Shown: positions 1-64,000 of the stretch, piece after piece
Layout: each line of letters opens with the position of its first letter
Position numbering within the stretch: the first letter of the stretch is position 1
Translations under genes and position numbers: made by a program
Assembly (NCBI GenBank): GCA_963811105.1
Contig: CAWEPZ010000009.1
Coordinates: 64,001-128,000, forward strand
Source: Candidatus Bathyarchaeota archaeon
Lineage (GTDB): Archaea; Thermoproteota; Bathyarchaeia; Bathyarchaeales; Bathycorpusculaceae
Length of the DNA: 64,000 bases
Reading direction: 5' to 3'
Notes under the pieces: generated by a model
Seen by the model: only the letters and a program-made list of their open reading frames with translations
Databases searched by the model: none
Told to the model about the DNA's origin: nothing

Positions 1-750
1 GCCGTATCCCGTGTCTACGGTTCGGATGGGTAACTCGATGAATTCGTCGCCGACAACCTTGTATTGCATAAAAACCAATGTGCCAACCTCTAAGCCCCGC
101 ACGATGCATTCTACGTCTGGTCCAGCGTTGCCGCCGCCAACCCACACGCCTTCCTTATAGATGACTTCTTCAGATTTTATGCCCAGCGCTTCAGTTGCAA
201 AACGATGGTGGAAGCGTACAGTGGCGTCTTTCCAGTAAATTTCTTTGTCTGGGTAATTGAATGCGTGAGCTCCTCCCATCTCAAAAATGGTTAAGTGCCT
301 GCCGAAGGTTGGGCCGGTATTGGATATGTCTGTTAGCCTAATGGATGGCTGAGAAATCACCAGTGGATTCGCAGGTGGCGGCGAAATGCCTTCGGTTACG
401 TAGGGTTGGAAGTCAATGATGCTTGCATGTGTTAGGTAGATGTCTTTGCGCCAACGGGCAACCACTGGATAGGGTTTTATTCGTGTGTGTCCGTTTTTTT
501 CGAAAAAGCTGAGGAATGCCTCTCTCATCTCCGAAAGGCTGAAACTTTTCTTTGTGGCGGGGTTGTTTATGAAGGTATAGAATCCGCATTCGTCAGAGCT
601 GGATTCGCCGCAGGTTTCCTGGTTCGTATTTTGGGTCCAGAACCACTCGCCGCATTTTGGGCAATGTTTTCTAACGAAGCCTTCCTGTTTGAAGAATGGA
701 AGAGCATAATCTTTCTCTGCGAATTGTGTAGTCAATTTTTGGCGCTCCAT
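1..750 (-). CDS. alaS: Alanyl-tRNA synthetase, archaeal type (5' part, runs off the window start; absent from the ORF track)
   Basis: Manual translation from ATG at 750: N-terminal CPKC Zn ribbon, then [67 protein letters not shown] and VDTGYG. Confidence 0.95.
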
Positions 751-800
751 ATAGTCATTGACTTTGCTGTTAGCTTTTAATGGGTACGAGAATCATGCAT

Positions 801-2213
801 TTAAATAGTTTCGCTCATGTCTTTAACAAAAAAAGAATGCCAGCCCTTAATCATCGGCTTTGGCTCAAAACTGCTTTTCTCTAAACCGTAGCGCCGAAGC
901 GGTTTAGTGAGGTGCCTCTGTGAACGTGTCGAAGTCACATACAAGCCGACCTTAACATTTCTTGGCACAATCATCTCGTTCTTTTTTAATTCAGTAAATT
1001 TGCCGCCGCATTTTTCACAGCGAAACCCTTGATTTTTGCCCATGGACTTCAAATGTTTTCCGCAGTTGGGGCAAACAGGGTTCTCTATTTGTATTTTCGG
1101 TTGGGTGTTTAGGATGTTGATTTTTTCTAAATTAATCGTAAGCGGCTTGCGCTTTGTTGTTTTATGGGCAGCTCCATAGACTTCAACACTGTCGCCAACT
1201 ATGAGTTCCCTTGCGATTTTTCGAAGATTCCCCGTTGGCTCGTAAGCGGCGCAATCCACTTCCGCTGAATCATCCTTAATCGAAAAAATAACATGGCGCA
1301 GAGGCACAATCCTCGGGCTTTGAGAAACAACTCCCCGTACGATGACTGAATTGTAAGGTTCAATCTTGCTTAAGGCTGTCACTTGTTTTAAGTGTCCGTC
1401 TGTGCCTTGGTTTGAACGGAAAATGACCCAGCGCCCAACAGGCTCAAGATAGTTAATAAGCCCAAAAGCTTTTTTCACTACTTCCGGTGACTCGCCCCTT
1501 ATGCCAAAGAGAATTGGATCTGGACCCCTAGGAGTAATAATTACTCTGCGTTTTTCTGAATCCACATTGTTATAGGTGTAGGGTTGTAGTTGTTTATCCA
1601 TTTCAAAAATAGAGGCTTCATCGACTTTTCTTTTTGTACCCCAATTCTGTGGTGTCCGGTAAGCAATCAGCTCGAAGGTATGGTCGATGTTGAGGGTTTC
1701 GCCGATGGCTGCCAAGGCGCCGATGATACCTCTGCAAGAGTTAAAGCCTACTGCTTCAGCCCCAAACCGTTTGATAAGACCTATAGCTTCCTTGATTGTA
1801 GAAATATTTGTTTCTGTTTTTTTCGCAAAATCTCCAAGTTCTTTTGGAATTTCTTGTCTGTTTAGAAAGACTATTCCGGGGTCAGTGCCCTTCTCATTGA
1901 AAGCGGAGGTCTCTTCCCACAGGGAAGTGATTTTGTCTTTGATGGCTTCCTCAAAATCTGGATTAAAGATGAATCTTAAACACAGCGCGCCGTTGCCTCT
2001 TGTTTTCCAAGGTACATTGGGATTAAGTCTAATCAAGCCTGGATAATCAGTAAATTTAACGTGAAATTTTTCGAGTTCTTCGATAAGTAATGCCGCGAGG
2101 TAGGTTGTGCAGCCGCCTTTAGTTGAGTCTGTATCATCTAACCCTATGTGCATTGTCTGTTGTTCTGTCAAAGCATCTTTTCTCCAATTCTTATTTAGAG
2201 AATTGGCTGACAA
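801..2213 (-). CDS. tiaS: tRNA(Ile2) agmatidine synthetase TiaS (true start probably the MHIGLDD Met)
   Basis: IGLDDTDS..GGCTTY, RLNPNVPWKTRGNGA, TPRGPDPILFGIRG, OB fold and C-terminal CPNC/CEKC Zn ribbon. Confidence 0.95.
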   Translation of the reverse strand: MSANSLNKNWRKDALTEQQTMHIGLDDTDSTKGGCTTYLAALLIEELEKFHVKFTDYPGLIRLNPNVPWKTRGNGALCLRFIFNPDFEEAIKDKITSLWEETSAFNEKGTDPGIVFLNRQEIPKELGDFAKKTETNISTIKEAIGLIKRFGAEAVGFNSCRGIIGALAAIGETLNIDHTFELIAYRTPQNWGTKRKVDEASIFEMDKQLQPYTYNNVDSEKRRVIITPRGPDPILFGIRGESPEVVKKAFGLINYLEPVGRWVIFRSNQGTDGHLKQVTALSKIEPYNSVIVRGVVSQSPRIVPLRHVIFSIKDDSAEVDCAAYEPTGNLRKIARELIVGDSVEVYGAAHKTTKRKPLTINLEKINILNTQPKIQIENPVCPNCGKHLKSMGKNQGFRCEKCGGKFTELKKNEMIVPRNVKVGLYVTSTRSQRHLTKPLRRYGLEKSSFEPKPMIKGWHSFFVKDMSETI

Positions 2214-2255
2214 GTTAAAAAATATTGGTTGGCCTTAAGAAAAACTAAGGTTAAC

Positions 2256-2543
2256 TTATATTGTGAGCGGAGGCTGTTCAAAAATCACTTGTTCTTGAAC
2301 TGTTGGCTGCGGTTTATCTGTTATTATTATCGTTAACTTCGAGTTTATTCTGCCGATTTTTTCAATTCTCGTGGTTATTATAGATTTGAGTTTTTCTAAA
2401 CTGTCGGCCTTTACGTTTGCTATTATATCGTAGACGCCCCAAAGGTTATGTGCTTCTTCGACGCCTTCAATTCTTCGCAGCGCCTTCAATATTTCGTATT
2501 CAGCTCCAATTTCAGTATTCAAGAGTACATATGCTACTGGCAT
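2256..2543 (-). CDS. Stand-alone Lrp/AsnC ligand-binding (RAM) domain protein
   Basis: MPVAYVLLNTEIGAE...GVEEAHNLWGVYDIIANV; start moved to ATG 2543 by comparison with its paralogs. Confidence 0.85.
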   Translation of the reverse strand: MPVAYVLLNTEIGAEYEILKALRRIEGVEEAHNLWGVYDIIANVKADSLEKLKSIITTRIEKIGRINSKLTIIITDKPQPTVQEQVIFEQPPLTI

Positions 2544-2938
2544 TTTTCTTGCAATCCCTTTTGATTTTGATGGCGGTTGGCGTGAGAGGTTTGGGCGCTC
2601 TTTTTTTTTCAAGGGGAACAAAAAAGGTTCAATTTGTAACCAAACCTCTTCATCCAACCCAAAAAGTTTGTGTATTCTTTGACAGTGACTGCATTTTCTA
2701 TGGTTAGACGGCTACTTTCTGGGTAATTATCGTGGATTTGCATGTTTGCTTTCGCTCTCTCACTATCAGATACACAGTGGTGATTATTGCTCGAAAAAAA
2801 ATTTAAGACTATGTGACTGTATATGCTCAATCACAACTTCGCATTAATTTCCAAAAAGTATTTTAAGAGTTAAGGTAATAAGAAAAATACTGCTTTATTT
2901 TTCTTCACAGATTATGAAAGAAAAAGAGTTGTTTGTAT

Positions 2939-3217
2939 TTATCGTTCTTCAACAACGATCATTGTCAGTGTTGACCGCACTTTGTCCAGTCGACGAATTC
3001 GCCAAGTGACTATTTCTTTGAGCTTATCCATTGTGTCTGCTTTTACTCTTGCCACTATGTCGTAGACTCCGTAAACAGCTGAAGCTTCTTCTACGCCCTC
3101 GACTTTTTTAAGTTCCTTTAGGACGTCCGATTCTGAACCTATCTCTGTGTTTATTAAAACAAAAGCTGTTGGCAATTCAATCCAATCCTCTAAGTAACAG
3201 ATTAGTTTAGTGTGCAT
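2939..3217 (-). CDS. Stand-alone Lrp/AsnC ligand-binding domain protein (likely start is the TTG of LPTAF)
   Basis: PTAFVLINTEIGSE...VYGVYDIVARV...VRSTLTMIV. Confidence 0.9.
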   Translation of the reverse strand: MHTKLICYLEDWIELPTAFVLINTEIGSESDVLKELKKVEGVEEASAVYGVYDIVARVKADTMDKLKEIVTWRIRRLDKVRSTLTMIVVEER

Positions 3218-3284
3218 TAAAAAGTTTCCTAGAAACCACCCGAGTAAGCGCTTACTTTTTCCTTCGGGGCACAGGGTTTTATGT

Positions 3285-4334
3285 TTACGCGAGTGATTGA
3301 CTTGGTTTTTTAGTAATAATCTGAATACCTGCCCATTGCAGAGCTATATAGGATACTATAAGGCGGAACCACAAAGTCACTATCCTGGTCAGTAAGGTTA
3401 CTGAAAAACTAATAAAAACTGGAACACCTAGAAAACTGAATATTGAGGTCATCACTATTTCTGTAAATCCAAACGTAATCACGCCCACTGTTTGAAGAGT
3501 GCCAGTTAAGGTGAAAACTATAAGGACTGTACTAACTGGAACAGATTGGCCTAAAGCGATAAAAGATAGAAACATGACTCCGATTTCAAAAATAAAGCCT
3601 AAGAATGCGTAAACTATAGGCTTGGCGAGTGCTTTGGGATTAGTTCCCAGCTCCTTAATACCTAAATGAAACCTGCACAAGAATCCTTCTGCTTTGATCT
3701 TGAAATTTTGAGGGTTCCATTTCTTTCTGAAAAATGAAGCCAACCGAATCGCCCAGTTTAGTAGAGTTTTGGTTGCTGATGGCTTATTGCTTACAAAATA
3801 AATGACGAATAAGGACAAAGTTGAAAGTGCTAGGATTAAGGAGATGAAGAAAGTATCTATGAAAGGCAACGAGTAACTGCTCAATAACAATCCTAAACCA
3901 ACACTTAAAGCGGCAACAGTTAATGTTAGCGTAAATATTTTTTGCCCAACAACGGAAGCTCCGATTATGCCAGTGTCTTGGTTTGAGTCTTTAGATAGTA
4001 GGTACGTTTTTGATATTTCTGCTGACCAGCCTAATTGGGGCACAACGGCCTCAAAGAATAGTCCAACTAAAGTGAACAAGAAAGCCTTTCTAAATCTAAG
4101 TTTAACTGATAAGTTGAGTAGAAGTTGGCGCCAAACTAAAGCAGAAAAGATAGTAAAGAGAAAGTAGGATACGAAGGCGCCTGCATATACAGTTATGTTT
4201 GTCTTTAATAGTGTGTCTTCTAGTTTTGTTGGGTTGATAAAGAAATAGAAGTAAAAGGCGAAGGCTACTAGTCCTGCGATTAAAATCAGAAGAATAATAT
4301 TACGACTTACCTGTGTCTGTTTTATTGTTGCCAT
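3285..4334 (-). CDS. Lysylphosphatidylglycerol synthase TM / flippase-like (UPF0104) membrane protein
   Basis: About 8 TM segments, WRQLL motif, GFTE and LLTRIVTLWF C-terminal pattern. Confidence 0.75.
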   Translation of the reverse strand: MATIKQTQVSRNIILLILIAGLVAFAFYFYFFINPTKLEDTLLKTNITVYAGAFVSYFLFTIFSALVWRQLLLNLSVKLRFRKAFLFTLVGLFFEAVVPQLGWSAEISKTYLLSKDSNQDTGIIGASVVGQKIFTLTLTVAALSVGLGLLLSSYSLPFIDTFFISLILALSTLSLFVIYFVSNKPSATKTLLNWAIRLASFFRKKWNPQNFKIKAEGFLCRFHLGIKELGTNPKALAKPIVYAFLGFIFEIGVMFLSFIALGQSVPVSTVLIVFTLTGTLQTVGVITFGFTEIVMTSIFSFLGVPVFISFSVTLLTRIVTLWFRLIVSYIALQWAGIQIITKKPSQSLA

Positions 4335-4597
4335 TTAGCGGTTCAAGTCTTGCTTAACAGTCTTAGTTGCTAAACTATTAAGGCTATACAAAAATCGAGG
4401 CAGCTATTTTATGATTTTCTTATAGTTGTGTTTTACGATTTCGCATGCGTGATTTAATTATGGTTTTTCATTTATCTGTGGAATTTAACTATTAATTTCT
4501 TAATAGTCAAAGAAGTGTAAGTTTGATTAGGTATGGAAAACGCAAGTTAATGAAACAAAATGAGGAGAGCGAAAGTTAACGCTCTTTTAGACTAAAG

Positions 4598-4843
4598 CTA
4601 TTCTTCCGTCATTATCAATGTTAAGGTTGAGCGGACCTTGCTTATGGTTCTTACCTTATGTGTTACCATTTCTTTGAGCCTTTCCATTGAGTCAGCTTTT
4701 ATCTTTGTAATTATGTCATAAACACCATATGAAAAGTAGGCTTCTTCAATGCCTTGAATTTTTCTCAGTTCCGCAACTACCTCTTCTTCGGATCCTGTTT
4801 CAACGTTTATTAATACAAAGGCTTTAGGCATTTGATTCTCCAC
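4598..4843 (-). CDS. Stand-alone Lrp/AsnC ligand-binding domain protein
   Basis: MPKAFVLINVETGSE...YGVYDII...VRSTLTLI. Confidence 0.9.
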   Translation of the reverse strand: MENQMPKAFVLINVETGSEEEVVAELRKIQGIEEAYFSYGVYDIITKIKADSMERLKEMVTHKVRTISKVRSTLTLIMTEE

Positions 4844-4957
4844 TTTATTATTTGGCAGACTCTTAATTAAGATTTTTCTGAAAAAAGAAAAATTAGTTGG
4901 TTTACCAAAAATTTTATGAGTAGTTACGTCTAGACGGATAATTAGGTGAGATAAAAA

Positions 4958-5296
4958 ATGGTTTATTGTACAAAATGTGGAACCTTAAATCCTGATACTG
5001 CAATCACTTGTTCTAATTGCGGTACTCCTCTCTACGGTGCTAATGCAGAAAGTAGACATTATGATTGGCGTGAGCAACGTCATAGGTATTACGAGGAACG
5101 TTACAGTCATTATCGAGGCGGCAGCGGTTTTGGACTTTTAATTGGTGGTTTATTCATTATTCTAATCGCCCTCGGCTTGATTTACGGTGTAGTTTGGCAA
5201 TACTTTTGGCCGTTTGTGCTTGTAATAATTGGTGTGTGGCTTATTCTTACGTTCTTGATGCGCAACCGCAAGTACAGGCAATCGACGCATACTTAG
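4958..5296 (+). CDS. Zinc-ribbon protein with two TM helices
   Basis: CTKCG..CSNCG followed by hydrophobic helices with a YFWP motif; GGTGA RBS. Confidence 0.8.
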   Translation: MVYCTKCGTLNPDTAITCSNCGTPLYGANAESRHYDWREQRHRYYEERYSHYRGGSGFGLLIGGLFIILIALGLIYGVVWQYFWPFVLVIIGVWLILTFLMRNRKYRQSTHT

Positions 5297-5408
5297 GTTA
5301 GCTAACTACCTGTTTAGATTTCTCCATTCTTGGTTGCACATTTTTTCAGTGAGGTACACAAAAGAGTTATATTAATCAGCTTGAAAGGTGTAAGATATTG
5401 CGGGGAAA

Positions 5409-7040
5409 GTGATGGTTAAGTATATTTTCGTGACAGGCGGCGTCCTAAGTTCAGTTGGAAAGGGCATTTTAACATCTTCCATCGGCAAAATGCTTCAAGC
5501 ACGAGGAATAAAACCTACTGTTGTAAAAATTGACCCTTACGTTAACGTTGATGCAGGAACTATGAATCCCTATATGCATGGGGAAGTTTTTGTGACAGAT
5601 GATGGCGGCGAAACTGACCTTGACTTAGGCTGGTACGAGCGATTTTTGGATTTAAGTCTCAAACAAGAAAATAACTTGACAACTGGCATGGTTTACAAGG
5701 CAGTAATTGAAAAGGAGAGACGAGGCGACTTTTTAGGTCGATGTGTTCAAATTGTCCCGCATATAACTAACGAAATTAAGAATCGCATTAAGATAGTCGG
5801 CAAAGCTTCATGTGCTGATGTTGTTTTAACTGAAGTTGGGGGAACCGTAGGGGACATTGAAGGCTTGCCTTTTCTTGAAGCTATACGGCAGATGCGTTTG
5901 GAAGAGGGTTATGAAAATACGCTTTATGTGCATGTGGCTTTGGTTCCGATTTTGGATGTTACCATGGAAATGAAAACTAAACCTTTGCAGCATAGTGTTA
6001 ATGAATTGCGGCGCATCGGTATCCAACCAGACACTATTGTCGCTAGAAGCCCCAAAATGATTGATGAGGAAGCTCTCAGAAAGATAGCTTTGTTCGGAAC
6101 TATTCCTGAAAGCGCTGTCTTTTGCTCTTACAACGCCGATTCCGTCTATCAAGTGCCACTTATTCTGGATAAGCAGGGCATGGGTGACTTCATCTGCCAA
6201 AGACTAGTTTTCAAATGTGAAGGTAAAGACTTCGGACCCTGGCAGCAATACGTTGATGCAGCGGTTAATCCTGAGCATGAGGTTAAAATAGCGTTAGTAG
6301 GCAAATATGCTGGACTAACTGACAGTTACGTAAGCATGACCGAGGCATTGCGGCACGGTGGGGCTGCGAACAAAGCTAAAGTTTGCATATCTTATTTGGA
6401 AGCAGAGAAGCTGGAACATGAACCAGACTGCATAAAAGACCTCGCTAATTTTGACGGCGTTTTTGTTCCTTACGGTTTTGGTCCACGTGGTACTGAAGGC
6501 AAAATTGCAGCTACTAAGTTTGCACGAGAGAACGATATTCCTTTTCTAGGAATTTGCTATGGTTTCCAGTTAGCAGTTATTGAATTTGCTAGGAATGTCT
6601 GTGGCTTAAGTGAGGCGAACAGCACCGAAATTAATCCTGAAAGCCCCTATCCCGTTATTGATCTTATGCCTGAGCAACGTGGAGTAGAACTTAAGGGTGC
6701 AACCATGCGTTTAGGATCTCACAAAATAGTTTTGCAGAAGGGAACATTGGCTTATTCCTTATATGGGCAGGAAGAGATTCACGAGCGGCATCGACACCGA
6801 TTCGAAGTTAACTTAGATTATCTGGAAGCGCTGAAAAATAATGGTTTGTGCTTTACTGGCAAAAGTGCAGACGGAAGAAGAATGGAAACTTTAGAGTTGC
6901 CAAACAAATACTTCTTCTTTGCTTCCCAATTCCACGGTGAATTTAAAAGCCGACCAGGAAGACCCGAACCTGAATACTTTGGTTTTATCCGGGCTTGCGT
7001 TAATAGGAAACTTGGAAAACCAAAAAACCCTATTTCCTAA
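5409..7040 (+). CDS. pyrG: CTP synthase
   Basis: KYIFVTGGVLSSVGKG, KIDPYVNVDAGTM, GICYG and QFHGE glutaminase motifs. Confidence 0.98.
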   Translation: MMVKYIFVTGGVLSSVGKGILTSSIGKMLQARGIKPTVVKIDPYVNVDAGTMNPYMHGEVFVTDDGGETDLDLGWYERFLDLSLKQENNLTTGMVYKAVIEKERRGDFLGRCVQIVPHITNEIKNRIKIVGKASCADVVLTEVGGTVGDIEGLPFLEAIRQMRLEEGYENTLYVHVALVPILDVTMEMKTKPLQHSVNELRRIGIQPDTIVARSPKMIDEEALRKIALFGTIPESAVFCSYNADSVYQVPLILDKQGMGDFICQRLVFKCEGKDFGPWQQYVDAAVNPEHEVKIALVGKYAGLTDSYVSMTEALRHGGAANKAKVCISYLEAEKLEHEPDCIKDLANFDGVFVPYGFGPRGTEGKIAATKFARENDIPFLGICYGFQLAVIEFARNVCGLSEANSTEINPESPYPVIDLMPEQRGVELKGATMRLGSHKIVLQKGTLAYSLYGQEEIHERHRHRFEVNLDYLEALKNNGLCFTGKSADGRRMETLELPNKYFFFASQFHGEFKSRPGRPEPEYFGFIRACVNRKLGKPKNPIS

Positions 7041-7117
7041 AATAACAATTCTATTTTAAGGTATGCAAGACTTAAAGCCTTGTCTTTCTTTAATTCATTT
7101 TAGAGGCGACTTGTTTC

Positions 7118-7624
7118 TTGAACAGTGATTCTAAAGATATGGAGCGGTTTGACGCCAGATTAGATAAAGCTAAAGACTACGCCGAAGTCTGGCAAATAGT
7201 GAAAGACACGGTGCAGTTTGCTTTGGGCAAAAAAAGGGAAAGCATGATGTTGTTTCTGGATGATTTGCCTCTGCAGTTGGGCGCTTATTACCCAGTGGGA
7301 ACCAACAATATTGTTTTAAACAGGGCGCTGGTAGAGATTGTTGAAGCATCCATAAGCTCTAAGCCAACTGTTTGCGCATTGGTGTACAATCTCCTTCTAC
7401 ATGAGTACTTGCATGCATTGGGCGAATTATCCGAAGTTGGCGTAAGACGACAGGTTGTCGAGGTCGCAAAGAAAAGTTTTGGCGAACAGCATATTTCAAC
7501 CGAGCTTGCATGCAAAAGTCCTTGGGTGTTGATAAAAGACCTCCCGCTTGGATCCTTCAACATGAAAAAGCGTGTGATGAAAATTGTGAAAGATTTTGAA
7601 AAACCCGGAAAATACATTGTCTGA
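7118..7624 (+). CDS. Hypothetical protein with HExxH zincin-like motif
   Basis: LLLHEYLHALG with upstream GAYY strand. Confidence 0.7.
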   Translation: MNSDSKDMERFDARLDKAKDYAEVWQIVKDTVQFALGKKRESMMLFLDDLPLQLGAYYPVGTNNIVLNRALVEIVEASISSKPTVCALVYNLLLHEYLHALGELSEVGVRRQVVEVAKKSFGEQHISTELACKSPWVLIKDLPLGSFNMKKRVMKIVKDFEKPGKYIV

Positions 7625-7949
7625 GGCTTGAAGTAAATTATTTTGCTTTTGGTTCTGATTATTATTTTGTGAAATCTCAGTTGTTGACGTGTTTTTGGCA
7701 TAGGCTTGAACTGGTGTTTTAAGTTGGTTTTTTCAAATTGATGCCCGAATTCTTTGCAGGTTGAAGTTTGAAAATGTTTGAATTTGCTTAAAAATGTTTG
7801 ATTGTTTTTAGGATCTTTTGTTTTATCATGATTCTGTGGCTTTGTGCGCTTGGATTTATATTTATTGTTATTTTGTTCTTTGTGTTTTCTGTTGCTGTTT
7901 TTGGTTTGAGCTTTGTTTTGCTTGTAGTTAATGGCAAGCTGCCCTGTTT

Positions 7950-8360
7950 TTATCGTTTGTCTTTTTTGTTTATTGCCATTATTGAAAATTTGATTTGTTT
8001 AACGGGCTTGTTGGCTTTAAGTGCGTCAATTAAGCTTCGCAATCGCTCAGCTGAACCTTTAACAACCATAACTTCTAGGCAGCTTGTTTCCGATAGGTGC
8101 GCGTGTAAGTAAGCAGTTATCATATCTTCAAATTCATGTTGCAGTCTGAACAATTCTCTGTTCTCCTCAGTCTTTTCGTAGAGTACCGTGATGGTTGCAA
8201 TTACGTTTCCTTTAATTTTTTCCAGCACATTGTATTGAGTAAGATACATGCGCACAGCTTGCCTGACTACTTCTGATCGTGTTGCGTTATGTTCTTGGCC
8301 AATCACTGTGTCAAGTTCTTCGAGTAATTCGTTAGATAATGAAAGGCTAATTATGCTCAC
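7950..8360 (-). CDS. nikR: NikR-family (RHH + ACT) metal-responsive regulator
   Basis: IISLSL..RSEVVRQA ribbon-helix-helix; QH..HAH..CLE metal site. Confidence 0.85.
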   Translation of the reverse strand: MSIISLSLSNELLEELDTVIGQEHNATRSEVVRQAVRMYLTQYNVLEKIKGNVIATITVLYEKTEENRELFRLQHEFEDMITAYLHAHLSETSCLEVMVVKGSAERLRSLIDALKANKPVKQIKFSIMAINKKDKR

Positions 8361-8488
8361 TAAAGTTCACCCAATCTTAATCTAATGTTGTCTATTAGTT
8401 GATTGATTATTAAAAAAGAGACAAAATTTAATAAGCCTTGCTAGATAATCTGAAATGAGGAATAAACAATTTAGTAAATTCCTCCTGA

Positions 8489-9178
8489 GTGCTAACAATT
8501 ATGGCAGATTCAAACGGTTATTTCCTGAAAGTTTCAAACCTGAAAGTCCAGATTCAAAATGAAATAATCCTTGAAAATGTCCATTTTGAAATCAAAAAAG
8601 GAACCATTTTGGCTATAGTAGGACCCAACGGTGCAGGAAAAACCATGTTGTTTAGGACCTTGCTAAATTTGATGCCCTATACAGGAAAGATTGAATGGAG
8701 CGAAAAAGCCAAAATCGGCTACGTGCCACAAAACGTGAGCGTTAAAGATATTCCAATTTCAGTAAGAGAATTTCTTGCCTACAAAAAAGGATTGGACGTT
8801 GAAAACGTGTTAACCGCTGTAAGGCTTGAACCAGAAATAATGAACAAGACATTAAGCATTTTGTCTGGCGGGCAACTTCGCCGAGTTTTGGTGGCTTGGG
8901 CATTAATGGATGACCCGAACGTATTGCTGTTTGATGAACCCACAGTTGGTGTCGACATAGGCGGGGAAGAATCCATTTTTTCAACGTTGAAGGATTTGAA
9001 GGAAAAAAAGAATATGACTATACTGCTCATTACCCACGATGTCCACCTAGTTAGAGAGTACACTGACCAACTGCTTGGATTAAACAAATGTACAACTTTT
9101 TTTGGTGACTCACAGCAGATAGCTGAACCCTCATTACAGGAAAAAATTTATGGTGAAAGAGTGTGCTTAGCACCTTAA
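8489..9178 (+). CDS. Zn/Mn ABC transporter ATP-binding subunit (ZnuC-like)
   Basis: GPNGAGKT, IGYVPQ, LSGGQ, DEPTVGVD, ITHD. Confidence 0.9.
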   Translation: MLTIMADSNGYFLKVSNLKVQIQNEIILENVHFEIKKGTILAIVGPNGAGKTMLFRTLLNLMPYTGKIEWSEKAKIGYVPQNVSVKDIPISVREFLAYKKGLDVENVLTAVRLEPEIMNKTLSILSGGQLRRVLVAWALMDDPNVLLFDEPTVGVDIGGEESIFSTLKDLKEKKNMTILLITHDVHLVREYTDQLLGLNKCTTFFGDSQQIAEPSLQEKIYGERVCLAP

Positions 9179-9197
9179 AAGGAGCAAGGTCGAAGCG

Positions 9198-9986
9198 ATG
9201 ATTGATACTGTAATCTACAGTCTAATAGTGGGTATAGCGGTCGGGTTTTCTGCAGGTTATTTAGGGTCAGTTATGGTTCTTGAAAAAATGGCCCTAGTCG
9301 GTGACGCCATGTCACATGTTGCTTTGCCCGGTCTCGCATTAGGGGTTTTGCTGGGTTTTAATCCGATCCTCGGAGGTTTCGTGTTTCTATTTGTATCCGC
9401 TGTACTAGTTTGGTATTTAAGTAGAGTTACAAAGCTATCTTTTGAAACCTTAGTTGGCGCCGCTTTCACATTGGCGTTGGCAATAGGCATTCTGCTTTAC
9501 GGCGACAGGTTGGATGCTCTTGAATCAGCCCTTTTTGGTGATATAACTAAGGTAGGTTTGATTTACGCCGTTTTTTCGGTGATAGTAGCTGCGGTTATTG
9601 TTTTTCTGACGCATTTAATTTACAAGAAAATAGTGTTAAGTTTAATTTCTGACGAATTAGCCAAATCAAAGGGGATAAACACAGCCCTCACAAACCTACT
9701 GTACCTGCTGCTTGTATCTGTTACAGTAGCAATAGGCATACAGGTGACCGGCACATTGCTAGTCGGTTTTCTTGTGGTAACGCCTGCTGCAGCCTCCCGC
9801 ATCATAAGTGGTAATCTGTCAAAGTACTTTACTCTTAGCGCAATCTTTGGAGCAGTCTCCGCAGTGTCCGGAATAATCCTATCAACAGAACTGAATATTC
9901 TTCCTGGGCCTCTAATAGTCATTTCAGGAGTAGCAATCTTTGTTATAGTTTTAACATATAGATGGCGCAAAAAAATAATGGTGTAA
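9198..9986 (+). CDS. Zn/Mn ABC transporter permease (ZnuB/ABC-3)
   Basis: GDAMSHVALPG, LFGD and GTLLV..TPAAAS motifs. Confidence 0.9.
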   Translation: MIDTVIYSLIVGIAVGFSAGYLGSVMVLEKMALVGDAMSHVALPGLALGVLLGFNPILGGFVFLFVSAVLVWYLSRVTKLSFETLVGAAFTLALAIGILLYGDRLDALESALFGDITKVGLIYAVFSVIVAAVIVFLTHLIYKKIVLSLISDELAKSKGINTALTNLLYLLLVSVTVAIGIQVTGTLLVGFLVVTPAAASRIISGNLSKYFTLSAIFGAVSAVSGIILSTELNILPGPLIVISGVAIFVIVLTYRWRKKIMV

Positions 9987-10010
9987 TAAATTAAGGAAAA
10001 GTTGAGTTGC

Positions 10011-10583
10011 CTAGTAGTTTTCAACCCAAACTTCAAAGAACGCTTTCGGATGAGCACATACTGGACATTTGTCTGGTACTTGCGTTCCTTCGAAGACGTA
10101 ACCGCAGTTTCTGCATTTCCACTTAATCGGCTGGTCTTTCTTGAATACTTTGTCTTGCGTTACGCTTTCAACCAGTTTATTGTATCTGCGTTCATGATAA
10201 GCTTCGACTTTTCCAACCATTCGAAATGTTGCAGCAACATCTGCAAAACCTTCCTGTTCAGCAACCTCTGCAAAGTTAGGATAAAGTGTGCCCCACTCAA
10301 GCTTTTCACCTGCAGCTGCCGCTTTTAAGTTGTCAACTGTTGAACCGATTACGCCTGCCGGATAAGAAGCTCGGATTTCAACTATTCCACCTTTAAGGTG
10401 GTTAAAGAAAAGCTGTGCATGTTCTTTCTCATTGCCTGCTGTTTCCTCGAAAATGGCGCCGATTTGTTCATATCCTTCTTTTCGTGCAACGCTGGCAAAA
10501 AATGTATATTTATTTCTTGCTTGTGATTCTCCCGCGAATGCTGCTAGGAGGTTCTTTTCTGATTGGCTACCTACAAAATTCAT
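10011..10583 (-). CDS. rbr: Rubrerythrin
   Basis: NLLAAFAGESQARNKY, EKEHA, EAYHE and C-terminal WKCRNCGY..CPVC rubredoxin domain. Confidence 0.95.
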   Translation of the reverse strand: MNFVGSQSEKNLLAAFAGESQARNKYTFFASVARKEGYEQIGAIFEETAGNEKEHAQLFFNHLKGGIVEIRASYPAGVIGSTVDNLKAAAAGEKLEWGTLYPNFAEVAEQEGFADVAATFRMVGKVEAYHERRYNKLVESVTQDKVFKKDQPIKWKCRNCGYVFEGTQVPDKCPVCAHPKAFFEVWVENY

Positions 10584-10690
10584 TTTCTTTGCTCCTAAGT
10601 AATAAACTTAGAAACGCAAAATAAAAGTGTTCCCAGTAAACTATTCAGGTCGATGTATACGCTTTTATCTTGCTTGAACTTTAGTACCTT

Positions 10691-10758
10691 TTGCCGGATG
10701 ATGAAAAGGCATTAGCTAGACTAATCTGGATGATAGCTCAGAGTTACTCGGACGGCAA
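10691..10758 (+). ncRNA. Box C/D methylation-guide sRNA (23S rRNA H69/H71 targets)
   Basis: Terminal stem TTGCCG/CGGCAA; box C ATGATGA 10698-10704; D' TAGA 10717-20; C' ATGATAG 10730-36; D variant CGGA 10749-52. Guides AAGGCATT and TCAGAGTTACT are complementary to conserved LSU rRNA stretches. TATA-like TTTTATCT at 10664. Confidence 0.8.
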
Positions 10759-10994
10759 CGAAGTGCTGACCAAAAATAGTTTTTCTTCTCTTTACCCCTT
10801 TAAATCTTTTTTAAGTCTATTGGGTCATATTTACCCTTAGACTCCTCTACCCGAAGATTGTAAGACAAAATCATCCGTAGAAAAATTTTGAACGGACAAA
10901 AAGTTCAACTACCGGATAATTTAGCTATCATCCTGACTCGTTCGAGGCTTTTTTCTCAAAAATCTTGTAGAAGCATTTATTAATTCTATTTTTT

Positions 10995-11268
10995 ATGACT
11001 GAAACTATTGAAACCAGGGACAGACACTTAGTAATGTCACATGAAAAGAAACAAAGGCATGAAAATAAATTGCCAATTGTTTTTTGCGAATGCGGGGCAG
11101 AAATACTTGTTATTTCAGATCTAAATGAAATGGTAGGCTGTATTTTGAAACATATGCCACAGAACACAAAACAAATATAAAGAATCCTGAGGAAGCTGAA
11201 GCAGAATACTCTATAATCGAAGAGCTGTTAACCTAAAAAGTTTTGATTTTTATCGGAAATCGTTAATT
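10995..11268 (+). pseudogene. Frameshifted small CxCG protein
   Basis: LPIVFCECGAEILV ORF continues in another frame as ETYATEHKTNIKNPEEAEAEYSIIEELLT*KVL. Confidence 0.45.
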
Positions 11269-11514
11269 CATGTATACCCGAAAATACCAGCGGATTCTCA
11301 ATGGAAATGGTACTTTAGTTGCAGCAGCTCGCTTCACAATAGATATTGCCTAACATTGCTAAGCGACCCACTGAAAGAGCAATTGGTGAACAGTCAATTT
11401 TTCATTTGAAAGTAGCCGCAGTTCCGACGCCTTAATCCTTTTTCCTTCTTTATGGCTTGATTGCGTATGCAACAGCATTCAACCGATAGTAATTCTTAAA
11501 AAGACATTGAAACA

Positions 11515-13170
11515 TTGTTTTACTCCATTCGCAAGGAAGAGAAAAATTTGGAATCGGGTTTGGGTACAAAAATAGTTCTAACAGCATCAGCTACGGAAAT
11601 GAGCGATTTCTGGAATAATCCTTTCATTGCTTTCGCGGGAGGCTTCGGAAAAGGCCCAATTCCACTTTCGTATGTCAGAAAAGCACTGTATCCACATTGT
11701 GGACGCAAAGCCGACGGGCAAGCAAAATTCGCACCCTACGGGCTAAGAAAAGTTGAGGCAATACTGCTTCAAAGTGGCTTTTCAGAAAAAGACATAGCAG
11801 TTGTACACCCTGACGATTTACAGGATTTCATAGGTCCAGAGACTAAAGTCGTAGGAATATCTTCAATGGATCCAACGGGCATGGGATATGTGAGCAAAAC
11901 CTACTCCTCAATCGTTGGAGGCGGAGAACCCATGAACGCCGTGGAATTCAAAAAACTCATCACGCATCCAAGCATAAAGAAATTCAAACCAAAAATTATT
12001 GTTGGCGGCTTCGGCTCATGGCAACTGGAACGGAATCATTCTTCAGACATTTATGGCGTGGATTGCGTGCTTCTCGGCGGAAGGCCAGAGCCAATTGTTG
12101 AAGTTTTCAGAAAAGCACTAAATGGTGAAGTTTTGCCCCGTATCGTCCACGCAGATGAGTCAATCAGCAACTGGGATTACAATTCTAAAATGCCTCTAAC
12201 AAGACATGCAGGCATTCATGGGGCTGTAGAAATTTCAAAGGGTTGCGGAAGGAATTGCCAGTTCTGTACCCCGACAATGCAGCACAAGGTGGATGTGCCC
12301 CTAGATAAAATAATGCAAGAAGTCGCTTTAACTATAGCGGAAGGCAGCGATCACATAAGCCTCATAACGGAGGATCTGTTCCTTTATGGCACGCAAGACA
12401 AAAGTTTTAGGCCAAACAGAGAAGCCGTCGTAAAACTTGTTAAGAGTGTGGCTGATTATCCGGGCGTTAAGAGCATTCAGGCTTCACACATGTCTTTAGC
12501 TCCTGTTTGTAATAATCCCCAGATGGTAAAGGAACTTGCTGAGGTCCTAATAGAACGCAGTTGGTACTCGTTGGGGAAGGAAGCAATAATTACTGCTGAA
12601 ACAGGTGTAGAAACAGGCAGTCCTCGCTTGATGAAGAAGTACATGGGTGGCAAAATGTTGCCTTTTAAGCCTGAGCAATGGCAAGATGTAGTTACTAACG
12701 CCTTTGGAATCCTCAACGATAACAACTGGTATCCACTTGCCACATTGATTATTGGGCTGCCAGATGAAAAAGAGGAAGACATGTTACAAACCCTTGAGTT
12801 AATGGACAGACTCAAAGATTACAATGCATTTTATGTGCCTCTTTTTTTCGTCCCTCTTGAAAACTGCGTTTTAATGAATAAGAAAGGCGCTGAAATGGAC
12901 TCCCTATCTAAAGCCCGTTGGGACTTTTTCATTAAATGCTGGGAATACAACATTAAGATTTGGAAGCCAACTTTCCTCGAAAATCGGTTAACCAACCCGT
13001 TTATCTACAAAACTTTCGACCAAGTTATAATTCCATACTTCGGCAAAATTCTAGGTGCATATTATGGCTTAACACGCGGAGAAAAGAGTGAACAGCTAAA
13101 AAAGGCTGTCTGGACGCTAAGCATGCCTATATCTGAATCAAATCAGCGTAAAATGAAAAATAAGGTTTAG
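11515..13170 (+). CDS. Radical SAM protein with B12-binding-like N-terminal region
   Basis: EISKGCGRNCQFC (CxxxCxxC), APYGLRKVEA, IIVGG, GVETGS, IIGLP. Confidence 0.9.
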   Translation: MFYSIRKEEKNLESGLGTKIVLTASATEMSDFWNNPFIAFAGGFGKGPIPLSYVRKALYPHCGRKADGQAKFAPYGLRKVEAILLQSGFSEKDIAVVHPDDLQDFIGPETKVVGISSMDPTGMGYVSKTYSSIVGGGEPMNAVEFKKLITHPSIKKFKPKIIVGGFGSWQLERNHSSDIYGVDCVLLGGRPEPIVEVFRKALNGEVLPRIVHADESISNWDYNSKMPLTRHAGIHGAVEISKGCGRNCQFCTPTMQHKVDVPLDKIMQEVALTIAEGSDHISLITEDLFLYGTQDKSFRPNREAVVKLVKSVADYPGVKSIQASHMSLAPVCNNPQMVKELAEVLIERSWYSLGKEAIITAETGVETGSPRLMKKYMGGKMLPFKPEQWQDVVTNAFGILNDNNWYPLATLIIGLPDEKEEDMLQTLELMDRLKDYNAFYVPLFFVPLENCVLMNKKGAEMDSLSKARWDFFIKCWEYNIKIWKPTFLENRLTNPFIYKTFDQVIIPYFGKILGAYYGLTRGEKSEQLKKAVWTLSMPISESNQRKMKNKV

Positions 13171-14067
13171 ACAGTTTCTTCCGTCATTTCTTTATTTTCG
13201 TCTTGTTTCTCAATTTCTAGCGGTTGCTCTTCTTCTTGAGCTAAATTAGTCTGTTCTTTTTCATCTGGATGCGGCGTTGATGGCTGGGGAATTTTTAGGA
13301 TTTTTCTTGCATGAGTGATATATCCTGTGTGTCCAGTCATCAATGTTTGGGGACGGGTTTTTCCGCGTTCCACTTGCATTGCGCGCATCATGCATTCGAT
13401 TGTTTCTATGAATACGAAGTTGTTTTCTTTGAGTGCTTCGGTCGTTTTCACAACCTGGTCTATGGTTGGGCTAAATGAAACTATTATGCCTGAAGGTCTC
13501 AAGGCTTCGTAAGCATGTGGAACAACAAGCCATGGAACCGCCAAATCCAAAATCACGGCGTCAACCTCTCTCTCTTCAATGCCCAAAGTCACGTCGCCAC
13601 TTTTCATTTCCACATTGCCGATAAGTTTTGAGCGTTCAAGGTTTTTGGCGGCGTTTTTCTGAAACTCACATCGCAATTCATAGGTGTAAACTTTGCCCGT
13701 TGAACCCACATAATGGGCTAATGCTGTAGTTAATGAGCCCGTTCCTGTGCCAGATTCTACAACGCGGCTGCCTGGTCCGATGCCGCTGAACATAACGATT
13801 AAGGCGGCATCTTTAGGGTAGATAATTTGCGTATTCCTGGAAGATTTCATAATATAATCGGTTAAAGCTGGCTTGAGGGTGGTGAAATAGATGCCTAGGC
13901 TGCTTTTGATGGGTTCACCGTATTCTTTGCCGATTAACTCATCAAGCTTCAAGTAGCCTTTGTGAGTGTGGAAGGTTTGTCCTGCCTGCATTTTTATCAT
14001 GTAGGTTCTTCGTGCGATCTAAGTAAATTAGTACGAAGTCGCCTTCGCTTATTTTTTGGTAAGCCAA
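13167..14067 (-). CDS. trmI: tRNA (adenine57/58-N1)-methyltransferase, with an apparent one-base insertion near 14016
   Basis: FHTHKG, QIIYPKD, ESGTGTG, LDLAVPW, GHTGY. The N-terminus LAYQKISEGDFVLIYLD lies one base out of frame. Confidence 0.9.
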
Positions 14068-14197
14068 CTGCTTTGCCTCTTGGAAGTGAAAATGCAGCTT
14101 GTATCATTTAAGCTTTGAAATTTAAGTGTTAAAGAGAATACGTCTCGTATAAAGAAAAATTCTAAATAAATAGCCACTTGATGGTTGCTTGGTTAAC

Positions 14198-14480
14198 ATG
14201 CCTTACAGTGAAAACTGTGGACTGCTGGTAAATCCGACTTCTAATTTCTGCAGAAGCTGTGGAGCCAACTCAAAAACTTGAAATACACGGAAATGCAGCT
14301 CTCCAGGTGCCCAAACAACAACCCCTTCTCTCTCGATTGCGCCAACAGCAGTCGTTGAGCCATCAAAACCTCAAACGCTCACCCAATAGGCATTAACTGA
14401 AAGAATCTTCAACTTTATCATTGTCTACAAACAGAAAGCTATGTTAAACTCTCCAACTACCAGCAAAATAAATGTTTAAC
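14198..14480 (+). pseudogene. Decayed zinc-ribbon domain gene
   Basis: MPYSENCGLLVNPTSNFCRSCGA followed by stops and frameshifts. Confidence 0.45.
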
Positions 14481-14517
14481 AAGGCCACTGATCAAGCTCT
14501 AGCTTTTGCTATGCTCT

Positions 14518-14796
14518 TTACTTTTCTTTTTCGTACTCTCCTACCATTCGCTTAAGCTTCTTCTCCATGTTCAGTTCATATTCGTGTTCTTTAACCATGG
14601 GAGGTAAAGTTTTCTGCTTAAACAACGTGTCTGGGGGAACGATGCGTTGTTCGCCTTTTTTAACGTTAGTTGCTTCGCCTTCAGTGCAATCCTCAAAATC
14701 TTCTTGAGCTTCCACAATCCAGTAACCTTCACTTTGCGTTACAACCTTAACCTTGTAAAGTCCTTTGTAATACTGAAATTCGCTCATGAAAATCAC
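14518..14796 (-). CDS. Small hypothetical protein
   Basis: Uninterrupted 92-aa ORF with a normal charged composition and an upstream TATA-like TTTATTT. Confidence 0.7.
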   Translation of the reverse strand: MIFMSEFQYYKGLYKVKVVTQSEGYWIVEAQEDFEDCTEGEATNVKKGEQRIVPPDTLFKQKTLPPMVKEHEYELNMEKKLKRMVGEYEKEK

Positions 14797-15494
14797 TAAG
14801 TAATAATTATCGTAAAACTAAATAAAGGCTATTGTTGAAGAGCAAAAACCGGTGCTTTGTAATGCCGCTTCGAAACCTCGAACATGTTCAAAATCTTTCC
14901 AACACCATCTAATTATTCAATCACTATAGTTTCCGATTTGGCGAAAGCTTCTTCGACTTTCGAAAAATCAATTCCTTATCATTACCTTCAAGAGCTGTAA
15001 CCTTCAAGTGCCCGTCGATGTGTAGTGCATCAAGCAAATCGTCATGTTTAATGAAACAATAGTCTGTGACTTTTTTTCTTGGCTGTTTTTCAGAACGTGT
15101 TGAGACGGTTAGATATCTGAGTTCCTAAACTATGCAGGATAGGCCGTCACATTGTAAGATACTCTATCTATTTTCGCCTCAACTTCTGCTTCTTGAAATT
15201 GTTGCCCAGTTATGTTGGTTTTAAGCATCATTAGCAACTGGTTCAAAATTATCCACAAATTCATGTGGCTTCTTGGTTCAGCGTCATGATTTCTAAAGTT
15301 ACCCTGGAAACGGTGGTTGCAATTGGAGTTTGAATCAGAAAATCGTGAGTACGTCCAGAACCGATAGTCTAATGACATACCAGAAAATACATCATCAATC
15401 TCTAGCGTCGCTCGATTGAAATTCTCAAAATCGATTTCTTCTAACATTTTTCTCTAAATTATGATAATAGTTGTCTTGTTTTCATCACTCGCTG

Positions 15495-17198
15495 TCAATT
15501 CGGAGTTTCGACATTTCTGCAGACTTTTGAAATAACCGAAATGATTGACCACATTGTGAAGATGCTAAACACTCTAGTGTACTTACGGGTACCTGCTTTT
15601 TTGACGGCCTCAACTTCTCCGCCAGCCCTCAGATAGCCCTCTATGAATGCTTTGGCAACTGCTTCTGCTTTGATGTTACCGTTTCCTAATGGTTGAATAT
15701 AATGTCCCGCATAGTACATGAAGACGGCAACGTCCCAAGCTCTATCGCCCTTTTCATCTTGCGATGCTTGTTCAAAATCAATCATGTACATAGAACCATC
15801 TTGTTTGACCAGCATGTTATCTGGCTTTGAATCCCCTAAAAGTATGTTATTGGAATGAACTTTAGCCATTATTTCTCCAGCCTGAGCAATTTTTGCTAAT
15901 TCAACTTCAAATTTCTCCCCGGGTGGCGCGGCGGAAACTCGCTTTATTATTTGACTGAGATTCTCTCCCTCTACAAACTCCATGAAAACCAAACGTTCAG
16001 TATTGCTAACGTGCAAAATTTTAGGAACATGAAATCCCTCACTACGTAATAACTCGTTTATTGCACATTCCTTAGCAAGCCTTGATTGAGCGCTAATGGC
16101 AAAGGGTCTTGCCCCAAGAGACCACACTGTCAAAGGAAACCATTTGAACCCAGACCAATCCTTAAACCGCTTAACCAACACTCGGTTCTCTTTACCGCCT
16201 TCTCTTACTTTAATCAAGTATACATCGTTTAGCATTCCGCCGAGAGGCTCAACTTCAATATCTCCGCTTTCATTCAAAAGCATTTTTTTCGCAAACCCTT
16301 TAATGTCTGTTTTATCGGATAGCGATGCTAAACCTGTTGAAGTTTGAAAGAACACGTATTGTTGTGGGTCCACAAACAAATATGGGTCTGGTTGTCTTCT
16401 CCAATTAATCTTTTGAGTTTTTAGAAAAGCTTCGGTGTTATGTGAAACAACGTTTATTAGCTGAGGAAAAGTGCCAAACAATGAGGAGAAAATGGTTCTT
16501 GGAACGGTTTTTGAAAGGTTGACTAATTTGATTATAGGGTTTTGACATTGAGCTAAGAATTCTTTTGAGATTTTAACGTCGCCTTCTGAAAAAATAATTT
16601 GCCCTTCTGCTTCAAGTTGACTCAACGCCTCTATATAGCCGCGAAGGAATTCAGTTTCATTTAATTTTAGTCCATTGATTAGGTTTGATGCTCCATAGGC
16701 GAGAAGAGGTGATAATCGGATTCGACTCAAAAGTACTTCATAAAGGAAATATGGGGGTCTGATTTGTAACCGATTAGTTAACTCAGGAAAACTTGAAGCT
16801 AAATTCTCAATTAGCTCTATAATTAATCGCTTCTTCAAGGCTACTTCTTTCTTATATAAGTAGTCTTCACCAAAAAGAGGTAAATAAGGAAAAATTAGTT
16901 TACTTGCAATTGCTTCTCCCAGAAGGCCATTTTCAATGTCTCGCTCGAAAATCCACTGATCAACTGCAGTAACATAAATGGTTTTTTCGTTTACTGCCTT
17001 TATATAACTCATGAGTCTTGGCTGAAAATTTTGCATTATCACCATTATTTCAATTATTGTTTTTTCGTTAACTGGAGTCATTGAGTAATTGTCGACATGT
17101 GCTATCGCTGCGACTTTAGCGGAGCCGGCAATGTGTCTGCAGAAATCAAGGATTTGAATGTTCAATGCATTGTTTGCAGCGTTGATAGCTTGTTTCAA
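15495..17198 (-). CDS. Protein-kinase-like (Kdo/RIO/Bud32-like) domain fused to a large, possibly nucleotidyltransferase-like N-terminal region
   Basis: VLVKRF Lys, VFMEFVEG hinge, H..GDSKPDN catalytic loop, IDFE. Confidence 0.8.
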   Translation of the reverse strand: MKQAINAANNALNIQILDFCRHIAGSAKVAAIAHVDNYSMTPVNEKTIIEIMVIMQNFQPRLMSYIKAVNEKTIYVTAVDQWIFERDIENGLLGEAIASKLIFPYLPLFGEDYLYKKEVALKKRLIIELIENLASSFPELTNRLQIRPPYFLYEVLLSRIRLSPLLAYGASNLINGLKLNETEFLRGYIEALSQLEAEGQIIFSEGDVKISKEFLAQCQNPIIKLVNLSKTVPRTIFSSLFGTFPQLINVVSHNTEAFLKTQKINWRRQPDPYLFVDPQQYVFFQTSTGLASLSDKTDIKGFAKKMLLNESGDIEVEPLGGMLNDVYLIKVREGGKENRVLVKRFKDWSGFKWFPLTVWSLGARPFAISAQSRLAKECAINELLRSEGFHVPKILHVSNTERLVFMEFVEGENLSQIIKRVSAAPPGEKFEVELAKIAQAGEIMAKVHSNNILLGDSKPDNMLVKQDGSMYMIDFEQASQDEKGDRAWDVAVFMYYAGHYIQPLGNGNIKAEAVAKAFIEGYLRAGGEVEAVKKAGTRKYTRVFSIFTMWSIISVISKVCRNVETPN

Positions 17199-17560
17199 TT
17201 AGTCACCAGTAGTTTAGACATCATAGAATTAGCATTTAGGGGTATTTAAAAACAAGTTCGATGAGGCAGAAAAAGCGATTTTCAGAGAACTTACTGGAAT
17301 CTGAATAAATGGAGCCTTTCGCGCTTGAGATAGCAGTTCTCTAAATGTGTTTGTAGTGCTAATCTTCTGGTTGGTGAACTTTAACGGTCCTCTTCCGGAC
17401 ATATATTGAGTATTGAAATACAATAAACACTGACATAAAGTTGACACATAATGAAAGCATACGAAAACATAATGCATAACAAATAACGTGTAAAATTAAC
17501 ATAAGGTAAATAAATTGAAGCATTATCCAATTAATAGAGAACGCCTGCAGGAACAACTCC

Positions 17561-17893
17561 TTGTCTGAAACCTACAAAAAAGAAATTGTACAACACATAA
17601 TCAGAAACTTATTAGACATACAATTGCTACGCATCATCCAATCCCAACCAACATGGGGATACCACATAAAAAAGCAGGTAGAAGCCGATTTCAGCATAAA
17701 ACTGCGGCATGGCGCATTATACCCAGCGTTAAATGCTCTTGAACGAAAAGGCTTCCTTGAAAGCACAACACAACAAAAAGGGAGACGAGTACGGAAGGTT
17801 TACGCAATTACAGAAAACGGCAAAGCATATTTGCAGGTGTACTACAGCATACTAAGGGCCCAACTTGGCAATGGGAACCTAAAAGCTAGTTGA
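17561..17893 (+). CDS. PadR-family transcriptional regulator
   Basis: WGYHI..GALYPALNALERKG..RKVYAITENG. Confidence 0.92.
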   Translation: MSETYKKEIVQHIIRNLLDIQLLRIIQSQPTWGYHIKKQVEADFSIKLRHGALYPALNALERKGFLESTTQQKGRRVRKVYAITENGKAYLQVYYSILRAQLGNGNLKAS

Positions 17894-18001
17894 ACGTGAG
17901 TTTTCTAAGATTCTTCAAGACTTTGTTTTGTTCTCTGTCAAGAATGAATTGGCATAACAAAGCTTTTATTCTAAATTGAATGACAAAGACCAGAGGATAA
18001 A

Positions 18002-18667
18002 ATGATGACTCTTGAGACAAGCAAAGCCATAGGTGGAATCGGCGCAATACTTCTTATCGTTTCAGCTATAGCATTCTTTGCTCAACCATTTCTGGCATTT
18101 ATCGGCGTTGTAGGAATTATACTTATCTTGTTTGCTCTCCATGGTTTAGCCGGCTACTACAACGAAAGCGGCATATTCAGCAACGCACTCTACAGTTTCA
18201 TCGCTACAATTGTTGGAGCAGTTCTAACAGTTGCGGGCTTCGTTTACCTGTTCTTATACACTACAGTTTTTACCGGCATCACAACTGTTATCTACCCTGA
18301 CTTTCACGGTGACTGGTCAACGATTCCAAACTTAACAGCCAACACAAACCTTAACCCAAATGACCTAGTACCTTTTGTTGGTACGATCCTTTCTGTTCTG
18401 GCTATCACGTGGATATTTCTCATAATCGCATCTTTCTTCTTGTGGCGTTCACTAAAACGTTTATCATCAAAGTCAAATGTTGGGTTATTCTCCACCGCAG
18501 CTATCATAATGCTCATAGGCTCAATAATCCCCGGAATAGGCTTAGTAATAATGTGGTTTGCTTTCCTGTTGATTGCAATTGCATTCTTCCAACTAAAACC
18601 CCAACCGGAACCACCTCAACAGACAGCAGCACCTATCCTTCCACCATCAATGCCTACACCAGTCTAA
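18002..18667 (+). CDS. DUF996 family membrane protein
   Basis: SKAIGGIGAILL N-terminus, several TM helices, Pro-rich tail. Confidence 0.75.
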   Translation: MMTLETSKAIGGIGAILLIVSAIAFFAQPFLAFIGVVGIILILFALHGLAGYYNESGIFSNALYSFIATIVGAVLTVAGFVYLFLYTTVFTGITTVIYPDFHGDWSTIPNLTANTNLNPNDLVPFVGTILSVLAITWIFLIIASFFLWRSLKRLSSKSNVGLFSTAAIIMLIGSIIPGIGLVIMWFAFLLIAIAFFQLKPQPEPPQQTAAPILPPSMPTPV

Positions 18668-19082
18668 ATAAACAAAACTCTTTTTCTATTTTTCATTTTC
18701 ATTTTAAATGATAGATCCTGATTTTCTCAACTCTTCTATTTCGTTTAAGAGATTTTATATTGGTCAATTTTAGGTTATACTCAAACTAACAGTACCACGA
18801 TTAAGATACCCAACAATTATCAAAAACAAAATTCCTAATAGAGCAAACGAAACCTGTGCTTTTTAAAATAGATGAGAATGTAACAGGCTTTGAATTATGC
18901 CATCTGTTGAACTTGAAAACTGTAGCCTTACAGCTGTTATCGTTTGGATATCAGATGTTATAGGCGTTTGGAATGCGACCGAAAACACTTGCTCCTTAAG
19001 GTGCACATCAATCGCAACTTACTACCGAGCCTGTCAGTTTGTTATAACCTGACATTGGTCCGGCGTCTTGAATAGCTTAATT

Positions 19083-19259
19083 TTATCGCGAAGCAGGCTC
19101 CTCAAAGCAAATTATTCCTTCGACTTGGCATGCTAAGATACTATCGTCCTTGATAGATTCTTCTATTTCCGCCTGCGTTCTTGCCATTGCGGGGTACTCG
19201 GGTGCAGTTATCTTCCAGAGTGATGCCTTGTTCTATTTCTTGTTTGTTCATTTTTTCAT
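19083..19259 (-). pseudogene. Internally deleted tyrosine recombinase remnant
   Basis: Start MKKMNKQEIEQ, followed in another frame by AMARTQAEIEESIKDDSILACQVEGIICFEEPA, which aligns with VCLNQAEIEQAIKDDCILVCQSEGITYFKKPA at the end of the 23303 recombinase. Confidence 0.7.
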
Positions 19260-19286
19260 CACCTTTTTCACCAAAACCCATTAAAA

Positions 19287-19333
19287 GACTGGGACGATGC
19301 ATTATCAGCGGGGATGATGTCGCCGTCCCAGCC
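19287..19333 (-). repeat. GC-rich hairpin, copy 1, upstream of the recombinase remnant
   Basis: CTGGGACG..CGTCCCAG stem; 22 nt (19310-19331) identical to 24299-24320. Confidence 0.85.
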
Positions 19334-19419
19334 TTAGGGCAAAGTAATTTTTAGCTGGGGTTTTCCCTGATTTCTATTTGTAGTTGTCTAGTTATAAGCT
19401 TTTCGAAAAGGAAGTTCAG

Positions 19420-20763
19420 CTAGGTTAATTTTTGTCGTTCAAAATAATTGTATAAATCATCTTCAGAATGCAAATTCAATCTTTCCTTCTTCAAATTCAA
19501 ACGAATTATTGAATTCCTTACTAACGTACTTAATTGTCGCAATTCGGACAAAGAGACATAAGTAAATCCTCGATGGACAATATCAGACCTGTAAGTATAC
19601 ATATCTTTTATGAATTTCTTGATACGTTTTCTGTTATCATAATCTTTTGTTAAAAAAAGGGCACATCGCTCAGCAATATTATTTTGAATTGCTTCTCTGT
19701 TTCCATGCGTATAAAGAGCTTCGAACGCTACAAATATCTTGACGAGTTGTTCATTTGTTGAACCGTATTCATTAATCTCTTCTTTTTTAGTAATCGCCCT
19801 TTCTATAATTATTTTTTCATTATCAATTCTTCTAATGGATGTATCAAATATCCTTGCATACCAGTAAGTCGCAAGCAAGATCTTGCGTTCTATACCGCTC
19901 CTTTTTTTGGTCAACAAACTAGACATTTTCTTGAAACCAAATTTCTCCATTTCGTGCAGCTGTACTTTTGTTAAGGTAATCGGTCTGTAGTTTCCCACCA
20001 ACTCAATTCTTGGTGTTAATGATATGTTGCCATAAATTGATTCTTGCAAAATACCCCTTTTAGTGACTCCAAGAACTTCCCCTTCTATACCAAAATTACT
20101 ATTCTCCGTTGTTGCTTCCAAGCAGTAGAGTTTTAAAATATCCAATGCTGCGTTTACTTTGGTTAACGCAATTTCTTCTGCACGGTTCTCTTTACCAACA
20201 CATGTTGTTTCTGCGCATGTATTACCTATAAGACCTTTCAAATGGTCTTCCTTAAGTGTTTTTACGAAATCCCTTTTCTGAGCGGTTGTATAATAGGTAT
20301 TATTTCGTAATATCCGATAGAATGTCGCTATGGCTTTTTTTTCATGACTATGCTTGTATTTAAAAAATCGGATGCCGCCTACGGAAAAATCCTTTTCTAG
20401 CTGAAGATTTTTGACTGGAATGACAAATTTATAGGGTTTTATCTCACTTCTTATTGATATAATAAATTTCTTTAAGGATGCTTTAATATATGGCTCCTTT
20501 AATGCTAACGGATAAGCACTTGCCCGAGAAACAATATCTTGATACTTGCTTTCAATTTCTTTTATTGTGTAATTCCTTCGTATATCATTTGTTTTCAATG
20601 TTTCTCTAATCGCATCGTTAAACCGCTTATCAAGAATCTCATCTAGACTAATCGCTGGCATGTTTTCTTTAAACCAAATTCTAACCTCTTTCCCAGTGGA
20701 TTTGTTAGAACTTATAAAAAGTAAGTCTTCAACTACTTTTTGGTTATTAGTCTGGGTCTTCAT
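19420..20763 (-). CDS. Apea-like HEPN domain protein (putative RNase / defence effector)
   Basis: C-terminal IFVAFEALY..IAERCA..MYTYRSDIVH (RxxxxH); AT-rich coding. Confidence 0.8.
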   Translation of the reverse strand: MKTQTNNQKVVEDLLFISSNKSTGKEVRIWFKENMPAISLDEILDKRFNDAIRETLKTNDIRRNYTIKEIESKYQDIVSRASAYPLALKEPYIKASLKKFIISIRSEIKPYKFVIPVKNLQLEKDFSVGGIRFFKYKHSHEKKAIATFYRILRNNTYYTTAQKRDFVKTLKEDHLKGLIGNTCAETTCVGKENRAEEIALTKVNAALDILKLYCLEATTENSNFGIEGEVLGVTKRGILQESIYGNISLTPRIELVGNYRPITLTKVQLHEMEKFGFKKMSSLLTKKRSGIERKILLATYWYARIFDTSIRRIDNEKIIIERAITKKEEINEYGSTNEQLVKIFVAFEALYTHGNREAIQNNIAERCALFLTKDYDNRKRIKKFIKDMYTYRSDIVHRGFTYVSLSELRQLSTLVRNSIIRLNLKKERLNLHSEDDLYNYFERQKLT

Positions 20764-21076
20764 TAAACGATAACTCCATTTGTTATTTGTCGTGTATCGT
20801 GTTAACGATATCTTGGGTTAAACGTGTTTTAAGTTTTGCCTTCTTTTAGGTTAGTCAAATTCTCATAGATTCTTAAAATATTGATTGCAGTGCAAAAACA
20901 GAGTCCTTGCTTGTGAGGGGGGTGCCCTTTAGGGTGGTGTTCCTCACTAAGCGAGGTGTTTTTGCTTAGCAGTTGTGTTGTTGTCGTCAGATTTTAGATT
21001 CTTGGAGTATTCAAAAAATGGCTTTCTGATTACTCTTGTGCAGACATAGAGTAATTCCTTTTGCTTCTTTTTCAAA

Positions 21077-22618
21077 ACCCTAACTGCAACGTAATTAGGT
21101 AACAGGGTCTCTAGAAAGCAGTTTATTTTGTTCAAAATGGCAAATGGGCTTAGAATCTACCGCTAATTTATTATATCACCTGTTCCCTAATAGGGAACTC
21201 ATGGATGCTGCATTAAAAGAAATTGTCGAAAAAGCAAAAACGCAATACGGCCAGATAGAACTCAAAAACATCAAAGGCCGCTTCTACCTCTACAAAGTAA
21301 CCAGCAAATACGACCCTCAAAAGAAAGAAACGCGAAAAATCTCAGGCCAATACATCGGCAGAGTAACTCCACAAGGCATCATCCAAGCCAAAACCCATGA
21401 AAGAACCATCCACGAGTACGCAAACGCCAAACTCCTAAAAACGCTCCTAGACGACGTTATAGAAAACCTCCGCATCCACTTCCCAGATGAATGGCGCGAA
21501 ATAGCAGCTTTCTCAATTGTTCGAACAATCAGAAACGTACCTATAAAATACGTCAAAGAAGCATGGGAAAAACTCTACCTCTCCCGGGAAATAGATACAT
21601 CACTCTCACGAAATACCTTATCCGAAAAACTCAGAAACATAGGCGCTGACTGGGACGCACAGCACTCCTTCTTTCTCTCACTAATGCAAGGTCAAAACGT
21701 ATTCTTCTACGATCTCTCATCCATTTTCAGCCGATCCGTCAACCTAAACCTCGCCGAAAAAGGCTACAACAAAGAACACCAGTTTCTTGACCAAATCAAT
21801 TTTGCCCTGCTCTTCTCACAAGAACGCAAAACGCCTGTTATGCTCAAATCCATGCCCGGCTCAATAAGAGACATTAAGTCTCTTCAAGCGTTTATGATCG
21901 AGTTTCCTCTGAAAGAATGCATACTTGTCCTAGATAGAGGCTTCCAATCTGCGGTAACAGAGGATGATCTGGTTTCCATGGGTGCTTCATTTATTCAGCC
22001 TCTTAGGCGTAACTCAAAACTAATTGATTATTCTCTTGAGCCTCAAACGCTTTTTGCGTACAGAGACAGAGGCATAAAGTGCGCTTCAAAGGAGCTTTTG
22101 ATAGGCGGGAAGAAGGCGACGCTTTTTCTGTACGAGGATGTTTTGCTGCGGGGCGAGGAACATTCGAATCTTATCAAGTTGAAGTTGGCGCATGGTAATC
22201 AAATTACGATTGATGAGCGGTGTTTGGGGAAGATTGCGATTTTGTCGAATCTTGATTGGGGTGGGGCGAAGGTCTATTTTATGTATAAAGAGAGGGAAGA
22301 TGTTGAAACGGCGTTTGATGCTATGAAGAATGAGTTGGAGAATGATAAGGCGTATTTGGGCAATGATGATGCGGTGAGGGGGTATTTTTTTGTTTCTTTT
22401 CTTTCGCTTTACTTGTATTTTCGGGTGCTCGAGAGGATAAGGGCGGCGGATATGATTGGTGAGATTTCTGTGGAAGAATTGTTGTTTAAGCTTTCAACGG
22501 TGTATTTGGTTAAGTATCGGAGTGGTAAAGAGAGGTTGAGTGAGGTTCCATCAAAGGTTCAAAAATTGATGACAAAACTAGGTTTGGACCTGTTACCTAA
22601 AAATTGAGCAGTTAGGGT
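21077..22618 (+). mobile_element. IS1634-like (IS4 superfamily) insertion sequence
   Basis: Imperfect TIRs ACCCTAACTGCAACGTAATTAGGTAACAGG and ACCCTAACTGCTCAATTTTTAGGTAACAGG (reverse complement); flanking direct repeat TTTCAAA at 21070-76 and 22619-25. Confidence 0.9.
21144..22607 (+). CDS. DDE transposase (IS1634-like)
   Basis: FYDLSS, GYNKE, PGSIRD, LDRGF, YKEREDVETAFDAMK. Confidence 0.92.
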   Translation: MGLESTANLLYHLFPNRELMDAALKEIVEKAKTQYGQIELKNIKGRFYLYKVTSKYDPQKKETRKISGQYIGRVTPQGIIQAKTHERTIHEYANAKLLKTLLDDVIENLRIHFPDEWREIAAFSIVRTIRNVPIKYVKEAWEKLYLSREIDTSLSRNTLSEKLRNIGADWDAQHSFFLSLMQGQNVFFYDLSSIFSRSVNLNLAEKGYNKEHQFLDQINFALLFSQERKTPVMLKSMPGSIRDIKSLQAFMIEFPLKECILVLDRGFQSAVTEDDLVSMGASFIQPLRRNSKLIDYSLEPQTLFAYRDRGIKCASKELLIGGKKATLFLYEDVLLRGEEHSNLIKLKLAHGNQITIDERCLGKIAILSNLDWGGAKVYFMYKEREDVETAFDAMKNELENDKAYLGNDDAVRGYFFVSFLSLYLYFRVLERIRAADMIGEISVEELLFKLSTVYLVKYRSGKERLSEVPSKVQKLMTKLGLDLLPKN

Positions 22619-23302
22619 TTTCAAATCTTCTTTTGAAAAAACTTTTAAGCCTTTTACCGTTTTTCCTCCATTGTCTATTGAGTTATCGAAATAGAATTCG
22701 AAGACCTCAGTTTTATTAATAAGTTCAATGCTTGCAGTTTCTAAATTTTTTATGTAAATTATGTCTTTCTCAATAGTATTCTCAAAAAAACCAGTTTTCA
22801 CAAATTCACGAATCTTCTTTTCATATAAGTTTAGTGTTTGAAAGTAAAAGAAAAGTTCTCTTCTAAACTCTGGCGGTTTGATAAAAGCTATTTTGTCTGA
22901 AAGCAATTCTCTAACGCTATTACATCCAAAACGGTTGGTCTCTTCTTTGAGGATAGAAATGAGATTTTCTTGCTGTTCTTTATTTGAAAAATCAACTTCA
23001 GCAAATCCTCTTAGGTTTCCCGCTATCACCGCTAAGTAGTCCATGACCTTGAACAGATGAAATAATAACGGTGAATAAACATTGGCTTTTGTGTATTCAA
23101 TTTGTTCAATTGTTCTCTCTTTCTCTTTTGTTTTGTTATTAACATAGGTCTGTACCAGGATTGTTCCTAAAGAAGAAAGTACGGCAACTATTATTGAGCT
23201 AACAATAAAGGTAAGCGTTAATGATGACTCTGGGATTGCGGACATAGGTCTTAATTGATCGCTTTATCACTTAAGATTTGCCATTATTGGGTTTAGTGTT
23301 CC

Positions 23303-24239
23303 TTACGCTGGCTTTTTGAAATATGTTATTCCCTCTGATTGGCATACTAAGATGCAATCGTCTTTGATCGCTTGCTCTATCTCGGCTTGATTAAGGCAAA
23401 CTATAGGTATCCAAGTTATGTTTTGATCAAAGTTGCTGATGTATTTCTCTGTACTGCGACTATCTCGATGACCTAAAAGTTGTTTAACATGTAAAAAGTT
23501 GTGACTTGACAATTTGTATTCTTTACTTGCCTTAAATCGTCTGAAGTCATAAAGGCATACTTGCTTAAGCTCTGGCATGTTGTATTTTTTGGCTAATCTG
23601 TTTCTAGCATTGGCGGTATCCAGTTGAAAGATAATCTGATGTAGTGTTGAAATATTATGCTGGTCGGGTTTAGATTCTTTCTTTTAATGAATTCTTTTAG
23701 AAGGCTTACCGTTGACGGTTTGAGTTTTCCTTCTCTTCCGATTGTATGTTTTGCGCCTGTTATACTTACTATTCCCGAGGTTAAATCTACATCTTGAACT
23801 TTTAACCATGTTTTTTCTATAGGGCGTTTCCCAAATCTTTGGCTATTGACAGTTTAAGTTTCATTTCAAACCTAACGTGATTCAATTATGAAGTTTAGTA
23901 GTTCTTCTTTTGGGGCTTTACGTTTCTTATCATAGCGTTGATAGAAAGGCTTGTTCCACGTTTGACCTAATGATTTTACAAAAATGTTATAGGATTCTAT
24001 CAAGTTCTCTTTTCGGGCATTTGAGCAATTCTTTCTTGCTACAAAAAGCTTAACCTCTTCTGGATTGCTTATGTTGCAGTATTTTTCTAAGTGCCTCAGT
24101 TCCTTTCTTACTCTCTTAATGGTTGTTTGTTCATAGGCATTCTTTTAGCATCCAAATCATTAGGTTTGGAATGTTTAGTTTTCCTATATCTTGGGGCTCT
24201 TGGGCTGTTTGTTTTTTGTTCTAATGCATGTTTTTTCAT
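23303..24239 (-). pseudogene. Tyrosine recombinase/integrase pseudogene (several frameshifts)
   Basis: Fragments DLG/RPIE, LKVQDVDL, GAKH, LYDFRRF, VKQLLGH and TEKY. Confidence 0.85.
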
Positions 24240-24275
24240 CTTTTCATCTCTCCTTTACCCCTAAAGCTTTATAGT

Positions 24276-24321
24276 GCTGGGACGGTGTTTTTTCGTTGGG
24301 GGATGATGTCGCCGTCCCAGT
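24276..24321 (-). repeat. GC-rich hairpin, copy 2, upstream of the recombinase promoter
   Basis: CTGGGACGG..CCGTCCCAG stem, followed on the minus strand by TATAAAG and an AGGAG RBS. Confidence 0.85.
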
Positions 24322-24464
24322 CTGATAGGGAAAGATGAAGAATAAAAGTTATGACAGACCCCAAACGATTGTACTCTTTAGCTGTGAATTGATGTAACCC
24401 GAGTCAAGTGCCATTTTATATAGCGTCGATAAGTAGTAGGATTAGTTATTGGTGCATCACTGGC

Positions 24465-24722
24465 ATGGGGAAGAGTCGAAAAAGCACGGTTCAGATTCGA
24501 TTCGAAATCCTAGAGTATATGTTTTTTAACTCAAAGCCTCAACTGCGCACAATTATCTGGCGGAAATCAACCAATCTTTCCTACGATGATTTTCTCAAAC
24601 ACTTGCAGTTTCTTGAAAGCAAAAACCTCATCAGAGAAACAGCTGAAGGCACCTGCATGCTAACGCCTGAAGGCAGAAACCTCTACATTGAATTGCGTAA
24701 GTCGCTTCCATCGATACTGTAA
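24465..24722 (+). CDS. Archaeal winged-helix regulator
   Basis: RKSTVQIRFEIL..TNLSYD..LQFLE..LTPEG. Confidence 0.85.
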   Translation: MGKSRKSTVQIRFEILEYMFFNSKPQLRTIIWRKSTNLSYDDFLKHLQFLESKNLIRETAEGTCMLTPEGRNLYIELRKSLPSIL

Positions 24723-24791
24723 ACCGTAGAGTTCACTTGTGGTGCATCAGGTATAAAAACAAAAAACGCCTAAATAAAGCAGGAAACAGAA

Positions 24792-25142
24792 ATGGCTAAA
24801 GAAACCAGCGAAGACAAGCAGTATCCAGTCAAATCCTTACATGACTTCCTATCTGAGTTAGATAAGGAATACACAAAATTCCGCAATGGCACCCTGATTG
24901 GACTTGCATCTTCAGGAATCCTATTCATACTTGTTGTTGTTTTGCTGCTTAGAACAAGGCATTTTGAGTTGGGCCTGTTTGATTTTATTTTACTGTTAAT
25001 TGCGGGTGTACTTTTAGCTTACAGCATTTACGCCATGTACTCACAATATCGCTTTCTAAGTAGATGGGAGCGCAGAATTGGCTTGCTTCGCCATACGGAA
25101 GACGAGTTGCTTCAAGAAAAACTTGAAGACTCAAAAGTTTAG
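24792..25142 (+). CDS. Two-TM membrane protein
   Basis: Two hydrophobic helices and a charged C-terminus. Confidence 0.75.
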   Translation: MAKETSEDKQYPVKSLHDFLSELDKEYTKFRNGTLIGLASSGILFILVVVLLLRTRHFELGLFDFILLLIAGVLLAYSIYAMYSQYRFLSRWERRIGLLRHTEDELLQEKLEDSKV

Positions 25143-25233
25143 TGTTCATTTGTGGTGCACATCACGGGTGAGGCTTTCTTTTTAAACACCCCACCAAGAA
25201 GCATATATAGAAGTAATTTGGAGGTGGAAAAGA

Positions 25234-25737
25234 ATGATCAACTTAAGTAGAAAAAACAAAATTGCCATTGCTGCACTAGCCGCCTTGGCAATCGTGTTGG
25301 CTATTAGTGTGCCGTATGTGAGCGCTCAAACCGTTGCAAACAACGCTGCTTCAAACATAAGAACTCTAAGCGCCCACGGCAACATTTACCAAACAATCGA
25401 TAGCAACACCATAAAGTATTACAAAGCAGACCTAACCCTAACGCTTCAGCCGACCTCAACCAGCGGGGCAGTCAAGAAATTTGATGTAACAGGCGGGACA
25501 TTGGTGGCAAACGGCGTCACATACATCTTTACAAGCGGCAACGGAGGCGTCTTCACTGGTAGGCATGCGGTGCTTTTACAAGCTCAGGGCACAGACCCAG
25601 CAGGTCAGGCCGTTACATTTAAGCTTGCGGGGCAATATGGATACTCGTGGCTAAATGGGCATGTTGCTTTAAAAATCGGCGCTAAACTGCAGACAGCCGA
25701 CACTAACTACACCCTTATCATGCAAGCGCCTATCTAA
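25234..25737 (+). CDS. Secreted beta-rich hypothetical protein
   Basis: Signal peptide ending VSA, GGAGGTG RBS, Thr/Gly-rich. Confidence 0.8.
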   Translation: MINLSRKNKIAIAALAALAIVLAISVPYVSAQTVANNAASNIRTLSAHGNIYQTIDSNTIKYYKADLTLTLQPTSTSGAVKKFDVTGGTLVANGVTYIFTSGNGGVFTGRHAVLLQAQGTDPAGQAVTFKLAGQYGYSWLNGHVALKIGAKLQTADTNYTLIMQAPI

Positions 25738-26057
25738 ACAAATCTGAAATCTTTTTCTATCCTTTTTTCTTTAAAACAACCCTTTTCAATTCTAAAAATC
25801 TAAAGCCCTAAAACCTCGACTTCTTGGTAGATTTAGGGACCAAAACTAAACGCAACCAGCATAATATTCAACCACATAACTAAAAACCAACTTCAACCTT
25901 GCCCAAACATCCCAACATTCGCAATTATCGATTACGAAAGTCGCACAGGAAATGTTTTTTGCAGTAATCAAGTGTTCTTTTCGGAGAACAGACTGTTCCG
26001 CTGGGTGAATAATGTGAGACTTCTTAGATTGTATTCATAGAAGAAAAAGTGACTGTT

Positions 26058-26764
26058 ATGAAAAAAAGACAGATCATGGTAAGGCCTTTAATGCTAATCA
26101 TGATATCCCTCACAATCTTAACGACAGCTAACATCCAGATCAGCAAAGCCTCCAAAAATTAATTGCCCCAAACGATTTACCGACCAAAGGTACAACCGTC
26201 TACGCTGCCTCTCAAGGCGACACAATACTAGTAAAAAACGGCATTTAGCATGAAAACATCCAAGTTAACAAATCATTAACAATTCAAGGTGAAGACCCCA
26301 AAAACACGATTATAATTGGAAGAGGCGGGGTTGACCGAGGCGCAAAAGCTGTTATCACGTTGGCATCCAATAACTTGAAAGTATCAGGTTTTACAATTGA
26401 AAGCCTCAACTACTCAGCTTCTAATTATTATGCCACCGGCTTTATTATTGAAGGAGATCAGTGCACTATAGCCGGCAACAATGTTCAGAATAACACTTAC
26501 ATAGGCATCTTCTGTTCAATCCAATCTTCAACATTCATAACTGAAAACAATATTTCGGCAAGCATCAAAGATGGGATTAGATTTTTCGGGGGCTCATTAA
26601 ACAAAATCTCTGCGAACAACATAGATGGAAACCATCAGTCAGGCATTTCAAAAGATACAAAATTCCATTTCGAGACGTATAAGGAATTTATTCACTTCTT
26701 GCTAACAGATACTACACGAATTGATTCTTTTTCTTATTATTACAAAAAATTCGTTCTTTCCTGA
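26058..26764 (+). pseudogene. NosD/CASH parallel beta-helix surface protein pseudogene
   Basis: Signal peptide, then GDTILVKNGI*HENIQVNKSLTIQGE and repeated GI..NN; in-frame stops and truncation. Confidence 0.75.
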
Positions 26765-26829
26765 TTTAGCAACTCTTCCTAAAAGCTATTATACTAAGTC
26801 ACAGATAATAGAGAATATCGGGTTTTACA

Positions 26830-29757
26830 ATGTCGATTTTTCGCGGAACAAAACCTGACATAGACTCGTTAAAAAATACACAAAATATAGTTGGCTTAGC
26901 TAATATTCTAAATAATGATAATGATTTTAAAAAAAGAATAAAAGCAGTTCAGGCTCTTGGCGAAATTGCCAAATCGAGAATTGACAAGAATAAGGCTCAA
27001 GGGATAATAGTCATCTTATCTGGTGCTTTAAGAGCCAACCAAGACAACAATTTGCGATTGGCAATTACCAATATTCTGCAAGAAATTCAATCGGATGATT
27101 CCATTAGAACAGATAATATTACAACTACATCAAAAAATGCGCTTGATCAAGTTGATAGCGGCGTACTTTGGAATTATCTGGCTGCAATGCAGGAAACTAA
27201 CAAAAGCAGCGTTCCTAATTTATCGTCAGAAAATGCTCTCATTACAAGCAATGCAAAAGAAGTCGAAGACATCCTCGCTATATCCCAAAGTTCACCTATT
27301 GTTAACATGACAGATCAAGCTAAGAAGGAGTGGGCGAGACGCAATCACGTAGCCAGTCTTGTTAGAGGTATCTTCATTGCCTCCAAAATAAACTGGGCCG
27401 AGGTTGCTGACAGATTAGGGCAAAAGGGTTATCATCTTACGATGAGAGAACCAATATCTAAAGTTGTTAAAAACCTTAGTCTTCAACAAACTTTTCCTCA
27501 AAAAAAATTCACAAAGAAAATATTTGAAATTCCTGAAAAAAAGAATAGAGGCGCAAATTGTCAGGTTATAATCAATCTCAAGCCCTACTCAATGTGTAGG
27601 GACGAAATTGATCCCTACTTAAAAGAGACATCAAATAATAGAAAAGTGGCAATCACTAAATTCATTCCGTTGCTTGAATGGATGAAAGATCCAAGCAACA
27701 AAGCGAATACTTTCTATGACCTTGTAGAATTTACAATTATCTGCGCCTTTAATGCTGAAGAAGTTTACGAATCCACGAATGTACAAGAAACTGGAAAAAA
27801 TGCAGGAAAAAAAGGTCTAACTCTGGATGATTCCCGCTTATTTGCTGTGGACCTGTCTGAGGTTATTTCTGAAAAAAGTATCTACCCAGAATTGATTAGT
27901 GCTTTTGAGGGAATGGGTGTCAGCCCGATTATACAATTTATCTCAAGAAAATGGCAGATGAAACTTTCTCCTCGAATTAATATGGGAAAACGGGAAATTA
28001 GAATTGGGGACGAAATTCAAGTAGAATTAAAAGTAACGAACTTGAATTTAGATGCCACTTTGAAACTAAACAGGGATTTCGATATTGAAGTGAGTTCAGA
28101 TTACTTCACTGCAGAGGTACAAAAGACTGACGAGCTTTTTTCGTATGATCAATCCGTACCTCTTTCAGTTAAGCTTCTTCCAAAAATTTCAGAAATGGTT
28201 AAGAAGGAAACCAAATCTTATCCGGTGATCTTTCGTTTGGTTGATCACATAAACAAAGTCTTCATATCAGAAGAGACATCCTATTTGGCTTTGAGCCCTC
28301 CGGATATTCAAATTGAAGGCGAAAGATCATTTTTGCCTCATAAGGGTTCACATATTAATGTCTCTCTCACCGTCCGTCTTCTTTCAAAACTTCCTCAATC
28401 TGATAGAATCCCAGTCAAAATCCGATGTAATGCTGCCCCAGATTTCAAACTTTTGAATTCAACAAAAGAGGAATTTGATGAAAAGATAGTTGGAATTGTT
28501 CAAGGTACTAATCATGCAGAATTTATTCTAGTTGCAAACCGAGCAGGTTTTCCAGGATATAAAGACACCGCTAGCTTCCAATTCTTTATTGGCGAGTGGG
28601 CAACACCATTCGCAAGTTATGATATGGAAATGACAGTACTTCCGAACATGTTAGATACCTCCATTGCAGGCCTTACCGCTTCTTTTGTCATATTCTCTCA
28701 ATTCTTTCCTGGACTTATTCCCTCATTAACCTCTGAACCTAACCTCGCTACCCTCAGCTCCACTGGGGCTGTTATATACTTAGGTTTTCGAGCCATTTCT
28801 TGGAGCTTAACTACTTATAAAACAAAACCTAAGGAGTCGTCGCTCAATAAAGAAAACCGAATGCCTAAATATTGGCTACCACTCGAAATTAATTTATTTT
28901 TTTCCTTCTTCTATACAGCTTTGGCGACAGACAATTTGGCGAACTATTACGTTGATTGGCAATCAAAAAATCCCGGGGCGGGTGGACACCTTAGCATTAA
29001 TTGCCCGAAAGTGCTAGAGCAAGACCAAACATATCAGGTTAAGCTAACTCTAAGCATGGAATGGATGGATTGGGGCGACAGTGCTGAGTTTGGAACGATT
29101 CAATGGCTCATCAACAATGGAAGTGATGGATACCAGCTTCTTGGATATTCTGTTTTAAATTCAAGCCTCAAATTACATGAAAGTATGAATGTGATTTCTC
29201 ATTGGTCGTTGACCAAGCAACAGGTCAATGCAACTGGAAAGCTTTTGATGAATACAACAATTGTGATTTATAATTCCTTACAGCCTTCAGATAACCGCTC
29301 TTCGGCTATAATGCAAGCTTTTCCGACTGTTGAGATTTCATTGAAAGAAAAGAGCAATTTAACTATATCATCAAGGTCTGAGAGTCTTTTGGTGGGAGAT
29401 CCCATAACCATTGATGGTTATCTTTTTCCTGCAGAACCCGGAGCTTTGATTAATATTACCTATACTAAACCCAATGGAAACACGTTTGCAAGATCGACGG
29501 CAACAACCGCCGAAGGTAATTTTAGCGATAAGTTAATAGCTGATACTGAAGGCACTTGGCTAATTCAAGCAAGTTGGAAAGGGACTGAATATGTTTCTGC
29601 CGATCCAAGCAATGTGCTAATACTAATGGCCAAAAATCAGATTCCATTGCTGCCATTTGCAGCAGTAGGCATCGTTTTGGCAGTGGTATTCTTACCATTT
29701 TTGATTCAGAGAAAGCGGAAATTCGAGAAGTTCAAAGTTGCTAAATTAGAGAAGTAG
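26830..29757 (+). CDS. 975-aa multidomain membrane protein (HEAT-like N-terminus, beta-sandwich domains, C-terminal anchor)
   Basis: KRIKAVQALGEI HEAT-like repeat, internal TM cluster, ITYTKPNG..GTWLIQASWKG Ig-like domain, terminal TM plus RKRK. Confidence 0.7.
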   Translation: MSIFRGTKPDIDSLKNTQNIVGLANILNNDNDFKKRIKAVQALGEIAKSRIDKNKAQGIIVILSGALRANQDNNLRLAITNILQEIQSDDSIRTDNITTTSKNALDQVDSGVLWNYLAAMQETNKSSVPNLSSENALITSNAKEVEDILAISQSSPIVNMTDQAKKEWARRNHVASLVRGIFIASKINWAEVADRLGQKGYHLTMREPISKVVKNLSLQQTFPQKKFTKKIFEIPEKKNRGANCQVIINLKPYSMCRDEIDPYLKETSNNRKVAITKFIPLLEWMKDPSNKANTFYDLVEFTIICAFNAEEVYESTNVQETGKNAGKKGLTLDDSRLFAVDLSEVISEKSIYPELISAFEGMGVSPIIQFISRKWQMKLSPRINMGKREIRIGDEIQVELKVTNLNLDATLKLNRDFDIEVSSDYFTAEVQKTDELFSYDQSVPLSVKLLPKISEMVKKETKSYPVIFRLVDHINKVFISEETSYLALSPPDIQIEGERSFLPHKGSHINVSLTVRLLSKLPQSDRIPVKIRCNAAPDFKLLNSTKEEFDEKIVGIVQGTNHAEFILVANRAGFPGYKDTASFQFFIGEWATPFASYDMEMTVLPNMLDTSIAGLTASFVIFSQFFPGLIPSLTSEPNLATLSSTGAVIYLGFRAISWSLTTYKTKPKESSLNKENRMPKYWLPLEINLFFSFFYTALATDNLANYYVDWQSKNPGAGGHLSINCPKVLEQDQTYQVKLTLSMEWMDWGDSAEFGTIQWLINNGSDGYQLLGYSVLNSSLKLHESMNVISHWSLTKQQVNATGKLLMNTTIVIYNSLQPSDNRSSAIMQAFPTVEISLKEKSNLTISSRSESLLVGDPITIDGYLFPAEPGALINITYTKPNGNTFARSTATTAEGNFSDKLIADTEGTWLIQASWKGTEYVSADPSNVLILMAKNQIPLLPFAAVGIVLAVVFLPFLIQRKRKFEKFKVAKLEK

Positions 29758-30188
29758 CCTGTGTATTTTGCAATTATTACAACTCCTCCTTGATTGAAAA
29801 TTAGATTTTTTAAATTTCTTTCACAAAAAACATTATCAAGGCAGATAGTTCCGAGGTTAGTGCTTCGTCATTTGCTTCTTTAACAAACTTATCTGGACTA
29901 ACACGGTTGAAATGGAAAGCCACCTGCGCTCTAATTGTAGGCTGATAAAGCTTACCTTGAGACCCTGATAGGGTACCTCTGTTGCCTACGGTTTCTTAGT
30001 TTTCAGTTCAGAATAAACTTAAGAAAAATATTTCTTCAATAAGGAAAAATTCCAACCTAAATAAACACAGCAGTTAAATAAGATGCCACTCAAAATAATA
30101 AGTTAAAGGAATTATATTATAATTTACTAAATATTTTCAATTGAATTCACCTAAAAGCAGCTAAACAAACCAAAGGATAATTACGCAC

Positions 30189-32378
30189 ATGGAATCAGCA
30201 AATAATCAGGAAAATGGATCTCCGAAACTTCCGCCAAGAATTGGCAGATTATTAGAACTTGCCAACAACTTGTGGTGGAGCTGGCATGAAGAAGGACGAC
30301 AGGTTTTCCGTTCTTTAGATTATGGTCTATGGCGAATCAGCGGACATAACCCAGTCAAGCAGCTACGTAGCATTAGTACAGAAAAGCTAGAGGCAGCAGC
30401 AAGAGACCCCGTTTTCCTAGAATTTTATGACATTGTAATGTCAAAATTTGATGCAGAAATGTCAAGAGGCACCGATTGGTGTGGCCAAACAAGCCCCGGC
30501 AAACCAAATGGGCAAATAGCCTATTTCTCAGCAGAATATGCAATCCACAATTCATTACCAATATATGCAGGGGGCTTAGGCGTATTGGCAGGAGACATAT
30601 GCAAAGAATGTTCGGATCGTGGGCTACCATTTGTTGCAGTCGGATTTATGTATCCTCAAGGCTATTTCCGCCAGCGCATTTCTCCCGAAGGCGACCAACA
30701 AGAAGATTACATACAACTAAACTTCGACGACGCACCTATTTCACCTTGCGCTTGGCCTTACGGATGTGGGCCTCTAATTCCGATTCAACTTGCAGACCGC
30801 CAAATCTACGTCAAAGTATGGCAGGTACATGTTGGTCGCGTTAACCTGTATCTAATGGATACTAATGTCGATGAAAATCGTCCTGAAGATAGAACATTGT
30901 CAGCACGCCTATATACAGCTGATCAAGAAGAACGACTGCGACAATTAATAGTTCTTGGCGTCGGTGGAGTACGAGCGTTACGCGAGCTTCACATTGAACC
31001 AGTTGTATGGCATGCAAACGAAGACCACACAGCTTTTATGATACTTGAACGTCTCCGATTGGAACGAGCTAAGGGAGCATCATTTGAAGATGCAATTGAA
31101 AATGTGCGCCGATGCACCGTTTTCACTACCCATACCCCGGTCGCAGCTGGTCATCATGTTTTCAGTTTTCAATTAATGGACCACTACTCTCGCAACCTTT
31201 GGGAACCTCTAGGAATAGACCGCGAAACCTTCTTGAAACTAGGGCAATATCAAGGCTCCAGTCCCGAAAAATTCAACCTCACAGCTTTCGCCTTTCGTTT
31301 AGGGGGTCAATACAACGCAGTATCTAAACTCCACGGCAAAATAACTAGAAAAATGTGGCAAGTCCTTTGGCCAGATAAGCCGGAAGAACAAATACCGATT
31401 TTATCTATTACAAATGGCGTTCACCTGCCCAGTTGGCAAGCACCGGAGATTAGTGCGCTCTGCGAAAAAAATCTTGGTTCAGAGCGGCTGCAAAGGCAAG
31501 ATGAAGAAGTATTCTGGAAATGCTTCGATGGAATATCTGATGAAGAATTGTGGCAAATGCGTCAAACATTAAAAACACGATTAATAAACACTATTCAAGA
31601 CCGAGCACAACAACGCTGGACACAAAGCGGCGCCACCACTCAACAAGTGATTGCCATGGGTTCATTGTTGGATCCATATGCATTAACAATTGCTTTTGCT
31701 CGTCGATTCACCGAGTACAAACGACCCTACCTCCTTTTATCGGACATTGATCGATTAAAACGTATAATCACGGATCCAGTTAAGCCAATGCAAATAATCT
31801 TTGCAGGCAAATCCCATCCAGCTGATTACCAATCAAAGCAACTTCTTAAACGGGTATACCAAGCAGCTCTGGATAGAGGATTTCAAGGACGCATTGCCTT
31901 TGTCGAAGACTACGACCTCAATTTGTCACGAGATCTTGTCCGGGGGGTAGATGTATGGCTTAATACTCCCAAACGTCTACAAGAAGCATGTGGAACAAGC
32001 GGAATGAAAGCTTCAATGAATGGAGTGATAAACCTTAGTATTCGCGACGGATGGTGGGACGAAGCATACAACGGCAAAAATGGGTGGGCAATAAACGATT
32101 TTGACATGAGTCTTATGGACGAGGACAAAACAGATTCCGAATCGCTTTATAATCTTCTTGAAAACGAAATTGCACCTCTTTACTACGACCGCGACCGAAA
32201 AGGAGTACCACATCAATGGATAAAAGTCGTCAAAGAGGCAATAAAAACTATTACTCCAGCCTTTAACGCTTGTCGAATGATGAAAGAATACACACTCCAA
32301 ATGTACTTATCTGCCGTCGGACAGGCAGAAACAAAAAGTAATTCAATCGAGGGAAAAGAAATTGGAAACAGACAATAG
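30189..32378 (+). CDS. glgP: Alpha-glucan (glycogen/maltodextrin) phosphorylase
   Basis: NLWWSW, YFSAEY, YAGGLGVLAGD, ITNGVH, FARRFTEYKR, EACGTSGMK (PLP Lys). Confidence 0.96.
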   Translation: MESANNQENGSPKLPPRIGRLLELANNLWWSWHEEGRQVFRSLDYGLWRISGHNPVKQLRSISTEKLEAAARDPVFLEFYDIVMSKFDAEMSRGTDWCGQTSPGKPNGQIAYFSAEYAIHNSLPIYAGGLGVLAGDICKECSDRGLPFVAVGFMYPQGYFRQRISPEGDQQEDYIQLNFDDAPISPCAWPYGCGPLIPIQLADRQIYVKVWQVHVGRVNLYLMDTNVDENRPEDRTLSARLYTADQEERLRQLIVLGVGGVRALRELHIEPVVWHANEDHTAFMILERLRLERAKGASFEDAIENVRRCTVFTTHTPVAAGHHVFSFQLMDHYSRNLWEPLGIDRETFLKLGQYQGSSPEKFNLTAFAFRLGGQYNAVSKLHGKITRKMWQVLWPDKPEEQIPILSITNGVHLPSWQAPEISALCEKNLGSERLQRQDEEVFWKCFDGISDEELWQMRQTLKTRLINTIQDRAQQRWTQSGATTQQVIAMGSLLDPYALTIAFARRFTEYKRPYLLLSDIDRLKRIITDPVKPMQIIFAGKSHPADYQSKQLLKRVYQAALDRGFQGRIAFVEDYDLNLSRDLVRGVDVWLNTPKRLQEACGTSGMKASMNGVINLSIRDGWWDEAYNGKNGWAINDFDMSLMDEDKTDSESLYNLLENEIAPLYYDRDRKGVPHQWIKVVKEAIKTITPAFNACRMMKEYTLQMYLSAVGQAETKSNSIEGKEIGNRQ

Positions 32379-33561
32379 TTTTGCACAATTGTATTTCGAC
32401 CGAGCAGAAGCTTTTATGATTACAATTAGTAGCGATGAGACCGTTATTGACATAAACAAAAAAGCATGCGAAATTCTTGGTTATTCAAGTGATAAAATTA
32501 AGGGCAAAAATTGGTTTGATACCTTTGTACCAACCGCCAAAAGAATAGAAGCTAAACGTTTATTTCACGACGCCTTGAAAGGAAGTCTTAGTCACCTGCA
32601 TTTTGAATATCCACTCATTACTAAACAAGGGGAAGAACGGACTTTTAACTTCCATAATTTACTTGTTGATGACGAAAAAGGCAATGTTATTGGCGTGATA
32701 AGCTCAGGGGATGACGTTACAGAGAGAAGAATAAAAGAAAAATCATTAAAGGAGGTTGAAAACCGCCTCCAGGTCTCATTAGATTACATGATTGAAGCCT
32801 GCCAAATTATCGATTATGACTGGCGTTATGTATATGTAAATGAGGCTGCAGCTAAACAAGGACGCAAAACTAAACAAGAATTATTAGGGTACACAATGAT
32901 GCAAGCTTATCCAGGCATAGAAAAAACAGAAATGTTCAATCATCTACGAAACTGCATGGTAAATCGTATACAGCATCAATTGGATAATGAATTTACATTT
33001 CCAGATGGATCCAAAGGTTGGTTTGAACTTCACATAGACCCCGTACCAGAAGGAATACTGATTTTGTCCATTGACATTACCAAGAACAAAGCAGTAGAAG
33101 CTGAGCTAAACAAATATCGTTATCGCCTTGAGCATGTAGTGGCAGAGCGCACAGCTGAATGCGCGAAAGCAAAAGAAAACCTAACGCGTTCGCAGCAAGA
33201 ACACCAAAGGACTTTACAGGGGCTTAAACTAAGAGCAACGATCCTAGATAACGTTGGGGAAGCCATATTTCTGCTAAACGACAAAGGAGCTTTTGAATAT
33301 GCCAACGAAGCAGCGTCAAAAGCATATGGCTACAGTCTCGATGAACTCCTGAATATGAATATTCGCTCGCTTTTGCCTCGGGCCGATGCACTCTCAGTGG
33401 ATTCATTTCTTAGACATGTTGTTGAAAAAGGTGAAACGAGCCTAGAAATGATTCATTTGCGGAAAAATAATTCTTCAATGCATGTGAAACTATACTCCAA
33501 TAAGGTTAAGACGTTACATGGGCAATTCATTGTTGTTGTTATCCGTGAAAGTTACGCATGA
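32362..33561 (+). CDS. Multi-PAS sensor protein without an output domain
   Basis: Three PAS repeats (INKKACEILGY, VNEAAAKQ, ANEAASKAYGY) and a LEHVVAERT coiled coil. Confidence 0.85.
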   Translation: METDNSFAQLYFDRAEAFMITISSDETVIDINKKACEILGYSSDKIKGKNWFDTFVPTAKRIEAKRLFHDALKGSLSHLHFEYPLITKQGEERTFNFHNLLVDDEKGNVIGVISSGDDVTERRIKEKSLKEVENRLQVSLDYMIEACQIIDYDWRYVYVNEAAAKQGRKTKQELLGYTMMQAYPGIEKTEMFNHLRNCMVNRIQHQLDNEFTFPDGSKGWFELHIDPVPEGILILSIDITKNKAVEAELNKYRYRLEHVVAERTAECAKAKENLTRSQQEHQRTLQGLKLRATILDNVGEAIFLLNDKGAFEYANEAASKAYGYSLDELLNMNIRSLLPRADALSVDSFLRHVVEKGETSLEMIHLRKNNSSMHVKLYSNKVKTLHGQFIVVVIRESYA

Positions 33562-33697
33562 CATCAATAACATAAATACCGCCTCGACATTGTATGCGCG
33601 GATTCTCTGCTTATCAAGGTTAGTTGGACTCAAGAAATAGAATTAATTAGCAATTGAAAAAGTGGGTTCTTCAAACGAAATTTGTTTTTGTGAAGAA

Positions 33698-33829
33698 TTA
33701 CTTTTTGCCTTTGCCGGAGTGTTTTGCTGGAAGTGAAACCTGCTTTTTCTGTTTTCGTTTCTGGTCTTTTTCTCGCTGTAATTGCTTGTGCTTTTCCAGG
33801 CCTTCAGCTTTCTTTACTTTTTTAGACAA
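33698..33829 (-). CDS. Small Lys-rich protein (43 aa, not in ORF track)
   Basis: TTG start, MSKKVKKAEGLEKHKQLQREKDQKRKQKKQVSLPAKHSGKGKK, upstream AGGTTGA. Confidence 0.55.
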   Translation of the reverse strand: MSKKVKKAEGLEKHKQLQREKDQKRKQKKQVSLPAKHSGKGKK

Positions 33830-33948
33830 ATATATCAACCTTGGCAGGCATTAGAAAACAACCGAACTCAAAAACCTTCTGCTTTAAACAGTCGCCAGCT
33901 AAATTTTAATACATAGAAGTCTAAGCTAAAATCAGAGAGGTAAGCAAT

Positions 33949-34104
33949 TTGTCAATTGTTAAAAAAAACTGTCCCAAATGTGGCTCGCAAAATGTACAGA
34001 AAAATAAAAATCAAGAGTACCGTTGTATCGAATGCGGAGAAACGTTCTATTTTGTTACCCCAGAATGCGGTTCTCAAACCAATCTTGAACGATACAAACT
34101 TTAA
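33949..34104 (+). CDS. Small zinc-ribbon protein (51 aa)
   Basis: CPKCGS..YRCIECGE; GAGGT RBS and TTTTAAT TATA. Confidence 0.7.
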   Translation: MSIVKKNCPKCGSQNVQKNKNQEYRCIECGETFYFVTPECGSQTNLERYKL

Positions 34105-34342
34105 CAACATAAATTAGCGTCTATTACCTTCAACCAAAAACAAATAATTTAGAACTGATTTTCTGATAGAGCGGAGTCATTCTTGATTTGAGCATTTTTG
34201 TTTTTGTTTGTTTTAATTTGGGAAATCGCCTAAATACTTTTCAATATTATTGTGAAATACAGAAAAAAATATGTCAACATATCTGAAGAAATCTCGATTC
34301 ACAATTCCACAAAACTGCAAGATAGGCTAGCGAGGACGCTTA

Positions 34343-34906
34343 TTGGAAAAAATCATGCATAGTTCGTTACCAGAAAATGAAATGACCAAAAAAAATGGTG
34401 GAAATAAAATGTTCAGAGATAGAGAAGAAATGCGGCGTAGGGTACAGGAAATAGTTGAGAAGTTTCGCCAAAAAGGTGCAACAACCCCGGAAAAAGCCAT
34501 GAGCCTTCGTGAGTTGGATCTGCCTCCGCGTTTTGAACAAGCCATGAATCGAAGACTTGGCCAATTAGGCATTTTTGTCGAATTAAACGGCAGATACTAT
34601 CTTAATGAAGAACGTCTTAAACAAATGGAAGACCAACGAGCCAATATGCAGTCTGGACGAGGGCGAAGTGGTGGCTTGAATAGTTCGTCCCCGCCGACGT
34701 GGTATCGAATTGTTGGAATTGTCCTTATGTTACCCTTCGGCATTATCATAACACTGGTATTGTTTTACTTTGTCGGCTTCGAGGGAGGATACTTCCCAGG
34801 AGAATTTCTCATAATTTTATTAATTATCTTCCTAGTATTGTTTGCGGTACGATTGTTGTTCCGAAGCTCAAGAAGGAGATATTATCGTGAACAGAATAAC
34901 ATCTGA
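34343..34906 (+). CDS. Hypothetical protein with wHTH-like N-terminus and two C-terminal TM helices
   Basis: KFRQKGATTPEKAMSL..GRYYLNEE, then hydrophobic helices. Confidence 0.75.
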   Translation: MEKIMHSSLPENEMTKKNGGNKMFRDREEMRRRVQEIVEKFRQKGATTPEKAMSLRELDLPPRFEQAMNRRLGQLGIFVELNGRYYLNEERLKQMEDQRANMQSGRGRSGGLNSSSPPTWYRIVGIVLMLPFGIIITLVLFYFVGFEGGYFPGEFLIILLIIFLVLFAVRLLFRSSRRRYYREQNNI

Positions 34907-35587
34907 TTGCCTAATTCGACAATTTAAATTGGTTGAGGTAGGCCGGATCGGGCTTACCCCCTAAACAGACTGTGAGAACTCAAATCGGGTTCAAAAACTT
35001 ACATTAAGTGCATAATGAATCGTTATTTAGGCCAACATTATTTGCCTGAAACCAGCAATTTTCTGAAATCAAAATTAGTTTTCATACGGTCTCTAAAGAT
35101 CTAGGTACGTTTGCTCAACCAACTGGTTAAGGCTGTTTTTGTAAATTTCGACCAAGGTTTGAAGCTGGCCGTCCGTAGTCCAAAACGGGTGGGTGTTCAA
35201 GCCGCAAGCTCTCTTGGTGCCGTGGAACGGATTCGATCCCCAATTCTTTAGCAGACATAGTTTAACGTTAATTTATTGTCATAACGTAAATCTTATATCT
35301 TACTATTGATTATATAAGTGTAAAAAGCAATGTTCAATTGTGTTGCCATACCACAGGATGAACGATAAAATGAATAATCAATCTCGGTGTTGTAAGGAAA
35401 AGCTGGATAATAGTACCATTAAGATAGTTGTATCGCTAAACGATGTCTCACTTGAAGTAAGAAAAAAAGCAGCCAGCGAACCAATTTACATTACTCATTT
35501 GTAAGCAACTACGCACATGATAGTAAGCGAGCTCGCTAAGCTAGCCAAAAGCTGAAATTGGAGAGAAAAGTTTGGATAACGTGCTAA

Positions 35588-35975
35588 ATGAGAATTTGAG
35601 CAAATTTTTCTCAAAGAAAAACCGAATTTTCAGTCTGGGCACCTTACAAAAGTAAACTCTCAGTTGTTCTTCCAAAAAAGTGAGACCCAGAGAATAGGCA
35701 AAGTTGATAACGGGTATTGTCTCTTAGAAATTGAAGGAATAAAACCTGATACCCGATATCAATTTCGTTTGAATGATAAAATAGATAGATCGGATCCCGC
35801 CTCACATTTTCAACCTGAAGGCGTCTTTGGTTTATCATCAGTTATTGATCATTCGTCTTTCCTTTGGACAGACAATGACTGGGTTGGAATAAAGCTGAAA
35901 AATATGGGTAATGTACGAATTACATGTCGGCTCTTTCAGCGGACAGTGTACTTTTGCTGGCGTAAAGAGTCTGAA
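35588..35975 (+). pseudogene. treZ: Malto-oligosyltrehalose trehalohydrolase N-terminal fragment
   Basis: MRI*ANF, FSVWAP, RYQFRL..DPASHFQPEGVFG..SVIDH..WTD and YELHVG in shifting frames. Confidence 0.75.
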
Positions 35976-36314
35976 CAAGAAATGATAAATGTCAAACAGA
36001 CTTGGTCTTAGACAAGAAGTCTGTTCTTGGTTGCTGCCTCTTTTGATTTCGTTTTTTAAACAAGCTCCAAAATCTGGGTTCTGCTATCTTGATTGTCAAT
36101 CCATTAATGAATTTTGTAAGCTGCCTCATAACATGGTCGTAGATTGGTGTGCAGCCAATTCATTTTCAATTCAGTAATAAGTAGCCTGTTCAACGAAAAA
36201 ACAGCCTTGCTGAGATACTATTTAAACTTAAAGTTGTTAAAAAACAACAATCCTTAATTCTTTGATTGATCCTTCAAGTGAAGGTTTATTGTTTAGAGAG
36301 AGGCGAAAAATGAA

Positions 36315-36437
36315 ATGTTATCACGTGATTGTGATGGTTGTTCTACGTTGTTTGAGTGTAAACAACGTTTTGAAAAAGTGACTGTAGGCGAAAAAGTCTT
36401 TTGCCCCGATGGCACAGCTCATCTAGTCGACGGCTAA
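36315..36437 (+). CDS. Small Cys/His protein (40 aa)
   Basis: MLSRDCDGCSTLFECKQRFEKVTVGEKVFCPDGTAHLVDG; GAGG RBS. Confidence 0.55.
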   Translation: MLSRDCDGCSTLFECKQRFEKVTVGEKVFCPDGTAHLVDG

Positions 36438-36570
36438 ATCCTCAAACTAAGTATTAGGTTCAATATTTCTCCAAAATTCATCACCCTTCTTTCTTCCCTG
36501 ATATATTCCAAGCTTGAAACATCTCTTAAATAACGCACTCAACACCAAGTGTTGAGGAGCAGTGGTTGGA

Positions 36571-36708
36571 ATGACCTGTAAGAGCTTTAAATCCTGTGCT
36601 AACTTTCACATCGGAGACTACGATTGTGATCACTGTCCAGAGTCTGGGAAATGTAATAAGTTCGTTGAAAAATATACGCCTCAAACCTGCCTATCTTCCT
36701 TTACATAA
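36571..36708 (+). CDS. Small Cys-rich protein (45 aa)
   Basis: MTCKSFKSCANFHIGDYDCDHCPESGKCNKF..; TTAAATA TATA and GAGGAG upstream. Confidence 0.5.
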   Translation: MTCKSFKSCANFHIGDYDCDHCPESGKCNKFVEKYTPQTCLSSFT

Positions 36709-37142
36709 CGCTCAGAGATTCTGATCTGCAAGTCCATAAGTAAAGCCCAGTCTTTAGCTTGTTCTGAGTTTCTTTGATTTTTTTTGTTTTCATTCTCTGC
36801 ATATCCTGTTGTGAACACATTTAGTTCAAAGTCTATGAGGTAAACCCACCGGTTGAAAGAATAGATCCGGCTATTGTAGGATACCCCATAATTGGGAAAG
36901 ACAATGGAAACGAAGTAGTCAAAGATGAAGTGCGGATTCGTCCTAGGAATCTGGGGCAAAGACATAGAACAAATTAGCACTGTCTTTTCAAAACCGGCGC
37001 CAAAAGTGAAAAGTAATTAAAAAAGCACTCTTGAATCAACCGAACCCACAAAACCCAACGAGAACCCAGAAAAGATTCCAGGGTAGTCTTCAGAGAGATT
37101 TCGGAGAAAGAGTTTTATCTGTTAACAGGTAAAAAATAAGCG

Positions 37143-37661
37143 GTGTCTCAAATGCCTTTTTGGAGCAAGAACAAAGTAACCTCTAGCGATGGCAAAACAT
37201 CTCCTGTTAAGCCCATAATTAATGACTCATTAGTAGCTAAGCTAGTTTCAGATATTAGCGCCGATTTAACTTGCGGTCTACAGCAGGCTGTTGATATCGC
37301 TGAAAGGGGTGATTATGAAGGCATTGAGGCGATGCGGGAAGCTATAAAGTTAAGAAGCGGGAAAAAAGAAGTTAATTTTTATGAAGCTGGGCTTCGTATA
37401 GGTAACGGTGAAGATTTTTACAAGCGAAAAGAAGACGCGCCTAAGAAGATTCTCGAGCTTGCAAAAAAACATGCTTTACTTAAGGACCTCTACTACTCTG
37501 GAGATTTGATTACAGCTGTTATGTCTTTTTTTGAAGCAGATTCTTTGCGAAATTTGTTAATGGAAATTTTTAAAGTGGGTGGAACACGTGAAGCATTTAA
37601 TTTTCAACTAGTTTATAATGAAATACGATGCACTTCCAAAATTAATAAGCTGAAGTCTTAG
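37143..37661 (+). CDS. Hypothetical protein
   Basis: 172-aa helical ORF with MPFWSK-type start. Confidence 0.65.
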   Translation: MSQMPFWSKNKVTSSDGKTSPVKPIINDSLVAKLVSDISADLTCGLQQAVDIAERGDYEGIEAMREAIKLRSGKKEVNFYEAGLRIGNGEDFYKRKEDAPKKILELAKKHALLKDLYYSGDLITAVMSFFEADSLRNLLMEIFKVGGTREAFNFQLVYNEIRCTSKINKLKS

Positions 37662-37767
37662 GTAAAACACTGAGATAGTGAGGAAATTTTTATAGTCAAA
37701 CCTTGCTACACATATTTAATATTCCGAAGTCCTGCAAAAGAAAAATCAAGGAAGTTTAGTGCTCGAA

Positions 37768-38253
37768 TTATTTGACAATTAGCACGGTGCATTTTGCTTG
37801 GTGGACGATTCTTTCGCTTGTACTACCAAGAAGGAATTCTTTGATTTCGCTTTCCCCCATATGACCTACTACTATTAAATCAAACCCGCCATTTGCAGCA
37901 GTTCTAATTATCTGGGACGGCGTGTTTCCTTCTTTGAGTTCAGTGGTGATTTTAAGCATGGGTTTAAGTTTAATCGCCCTTTCAGCGGCATTTGACAAAA
38001 CTGCTTCATGCACTTTTTGAAGGTCTTTGATAAAGGCAGACATATTCGACTGGTCACCGATTGTATCTTGAGGATATCCGGACGCTGGAAACTGCGAAGA
38101 CATGTTTGCCCGGTATCCCGATTCTGGAGGTGGCTGAAAAACGTTGAGAATTAGAATTGATGCAGAAAACTTATCAGCGATTTCAAGAGCATAATCCAAA
38201 GCCTTTTCAGAGTCTTTAGAGCCGTCTACACCCACAAGAATTTTTGTTATCAA
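37768..38253 (-). CDS. Universal stress protein (UspA family)
   Basis: KILVGVDGS..DLIVVG..LLGSTSERIVHQAKCTVLIVK. Confidence 0.95.
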   Translation of the reverse strand: MITKILVGVDGSKDSEKALDYALEIADKFSASILILNVFQPPPESGYRANMSSQFPASGYPQDTIGDQSNMSAFIKDLQKVHEAVLSNAAERAIKLKPMLKITTELKEGNTPSQIIRTAANGGFDLIVVGHMGESEIKEFLLGSTSERIVHQAKCTVLIVK

Positions 38254-38644
38254 ACGGTAGTTCCTCTAAGTTTAATTTGTAATGGAAGTTCATAGCTTTT
38301 TCGAATCTGAGCGATCGCTCTGTGATTATGTAATACGGACATTAGTTTAGAAATTAGAAATTTAGAAAATTCATGTATTCTTCAAAAATCGAAAATAAAT
38401 TATTGAAATGAGTGTCTCATCACAAGACCAGATTTATAACAGAAAGTTCCCTCTGGACCCGCACGGGTGCAAATGGGGAACAAAAGCAATGTTGTTTGTA
38501 CTGAGACAAAGAATAAGTCGATAAATCCAGAGTTGGGCTTCAACCTCAGCAATAACATTCGAAAATCAATTGAAACAGCTAATCTCACAGTTTTCGAACA
38601 CCCAATCTACACATAATGGTTTACCATCTAAAAATGAAGCTTTG

Positions 38645-38722
38645 TGGTGGGCCGGACCGGATTCGGACCGGCGACCTTCTGCACGTCAAGCAGATGTCCT
38701 AACCAGGCTAGACGACCGGCCC
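38645..38722 (-). tRNA. tRNA-Val(GAC), CCA encoded
   Basis: GGGCCGG acceptor stem, anticodon arm TCTGC-TTGACGT-GCAGA, T-loop TCCGAAT. Confidence 0.93.
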
Positions 38723-38914
38723 ACAATGATATTTTTTATTCTGTTTTTTCTATATAGACTCTTCGTCTTTTTTTGACGCGATGCATATTGAAAATTCCCC
38801 GCTTCTATTAATCTATTTCCCAATTTCTCGATGCACTCGGAGCATTTCCTATGATAAAATGACAGCAGTTTTAAGCTACTTAATCATATATAACAACAAA
38901 CTGGGGTAAGGGCT

Positions 38915-40165
38915 ATGGCAACCGATGAAGTGCTAACTTTGCTTCTTGATTTCATAAACAAAAACTCAAACGCTGCTGACGTCCAATGGGATCGACGCAT
39001 GAGTCCACGGTTGCTGTTTAACCCGTACTCAGAGAAGTATGAGGAACGCAAGATTATTGCTCATTACTTTCTGTTGGCTGCCTCTATACTTGATGATACT
39101 GTCATCGGTTACCCTGAAAATGCCCGAATGTTGTTGTCATATCTGCATGAAGCCTTCGGAAACAGTTTTTTCGAAATAAAAAAAGGGCATATTTTTGAAG
39201 AAGAAATAGTAAAATGCGATTTTTACAACGATTTAGGGCCAAACAAAAAAGCAGCATCCGAAATTATTGCGGCCGTTAACCTATTTGTAAAGGAAAAAGC
39301 AGAAAGGAACCTACTGAAATATGCTCAAAGATTCAATAAACCTAAGGCTTTTATCGATGACATTTCTCAAAACCTCAAAGCACTCAGTGGGCCACATATG
39401 GATAAGGCATGGATTTACATGAGGTGGATGGTGCGGCCCTTACCGGACTTGCAGATTTATGATCATTTTTTGCCAGAAGACCTCTACGTTCCATTAACCA
39501 TAGAAAATGCTAACGTAGCTGCAAGCTTAGGTTTAATATGTTCAGCTTCACCCTCGTTGTGGCGAGATGAACGCTCAGCCGCAGAAGCACGGCAGAAAAT
39601 AACTAACTTTGCAAAACGTCTTTTTCCTCAAGACCCTGCAAAAGTTGATTACCCCTTTTCCCTCCTAGGCAGATGGCTAAAACAAAAAACCTTAAACCGT
39701 TACACCTTGAAAACTGCACTTGACTTCCTTGAACGCATGCAAACAATAACTGGGCAATCCCAAGCTTACTACCAAAAAATGAGTCGATACAAAAGCGGAT
39801 GGGAGAAAAAAACAGCTCTTACTCTTCTAAAAATGCATATTTCTTTTGGGTACGAAACCATAAGTTTTCCATTGCCCAACAATGAAGTTTATACTCCTGA
39901 TTTTATTTTAGAAAAGAAACTTCATGGAAGAAAAATAATTCTTGAACCTCACTTTGAAATGACCAAAAGGCAAGCTCAGAAATATGCCTTATTCAAAAGG
40001 ACTTATGGTCATGAGTTCTTACTGATTCTTCTGCTTAAAAATGATTTAATCCCCATGTATCATCAACGCAAAATATTAACCGATGATGTCTGCGATGACG
40101 TATGGCCGATTGAATTCATCCATTTGTTGGCTGAAAAAATTAGAAGAGGCACCTACGGCGAGTAA
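38915..40165 (+). CDS. DUF2400/TIGR02757-like helical protein fused to a PD-(D/E)XK endonuclease domain
   Basis: KAWIYMRWMVR, LYVP and FPQDPAKVDYP; C-terminal YKSGWEKK..YE..YTPDFIL..ILEPH. Confidence 0.7.
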   Translation: MATDEVLTLLLDFINKNSNAADVQWDRRMSPRLLFNPYSEKYEERKIIAHYFLLAASILDDTVIGYPENARMLLSYLHEAFGNSFFEIKKGHIFEEEIVKCDFYNDLGPNKKAASEIIAAVNLFVKEKAERNLLKYAQRFNKPKAFIDDISQNLKALSGPHMDKAWIYMRWMVRPLPDLQIYDHFLPEDLYVPLTIENANVAASLGLICSASPSLWRDERSAAEARQKITNFAKRLFPQDPAKVDYPFSLLGRWLKQKTLNRYTLKTALDFLERMQTITGQSQAYYQKMSRYKSGWEKKTALTLLKMHISFGYETISFPLPNNEVYTPDFILEKKLHGRKIILEPHFEMTKRQAQKYALFKRTYGHEFLLILLLKNDLIPMYHQRKILTDDVCDDVWPIEFIHLLAEKIRRGTYGE

Positions 40166-40235
40166 ACCTCTGAAATCACAATGTAAAAAGCTTGGTTAAT
40201 TAACCTGCATTACTCTCTATTGCGAAGATGGATCA

Positions 40236-40619
40236 ATGGAGCAAAACAATTTCAAATCTTATGTCGTATGGCTTATAATCAACGGAAAACCTGAAGAAGC
40301 CCTCGAATTGCTCGCAAAAAACTATAGGGTTAATGTTCCCGACCTTAAAGTCGGCTTGCCGAAAAAACACAAAATTAAAGCATACGGCTGCTACACAAAC
40401 AAAAACCAAACAATCGCAGTCCAAAACAGCGACATTCTCGTAAACCCCTTCGTTATCATTCACGAGTTTTACCATCACCTACGCAGTAAGGGTGCTGATC
40501 GAATGCACAAGGGGACAGAGGGCAATGCTGACAAATTCGCTCTTGATTTCTTACAAGAATATCAGAGGTTTATAATTACTCAAAATCTTTCTCAGAATCG
40601 TAACCAATCGGACCAGTAA
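40236..40619 (+). CDS. Small HExxH minimal metallopeptidase-like protein
   Basis: YGCY..IIHEFYHHL..EGNADKFA. Confidence 0.75.
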   Translation: MEQNNFKSYVVWLIINGKPEEALELLAKNYRVNVPDLKVGLPKKHKIKAYGCYTNKNQTIAVQNSDILVNPFVIIHEFYHHLRSKGADRMHKGTEGNADKFALDFLQEYQRFIITQNLSQNRNQSDQ

Positions 40620-41001
40620 TCTCAATTGGTAATTTTTCAGCGTTAGAATCGTAAGCGACTACGCAGCTTTCTCCTTCAAAAGGGTAGCCAACAATCATAA
40701 GGATTCTTCCAAAGAAATAGTTCATGTCCACGTGACTAGGTGAAATGTTACCTGAGGGATGCGAGTGCACCGTACCTACTAGCGAGAAATCCCCCGAAAA
40801 CATATAAGGATTAAAATGTGCAAAGCCGCGTCCATGAACAGAGAAAGGAGCCAAAACAAGGTCTGTTATTTTGATCGTGTCTTTGCTTTTTTTGCCCCTT
40901 AAAAGCAGAAAGCTTTCTCGAGGGTAAAGTTGTTTAGCACCCGTGTAAATCGTGTCTAGAATGTCTTTTGGCACCTGAACAACTGTTGTTTTTGCTACCA
41001 T
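40576..41001 (-). CDS. JAMM/MPN+ metallo-isopeptidase
   Basis: PRES Glu and VHSHPSGNISPSHVD (HxHx7Sx2D). Confidence 0.9.
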   Translation of the reverse strand: MVAKTTVVQVPKDILDTIYTGAKQLYPRESFLLLRGKKSKDTIKITDLVLAPFSVHGRGFAHFNPYMFSGDFSLVGTVHSHPSGNISPSHVDMNYFFGRILMIVGYPFEGESCVVAYDSNAEKLPIEITGPIGYDSEKDFE

Positions 41002-41146
41002 GAAAAAAAAGTGTCAGTATTGGTTAATTACTCTTACTAAACATACTCTTGTTGGCATTAAATCATAAGTCAAAAAAACCTTAATTTCAGGAACTATTCG
41101 GTAAACATTTTAAGAGCGAGCGAAATAGAAGTGTTAATTTGTAAGT

Positions 41147-41231
41147 GCCGAGGTGGCAGAGTGGTTAACGCGCGGGCCTTGAGAGCCCGTGGAACATCCG
41201 TTCCGCATGGGTTCGAATCCCATCCTCGGCG
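41147..41231 (+). tRNA. tRNA-Ser(TGA)
   Basis: GCCGAGG acceptor, CGGGC-CTTGAGA-GCCCG anticodon arm, long variable arm, GGTTCGAATCC, G73. Confidence 0.95.
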
Positions 41232-41265
41232 CCTCTTATAGTGATATAAGAGAGCCTCCAAAAAA

Positions 41266-41886
41266 TTAAAGTCTTAGTAGGCATCGCAGGCCTTAATCAT
41301 AAAGACCGTTACCATGGCTATTTACCGTCAACTCTGGCATACGTTGATGCTGCGCTAGACGGTGTAGACCATGAGGTTTTTGTTACTCTGCCTACAAGTA
41401 AACTTCCTTGGGCTGGCCTTGTGGAATGCCAAAATCTTGTTGTAGAAAAATTTCTCTCTGGAGATTTTAGTCATTTGTGGCTTGTGGAGTTGGATGTGTA
41501 GGTTTTGCGCCTGGTTCTTTCCAGAAGCTGCTTGGCTTAAATGTTGATTTGCTTGTGGGTTTGTGCGTCGACATAACGGCCAAGGCTTAATTCTTGGTTT
41601 CTTAGATGAAAACATGATCGTTTGGTATTTACCGCTAACTGCTGTTGAGGGCAAGATACTGAGCGGATGGGTAATGGCCGGAACCAGTCGCGTCTTAATC
41701 AAGCGATGCGTATTTGCGGGGGGTTACCGTTTCAAGTTTGACCCGTGCGTTACACCTGATATCCTGTTTATGTTTGCGGTGAAGAATATGAGTTTTGTAG
41801 CTAAGGTCCATGGCGACGTTTTATGTGGCCATTTGCCTATCGCTCCTGGAGGTTGCCCACATGGCTACTATGGGCAGTTGGAATAG
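41266..41886 (+). pseudogene. GT-A-fold glycosyltransferase-like pseudogene
   Basis: KVLVGI..QNLVVEKFL..HLWLVELDV*, then AGTSRVLIKRCVF..PDILF..VHGDVLCGH in shifting frames. Confidence 0.55.
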
Positions 41887-41982
41887 TGAAGTTTTCGCAA
41901 CCATCTCAGGCCTAGTCGGAATTCATAATCGGGCTATTTGTGGGGAAAAAACATTGATTCTTACCAGGTGGAACCAAGCTTA

Positions 41983-42180
41983 ATGGCGAAGGGCAAACCT
42001 TGGAGTAGTTGAAGATGAAAAGGCAACTTCGGCAACTGTTAACAGAAAAAAGTCTATGCATTCTATTGCAAAGGTTCTGGGCAAAAGCCTTACCTCTGTA
42101 CAAATGAAAAGCATCTCGACTTAGGCTTAGAAGTTGTTGATGGGAGTGAAAAAAACACGCTATCAACAACTACCTTTGAT
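41983..42180 (+). pseudogene. Decayed HTH protein (KGKPW type)
   Basis: MAKGKPWS..QLRQLL..IAKVLGKSLTSVQMK..RLGLEVV across frameshifts. Confidence 0.55.
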
Positions 42181-42407
42181 AAGTTAATTTGCCAGTTGAA
42201 TTGCCTGGGGGTGTAGGTTGGGAGTTGGATTTTGACTTTTCCGGTTTAGAACTGTGCGGTTAGGGTTTTGTCTTTTATTTGGGCGCTTTCGAAGTATTTT
42301 AGGGAGTGGTCTTTGCGTTTTCCTTCTTTCAACTTGTCTGGTTCATTATTGCTCCAAATTCTTGTTAGTATCGTTGCTGGTTAAGATGAGGGCTTAGTTG
42401 TAAAGTG

Positions 42408-42689
42408 TTATCCGAATTTCGCTAGCACTTGCCTTCCGAAGTCGGTTATTTCGACGGTGTTAAAATCGTAGGGACCATGTCTTTTTGCCGCGTCAGGTAT
42501 GTCGATGAGCTTGGATTTGGACAGGTGCCGCACTGCGTCGTTTAGGGCTTCAGGCATCAAACCTGTTTTTTTATGTAAGAGGTCTACCGTCACCAAGAAC
42601 CCTTTCTCAAATTGGGAAAGAGCTACAAGAACTCTTTTGGCTGACGGGTCAATCATGTCGAAATCGTCTTGTTCAAAATCTTCAACCAT
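42408..42689 (-). CDS. Small winged-helix protein
   Basis: LHKKTGL..LNDAVRHL..EITDFGR; GTGGTG upstream. Confidence 0.7.
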   Translation of the reverse strand: MVEDFEQDDFDMIDPSAKRVLVALSQFEKGFLVTVDLLHKKTGLMPEALNDAVRHLSKSKLIDIPDAAKRHGPYDFNTVEITDFGRQVLAKFG

Positions 42690-43203
42690 TACAAAACACC
42701 ACTCGTAACAAGTACAGTCTCACATAAAAACCATTTGAAAAAACCCAATGGAAAATAGATGAGGACATGAGACTTTTTAACACTTGCTCCATGAACATTT
42801 TTCAGTAATCAGAATCAATAAGATTTTTATGTTCAGGCTAAAATATCTTTTATTGCCATGAAGAACCAAAAGAAAAACCGCAAAGAGCGACGCAAAGAAA
42901 TCCTGGCTAAAATTCTAAATCCACAAAGTCTTTAGCGGCTAGTGAAACATTAAATCCTTCAGAGAAGAGGATGCCTTGAGGTTCTGGCAAAGGCTGCAAC
43001 TAGTCGACGTGCTAAATCTTGTTACTTAATGCGGCAAATTTGCTCACTAATGAAAATGTTCAACAAAAGCATAAATACAAAACCAGTAGGACAAGCTAAC
43101 GTAGGAAAAGGTCTATTTTGTGTCCTAAAAAAATTTTGTTTTTTTAACGATTTATTTTACCATACCGTGTCAAATGTGTTGAAATGATTTGTAGCGGAGT
43201 TCG

Positions 43204-43665
43204 CTAGTATTTGATGCTTAAATATAGCAATACAGTTAATGCAACGAATTCAAATAAGCCTGGTACAAACTCGAATGGTCCGAGTCCATAGGCTCTGTAT
43301 CCTAATAACGAAATTAGAAGAGGATTTGATGTCAGGTCTTTGACGAGAAAGGCTGAGCCGAAAATTAGAAGTCCAATTGTAAATTGAGACCGAGTTTTTC
43401 GGTAGATATCCGTGTAGATTGAAATTAAGAGCACTAAAAGCGCTATGTTGAGTGTAGAGACTATTGTATATGCAGCATAAAAATACTCTAAGTCGCCCGG
43501 AATGAAACCTGGCGGCGGCAATCGTCTTACTTGAAAACCAGAAAACTGTTGTTGACTTATCACAATAAACCAAAAAGCCGCAAAAACAGCGACAAGGGCT
43601 AACATTGCCACTAATAATATGGTAAGTACTACTCTGCTTTTGCTTTTGTTCATTTGTTTCTCCAT
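43204..43665 (-). CDS. Four-TM membrane protein
   Basis: IYRKTRSQFTIGLLIF motif; directly downstream of the wHTH regulator. Confidence 0.8.
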   Translation of the reverse strand: MEKQMNKSKSRVVLTILLVAMLALVAVFAAFWFIVISQQQFSGFQVRRLPPPGFIPGDLEYFYAAYTIVSTLNIALLVLLISIYTDIYRKTRSQFTIGLLIFGSAFLVKDLTSNPLLISLLGYRAYGLGPFEFVPGLFEFVALTVLLYLSIKY

Positions 43666-43683
43666 CTTGTGTTTCTCCTTTTT

Positions 43684-43986
43684 CTACTTTTTCCCGATTT
43701 TCTTCACAATCTCCTCAAACATGGCATAATTGTCCTCCATTGTTTGCGAAAGAAAGTAGGTTGCGCCATATCTGTCTCCGACTGAAGTGATTATTTTGTT
43801 TTTTTCCAGAACTTCAAGGTGGTGACGCATCGTCTTATAATCCATTTTAAGCAAAGTTGCAAGTTGATTTGCATTCTGCGGGCTTTCTTTTAACGCCTCA
43901 ATCATTTTTGCCCGTGTAGGTCCGCCTCTGGTTCCGGCGATTAACCATCCGAGCAAATATTTTAATGAACGAGCGTTTGAAGACAT
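43684..43986 (-). CDS. ArsR-like winged-helix regulator
   Basis: GTRGGPTRAKMI..NANQLA..DYKTMRHHLEVL. Confidence 0.9.
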   Translation of the reverse strand: MSSNARSLKYLLGWLIAGTRGGPTRAKMIEALKESPQNANQLATLLKMDYKTMRHHLEVLEKNKIITSVGDRYGATYFLSQTMEDNYAMFEEIVKKIGKK

Positions 43987-44088
43987 TTATTCTGCACCGA
44001 GCATGAGGCAATTCTTTGTCACACTAAATCTGACTTAAGTAATAAATGTGTTCTTCTCTCGCAACAACATGCAAAGTTATTGGCATAA

Positions 44089-44844
44089 TTAGGAGTAAAT
44101 TTGGGTGTAATATTGAAAAATCGTTTAATAATTAACTCAGAATCATTTTTTCAGCTAAGAGGTGAAAAAATTAATAATGGATAGAAAAATCAAAGTCTTA
44201 TCGTTACTTTCCATTGTAATTGTTGCTACAGTTGCGGGTTCATTGCTTGCTATGCAATCAACTGTAAAGGCCAATACAAATAGCACGATTGCATCAGATG
44301 TTCAATCCCCAGCCGTTTCATCCGTAAACGCAACAGACAACAACGGATATGTTTTCACTGGTGACATAAGCTTCGGTGGTCCTAGAGGAATGGGCCGAGG
44401 TTTCGGAGGACCTGCAGGATGCAGGGGCCCGGGTGGATTTGGTTCCATACAAATAAGCTCTGACTTTACGGCGAACGTAACTGCTATCGTAAAAGCTGAC
44501 TCAGACGTGCAAAATCTGCTTAATCAAGGTTACAACATTACGTCAATTAGACCAATCATCACAACGACTATTGACGGAAACGGTAACCTAACAACCAAAG
44601 CTACAACCGCAAACTTAACTTTGCAGGGCACAAGTGGCAGATCATTTGTTACTATTGACCTCACTCAAGCAAAGGTAACAAAGATTGTAACGATAACTAG
44701 AACAGAAATTGATAAGTAAAATCCCCAATTTTTTCTTTTTTTTATTTTTCTTTTTTATTAAATGTTTTTTCTATCGTTGAATGTTTTGATTGATTTTAGA
44801 ATTAGGGTCAGATTTGGGTGAGATTATGAAAAATTGTTTAATAA
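44089..44844 (+). promoter_or_regulatory. Duplicated operator+BRE+TATA module
   Basis: TTAGGAGTAAATTTGGGTG..GAAAAATCGTTTAATAA at 44089-44131 and TTAGGGTCAGATTTGGGTG..GAAAAATTGTTTAATAA at 44802-44844. Confidence 0.7.
44162..44719 (+). CDS. Secreted or membrane-anchored protein with Gly-rich segment
   Basis: N-terminal hydrophobic segment, GGPRGMGRGFGG linker. Confidence 0.8.
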   Translation: MKKLIMDRKIKVLSLLSIVIVATVAGSLLAMQSTVKANTNSTIASDVQSPAVSSVNATDNNGYVFTGDISFGGPRGMGRGFGGPAGCRGPGGFGSIQISSDFTANVTAIVKADSDVQNLLNQGYNITSIRPIITTTIDGNGNLTTKATTANLTLQGTSGRSFVTIDLTQAKVTKIVTITRTEIDK

Positions 44845-44990
44845 CTCTTCAACAGTATGCAAAGAAAAGGGCAATCAAGAAGAGATAGAATCAAAAAAAA
44901 AGGCCATAAGCCCAAAAACTGCCCAAATAAAAACCCCTTCGAATCTCTTTTGGTTGCCCTTTTTCAAATAACTCAATGTAAGGTAAGATC

Positions 44991-46472
44991 ATGGGAATCA
45001 TTAATCGAGCTATAAGAAATATTTCAAGAAGGAAAATTCGAGCGCTGTTAGTAATTATTGCTTTAGGCTTTTCCATGGCAATTATGGTTTCAATTCCTGC
45101 AGGTGTTTTAGCTAATCAGCAGACAGCGAGCACAGTGGCATCAAACTTAAGCAACGTTATTACCCAAACTGGCGCATCAATTAACCAAACATCAACTCAA
45201 ATAGATTGTAGTCTTGCACCTAGTTTTTCTGGTTTCGGATTCCGTGATTTCGGTGGTAGCACGTCTGGCGGCAGTGGTTTTACGCCGGGTCAATTTGGTG
45301 GAGGTACATCGGGTGGAAGCGGCTTTACTCCAGGTCAATTTGGCGGCGGCACTGTAGGTGGCCAGTTTGGCGGCGGCGCATTTAATGGCGGACGATCAAA
45401 TCCAATGAACGAGAGTCTATACGCAGATATCAACAGTAATATCTCTGGAGTTGCAGCTGTTGAACCAGTCCTACAAGCCTCCGAAGGACAAAACGTAACG
45501 CAAACCCTCTCATTTAACGGGTACACACGAGACATCACGCGTCTTGAGGTAGAATACACAATTGAAGGAATCCCGCTAACTTCTGATCTGGTAGACAACT
45601 ATCCAGTGCTGCCAACAAATATCACCGCTGGAAGCAACCTACACGCTGGTGCGAGCGGTGAGGTTCTCCTTAGCGAAAACAACTCAGCATACTTCAATGC
45701 AGGAGTAGGCGACGCAATTACCATTTTAGGTCAAACCTTTACTGTTGTAGGTATCTATAGTCCATCTTCAGTTGCTCAAACGCAAACATTGTTCATTAAC
45801 CTGTCCGACGCTCAAACGATAACTAACAATACTGGATACATAACTTCTCTAACAGTTTTCGCTCAAAACACAGATTCTGTCTCAGGGGTAGCTACATCCA
45901 TAAGTTCATTGCATCCAGAGCTTACAGTTACTACTGATCAAACTCGCTTAACTCAACTTCAAACCTTGCAAACAACCTACAATGCTGAATTGGCAAGTGC
46001 ACAATCAGCTAATAGTCAAACATACTCAACTGCAATTGAAGAAATAGTCGTAGTGGTTGTAGCAACGAGCTTGATAGTTTTATTTGTCATGCTTTATACT
46101 GTCAAAGAACGAACTAAAGAAATCGGCACGCTTAAAGCGATTGGTTTTAGCAACTCCGCTGTAATGGGTCAATTTATGCTTGAAGGCATTTTGTTAAGTA
46201 TAATTGCCGGTGTAGTTGGTATCGTAATAGGCAGCGTAGCAGCACCCACCCTTTCATCAATATTACTTCCGAGCGTTGGAATAGGAAGTGGAACAGCATC
46301 TGGGTTCCTTTCGGGCACTACAAGAATTAGCGGCTTATCAGTAGCAACGTTGAATCCCGAACTTATTCTGATATTATTTGGTGCGGCCGTTCTTCTTGGA
46401 ACTTTGGGTAGTCTATATCCTGCTTGGAGAGCAGCAAAAATTAGACCCGCGGAGGCGATGAGATATGAGTAA
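44991..46472 (+). CDS. MacB/FtsX-family ABC permease with Gly-rich repeat insert
   Basis: RNISRRKIR, ERTKEIGTLKAIG, YPAWRAAKIRPAEAMRYE. Confidence 0.92.
   Translation: MGIINRAIRNISRRKIRALLVIIALGFSMAIMVSIPAGVLANQQTASTVASNLSNVITQTGASINQTSTQIDCSLAPSFSGFGFRDFGGSTSGGSGFTPGQFGGGTSGGSGFTPGQFGGGTVGGQFGGGAFNGGRSNPMNESLYADINSNISGVAAVEPVLQASEGQNVTQTLSFNGYTRDITRLEVEYTIEGIPLTSDLVDNYPVLPTNITAGSNLHAGASGEVLLSENNSAYFNAGVGDAITILGQTFTVVGIYSPSSVAQTQTLFINLSDAQTITNNTGYITSLTVFAQNTDSVSGVATSISSLHPELTVTTDQTRLTQLQTLQTTYNAELASAQSANSQTYSTAIEEIVVVVVATSLIVLFVMLYTVKERTKEIGTLKAIGFSNSAVMGQFMLEGILLSIIAGVVGIVIGSVAAPTLSSILLPSVGIGSGTASGFLSGTTRISGLSVATLNPELILILFGAAVLLGTLGSLYPAWRAAKIRPAEAMRYE
45265..45380 (+). repeat. Intragenic 45-bp tandem repeat (GGSGFTPGQFGGGT x2 plus a partial copy)
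   Basis: Protein repeat conserved while synonymous codons differ. Confidence 0.8.
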
Positions 46473-47271
46473 AACAGTCCTACAATTAGAAAACCTAAGC
46501 AAAACGTATACACTTGGCAAACGCGAAGTTCCAGCTTTAGTAAATCTGAATCTTACAATTAATGCTGGCGAGTTTGTGGCAATTATGGGTCCTTCAGGCT
46601 CTGGCAAAACTACACTGCTAAATGTTATTGGCTGCATTGATAAGCCAACCAAGGGAAAAGTACTGCTAGATGGCATCGACGCTACAGAGCTCCCAGAAAA
46701 TCAGCTCTATAAGATTCGAAGGGACAAGATGGGTTTCGTATTTCAAACCTTCAATCTGTTGCCATATCTTAACGCTAGAGAAAACGTTGAGTTGCCTATG
46801 GAAGGCCGAGTTAAATCCAAAAGTGAACGAAAGAAGCGGGCAAGTGAACTCTTAGCAACTGTTGGCTTAGCTGGTAGAGAAAACCACAGACCACAACGCC
46901 TCAGCGCTGGAGAACAACAACGCGTAGCAATAGCGCGGGCATTAGCAAATAATCCTGCCATAATTTTAGCAGATGAACCAACTGGAAATCTGGATAGTCA
47001 GAATAAGCAGGAGATAATCAAGTTGCTTGCGAAGCTGAACATTACTCAAGGCACTACCATAATTATGGTAACACATGACGGCGAAGCTGCTCATCATACG
47101 GAGCGAATGATTTTTCTAAAGGATGGTAAAATCGTTAAAGAAAAGCAAGGCATGCATCTAATGAAAAAACAGCATTTATGCCCCCATTGCGGTAGCTCCA
47201 TCAATGCAATCGAGGACAATTGCCCAAACTGCAAAAAATCCATTTATGCCATCGAAGAAGCATTCTCATAA
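46465..47271 (+). CDS. LolD/MacB-type ABC ATPase with C-terminal zinc ribbon
   Basis: [25 protein letters not shown]; CPHC..CPNC tail. Confidence 0.93.
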   Translation: MSKTVLQLENLSKTYTLGKREVPALVNLNLTINAGEFVAIMGPSGSGKTTLLNVIGCIDKPTKGKVLLDGIDATELPENQLYKIRRDKMGFVFQTFNLLPYLNARENVELPMEGRVKSKSERKKRASELLATVGLAGRENHRPQRLSAGEQQRVAIARALANNPAIILADEPTGNLDSQNKQEIIKLLAKLNITQGTTIIMVTHDGEAAHHTERMIFLKDGKIVKEKQGMHLMKKQHLCPHCGSSINAIEDNCPNCKKSIYAIEEAFS

Positions 47272-47286
47272 TAAGGCTGAACATCA

Positions 47287-48513
47287 ATGGAAATCCCGTC
47301 TATTCCACAAATTCCCGTTCCATCCCAACAATCTCAAAAAACAAAGAATTTTACAAGAACGATCTTAGTTATCCTTCTCATTGGATTAATTGCGGGAGCA
47401 TCAATTGGTTTCGCCTTAAGCTACATGGTCTTGGATGGAAAAATCAATACTCTTCAAAATCAACTTAATGGGGGTACTCAGAACGGTACATACGTCTCAT
47501 ATCCAAACGCTACATACTTTGTCGGAGATAACGTTTCGCTTTCCGCCCTTTATCAGCAGGTTAAGCCGTCAGTAGTTGTCATTCAAGACTTAGTGCCGGC
47601 GTACAATTTTTTTGGGCGACTTGCAGGATACAGTTTGCAGCAAGGTTCAGGCTTCATAGTTTCAATAAATAATCAATTAGTTATTGTTACAAACAATCAT
47701 GTTGTTCAAAATGCGGTTAACGAAACTGTAACTCTCGCAAGTGGCGACAGTTACCCTGCAAAAGTTTTAGGCTCCGATTCTCAAGCTGACCTTGCCGTTC
47801 TATCGATAAATCCGATGCCAAGCGGTTTAACATCCTTGACTCTTGTAAGCTCCGATGTTTTGCAGGTTGGTCAACCCGTAGTTGCAGTGGGTTCACCTTA
47901 CGGTTTGTCAGGAACGTTAACTACTGGGGTAATCAGCGCTTTAGGAAGAACAATCATCGAATCATCAGACTCAAGCTCAAGTGGTCCAACAATTCCTGAC
48001 ATAATTCAAACCAGCACAGCTATAAACCCAGGTAATTCTGGCGGACCACTTCTTGACTATTCGGGTCACGTGGTCGGTATTACTACTGCTGCGGTTAGCA
48101 GTTCCCAAAGTCTAGGTTTTGCCATTCCTTCAGATACTATAACGCGGGAACTCAACTCAATCATTTCAGGCGGCTCATACACTAATCATCCATCCATAGG
48201 AACCACAGGAACGGATATGAACTATCAAATCGCTCAGGCAATGGGAACCAGCACCACCTACGGCTATTTGGTAGAAAGCGTTTCATCACAAAACGGGCTC
48301 AAAGGCGGATCAACACAAGCCTCAATCTTAGGCTCAAGCGTAACCCTCGGCGGAGACATAATAATAGCCATCAACGACGTAAGAATAACCAACACAGACG
48401 ACTTATTGTCCTACTTGGAACAGCACACGGCACCTGGGCAAACCGCGGAGTTCACAGTTGTGCGAGGCGGACAAACACAAACAATCTCTGTCACCATTGG
48501 AAGACTGTCCTAG
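47287..48513 (+). CDS. HtrA/DegP-like serine protease with PDZ domain
   Basis: TNNHV, DLAVL, INPGNSGGP, N-terminal TM. Confidence 0.95.
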   Translation: MEIPSIPQIPVPSQQSQKTKNFTRTILVILLIGLIAGASIGFALSYMVLDGKINTLQNQLNGGTQNGTYVSYPNATYFVGDNVSLSALYQQVKPSVVVIQDLVPAYNFFGRLAGYSLQQGSGFIVSINNQLVIVTNNHVVQNAVNETVTLASGDSYPAKVLGSDSQADLAVLSINPMPSGLTSLTLVSSDVLQVGQPVVAVGSPYGLSGTLTTGVISALGRTIIESSDSSSSGPTIPDIIQTSTAINPGNSGGPLLDYSGHVVGITTAAVSSSQSLGFAIPSDTITRELNSIISGGSYTNHPSIGTTGTDMNYQIAQAMGTSTTYGYLVESVSSQNGLKGGSTQASILGSSVTLGGDIIIAINDVRITNTDDLLSYLEQHTAPGQTAEFTVVRGGQTQTISVTIGRLS

Positions 48514-48661
48514 GTAAACCCTTTTTTTGGAAAACTGACAAATTACACAAACAAACTGTCTATTATTTCACAAGAAAGCGATGACAAACCAGGTTTACTC
48601 AAACAACTTAAGCGCGATAATTGTCGCTATTTTTATAAGTTAATCGCTCAAATTAGATGGC

Positions 48662-49453
48662 ATGCAAGCAGAAATTGGAGTTATCGGTGGAACGGGTCTA
48701 TATGATTCTAAACTGCTCAAGAACGTTCAAGAAATTACAGTTGAAACGCCTTATGGCAAGCCTTCTGATTCAATAACAGTTGGTGAGTTGGGAGGCAAAT
48801 GCGTGGCTTTCCTGCCGAGGCATGGGAAAAAACATACGATTAGGCCAACGGACATTAATGTTAGAGCTAACATTTTTGCACTCAAGAAGCTTGGTGTTAA
48901 GCGTATTTTGGCGCCTTCAACCGTTGGTTCTCTTCGTGAAGAATATCATCCAGGAGAAATTGTGTTTTGCGACCAGTTTATTGATCGAACCACACGGCGT
49001 GAACAATCATTTTACACTATTTCTGAAGGCAAAGTCTGCCACATTTCGGTTGCTGAACCGATGTGCCCTGAGTTAAGGCAGAACATAATTGGAGTTGCTA
49101 AGAGGTTGGGAATCAAAATGCATGAAACAGGAACTTATGTTTGCATAGAAGGACCTAGGTTTTCTAGCAAAGCTGAATCCAAAATGTATCGTCAATGGGG
49201 TGCAGATGTGGTTGGCATGACTTTGGTTCCTGAATGTGTCCTTGCGAGAGAAGCTGAAATTTGCTACACTTCCATTTCAACCGTGACGGATTACGATGTG
49301 TGGAAGGACCATGTGGTCTGTGTAGATGATATCATAGCGATTATGAAGACCAATCTTCAAAACGTCAAGAATATAATTGCAGAAACAATCGCTGAATTGC
49401 CCAGCGAGTGCAAATGCCTATGCAATCAAGCTCTAAAAGGAGCATTTGTCTGA
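48662..49453 (+). CDS. mtnP: Methylthioadenosine phosphorylase
   Basis: IGVIGGTG, FLPRHG, EGPRFS, VGMT, VTDYD. Confidence 0.95.
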   Translation: MQAEIGVIGGTGLYDSKLLKNVQEITVETPYGKPSDSITVGELGGKCVAFLPRHGKKHTIRPTDINVRANIFALKKLGVKRILAPSTVGSLREEYHPGEIVFCDQFIDRTTRREQSFYTISEGKVCHISVAEPMCPELRQNIIGVAKRLGIKMHETGTYVCIEGPRFSSKAESKMYRQWGADVVGMTLVPECVLAREAEICYTSISTVTDYDVWKDHVVCVDDIIAIMKTNLQNVKNIIAETIAELPSECKCLCNQALKGAFV

Positions 49454-49467
49454 AGGAGAAAGAAGCG

Positions 49468-50013
49468 ATGAAAAAGACTGATAGAAAATTAAATCTTAAA
49501 TCGAGAATTCGAAGAATACCTGAGTTTAAAGGCGTAGTTTTCTGGGACATTACCCCTCTTTTGAAAGATAAGCATTGTTTTCATGAATGCATCAATCAGT
49601 TGGCAGATCACTACAGGAGCAAACCAATCGACGCTGTGGTTTCAAACGAAGCTCGAGGCTTCATTATTGGTGCAGCCTTGGCTTATGAATTAGGAGTCGG
49701 TTTTGTTCCCATACGCAAGAAAGGAAAATTACCTTACAAATGCGTAAACTTGACCTATAAAAAAGAGTATGAATGCGACTCAATCGAGATTCACGAAGAC
49801 GCAATCGAGAAAGGTCAGAACATACTTTTGATTGACGATTTACTGGCAACGGGCGGAACTGTTAAGGCTAACATTGAATTGATTGAGCAGTTGGGTGGCA
49901 ACATAGTGGGTTTAGGTTTCTTAATTGAGCTAGGCTATTTGGAAGGCAGAAAAGCAATCGGCGATAAGTATGATGTTTACTCCCTTATCCAAATAGAAAC
50001 CACAAACGGGTGA
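49468..50013 (+). CDS. apt: Adenine phosphoribosyltransferase
   Basis: FWDITPLL, EARGF, IRKKGKLP, IDDLLATGGT. Confidence 0.95.
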   Translation: MKKTDRKLNLKSRIRRIPEFKGVVFWDITPLLKDKHCFHECINQLADHYRSKPIDAVVSNEARGFIIGAALAYELGVGFVPIRKKGKLPYKCVNLTYKKEYECDSIEIHEDAIEKGQNILLIDDLLATGGTVKANIELIEQLGGNIVGLGFLIELGYLEGRKAIGDKYDVYSLIQIETTNG

Positions 50014-50023
50014 AAACCAAAAT

Positions 50024-50587
50024 CTATACTGGCTCTTGACGCAATATTGAATTTGCAGTTTCTTTGTAGATTCGAAAGTTAGCTTCCGAGAACAAAACGA
50101 AAACAACCTTATCAATTTTATCTTCTTTTTTCAAAAAATCTTTGACTGCTCCAATAGCTATTCTGCTGGCTTCTTCCATTGGGTAACCATAGGTTCCAGT
50201 GCTAATAGATGGAAATGCAATTGTTTTAAGCCCTTTAGCTACGGCAAGTTTCAATGAGTTTCTGTACGCTTGTTTTAAAAGTTCACCTTCAACGTGGAAT
50301 CCGCCAAGCCAAACGGGGCCAACTGTGTGAATGATATATCTAGCTTTTAAGTTGCCGCCTGAAGTAATAACTGCTTTTCCAGTTGGAAGTCCATCAGGCC
50401 ATTCTGTTGCTCTTATGCGTTTGGTTTCTTCAAGAATTTTAGGTCCACCCTTTCGATGGATTGCTCCATCTACGCCTCCGCCGCCCAGAAGCGATGAATT
50501 TGCCGCATTCACAATTGCGTCTGTCTCAATGTCTGTAATGTCGCCTTCAATTAGTTGAAGGGTTGCTGTTCCAACTTTAAACTCCAT
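50024..50587 (-). CDS. Macrodomain O-acetyl-ADP-ribose deacetylase (YmdB-like)
   Basis: GDIT, IVNAAN..GGGGVDGAIH, HTVGP, FPSISTG. Confidence 0.95.
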   Translation of the reverse strand: MEFKVGTATLQLIEGDITDIETDAIVNAANSSLLGGGGVDGAIHRKGGPKILEETKRIRATEWPDGLPTGKAVITSGGNLKARYIIHTVGPVWLGGFHVEGELLKQAYRNSLKLAVAKGLKTIAFPSISTGTYGYPMEEASRIAIGAVKDFLKKEDKIDKVVFVLFSEANFRIYKETANSILRQEPV

Positions 50588-50609
50588 GGATATATCTCAC
50601 TTAACTTCA

Positions 50610-51281
50610 CTATATAACCGTACTAATCAATGACCATGTGGCTGAACCCATAAAAAATGCCCCGAAACCGATGAAAACCGCGACACAAAAAAGTGTAATT
50701 CCCATTCTCCCACGCTCGGTGAAGAAGTGTTGAGATTTAAAAATCACCAATGCTGCCATCGTGTACCATAAGAAATCGCAAAGCCAATGGACTCCCGCAA
50801 AAAGGGAAAAGCCAAGGAGCCCGAAGAGCTGAGCATTAAGTATCAACGTAGTGCCAATAGTTAACCACCAAAGGATAAATCCTGCGTTTGCAGCTGTGGT
50901 GTAAATGCCCGCTACCACTGAATCCCTTTTCAAACTAACACGAGTTTCCTCTATTTTATGGCGTTTTCTAAACGTCTGGATTCCCATAAGAATCATCAGG
51001 AAACCACCCACCAATCCGACCGCAATCTGAACGGAATTTGGGATAATAAATTGGTTTAAAAGAAAGAAAATAAGAATCATGAGAGGAAACTCGACAATTC
51101 CATGACCAACAGCAATTAATGCCCCTGAACTTTTGCTTTTCCCAGCTTTCTTAATTGTTATTGCAAATAATGGTCCAGGCATTAGGACACCTGACAGTGA
51201 AATAAGCATAACTGAAGCTAAGAAAAGATAAAAATCAGTTATGTACGCCAAGATCCTATCCTCTCGCGTTCGTTGTTTCAA
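50610..51281 (-). CDS. LysE-family translocator
   Basis: MPGPL, GHGIVE, WWLTIG, HWLCD. Confidence 0.88.
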   Translation of the reverse strand: MKQRTREDRILAYITDFYLFLASVMLISLSGVLMPGPLFAITIKKAGKSKSSGALIAVGHGIVEFPLMILIFFLLNQFIIPNSVQIAVGLVGGFLMILMGIQTFRKRHKIEETRVSLKRDSVVAGIYTTAANAGFILWWLTIGTTLILNAQLFGLLGFSLFAGVHWLCDFLWYTMAALVIFKSQHFFTERGRMGITLFCVAVFIGFGAFFMGSATWSLISTVI

Positions 51282-51348
51282 TCAGTTTTGTCATGGAATG
51301 CTATAAGCCTTTCATGCGCCAGTTGACAAAAACATCAACCAAACAAGT

Positions 51349-51903
51349 TTAATCGCATTTTTTGATTTTTAGCAGCTTAGTCTGCATGTCAACTATTTCA
51401 GCGCTGTTCTTTGCCTGAATATAATTTTCAAGCAACATGGCGTTCAACTCAAAAAAAGTATGTCCCCACGTAAAAATTGACAAAAGCAGTTCGGATTCTT
51501 TCTTGAAGCCCGCAATGTACAAGGCGGCAGCTATGGCTTCAGCGGTAGTTAGTTTTGTCAGTTTACCGTAATTAACGGGGTTTCCCGCGATAAGGATGGG
51601 CAAACACCGGCTGGTCCCCCTAACAAGTCCACTCATAACCTTTTGTGCATGCTCCCAGCTGCAATCTAGCGCAGCTAAACCAAATTGTTCAATTCGTTCT
51701 CTGTCTGCAGGTGAAAAAGCTATTTCACCAAAAGGATTTAGCACTATGGCCCGTTTCGGTAGAAATTTTGTGCTATTAACTATCCTGGCTAGTCCTCGAC
51801 GTTTTAGCCTTAGTGCTGTGTTTTTCTTGGGATCATCTTGGGCAGCGTGATAGATAGAAACGTGTACAGGTATGGTAAGTAATGCTGCTCGGTTATTTTC
51901 CAC
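51349..51903 (-). CDS. tsr3: rRNA aminocarboxypropyltransferase Tsr3
   Basis: QDDPKKNT, LDCSW, LIAGNPVNYGK..LTTAEA, FTWGHTF..LN. Confidence 0.93.
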   Translation of the reverse strand: MENNRAALLTIPVHVSIYHAAQDDPKKNTALRLKRRGLARIVNSTKFLPKRAIVLNPFGEIAFSPADRERIEQFGLAALDCSWEHAQKVMSGLVRGTSRCLPILIAGNPVNYGKLTKLTTAEAIAAALYIAGFKKESELLLSIFTWGHTFFELNAMLLENYIQAKNSAEIVDMQTKLLKIKKCD

Positions 51904-53434
51904 TTGGTTTACGCACCTTCAAGTGGCTCATGGGGTCATCTAATACTCTTGGAATCCAATCAATAATGTCAGTTGCTACCATATGAAAACCAATTTCGTT
52001 TGCAACAAAGTCGCCTGCAGCACCATTAACAAACGCTCCTGCCACTGCAGCCTCAAATGGATCAACCTTCTGCGCCATTAAACCGCTCACGATCCCGCTT
52101 AGAACATCACCTGTTCCGCCAACAGTCATGCCTGGGTTGCCCGTGAAATTTAGCTTAACCCTTTCTGAATCGCAGACGATGTCAACTTTGCTTTTTACAA
52201 GGATGACTGCGTTAAGTTTGTTTGCGGTTTTCTGCACTGCGCTTATGCGTTCGTTTAGTTTTTCGGGTAATGTTTCGTCCGTGAGTATGGTATATTCACC
52301 TGCGTGAGGTGTCAAAACAAGTGGCGTTTTTAGGGGTCTTTTGAATTTGGCGAAGGCTTTAAGTCCATCAGCATCCAAAAGCAAAGGTTTCCCAGCCTTC
52401 TCAACTTCGTCAACGCAGATCCTTACGAAATCTGCAGTTTCAGGGTTTAATCCCAAGCCTGGACCTATCGCCACGGCATCAACCATGTTCAAATAAGGTT
52501 TCAGCGTTTCCATATTTCTCGGTTTTAGATTGTCACTTTCAAGCTTTATGGTAATTAAGTCAGGAGACATCGAAGAAATAGCATAAGCCACCTTGGTTGG
52601 AGCTGCCAGATAAACAAGATCCACCCCTGTTCGCAGGGCGCCCAACGAAACTAGTGTAGGAGCGCCTGAATAAACCTCACTTCCGCCAATCACAAGCAAT
52701 CGCCCAAAGTCACCCTTATGAGCTGTCGGATTGCGCAGCACTTCTACGAGGTAAACGTCGCCTGGACCAGCGAACTGTTCTATTTCCTGGGGCACCCCTA
52801 TGCCTTTTACAATTAGCTCGCCAACATACTTTTTCGCCTTGGTAAGTCCCGTTTTTTCTTTATGAAAAGTAATTGTTAAATTAACTTTTGCCGCCGTGCC
52901 ATAGACTTCACCAGTTTCTGAATCTACTCCCGTTGGCACATCAATCGCAATTTTATAAGCCGTTAAGGCATTGATATAATTGGCCATTTGAAAGATTGGC
53001 GGTTTAAGTTTTCCTTTGGTTCCAATGCCTAATAAAGCATCAATTACTACGTCTGCTTCGATTTTAGGTAGGATTGAACTGTCGGTTACTTCAAACAGAG
53101 TAATTTTATCTTGCAGCGATTCGAGAATAGCCCAATTTTTCATTGCCATATCATGACTTATATCTCGAGCTTTGCCAGCCAGAACAACCGTGACCGTGTA
53201 GCCTGCTGCTAAGAGATGTCTAGCCGCCACAAATCCGTCCCCGCCATTTCCGCCTAACCCGCAGAAAATGACTATTTTCTTTTCCTTTGGAAATCTCGAA
53301 ATAATTTCTTGAGCTATGTCGCGTCCTGCATTCTCCATTAACACAAGCAGACTTATACCATAGTATTCAGCGTTGGCTTCCAAGGCCCGCATTTCTCTGC
53401 ATTTGATAATCGGGTTTCTTACTTTTGCTTGCAT
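51893..53434 (-). CDS. nnr: Bifunctional NAD(P)HX epimerase/dehydratase
   Basis: LMENAG, GNGGDG, DVPTG, HKGDFG, GPGLG, TPHAGE, GGTGDVL. Confidence 0.95.
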   Translation of the reverse strand: MQAKVRNPIIKCREMRALEANAEYYGISLLVLMENAGRDIAQEIISRFPKEKKIVIFCGLGGNGGDGFVAARHLLAAGYTVTVVLAGKARDISHDMAMKNWAILESLQDKITLFEVTDSSILPKIEADVVIDALLGIGTKGKLKPPIFQMANYINALTAYKIAIDVPTGVDSETGEVYGTAAKVNLTITFHKEKTGLTKAKKYVGELIVKGIGVPQEIEQFAGPGDVYLVEVLRNPTAHKGDFGRLLVIGGSEVYSGAPTLVSLGALRTGVDLVYLAAPTKVAYAISSMSPDLITIKLESDNLKPRNMETLKPYLNMVDAVAIGPGLGLNPETADFVRICVDEVEKAGKPLLLDADGLKAFAKFKRPLKTPLVLTPHAGEYTILTDETLPEKLNERISAVQKTANKLNAVILVKSKVDIVCDSERVKLNFTGNPGMTVGGTGDVLSGIVSGLMAQKVDPFEAAVAGAFVNGAAGDFVANEIGFHMVATDIIDWIPRVLDDPMSHLKVRKPSGK

Positions 53435-53540
53435 ATTTAATGCCCTTGCTAATTTATGCTGCAGGTTAAAAGATAAGCCTATCTTTATTGTATACGAAAG
53501 CATCACCAAAACACACTTTTAACTGGCTCTAAAGTGGAAT

Positions 53541-53843
53541 TTAGGCGAAGAAATTTATTTCCAAGTGAGGTTTTATTTGTTTTTCATTTTAGAATTTTTC
53601 CATTTGTATTTTTTCGAAATTATCATGGTTGAAGTAACAAGTGCAATAGGCATGGTTCTTGCTTTATCTGAAACGAAACTCTACAGCTTGTCCAAATCCT
53701 TCGTCACCATACTTGCTATCACATGATATTCGCAGAAGACTATGTCTGTCGACATTACCTCGCCAAATTTAATGATTTTTTGAGCCACTTCTCTTTCTGT
53801 TCTATATGCAACTTTGAAAAGAACAGAAGCTTAAAACTTTCAT
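53541..53843 (-). pseudogene. Lrp/AsnC ligand-binding domain pseudogene
   Basis: ASVLFKVAYRTEREVAQKI..VFCEYHVIA..LDKL*SFVSDK..TSTMII, with a frameshift and a stop. Confidence 0.6.
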
Positions 53844-53988
53844 GACTTCACTATTTGCTAATCTCTTAAAACCTTAACATAATTTCCATACAGATAAGTT
53901 GCAAATCAAAAAAGTTTATCCAATAGCTTTACCTATTTATTTTAGGTTCATATGTTTCTTAGAGAAATAAATGATTGATTTTAAGTAG

Positions 53989-54726
53989 GTGTGTTGTTTG
54001 GAAAAGAAATATTTAATAACAAATTCAGATGCCCTGTTGATAACTGATATCCAAAGAGATTTCTTGCCCGGAGGCGCATTGCCCGTTGCTGACGGTGACG
54101 AAATAATACCTGTTCTTAACGAGTATGCGAGGCGTTTTGAAGACGCAAAAGCACATGTTTTTGCTTCTAGAGATTGGCATCCTCCCAATCATATGTCATT
54201 TAAAACGCAAGGAGGTCCTTGGCCGCCTCACTGTATACAAGATACTTTAGGTGCAAAGTTTAGTCCTGACCTTAAACTTCCTGAAGGCATTGTTGTAATT
54301 TCTAAGGCCACTAACCCTGAACATGAAAGCTACTCGGTTTTTGATGGAACCAGCTTCGCTCATGAACTGGAAATGTGCGAGGTAAAGCGACTTTTCATTG
54401 GAGGTTTAGCCACAGATTATTGTGTAGTAAACACGGTTCTTGATGCTCGTAAGCTTGGCTACGAAACAATAGTGCTTATGGACGCAACCTTAGGTATTAA
54501 CGTGGAGCCAGACGATGCTAAAAAGGCAGTTGAGGCGATGCAGAACGCTGGAGCTAAACAAATAACAATGGCTGATTTTCCAGACGAAATTGATGCCTTG
54601 CCAATGGATGAAGCTGAAGAAGACGTAATGGAGGAGAAGCCTTCCGAAAGGGCAGCAGTAAAGAAAAAAGCTCGAATGCGCCCTAAAGGTACTTCAAAGA
54701 GGGTTCGCACAGAGAGAAAAAGCTAA
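53989..54726 (+). CDS. pncA: Nicotinamidase/pyrazinamidase
   Basis: DIQRDFLPGGAL, DWHP..H, WPPHC, GLATDYCV. Confidence 0.92.
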   Translation: MCCLEKKYLITNSDALLITDIQRDFLPGGALPVADGDEIIPVLNEYARRFEDAKAHVFASRDWHPPNHMSFKTQGGPWPPHCIQDTLGAKFSPDLKLPEGIVVISKATNPEHESYSVFDGTSFAHELEMCEVKRLFIGGLATDYCVVNTVLDARKLGYETIVLMDATLGINVEPDDAKKAVEAMQNAGAKQITMADFPDEIDALPMDEAEEDVMEEKPSERAAVKKKARMRPKGTSKRVRTERKS

Positions 54727-55284
54727 TCTTCTTCGAAATACTGCGAAGCTTATATAATCATAGGCTTTCTCACCTAAAAACCGCGAGCAACAAGGGGACT
54801 ATTGCTCGCTGAACCTTAAAGGATTGCCATTGCAGACCACCCGCTTGCATTTTCATTTCAAAATGAACAAAAGTACCACCTAACTTCAACGTAAAGATTC
54901 TAAAAACGCTAAGAAACAGGTTCAATCCAAATCGCTCCAAGGCTATTACGTGTGGTTAACCGAACTAATTTGCCTTTATCTCTGTTTAATAAATCGTTAC
55001 GAATTTTGGTTTCTATCCTGTCCATAGATTTATGTTTGTGGCGAGATGATTTTGTGGCTCCCCCAATCTGAGTTTATGAGTTTTCTGTTTACTAAATTTT
55101 TTTTAGAGCGAAATTTATTCGAATGGGCACTTTTTACAATAAATAGTTAAAACACCGCGTTTTGGCGTAGGGAATTACTACTAAACAATTAAAAAACACG
55201 TTAATTGGGTTGTTTTCTACCATTCGAGAAACGAAAAATTGATAACTTTATGAAAAAGATGCTATCGTTCGATTCTTTGGTTTC

Positions 55285-55701
55285 TTATTGCTCGCCCATG
55301 ATTTGGATTATTACGGTTCTTTTTCTAGGGTAGACATCAGTTTCTACAAACATTAAAGATTGCCAGGTTCCAAACGTCACGTTACCGTCAACTATTGGCA
55401 AGGTTTTGTCTGGCGGAAGCAGTATGGATCGTAGATGAGAATGAGCGTTAGAAGGATGCTGGTACGCTTTATGTTTAGGCGCAAGCTCTTCAAGCAACGC
55501 CTTAATATCATCAATAAGGGCATCATCGTTTTCTGTTAAAATTATGATGCCTGTTGCGTGAGGAGCAAAAACGTGGACTAAACCATTTCGGATGCCCGAG
55601 CGCAAGACCTCTTCCTGGATTTTGTTAGATAGGTCTACGAAGTCAATTTCGCCTTTAGTGTTAAAGCTGTGACTTCTGTTTACAACCTTAAAGTTCGACA
55701 T
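55285..55701 (-). CDS. YjbQ family (secondary thiamine-phosphate synthase) protein
   Basis: PHATG..ENDD, NAHSHLRS, GTWQSL. Confidence 0.9.
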   Translation of the reverse strand: MSNFKVVNRSHSFNTKGEIDFVDLSNKIQEEVLRSGIRNGLVHVFAPHATGIIILTENDDALIDDIKALLEELAPKHKAYQHPSNAHSHLRSILLPPDKTLPIVDGNVTFGTWQSLMFVETDVYPRKRTVIIQIMGEQ

Positions 55702-55749
55702 TGCAAGCTTTTCTCCAACTGGTGTACAGGTAAAAATGGTTGAAAAACT

Positions 55750-56160
55750 TTTCTAAGGTCTTGAGCTTTCGAGTGCACCACCAGTCAAGTCGTCTACTAA
55801 TTTCATGTCTCTTGTGATTTGCTTCGGCAACCGAAGACTAAAAAACAGGCAAGGATATAAATAATTTTAAAGTAATATGTAGTTTCTAATAAACACTTTC
55901 CTGCTATTTTAATTATAAATGTATAATGTAAACATTGTGAAACGTTTTCGCTTCACAAAAAGATCTTATACTAATTATTTTTTCCAAGTCAAATGTCAAA
56001 AAATGGAATATTCATTTTTTAGACCAAAAAATGCATTTATTAACGCCAAAATAAGCATAGTTTAGATAATTTTGCCTTTCTTTAAGTTTTTTTCAACCCA
56101 GTTTAATCTAAAAAAAGCATTTACATGCCGTTTAATACTATATTTTTGAATTTTCCCTTT
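55750..56160 (-). ncRNA. Candidate structured RNA E (or long yjbQ leader)
   Basis: Minus-strand hairpins TTGTGAAGCG-AAAA-CGTTTCACAA, GGCAT-GTAA-ATGCT and CTTCGG-TTG-CCGAAG behind a TTAAATA box. Confidence 0.4.
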
Positions 56161-56369
56161 CCTGGCGTAATGTATATTTAATCTTCGACGATGTTCGAAG
56201 TTTTCAGTGCCTTCGGAGTAGAAGTTAAGTCAGGTAAAAGAGTTTTAGCCGTTTTCTATTGATGCTTTCGTGTACTAAACCAAAATAAATAATGAATCCT
56301 TAATTAACGATTTAGGAATTAGTAACACTCTATGAACCTGCTCTTGCATTAAAATTATTGGTATTATAG

Positions 56370-57076
56370 TTGGTGGGCTAGTTTCTGAGGTAGGTATATT
56401 TTTGTTACTGCTCAAAGCGGCCCAAATGAAATTAGCACATAAATTCATATGCCACACAAGATCAAAGCAAACAGTCTTCTACAGCTTACAAGTCACTTTT
56501 GCCTGTAAACCAAGGTGTTACACTAACAATTGGAGCCCGGAACGAGTGTTAACCTTAACACTTGCTACTCACAAGTAAAGGTACCTAATTTTGACAGAGG
56601 CACAGAAGCTGACCCGATAAACATCAGGATGACTCAATCGTTTCACCGCTGTAATTAATGTCTTGAATAAACGGATAGGCTAAGGCGCGTAATTGAAAAT
56701 GCAATTATGAATCAAACTTCAGCTCATGCTCAGTACTTTGTAAAGAAAAACAAAAAGGCAGTTAAAAGTGGAGTATGGAGACATAGCTTTAGCATAGCTG
56801 CAAATAGCGATTTGATGGCTGGTTACCTTTGGCGTTTTCGACTCTACGGTTCTTTCAAACAAATTGATAACTAATCCTGGAGCCCTTTCAAGCCTTCTTT
56901 TCGCATGGGTTAGAGGTTCTCTGTGACGTAAATGTAGGCCGATATTTGGGGGGGTGGAACAACCTCCCAGTAGGAAATCATCCTTACCCTCCATGAGTGC
57001 AAGAATGATTTTGATTTAGGCAAGGTAAAGCTTTGCCCGGTTTGACAACTCCGAACTCTCAAACTGCCAGCCTAAA
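56370..57076 (+). ncRNA. Candidate ~700-nt structured RNA C
   Basis: At least 8 stems, several with G-U pairs valid only on the + strand; no credible ORF. Confidence 0.55.
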
Positions 57077-57934
57077 ACACCGCAACATCAACACCTAACC
57101 CATTAATCCCTCCATCGCTGTTCGTTCCAGAATATCTAACAGTTGTTGCTTTCATAGCAATATTGGTAATCATAAGAGATATTAGCCCGTAAGAAAACCG
57201 TCAACTTAACCCAAGCTGAATGAGTTTGGGCGATGCTTTTGTATACAGAAATGATTTGCCGATTATCTATGAAGGCACCTTAAGCTTCAAATAATGGTGA
57301 ATAAACTGGGCATGCTTTTTTCTTTATTTAGAAATCATACACGCCTAAAATCTTATTTTGACAACTGCTTCTAAGGGTTTGAAAAATTTTGCGTCAAGGT
57401 TTTTCCTTAATTGTCCTATTGATGTGGCGCGTTCTTCTTGTCGGTTGCAGCTGTGATGGTCAATAATTAGTATTACTCATAGCACTAAGGTCACACAACA
57501 CATTTTTTAGATCAAGCAATGCCCTTAAGTTTAGCAAAGTTTAGGTTGGATTGAGACTTGCAATAGTGTGCTTGGATAAAAATAAAGGCAAAAAAGTTTC
57601 CCAAAGAACAACGAATTGTTCGCTTTGTTGCATTAATAAGGGCTCAGTTAATCAAAAAGAAATTGTCATTAAACTGTATTTACCTGCCGCTTCACCAGCA
57701 TTAATAAACTCTCAAGCTTTTGAGTTCTCCTTACTATAGTATTTGATTATTTCATTTTTCCTGCGCTCTGATATTGGAATAGAGTGTTTTATGAATGGTG
57801 AGATATGTTTTAAGAAATTAGAGTGACTAACTTTCGAGATATTTGGAGATTTTATAAAATTTCAAAGGTAGCCCGTCCTTGTCGTCAGGAATGCTTATTT
57901 TCTTTTTAAAAAAGGATTTTGCACTTTGGCTAAT

Positions 57935-58285
57935 ATAATTTTGACTAGTTACCTATCCGAGTTTATAGTCATCTGAGTTTTTTGCCGAGTAACAAAGTTC
58001 GTTGTTTTTTGTTCTATCAACACTCATGCAGTTCTGTTAAAGAAAGGAGTGTTAGCACGCAATTCCGACTCTTCAGGCAATTCCAAACAAGGAGAAAAGT
58101 GTGCGGCAAATTTCTTCTTCTTTACAAGCTTTTGGAAAAAGGAGGACACGGTGCTGCCGCCGATTGTTCATCATCTTTCAGAGAAGAACAACACCCAACG
58201 CTACCACAAATCGTTGTTCGTCTAATCTTCAAGATTTTTTGTGTTATTTCCTTGCTTAAGATTAACGGTCCATCGTTAACCCCAT
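57935..58285 (-). ncRNA. Candidate structured RNA A with K-loop
   Basis: GGGGTTAACG/CGTTAATCTT, GAACAACG/TGTTGTTC and TAACACTC/GAGTGTTG stems; TCTGA-AAG-ATGATGA motif. Confidence 0.5.
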
Positions 58286-58459
58286 TTTAATAAAAAAGTA
58301 TTAAATAAAGCTTATTTTGCCATAAACATAGTAGTAAAAGCTTGTTTTTTAGCGAAATATGAAAACCAAAAAAGAACGTCATTATTTTCTATGGAAACGA
58401 TAATTTAAAACCTCAGATTAAGGCTAAAATCATTAAATATCCTCATTTTAGCCTTTTAG

Positions 58460-58912
58460 CTAGGTGGCTTAGGAGAGTCGCATGGGGAATATCGGGGCCT
58501 CATATAAGTACCCTCGAAAATCTCCATGCGAAGCGGAAACCAGTTTTTTCGGCTTTACTTCGAACTTTTTGGGAAGTTTTTGTTGGATTTGAGAAACTCC
58601 GCCGATTTCTACGAAAAAATCTTACTAACAAAATTTCGGTGCGGTTAAGGAACTAGCAATGATTTTGGTGTCCGGTAGCTTTGGCCGTTCATCATGGCTT
58701 TGGAACGACGTCATTTGCATCAAAATTATTATGCAAGAAGTAAGGCTCTCAGTCAGGGCTATTCGGGAGGTTGGTAATCTTCTTTTGAATTCCACTGGGC
58801 TAATTGGCAGGTAATGAATCTAACGCCAAAAACGCGTGCGTCATTATGAGACGTTAGTTTTGTGATTTGTATCCAAGCCGGCTTTGCGTAAAGCAGTGGT
58901 TGCCGGATAGGG
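58460..58912 (+). ncRNA. Candidate ~450-nt structured RNA B
   Basis: 11-bp and 13-bp stems with nested hairpins and + strand G-U pairs; TTAAATA box at 58433. Confidence 0.6.
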
Positions 58913-59266
58913 GTGTGTTTGGTTGATGCTTCTGTATACCATTCGATTATTTTTGTATTTTCACCGAGCTAACTTTGGATAAATCTTAGCCCTTAGTGGT
59001 TTTGTTTCGGGTTCTTTTTTGGTTCAGCGTTAGCTTTGTAGGTGTTTAAGGTAGTCTAAACTGTCAATAATTTGGGTGCTTGAATGTTGGCTTTTATCTT
59101 ATCGGTTGCTTCAGTTGCTGAAGTATTACTTATTTTTTGTCCATCACCAGTTACCTCCAGTGCACACCAAGTTAATTCAGCGTATATAAAAGCATAACCT
59201 AAACCCACTTTTTCGGATCATCATAGCAATATTTTTTATTCCTAAAACCCGTTATATAGCGAATAC

Positions 59267-59716
59267 TTGAGGGGTAAACTGTTGAGCAAAGAGATTGACC
59301 GAATCAGACTTCGTCGTTGGCGTAAACGAGGATTCTACAGCGAAACCGTGTTGGTCAAGCTCCTGCAGAAAAAAGGTTACTACGCGGTACGGGTCCCCGT
59401 TAGCAACCCCAGCCTCAATCCACTGCCAGATATAATGGCGCGAAAAGGGCTCCACAATTATGCTTTTGAAGTAAAAAATGCTAGCTACTACGCTTATTTT
59501 CCCAAAGAACAAATCGACAAACTCTTCCGGTTTCTAGACCAGTTTATTCCCTCCGATCATGCTCACAAACATGCCGTGGTTGCAGCGCACCTGGGCAAGC
59601 GGTGGCTTTTCAAAGAAATCAGCTGGACGGATTGGGAGAAAAATAAGCTTCCAGGCAAAGTAAGAATCCTTAAGCGGGACAGGGGAAACCTAAACATGGA
59701 CACAACATACAGTTGA
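59267..59716 (+). CDS. Hjc-family Holliday junction resolvase-like nuclease
   Basis: RGFYSE..GYYAVRVP.S..PDIMA..AFEVK. Confidence 0.8.
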   Translation: MRGKLLSKEIDRIRLRRWRKRGFYSETVLVKLLQKKGYYAVRVPVSNPSLNPLPDIMARKGLHNYAFEVKNASYYAYFPKEQIDKLFRFLDQFIPSDHAHKHAVVAAHLGKRWLFKEISWTDWEKNKLPGKVRILKRDRGNLNMDTTYS

Positions 59717-59771
59717 CCTTGTAAAGCAATTTACCTCAAGTTATATAATTGCTAAGATAATACTTCATTAA

Positions 59772-60479
59772 ATGTGCAAGGGCGCTGAAATGTCAGAAGA
59801 AGACGCGATGGTTTGTACGCAAGTTTTAGGTCGAACTTATCAATTAGGGAATGCTAAAGTTGAAGTGCTAAAAGACATAACTTTGTCAATTCCAACTGGA
59901 ACATTTGTCGCGTTATGCGGTCCCTCAGGCTCGGGTAAAACCACTCTTCTCAATCTAATAAGTGGAATCGATAGGCCCACGAGCGGCAAAATTTTTGTGT
60001 CAGGTCAAGATTTGACTATTCAGGATGAAGATTTCTTGTCCGATTTTCGATGCAATAATGTGGGTTTTGTTTTTCAAGCGTACAATTTAGTTTCAACTTT
60101 AACGGTCGCTGAGAATGTTGCGTTTCCAATGGAATGGGCGCGGAAGCCTGAGGATGAAATAGAAAAAAGAGTAAATGAACTTCTTGAAATGGTGGGCTTA
60201 AAGCAGCGAATGAATCATTTTCCAGCTCAACTAAGCGGTGGTGAACAGCAGCGGGTTGCCTTTGCTAGAGCACTAGCTAATGATCCTCCCCTAGTTCTTG
60301 CAGATGAACCAACAGGTAATTTAGATGCGAAAAATGCTCAAAAAATCATTCAAGTCCTTCAGCTGTTGAAGCAAAATGGCAAAACAATCATTGTTTCCAC
60401 TCATGATACTGAAATTAGACAGTTGGCTGACCAAGTTGTATGCCTAGAGGATGGCAAATTGGCGAGCGTGGATGATTAA
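59772..60479 (+). CDS. LolD/MacB-type ABC ATPase
   Basis: [25 protein letters not shown]. Confidence 0.93.
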
Positions 60480-62349
60480 AACCAATTTTCCCATAAACGA
60501 CTTGCTCCGCAGGAAGCTTCAAACGAGTATAACCATTACCACTTTAACGTTAAGTGTAGCTTCCACATTGTTTCTTTTGCTATTTACTAATCGCTTAGGT
60601 TTTGGAGCAACCGTAACAGTTGGTAGTTTAACTCAAGGATTAACAGCTATCTTTTCCCAATTTACGCTATTTATTGGCGTATTGATTTTTGTGATCGGAG
60701 CAGTGTTAGCTTCTTTTGTTGCTTTCTTAATGATGACTCAAAGAACTCGAGATTTTGGTTTAATCAAGGCAGCTGGATGCCCAAACAGTTTGGTTGGGGG
60801 ATACTTAATGGCTGAGCTGCTGACAACTACATTGATCGGCTGCATTTTGGGCGTTGGTCTTGGTTTTTTAATGGATTACAGCATTTCCTACACGGTTTTT
60901 TCTGGGTATCAGTTCCCTAATTTTTGGTTTTTACCTCTGGTTTTTGTGGCCTTTTTTGTTTTATCATTTTCTTTTGGTCTTCAACCAATTCTTAAAGCAG
61001 CTAGAATGTCTCCTATGCAGGCGCTTTCACCGGTTAACTATTATGGGTTAACTGCAACCACAGGCAAGCATAGGCCCTTGTCACATTCTGCGTTAACTTG
61101 GCGTATTGCCACAAGGAGCCTGTTTCGTAGGCAGTCGGCAAGTATCCGAATTATTGTTTTGTTGTCTACAGTGTTTCTTTTGCTTACGGTTTCTGTTGCA
61201 GGAGGCATAATTGCGCGTGATACTACCGTTTCCTGGGTTCAAAAAACAGTTGATAAAGACACAATTGCAATAGCGCATAACGCGATGGGCAACCAATATA
61301 GACAGCTTTTGTTTGAATTTTCTGGTGTCAGGAATACGGGTAATTTCGACTATTCAGACTCGCAGCTGGCTATTCCAGACAATATTATTGAACAACTAAA
61401 TTCTTTACATAGTGTGAGTTTGGTTGATGCACGATTAATTTTGAAGAAGCATATTAAAGAAGTTTCAAACTTTACCATTTTTCCTGATACTGAGCAAACC
61501 GTTAATGTCGGAGATGATAGACAAGGAGACAGCATAGTTGTAGGTGTTAATCCACAAAAACTGTCAGGGTCATGGTATACTCAAGGGCAATTTCTGACTG
61601 CTAAAGATAGTCTTGAAGCTGTTGTAGGTGATTCCATAGCTCATCAAATGTACTCATCTAACCCTGGCAAAGGAATTGTTTTATCTGATCCTCTGGTTGA
61701 AGGCTTAGAACTGCAAAATAGTACTTTTGACATCATTGGGGTAGCTGTTGACCCGCTAAATAATGGTTTGGTAATTTATGTGCCCATTGAAGTATTGATG
61801 AACATTACTGGTAACTCTAGCCCCAACTTGCTGTTAGTTAAGCTAAGCAATTCAACCGACCGCTCCGAAGTTCTCGCCCAAATCAAATCATTAATACAAC
61901 CTGTAGATCCTGATTTGAACGTGTTTATTTTGAATGATGTTGTTGCAAAAAATACGGATTTCTTAGCTTCATCCTGGCAAACGATCATGCTTCTACCGAT
62001 TTTTACTTTAGTTTCTGCAATGCTGTGCTTGGTGGGTTACTTGATGCTTGCTGTAGATGAACAGCACCAAGAATTCGCTGTTTTACGGGCTGTGGGAGCT
62101 AAACCAAAAGTAATAGTCACTATTTTGGCGATTCAAAGCGTATTTGTGCTTATTTCCAGTTTTGCAGCTGGAATACCTCTCGGCACAGTAATAACCTATA
62201 TTATTCTGATGCATCAACCGCTCGTCACAATCTTTACCGTTTTTCAAATAAGCGGGTGGCTTCTTGCAGCTTTGATTGGAATGTTTCTGTTTAGCCTTTA
62301 CCCTGCGTTGAAGCTAGCCAAAACTTCCATCTTAAAAATTATGACTTAA
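60472..62349 (+). CDS. FtsX-like ABC permease (two FtsX modules)
   Basis: QRTRDFGLIKAAG and EFAVLRAVGA motifs, multiple TM helices. Confidence 0.88.
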   Translation: MIKTNFPINDLLRRKLQTSITITTLTLSVASTLFLLLFTNRLGFGATVTVGSLTQGLTAIFSQFTLFIGVLIFVIGAVLASFVAFLMMTQRTRDFGLIKAAGCPNSLVGGYLMAELLTTTLIGCILGVGLGFLMDYSISYTVFSGYQFPNFWFLPLVFVAFFVLSFSFGLQPILKAARMSPMQALSPVNYYGLTATTGKHRPLSHSALTWRIATRSLFRRQSASIRIIVLLSTVFLLLTVSVAGGIIARDTTVSWVQKTVDKDTIAIAHNAMGNQYRQLLFEFSGVRNTGNFDYSDSQLAIPDNIIEQLNSLHSVSLVDARLILKKHIKEVSNFTIFPDTEQTVNVGDDRQGDSIVVGVNPQKLSGSWYTQGQFLTAKDSLEAVVGDSIAHQMYSSNPGKGIVLSDPLVEGLELQNSTFDIIGVAVDPLNNGLVIYVPIEVLMNITGNSSPNLLLVKLSNSTDRSEVLAQIKSLIQPVDPDLNVFILNDVVAKNTDFLASSWQTIMLLPIFTLVSAMLCLVGYLMLAVDEQHQEFAVLRAVGAKPKVIVTILAIQSVFVLISSFAAGIPLGTVITYIILMHQPLVTIFTVFQISGWLLAALIGMFLFSLYPALKLAKTSILKIMT

Positions 62350-63039
62350 ACTACTGAAAGATTTAGTAAAATACTTTAGCGATTCAATGTGCAGTGGCAT
62401 TTGGTTTATGAAATCTTGCAGCTGCAATATAGGTACGATGGGAACGTTATCATAAAACTTGAATGAACTTGGAAGAAGCGATAATACAACTGGGATGAAT
62501 TTGGCGCTACTCCATTTTGTGCATTCAAGTGTTAATTTGATATTGGGTAAAATATCTACCAGAGCGTTTGTTCGCTCTACCTGTGAATCAACAATTCTTC
62601 TCAATGCTGAAGGTGCTATTGAGTGCTGCCAATGTTTACAATCCACACAAATAACTGTGGGTTTTTTGCAGCCGATGACGTCTATTTCGTACTTGCGTGT
62701 GGCATTTTTAAACCGAACGTTGTTTGTTACCGTGTATCCGAAGGTTTTTAGTGCAAAACCAGCTATTTCCTCAAACTCTTGCCAACAAAGCAAATGGCTC
62801 GTCTGCTCTGAATCAGCTCCTAAAGAAACCGCTTTAACAGCTAATTTCAACCGTGCGTTGCTTTCAGCTGTTACCTTGCCTGATTCCAAATTAACTAATC
62901 CTTCATTTTGCAGTTTATCAAGCAACTTCGTTGATGTAGCTGATAATATGCGCGCATCCTTGTTGACATTTTCAGTTAAAACAGCTCCTTTTTTGGTTAA
63001 TTTGAGAAGCGAAATTATCAGATTACGTTCAACACTCAC
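62332..63039 (-). CDS. wHTH plus Mrr-like PD-(D/E)XK restriction-endonuclease-fold protein
   Basis: WQEFEE..FGY..EIDVIG..VDCKHW. Confidence 0.8.
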   Translation of the reverse strand: MSVERNLIISLLKLTKKGAVLTENVNKDARILSATSTKLLDKLQNEGLVNLESGKVTAESNARLKLAVKAVSLGADSEQTSHLLCWQEFEEIAGFALKTFGYTVTNNVRFKNATRKYEIDVIGCKKPTVICVDCKHWQHSIAPSALRRIVDSQVERTNALVDILPNIKLTLECTKWSSAKFIPVVLSLLPSSFKFYDNVPIVPILQLQDFINQMPLHIESLKYFTKSFSSLSHNF

Positions 63040-63199
63040 TTCAAAACCTCAACCAAATTAATACTTAAGGAGCAAAAAAACTGCTAAAATAATAGAACAT
63101 AACCCTGCATATCGCTGAATCGTATACAAAAGCATCAACCAAACATACTTTAAAATAGTTTAAGACATATTATCCTCGAATAATTTCTACGATTCTTTT

Positions 63200-63655
63200 C
63201 AATAAGCCCCTCTTCGTCCTATTGCTAAAGTTTATGGTTATCTTAGAGAAATACCCTTCTGCTTTCCGCACCATACAAAACCAGCCGTTCTTCGCATCTC
63301 GTAGCTCCTTGGAGACAAGAGATTCAGGGTAATTTGACATATAAACTACATTTATAGACAGGGATATGAAGCTTTTTTAGCTTTTAAATGTAAAATAACT
63401 ACGTTCGATTGTTTTTCGCTAATCAAAATTTTAAGAAATGTGTCTAATTGTGAGGAAAATGTGAGCCCAGGCTAAAAAATTTGAGATGTAAGCTAGGAAA
63501 AATATGAAAATAGCTAATCACTATATGCACGCTTTTGCTTAACCTTAAAGAGGGTGATTACAGGCGCTATTTAGGTTAGTTTACAAGATTTTTTGTGACT
63601 TCATATCTGCCGGAAAAATGCTAAGCATTATGCAGGTTAGTTAAGTTCTCTTTTT
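63200..63655 (-). ncRNA. Candidate ~450-nt structured RNA D
   Basis: AAATAGC/GCTATTT with TAATCAC/GTGATTA nested stems, and a long rod AGTTTAT/ATAAACT with AAATTACCCT/AGGGTATTT. Strand assigned mainly from the TTAAATA box. Confidence 0.5.
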
Positions 63656-64000
63656 GGTTTTAGTTTAATGTATATTTAACCTTCGAGGGGCTTCGAGGGA
63701 ATCCACGGTTCAGGGGCAGCTTGAATCGTAATTCTGAATGTGTTCTGTTGATGCTTTCGTATACCAAGCAGTCCTATCGCAATAAGGCTAAGAAAGTATT
63801 TTGTTTGAATAAAAAACTGAAAATTAAGTTTAAGAAAATAGTTATTTCTTTTCGCTTTCTTGGATTTCGCATTGAAGCTTCTTTATTATTTCATCAGCTC
63901 GCAATGGCTCAATTTTGAGCGTGTAGAGTCTACTGGGTGTACGAAGTTTCAATTTAACAATATCTTTAGATCTTTTGACTGAGCAATGCTTTGCTTTTGC

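Follow-up and report, generated by a model that had tools for sequence, protein, structure and literature searches.

The DNA analysed here, a 64,000-nucleotide stretch of a Bathyarchaeia genome (hereafter the window), carries a new lineage-specific cis-element together with a new small RNA candidate, R1, and not the cluster of five or six long structured non-coding RNAs that a first-pass annotation had proposed for it. The cis-element is a near-invariant 23-nt box which, in the reading favoured here with moderate confidence, would be a DNA-level regulatory site for a lineage-specific factor, directly preceding the BRE/TATA elements in promoters; a protein would bind the box, and transcription would be regulated through it. 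Bathyarchaeia are abundant in soils and sediments; the literature covered by our searches deals with enrichment cultures rather than isolates, and nothing was found there on their promoters or non-coding RNAs.

The DNA in question is indeed free of protein genes, as had been noted before. Between 55702 and 59262 the longest open reading frame (ORF) is at most 102 aa and the stop-to-stop frames are noise-like, and in two smaller gaps (54727–55284 and 63040–63840) every ORF is shorter than 60 aa. An Rfam 15 scan of the window returned two tRNAs only at or above the gathering score, and at E-values of up to 5 the 54–64 kb region gave two weak, chance-level matches, neither of them credible. The RNase P and SRP RNAs, whose signatures had correctly been reported as missing here, are located elsewhere in the genome.

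The same DNA had been described as tiled with nested stems. When folding energies were compared with 24 dinucleotide shuffles per window, in 120-nt windows at a step of 60, the mean z-score over 94 non-coding windows was −0.09 on the + strand and −0.12 on the − strand, like that of 80 coding windows (−0.09 and −0.20), which gives no support to stems in excess of chance. Across 55720–58360 (45 windows) the mean was +0.03/+0.18 (+/− strand) with a minimum of −2.4; only 58420–58540 was an outlier, with z-scores of −3.8 to −5.2, together with a terminator-like hairpin at 54700. Scores near zero were the outcome that the proposal of five or six long RNAs had itself named as speaking against it, and most of the region has no homologs even within the genus. 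As a caution, visible hairpins in gene-free, AT-rich DNA are no evidence of structured RNA unless they beat shuffled sequences and are conserved.

The unrecognised repeated motif around which those RNAs had been arranged is real. The motif (GTGTTTGGTTGATGCTTYYGTATAC; 23–30 bases) has eight matches in the window at up to three mismatches, where 0.90 are expected and none of 100 shuffles reached eight, and one 32-nt arm pair is 91% complementary. Its 15-nt core occurs in all 61 genomes of the genus in 1–14 copies each (about 5–9 in most near-complete genomes), and a reversed-core control matched only twice in total across the same genomes. Across the order the core is present in 67 of 201 genomes, including 51 of the 53 of the family, and is patchy in four families. 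The minimum is one inverted pair of copies some 220–300 bp apart, found at a spacing of 220–291 bp in nine of ten genomes examined from other genera and families; in eight of those nine the pair constitutes the sole copies. Away from this locus, only two strong copies were found in a search of the complete 3.49 Mb genome. Among viral contigs a 17-mer of the motif was matched once, which by our own estimate is at chance level.

The motif had been taken as a mark of RNA units. Instead, ordinary protein genes were found to have the same box on their upstream side, in either orientation and across 61/61 genus genomes, which fits a DNA-level site better than an RNA processing signal. Beyond the inverted pair, copies lie 34–95 nt upstream of the starts of nnr, hjc, yjbQ and the genes for an Mrr/NERD-like nuclease, a LysE-type exporter and GDH. 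The direction of the box is constant for a given gene: forward before nnr in 10/10 loci (49–59 nt from the start) and before the Mrr-like gene in 8/8 (34–95 nt), reverse before hjc in 9/9 (59–81 nt), before yjbQ in five loci (about 63–75 nt) and before GDH in five genomes (50–70 nt). In the window, the copy upstream of nnr, a NAD(P)HX repair gene, is forward with respect to the gene (53490–53512, − strand) and is followed by the BRE/TATA-like GGCTTATCT; a degenerate copy upstream of the LysE-type gene (51322–51344, − strand) is followed by AAAGGCTTATAG. A copy with no mismatches lies forward, 83 nt upstream of the Mrr/NERD-like gene (63122–63144, − strand), and has a divergent partner at 63742–63764 (+ strand).

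A conserved element, (A)AGGC-TTATCT/TTATAG, separates the box from the gene and resembles the AAAGC-TTTAAAT consensus upstream of the tRNA genes of this genome. The presence of this BRE/TATA-like element places the box upstream of the core promoter. Copies at orthologous sites precede the core promoters of several genes, the arrangement shown by an archaeal transcription factor site (operator or upstream activating site). A regulator gene as constant neighbour of the box was not found, a DtxR-like gene being nearby in some genera only. The Mrr/NERD-like winged-helix (wHTH) protein was considered as the box binder and rejected, since its distribution does not co-occur with that of the box: it is present in 161 of 201 order genomes, box-free families included, and was not found in some pair-bearing genomes. 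A leader peptide (MLxYT) starting from the ATG inside the box was likewise rejected, since the variable YY positions would be first and second codon positions; ORFs from this ATG are 8–25 aa long and mutually unrelated, and the frame with nnr is not maintained in relatives. C/D-box and H/ACA readings of the motif and of R1 were discarded because the required boxes, as judged against the general consensus, are absent.

In the window the conserved inverted pair consists of a forward copy at 58917–58939 (+ strand; GTTTGGTTGATGCTTCTGTATAC), which has an orthologous copy in relatives, and a diverged reverse copy with four mismatches at 59182–59204 (− strand), which lies 63 nt upstream of the hjc start and is directed away from that gene. 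The interior (58940–59181) contains the conserved islands TTCACC, GTAGTCTAA, GTATTAC, TCACCA and CTCCAG and a degenerate third copy of the motif. Consensus folding of the whole interior on both strands gave values of about zero except at the terminal repeat. A small protein gene within the interior was rejected: by our count, 16 of 45 aligned rows have a stop inside the 16 codons, at least 30 codons are open before the box in 29 of 45 rows only, and the entropies at the three codon positions are 0.90, 1.17 and 1.30. The appearance of a small ORF in some genomes is explained instead by the repeated GGTGA/GTATTAC DNA boxes. The orientation of the interior relative to R1 is constant in all loci examined, no recombinase was seen among the annotated neighbouring ORFs of the pair, and contigs from four DNA runs over 55600–59800, which are low-depth and fragmentary pieces, list no strand-change joint. 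A MITE or insertion element was rejected, since there is one pair per genome, at a syntenic place.

In R1 (58470–58572, + strand), CGAAG...TTCG...CTTCGA boxes come after a hairpin, P1/P2, whose loop is invariant. Upstream of R1 lies a BRE/TATA-like box (GGAAACGATAATTTAAA; 58394–58410, + strand) which, as we read alignment columns 207–224 against the promoter consensus from tRNA genes, is near-unchanged in the alignment consensus and in 10 of 12 genus rows. Matches to R1, over about 100 nt, are present in 85 of 121 family genomes, mostly one per genome. A motif copy is present no more than about 1.3 kb from R1 in 29 of 30 loci, and in at least 20 loci R1 is upstream of, and on the same strand as, the forward copy. 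In the alignment 86% of cells are paired, compared with 28–49% when the partners are slid, and 26 cells show changes on both sides of a pair, compared with 14.8 ± 2.8 in shuffles, a count that relatedness can inflate. Such changes occur in 5 of 17 pairs, four of them in helix 2; the covariation is modest and derives mainly from one 5-bp helix, in two of whose pairs 19 of 46 cells are unpaired. The hairpin was assigned to the + strand solely because of its G–U pairs, some 40 cells by our sum of the per-pair rows being compatible with that strand only. The single-sequence z-scores are modest (+ strand, −1.9; − strand, −2.6), and the repeated TTCGA boxes in R1 could be DNA sites.

R1 is probably a structured small RNA of about 100–150 nt with its own promoter, and it would be transcribed from the + strand. 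The earlier suggestion of structured RNA at the locus survives in one conserved candidate, with its + strand G–U pairs and its own TATA-like box, while the cluster of large RNAs does not. The G–U strand asymmetry cited in favour of the cluster holds for the R1 hairpin, the one hairpin assessed, and covariation, modest in R1, has no counterpart over 55.7–58.4 kb, where there are no homologs outside the motif copy.

The remainder of the roughly 5 kb without genes would, on balance, be fast-evolving spacer containing orphan boxes and TATA-like sequences, and these may be promoters that remained after gene loss. A search of 55.75–58.2 kb against 24 genomes of the genus and all fetched loci gave no match except a motif copy, and folding energies in this gene-free spacer (55750–58250) are ordinary. 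One orphan motif copy (57224–57246, + strand) is followed by GCCGATTATCT, and only a piece of about 60 nt there is conserved, in one relative (92%); a second orphan copy, which is diverged, lies at 56253–56275 (+ strand). A TATA-like box with a TTCGA-N5-TTCGA box at 56168–56198 (+ strand) is an 84% paralog of the one at 63666–63696 (+ strand), and each has the motif about 55–60 nt downstream. Two other stretches are conserved: a genus-conserved block past the yjbQ stop codon (55097–55285), with a promoter-like box at 55145–55175, and a promoter-like box (AGCTTTTAAAT) at 63371–63419 (+ strand), retained in three relatives. A less probable alternative is that the 2.5 kb from 55.75 to 58.2 kb represents coding or mobile DNA in decay; the slot in which it lies, from yjbQ to R1, would be variable and occupied by different genes in other genomes. 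The distance from yjbQ to hjc does vary from about 1.4 to 4.4 kb among relatives, three of which carry ORFs of 92–444 aa in the gap that are absent from this genome; moreover, one 75-nt piece is similar to another place in the genome and to pieces in two relatives, and near-identical strains from a soil metagenome differ by about 5–8% here, compared with 2.4–3% over hjc (rough counts from single contigs). However, tblastx of 55.7–59.26 kb against the whole genome and the fetched loci revealed no relic gene at the protein level beyond a lone 28-aa match (E 1e-4).

For the box itself, the regulatory-site reading has its own difficulties. The box is long and asymmetric, with much less degeneracy than archaeal operators usually show, most genera have no copies besides the pair, and the one candidate tested as cognate DNA-binding protein, the adjacent wHTH-NERD protein, does not co-occur with it. 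The box might instead be a special, forward-firing core promoter, either with the GATGC-TTTTGTATA contained in it read as BRE/TATA-like or with an A-rich tract and the box serving as the TATA-to-start spacer. The 'units' of the first-pass annotation would then be lineage-specific non-coding transcripts with little structure, driven by the orphan copies at 56.25, 57.22, 58.92 and 63.74 kb. Many copies do have an A-rich (TTAAAAG-like) tract 5–12 nt upstream, orphan copies are followed by TATA-like sequences, two units in this genome have in common a TATA box, TTCGA boxes and the motif, and transcription from the two copies of the pair would converge over the interior. This whole reading, orphan transcripts included, is nevertheless considered unlikely: the reverse copies at hjc (9/9), yjbQ (5) and GDH (5) face away from the sole conserved gene, the stretch from box to gene contains a conserved BRE/TATA-like element of its own, the would-be TATA departs from the tRNA promoter consensus by its invariant G and its variable C positions, and the DNA downstream of orphan copies is neither conserved nor structured. 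Action of the box in RNA, the inverted copies forming a 23-bp helix that closes an RNA of about 250 nt (a processing stem or protein-recognised duplex) and single copies in 5'-leaders pairing in trans, appears improbable. For the pair, 17 base pairs are predicted; at most of these positions all 15 sequences pair, and one genome shows a both-sides change. R1, which precedes the forward copy and shares its strand, would suit such an RNA. Yet it is sequence rather than pairing that is conserved; there are three positions at which the arms in this genome would mispair, no structure is conserved in the interior, single copies in both gene orientations would place opposite strands in the mRNAs, and the occurrence of a BRE/TATA-like element beyond the box speaks against transcription of the box together with the gene.

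Origin recognition boxes have low degeneracy, as does the box described here, and one pair per genome with order-wide synteny, several repeated boxes in about 300 bp and inverted outer boxes would also suit a replication-origin-like or chromosome-organisation site of the iteron type, made up of the pair and its internal GGTGA/GTATTAC boxes, with single copies as secondary sites of the same factor. We regard this as very improbable, since another contig, C11, has a canonical origin next to orc1/cdc6, in which three ORB-like boxes surround a strongly AT-rich stretch, and the pair has neither an orc1/cdc6 neighbour or other adjacent initiator gene nor an AT-rich unwinding element, its interior having a GC content of 0.39–0.41 compared with 0.41 for the genome. 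GC skew carries no signal at this locus or at the canonical oriC and so is uninformative as an origin test. It would be a long shot to regard the pair, its internal boxes and R1 as one ancient Bathyarchaeia regulatory module in which a small RNA and a long, near-invariant DNA box act together; such a module might be an RNA-dependent or RNA-sensed switch of a 'damage-control' set (hjc, LonB, nnr, MazG, GDH and yjbQ), or a second, Orc1-independent origin-like element.

If the box is a DNA-level regulatory site, as favoured here, its ancestral form would be the one retained throughout this Bathyarchaeia order, a single inverted pair next to hjc and yjbQ that encloses about 250 bp of further conserved boxes. 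Within this genus, copies would have spread to the promoters of about 5–12 further genes, among them nnr and those for the Mrr/NERD-like nuclease, the LysE exporter, GDH, MazG-like proteins and a P-type ATPase. Being near-invariant across the order and present at a defined set of promoters, the 23-nt box offers direct access to a regulator and its regulon, and R1 adds a candidate small RNA family that extends to 50 of the 70 sampled genera of the family.

Several known systems share features with this locus. As in invertons and MITEs, 23-bp inverted repeats flank a segment of about 250 bp with promoter-like boxes; unlike them, the pair is single-copy and syntenic across the order, has no recombinase gene among its annotated neighbours and has an interior whose orientation relative to R1 is the same in all loci examined. 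The ORB elements of archaeal oriC are also long, asymmetric, conserved boxes, inverted and flanking a few hundred bp, with extra single copies near promoters, but the sequence of the box differs from theirs, the pair is away from orc1/cdc6, its interior is not AT-rich and the canonical ORB origin is elsewhere in the genome. Like archaeal small RNAs with their own promoters, R1 has a BRE/TATA-like box about 60–75 nt upstream and a conserved hairpin with one-strand G–U pairs, and in this genus a U-tract; it differs from them in having no C/D or H/ACA features and no Rfam match and in being positionally tied to the box pair. Archaeal upstream activating sites and operators stand beside BRE/TATA elements, as do the Ptr2 sites of Methanocaldococcus and those of TFB-RF1 in Pyrococcus. 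The box described here resembles these in lying directly upstream of a BRE/TATA-like element, at several unrelated genes and in either orientation, and in forming a regulon-like set of orthologous sites, whereas it is set apart by its 23-nt length, its asymmetry, its near-invariance across the order and its occurrence in most genera as one inverted pair only.

Searching with the pattern TTGATGCTTYYGTATAC at up to three mismatches returned eight matches in the window against 0.90 expected, a number reached in none of 100 shuffles. One pair of 32-nt motif arms shows 91% complementarity. These copies of the 23-nt box lie at 51344 (−), 53512 (−), 56253 (+), 57224 (+), 58917 (+), 59204 (−), 63144 (−) and 63742 (+), and only two more strong copies are present in the 3.49 Mb assembly, both on contig C11. 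The 15-nt core of the box, GATGCTTYYGTATAC, occurs in all 61 genomes of the genus, at 1–14 copies each (about 5–9 in most near-complete genomes); a reversed control gave two matches in total over the genus genomes. At the level of the order the core was found in 67 of 201 genomes, comprising 51/53 of its own family, 3/3, 1/1 and 1/1 of three small families, and sporadic members of four others.

Within the genus, orthologous single copies are held at tight spacing to start codons in either orientation. The box is forward upstream of nnr (10/10 loci, 49–59 nt to the start), the Mrr/NERD-like gene (8/8 loci, 34–95 nt) and the LysE-type gene (3–4 loci, 41–74 nt), and reversed upstream of hjc (9/9 loci, 59–81 nt), yjbQ (five loci, about 63–75 nt) and GDH (five genomes, 50–70 nt). 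MazG-like, nucleoside phosphorylase, PMT_2 and P-type ATPase genes also have a copy in front of them. The interval from box to gene contains another conserved element, (A)AGGC and then TTATCT, TTATAG or TATAT, which resembles the AAAGC-TTTAAAT pattern obtained from the DNA upstream of the 37 tRNA genes in this genome; the box stands 7–12 nt upstream of this element in the forward cases and about 17–32 nt upstream in the reverse cases. The longest nnr ORF (51893–53509, 538 aa, TTG start) crosses the box, but its upstream extension is probably untranslated, since relatives are 509–513 aa long and the Pfam domains fit an ATG at 53434. A bacterial MAG (Limnocylindrales) includes a 3.3-kb contig with an hjc that is 90% identical to this Bathyarchaeal one; the contig is likely a binning stray.

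Two of the window's copies, 58917(+) and 59204(−), form an inverted pair. Ten genomes of other genera and families were examined: nine have one such convergent pair, with its members 220–291 bp apart, and in eight of these nine it provides the sole box copies. When 15 pairs were aligned, the boxes proved invariant, and conserved islands stood out between them: TTCACC, TGTAGGCTAA, GGTGA..GGTATTAC, TCACCA and CTCCAG. A degenerate third box copy is found there too, along with repeated GGTGA/TCACC elements. Essentially no consensus structure was found for the interior on either strand of this alignment, except for the terminal repeat. At 59035–59181 and in its orthologues, a small frame (M-K-x-F-T-L-x-V-x-L-V-x-x-V-L-L) stays open in many genomes and shows some changes within the genus that look synonymous; it was rejected as a gene, since 16 of 45 rows interrupt it and only 29 of 45 offer at least 30 open codons before the box, and its pattern matches the 9-bp GGTGAT/GTATTAC boxes repeated there. 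Other genera have the module between yjbQ-GNAT on one side and R1, a candidate structured RNA, plus LonB-hjc on the other; in the window's own genus neither LonB nor GNAT is part of the locus, and hjc directly adjoins the pair. The internal orientation of the R1-plus-pair unit is constant although the flanking genes differ.

A site that sits beside the core promoter, is independent of orientation and recurs at unrelated genes has the look of a regulator-binding site, and with moderate confidence we read it as a putative DNA-level regulatory box. Two points weaken this reading: the length, asymmetry and invariance of the box are unusual, and the neighbouring wHTH-NERD protein shows no co-occurrence with it, being found in 161 of 201 genomes of the order, box-free families included. 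A special forward-firing promoter is unlikely, as placing in either orientation is also unlike a directional core promoter. An RNA duplex or processing stem is quite improbable: an RNA motif does not match the behaviour of the box, because the mRNAs would carry opposite strands. Least probable of all is an origin-like or architectural role for the inverted pair. The GC content of its interior is normal, and a canonical origin adjoining orc1/cdc6 already exists on contig C11 (about 1354500–1355050), where three ORB-like boxes of the TCCAGTAGAAAC...GGGGTG type surround a very AT-rich stretch.

The first-pass annotation had described about 5 kb of gene-free DNA (54.7–55.3, 55.7–59.2 and 63.05–64.0 kb) around a ~30-bp repeat, tiled with stems, as five or six large structured archaeal ncRNAs. 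That observation was confirmed in part: the repeat is real, and 55702–59262 contains no ORF longer than 102 aa, its stop-to-stop frames being noise-like. The stem tiling did not survive. In 120-nt windows (step 60 nt, 53.5–64 kb, both strands, 24 dinucleotide shuffles per window) the mean folding z was −0.09/−0.12 for 94 non-coding windows vs −0.09/−0.20 for 80 coding windows, and +0.03/+0.18 (minimum −2.4) for the 45 windows of 55720–58360; such near-chance values are what the annotation itself had named as refuting its proposal. Only two outliers emerged, 58420–58540 (z −3.8 to −5.2) and a terminator-like hairpin at 54700 after the isochorismatase gene. Rfam at gathering thresholds gave two tRNAs and nothing else in the whole window, and at E up to 5 no credible match in 54–64 kb. 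The near-zero z values, together with the lack of a counterpart in relatives for 55.75–58.2 kb apart from the 57224 box, argue against large ncRNAs, and the interpretation is supported only in part.

When 55702–59262 was compared by BLAST with 40 other genomes, matches were obtained in 22 of 24 from the same genus and in none of 16 from other genera of the order, and were limited to a block at ~58246–58616 (core 58478–58563, 77–89% identical in genus genomes), the motif, and the sequence between 58917 and hjc. In eleven relatives, synteny maps put the yjbQ-to-hjc gap at ~1.4 to 4.4 kb, in some genomes with unrelated ORFs inside. It is possible, if doubtful, that this variable spacer is decayed or inserted DNA, an account that does not exclude the others; the orphan boxes, which have TATA-like sequences after them, would in that case be promoters whose genes have been lost. 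No protein-level relic of the gene-free DNA was found in its own genome. A 75-nt piece at 58106–58180, with 77% identity to C11:387616–387692 and to stretches of two relatives, reads on the minus strand as a short 'APCPP' peptide-like stretch and may be a gene fragment. Past the yjbQ stop codon lies a block conserved in the genus (55097–55285), in which an invariant promoter-like box (AACTATTTATTGTAAAAAG, minus strand) is accompanied by a small CGAA..TTCG hairpin; the block may represent either the 3′ region of yjbQ or one more small transcript. At 63371–63419, mid-way in the 600-bp gap between divergent boxes, lies a near-consensus BRE/TATA (AGCTTTTAAAT) that three relatives share, one of them with two copies.

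The conserved block resolves to R1, a ~100-nt core at 58470–58572 (+) with a hairpin (P1 7 bp, P2 5 bp), a loop GCCUCAUAUAAGUACC and a segment CGAAAAUCUCCAUGCGAAG that are both invariant, and TTCG...CTTCGA boxes downstream. Searches with a covariance model trained on 12 sequences of the genus recovered R1 in 85 of 121 genomes of the family, representing 50 of 70 genera, and usually as a single hit in each genome. Of 30 loci, 29 have a copy of the motif no more than about 1.3 kb away, and in at least 20 the order R1, forward box, reverse box is kept on the strand of R1; outside the family the pair is present with no detectable R1 nearby. Across 46 distinct sequences 86% of cells are paired, vs 28–49% with the partners slid, and 26 cells show both-sides changes vs 14.8 ± 2.8 in shuffles (0/500 reach the observed count), a kind of count that relatedness of the sequences can inflate. 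This covariation falls mostly in one helix with many unpaired cells. About 40 cells are G-U, which would be mismatches on the other strand; the single-sequence folding z is only −1.9/−2.6. In its own genus R1 has a BRE/TATA-like box at 58394–58410 and a U-tract. The TTCGA repeats, which are seen again together with a TATA box at both 56168 and 63666, could alternatively be DNA sites. R1 stands as a candidate sRNA, not a proven one. Upstream of it in many genera of the family is a phased AAGCC/AGCC array with A-tracts and then T-tracts at ~10–11 bp spacing, which suggests bent or multiply bound DNA.

Overall, the locus contains a new promoter-side box that is deeply conserved and belongs to a defined set of genes, together with a new sRNA candidate, not a cluster of large ncRNAs. 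In two loci of other genera (L023:4824–5525 and L025:115–798) a metal-dependent repressor of the DtxR type, carrying a FeoA domain, is encoded 1–2 kb from the pair; in one of the two, a distinct FeoA gene comes next. The pair's interior island TGTAGGCTAA resembles the centre of the DtxR/IdeR iron box.

Follow-up and report, generated by a model that had tools for sequence, protein, structure and literature searches.

Between a UPF0047 gene and hjc, which encodes a Hjc Holliday-junction resolvase, lies a 3.5-kb stretch of archaeal DNA (55702–59266) carrying no open reading frame of at least 100 aa with a family match. The window analysed here is 64,000 nucleotides long and corresponds to positions 64001–128000 of contig C9 of G000, a 3.49-Mb archaeal genome in 15 contigs. 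The original prediction placed a multibranched RNA of about 450 nt on the + strand at 58460–58912. The question is whether this DNA carries an RNA gene of that or a smaller size, or a site that acts as DNA. We know of no ncRNA described by experiment in the large archaeal family concerned, whose uncultured members live in soil, peat and sediment. A search of titles and abstracts turned up nothing on replication origins or termini in Bathyarchaeia.

Secondary structure of the 453-nt interval

The helix strings on which the prediction was built are all present at their positions (direct check). TCGCATGGGGA (58478–58488) pairs with TCTCCATGCGA (58521–58531) with one G-U, TCGGGG (58492–58497) pairs with CCTCGA (58512–58517), and AATGATTTTGGTG (58658–58670) pairs with CATCAAAATTATT (58718–58730) with two G-U; the CTAACG/CGTTAG, TATCC/GGATA and GCTTT/AAAGC strings are found as well. 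TTAAATA is situated upstream (58434–58440), and the copy of a 29-nt motif termed motif copy 4 adjoins the end of the interval, starting at about 58911.

The predicted fold of the 453 nt on the + strand gives −129.6 kcal/mol vs −122.9 ± 4.9 kcal/mol for dinucleotide shuffles (z = −1.39, 6 of 100 shuffles equal it); the − strand gives z = −1.14, equalled by 14 of 100. When the four helices are compared separately with shuffles, the first hairpin is exceptional (58476–58533, −26.1 kcal/mol, z = −5.28, reached by 0 of 200 shuffles), whereas the other three are at chance level. These are the AATGATTTTGGTG/CATCAAAATTATT helix (z = −0.95, 33 of 200 shuffles as good), the "G-U-rich rod" (z = −0.85, 47 of 200) and the TATCC/GGATA hairpin (z = −1.03, 30 of 200). 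Helices 2–4 (58616–58912) are in a fast-evolving spacer, since 58617–58908 could not be aligned to seven same-genus loci, although the spacing across this segment is similar among same-genus loci. Thus a multibranched RNA of about 450 nt is not supported: of its four structural elements, three do not exceed chance, and these are in DNA that is unconserved even within the genus. Because the reverse complement of hairpin 1 folds about equally well (z = −5.22), this hairpin is an inverted repeat at the DNA level as much as an RNA hairpin.

A conserved single-copy core

What survives of the prediction is its 5′ part. A functional non-coding element had been placed just after TTAAATA; the first 100–150 nt or so are among the most conserved stretches of the locus, family-wide, but the remainder is variable spacer. 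A BLAST search with the 3.5-kb gap matched 22 of 24 same-genus genomes, sharing a core at 58478–58563 with 77–93% identity, and gave no match in 16 genomes from other families. The query 58224–58640 matched 68 of 80 other genomes of the genus, and 46 of 47 when good-quality genus genomes including G000 are counted. Almost every genus genome shows one match, and G000 carries one full copy.

The 68 genus sequences were aligned (A1) and converted to a covariance model for a search of the family. Matches were found in 116 of 150 other family genomes and 53 of 70 genera (69 of 79 good-quality genomes). In a draw of genomes from the order, the element was present in 41 of 45 family members and in 1 of 105 genomes from ten other families. 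The lone match outside the family is 168 nt long and is taken for contamination: its contig is short, and the assembly, in 240 contigs, is 4% contaminated. The DNA runs with words in common with the locus come from metagenomes of soil, peat and sediment.

The conserved body at the family level runs from ATGGA to the second CTTCGA(G/A) (58481–58563), and about 110 nt upstream of ATGG are likewise conserved at this level (Table 1). In A1 the invariant or near-invariant segments are ATGG (58482–58485), GCCTCATATAAGTAC (58497–58511), CGAAAATCTCCATGCGAAGC (58515–58534), TTTTTCG (58545–58551) and CTTCGA (58558–58563). The block GCCTCATATAA..AC....CGAAAATCTCCATGCGAAG is retained in 76 family-level sequences, and the block AAACTTTGC (58590–58615) is not conserved at the family level. 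The conserved non-coding, single-copy interval is 58364–58615. The core, about 100 nt or up to about 250 nt with the upstream blocks, is a real, deeply conserved, single-copy, non-coding and undescribed element.

Table 1. Features of the locus and positions of the 29-nt motif in G000 (window coordinates unless a contig is named)
Feature	Position	Strand	Basis or remark
UPF0047 gene	55285–55701	−	
29-nt motif copy, upstream	57217–57246	+	brackets the core together with the copy at 59182 (−)
Conserved A/T-rich blocks, upstream	58364–58470	+	ungapped profile, 131 distinct sequences anchored on ATGG; conserved A-runs and GCC/GGC blocks
Inverted repeat GGCTAAAAT / ATTTTAGCC around TTAAATAT	58422–58430 / 58445–58453; 58434–58441	+	11-bp arms, 1 mismatch
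Hairpin 1 / inverted repeat, outer arms enclosing invariant loop	58478–58531	+	fold z
Near-invariant block GCCTCATATAA..AC....CGAAAATCTCCATGCGAAG	58497–58534	+	columns invariant or at least 90% (68 genus sequences)
Two TTCG(A/G) boxes, 11–12 bp apart	58548–58551, 58559–58562 (in 58545–58572)	+	invariant TTCG, CTTCG columns
T-tract after second TTCG box	58566–58570	+	count of T4+ vs shuffled tails
Genus-level block, consensus AAACTTTGC	58590–58615 (near 58595)	+	genus conservation ends here
Non-conserved spacer holding helices 2–4	58616–58910	+	no BLAST alignment, 7 same-genus loci
29-nt motif copy GGGTGTGTTTGGTTGATGCTTCTGTATAC (motif copy 4)	58911–58939	+	
Element 2, block-wise conserved non-coding module between inverted motif copies	58940–59181		
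29-nt motif copy, degenerate	59182–59210	−	about 70 nt upstream of hjc start (59267)
hjc, Hjc Holliday-junction resolvase gene	59267–59716	+	
29-nt motif copies, window	53490 (−), 56261 (+, weak), 57232 (+), 58925 (+), 59182 (−), 63122 (−), 63750 (+)	as given	
29-nt motif copies, elsewhere in G000	C11:1164370 (−), C11:1405227 (+)	as given	

RNA structure of the core

Relatives of the 5′ part were found, but without compensatory changes: the RNAalifold consensus fold of A1 gives −2.36 kcal/mol and 0 compensatory pairs. In the inner stem TCGGGG/CCTCGA the two sides change independently among the 68 genus sequences, with no covariation (by eye and per-pair counts). A second alignment (A2) consists of 75 distinct family-level sequences aligned to the covariance model. 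Pairs are formed in 84.1% of its cells vs 83.8% expected from shuffles, and the covariation score is 0.083 vs 0.077 shuffled, with 56 of 500 shuffles reaching 0.083. Of hairpin 1, only AUGGA/UCCAU is retained family-wide; the next two pairs (36-72 and 37-71) are unpaired in 32–36 of the 75 sequences. Extension of a CGAAG/CUUCG helix past the invariant letters, with mismatched partners as control, gave 0.51 extra pairs vs 0.48 ± 0.06 (119 sequences, p = 0.32). The segment after CUUCGA showed no consistent structure (mean z = −0.43, 65 sequences). No helix of the core is supported by covariation.

Over 76 family sequences the mean z of hairpin 1 is −2.0 on the + strand and −2.7 on the − strand; the mean energies are −12.0 vs −17.1 kcal/mol in favour of the − strand (Wilcoxon p = 1e-11, the sequences being related). 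Within the genus, however, the G-U pairs of hairpin 1 favour the + strand. This contradictory wobble evidence is as expected for a DNA inverted repeat, or for an RNA whose helix is not selected.

Upstream of the core, three or four GGCT/AGCC units at 58404–58453 can form alternative hairpins. By eye, these stems differ among relatives, e.g. GCTCA/TGAGC and GCTAGA/TCTAGC. Two such upstream hairpins, H1 and H2, seemed to covary by eye and were rejected, as RNAalifold gave 0 pairs and the mean z was about −1 (control −0.4).

Coding potential and other identities

The open reading frame starting at ATG 58482 (36 aa) has TAA or TAG at codon 8 in five genus and several family sequences, and that starting at ATG 58526 (40 aa) is broken in relatives (ATA, then TAA). 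Reverse-strand frames reach a stop after 4–12 codons (alignments, by eye). Variable columns are found in contiguous blocks and are not 3-periodic. The core is non-coding.

Known RNAs do not account for the core. RNase P RNA and SRP RNA are both found elsewhere in G000, above their cut-offs. A tRNA-like CUCAUAA was considered and gave no tRNA signal at E ≤ 10. An Rfam search of the whole window at the families' gathering thresholds showed only two tRNAs, situated elsewhere in it, and the 4227 families searched against 55500–59400 at E ≤ 10 gave five sub-threshold chance matches, none in 58380–58912. As for a trans-pairing target, the core gave only chance matches of 12–18 nt in G000 (blastn-short). 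A phage att site was rejected as well, the core pattern having 0 exact matches in viral contigs. A search of G000 for amoA gave no match, which speaks against an ammonia oxidiser, but the control genomes gave none either.

Gene-like signals

The ungapped profile displays an A-run at −49 to −44 from ATGG, then GCC, an 8-nt box of 90–99% A+T at −38 to −31 (TTAAATAT or CATTTTAG in the window), again GCC and then TTTT(C). A second such unit is found further upstream. The A/T blocks and the inverted repeat among them are a candidate for either a BRE/TATA region or a hairpin plus T-run. Their layout fits an archaeal BRE/TATA about 25–30 nt before a putative start near 58463–58473; the alternative, a hairpin plus T-run, would fit also.

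At the other end, 88 of 118 sequences have T4+ no more than 18 nt beyond the second TTCG box, vs 26 of 118 shuffled tails, and the position of this T-tract coincides with the end of family-level conservation. Since an AT box is found upstream and a T-tract where conservation stops, the limits of conservation look like those of a transcription unit of about 100 nt on the + strand. The AT box and terminal oligo-T that mark archaeal sRNA genes are both present as consensus-level signals, which are not in themselves proof of a gene. Size, AT-box distance, 3′ T-tract, 5′ hairpin and lineage-restricted distribution are all alike between the core and archaeal sRNA genes. The core differs from them in its lack of covariation, its invariant stretch of about 40 nt, its fixed linkage to a second conserved module and the lack of an Rfam match.

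Further to the left, an open reading frame of 58 aa (58049–58225, +) has AAGGAG just upstream and is followed by an inverted repeat plus T-run, AATCTTCAAGATTTTTT. This may be a gene for a small protein, and its putative terminator may form the left edge of the genus-level conserved region.

The neighbouring module and the 29-nt motif

At 22 same-genus loci the order begins with a UPF0047-like gene (−); about 75 nt from it stands a copy of the 29-nt motif (+), and after 0.9–1.5 kb without coding sequence comes the core (+). Another (+) copy often follows, then a (−) copy and, about 100 nt beyond this, hjc (+). Among 68 family rows with enough flank, 43 show a (+) then a (−) motif 245–275 bp apart (median 268), and 19 further rows show only the (−) copy or another spacing. 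The orientation of the core relative to the downstream module and gene is fixed in all loci examined. The flanking genes themselves vary by genus: LonB-like or UPF0047 upstream, hjc or a GNAT acetyltransferase downstream. Because the flanking protein genes change between genera, the core and module travel as a unit. An upstream open reading frame of 300 aa was considered as an initiator protein and rejected, as it reads as the N-terminal part of a LonB-type protease; that, at least, is what we take its motifs to be. It has no match in Pfam, and a tblastn search of G000 yielded nothing.

Element 2 shows 66% identity to three genus loci over 58909–59298. Its family consensus of about 240 bp (also e.g. 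L092:1567–1818) displays conserved blocks in 38 sequences, namely TGTAGGCTAA, GTATTAC, TCACCAG and CTCCAG, with no internal consensus fold on either strand. In some genomes a short hydrophobic open reading frame is found within it (59084–59197, 37 aa, in the window; 32 aa in L122).

Within the genus, conservation of the 29-nt motif (consensus about AAGTGTGTTTGGTTGATGCTTTTGTATAC) is about 96%, and the family as a whole retains it. Changes in one copy of a locus are not compensated in its partner, and the copies are therefore instances of a sequence motif and not arms of a selected helix. G000 carries nine copies, six or seven of them in the window at 53490–63764 and within 10 kb of the core, in the order −, +, core, +, −, −, +. 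Three copies precede a start codon by 57–92 nt and are oriented towards the gene. Of the copies more than 10 kb from the core in four complete genomes, 19 of 21 point from ori to ter (binomial p = 2e-4, the sites being partly orthologous), a polarity that may merely reflect gene orientation.

The window also contains a DDE transposase gene (21144–22607, +), and C9 shows tyrosine-recombinase matches at 310255 and 339404, which suits a region rich in mobile elements.

Position on the chromosome

The best Cdc6/Orc1 gene of G000 (C11:1353159–1354400, −) adjoins an intergenic region of 800 bp (C11:1354401–1355204). This region contains two exact TTCTACTGGA(G/A)AA boxes, TTCTACTGGAGAA and TTCTACTGGAAAA, each after CACCCC, together with a stretch of 87% A+T and a GGAAACATAGGGGTG element. 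The boxes, which we take to resemble ORB elements, are found in exact form nowhere else in G000. The region beside the main cdc6/orc1 gene is probably oriC.

The distance from the core to cdc6 is 0.491, 0.484, 0.495 and 0.500 of the chromosome in four single-contig genomes (G003, G014, G067 and G068; 2,354,843 to 3,053,889 bp, circles assumed closed), which belong to one genus and are not independent. Two other genera give 0.41–0.48 (G104, 2 contigs) and 0.45–0.50 (G177, 4 contigs), ranges that depend on the placement of small contigs. The half-circle relation persists in genomes that differ in size by up to 0.7 Mb, as one would expect for an element on the ori-ter axis. Neither GC skew nor gene-strand bias gives a clear signal on C9 or C11. 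Each genome carries two Orc1/Cdc6 paralogues, and cdc6-2 is 0.5–0.8 Mb from the core. No cdc6 gene is present at the core locus itself, the cdc6 genes being on other contigs or at least 0.5 Mb away, and exact copies of the ORB-like box are confined to the cdc6-1 locus, with none at the core locus. An archaeal oriC is characterised by ORB or mini-ORB repeats, an AT-rich unwinding element and an adjacent orc1/cdc6 gene, a combination that the core locus does not show.

Comparison with dif sites and fork traps

Archaeal dif consists of 11-bp imperfect inverted repeats with a 6-bp spacer, and is single-copy and opposite oriC with conserved flanks and flanking inverted repeats (PMC2958812). In Thermococcus kodakarensis, dif (TTTTGATATAATGTACCTTATATGACAA) is situated between convergent genes in 1.9 kb of intergenic DNA, and the DNA around it acts as an SMC boundary, "boundary 1" (PMC11840125).

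The core is like dif in being single-copy, opposite oriC and in a large non-coding region, and its locus also shows conserved flanking sequence and flanking inverted repeats. With the left arm plus spacer of the 28-bp T. kodakarensis site the core shares ATATAA and GTACC. However, it lacks the 11-6-11 palindrome, TAA..TTA and an inverted right arm; the flanking genes diverge, no XerA passes the curated cut-off, and the conserved stretch is far longer (about 100–250 bp) and more invariant than in the T. kodakarensis site as described.

With the general 11-6-11 rule and the T. kodakarensis site as the only references, a scan of 58350–59270 (11-bp arms, spacer 4–10, up to 3 mismatches) found no such repeat in 58478–58527. 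Matches occurred at 58422–58453 (the best, spacer 10 with 1 mismatch) and, with 3 mismatches each, at 58528–58558, 58571–58602, 58966–58992 and 59221–59247; none carries TAA..TTA. The best score for XerA (NF040815) in G000, G003, G014, G067 and G068 is 104 bits, the cut-off being 220. Several other tyrosine recombinases are found in those five genomes, some of them within 20–40 kb of the core locus in G003, G014 and G067. A dif-like palindrome at C9:24817 was rejected, as it is not conserved in relatives and its matches are at control level. The core is not a member of the dif family, because it has no inverted right arm, no TAA..TTA and no XerA at the cut-off.

Bacterial replication fork traps include Tus-Ter of E. 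coli and RTP-Ter of B. subtilis. It is the 29-nt motif, not the core, that looks like these: a polar site of about 30 bp, clustered in both orientations around the antipode of oriC, with distant copies co-oriented with fork movement. In its arrangement the motif resembles a fork trap or guiding array. It differs in that the order near the core is not two clean opposed groups, and the polarity may simply follow that of the genes. We know of no terminator protein for the motif, and to our knowledge neither a fork trap nor a translocase-guiding array has been described in Archaea.

Discussion

Our preferred reading, held tentatively and with less than even confidence, is that approximately 58465–58572 (+) is the gene of a small non-coding RNA, about 100 nt in length and perhaps up to about 150 nt in the genus, specific to one family of uncultured archaea. 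The conserved A-run and AT-rich box would direct transcription from a start about 10 nt ahead of the conserved ATGG, and the transcript would end at the oligo-T after the second UUCG box. The RNA would fold into a 5′ hairpin with an invariant loop and 3′ arm, GCCUCAUAUAA..AC....CGAAAAUCUCCAUGCGAAG, and this invariance may come from being read as sequence, not as a helix, by a protein or RNA partner. The remaining 300 nt or so of the earlier interval is variable spacer outside any conserved fold. Conservation, single copy, lack of coding, boundaries, AT box and T-tract are observations, and transcription, strand, ends and partner are what we infer. A T6 run at 58543–58548, inside the conserved body in this genus, speaks against such a gene, and an ordinary sRNA leaves the position opposite oriC and the linked motif array unexplained.

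These two features are what a DNA-level reading would account for. The core, the inverted 29-nt motifs and element 2 would together be a terminus element, a protein-binding platform opposite oriC and a functional analogue of dif and its surroundings in a lineage with no recognisable XerA; its proposed roles are chromosome-dimer resolution, fork fusion or trapping, or an SMC boundary. We consider this possible, and only somewhat less likely than the small RNA gene. The distances to the cdc6 gene, which in G000 adjoins the region read as oriC, argue for it, and so do conservation by primary sequence without covariation, TTCG boxes repeating at about one helical turn, the linkage to a module bounded by inverted motif copies, the gathering of most G000 copies near the core and the polarity of the distant ones. 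That hairpin 1 folds better on the reverse strand across the family is compatible with a DNA palindrome no less than with an RNA. CATATAA-GTACC in the core resembles the left arm and spacer of T. kodakarensis dif (GATATAATGTACC), a site which also is in a large intergenic region with functional flanks (PMC11840125). Against this, the core shows neither a dif-type repeat with a 4–10-bp spacer nor TAA(N)6-8TTA, its two sides are not inverted copies of each other, no XerA reaches the NCBIfam cut-off in the five genomes searched, and the flanking genes mostly diverge where those of T. kodakarensis dif converge. Furthermore, the most exact distances are from a single genus, the strand statistics of C9 are uninformative, the direction of the motifs is confounded with that of the genes, and a gene model accommodates the AT box and T-tract. 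An extended form, in which the core and polar motifs would be the terminus organiser of a XerA-less family, combining a new non-Xer resolution or termination machinery with a fork-trap or translocase-guiding array, is improbable; here the polar motifs would converge on the neighbouring 268-bp module. The same repeated, inverted motifs in a large non-coding region could instead be initiator-binding sites of a second, non-ORB replication origin opposite oriC1. Diverging flanking genes, two Orc1/Cdc6 paralogues per genome and a segment at 55850–56150 that is very AT-rich by eye are consistent with such an origin, but it is very unlikely given that the locus has no ORB-like box of the cdc6-1 type and no adjacent orc1/cdc6, that the motif copies are spread over 10 kb and not clustered in less than 1 kb, and that element 2 between the inverted motifs is not AT-rich. 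The core has the strand of the downstream gene in all loci, which would suit a promoter, operator or leader acting on that gene (hjc here); we hold this to be highly unlikely, as the gene is hjc in some genera and a GNAT acetyltransferase in others, about 480–620 nt away, with the motif-bounded module and partly unconserved sequence in between. Whatever likelihood the small RNA, the terminus, the second origin and the promoter or leader leave belongs to something else.

The invariance of about 40 nt across about 50 genera is a tighter constraint than that on the neighbouring protein genes, the LonB N-termini being 62–78% identical, and therefore something essential reads the core. If the core acts as RNA, it would be a new lineage-specific component of an RNP. 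If it is a DNA site, it would offer a way into the question of how chromosomes are completed and resolved in archaea that lack XerA, and its sequence would also serve directly to mark the terminus in metagenome-assembled genomes.
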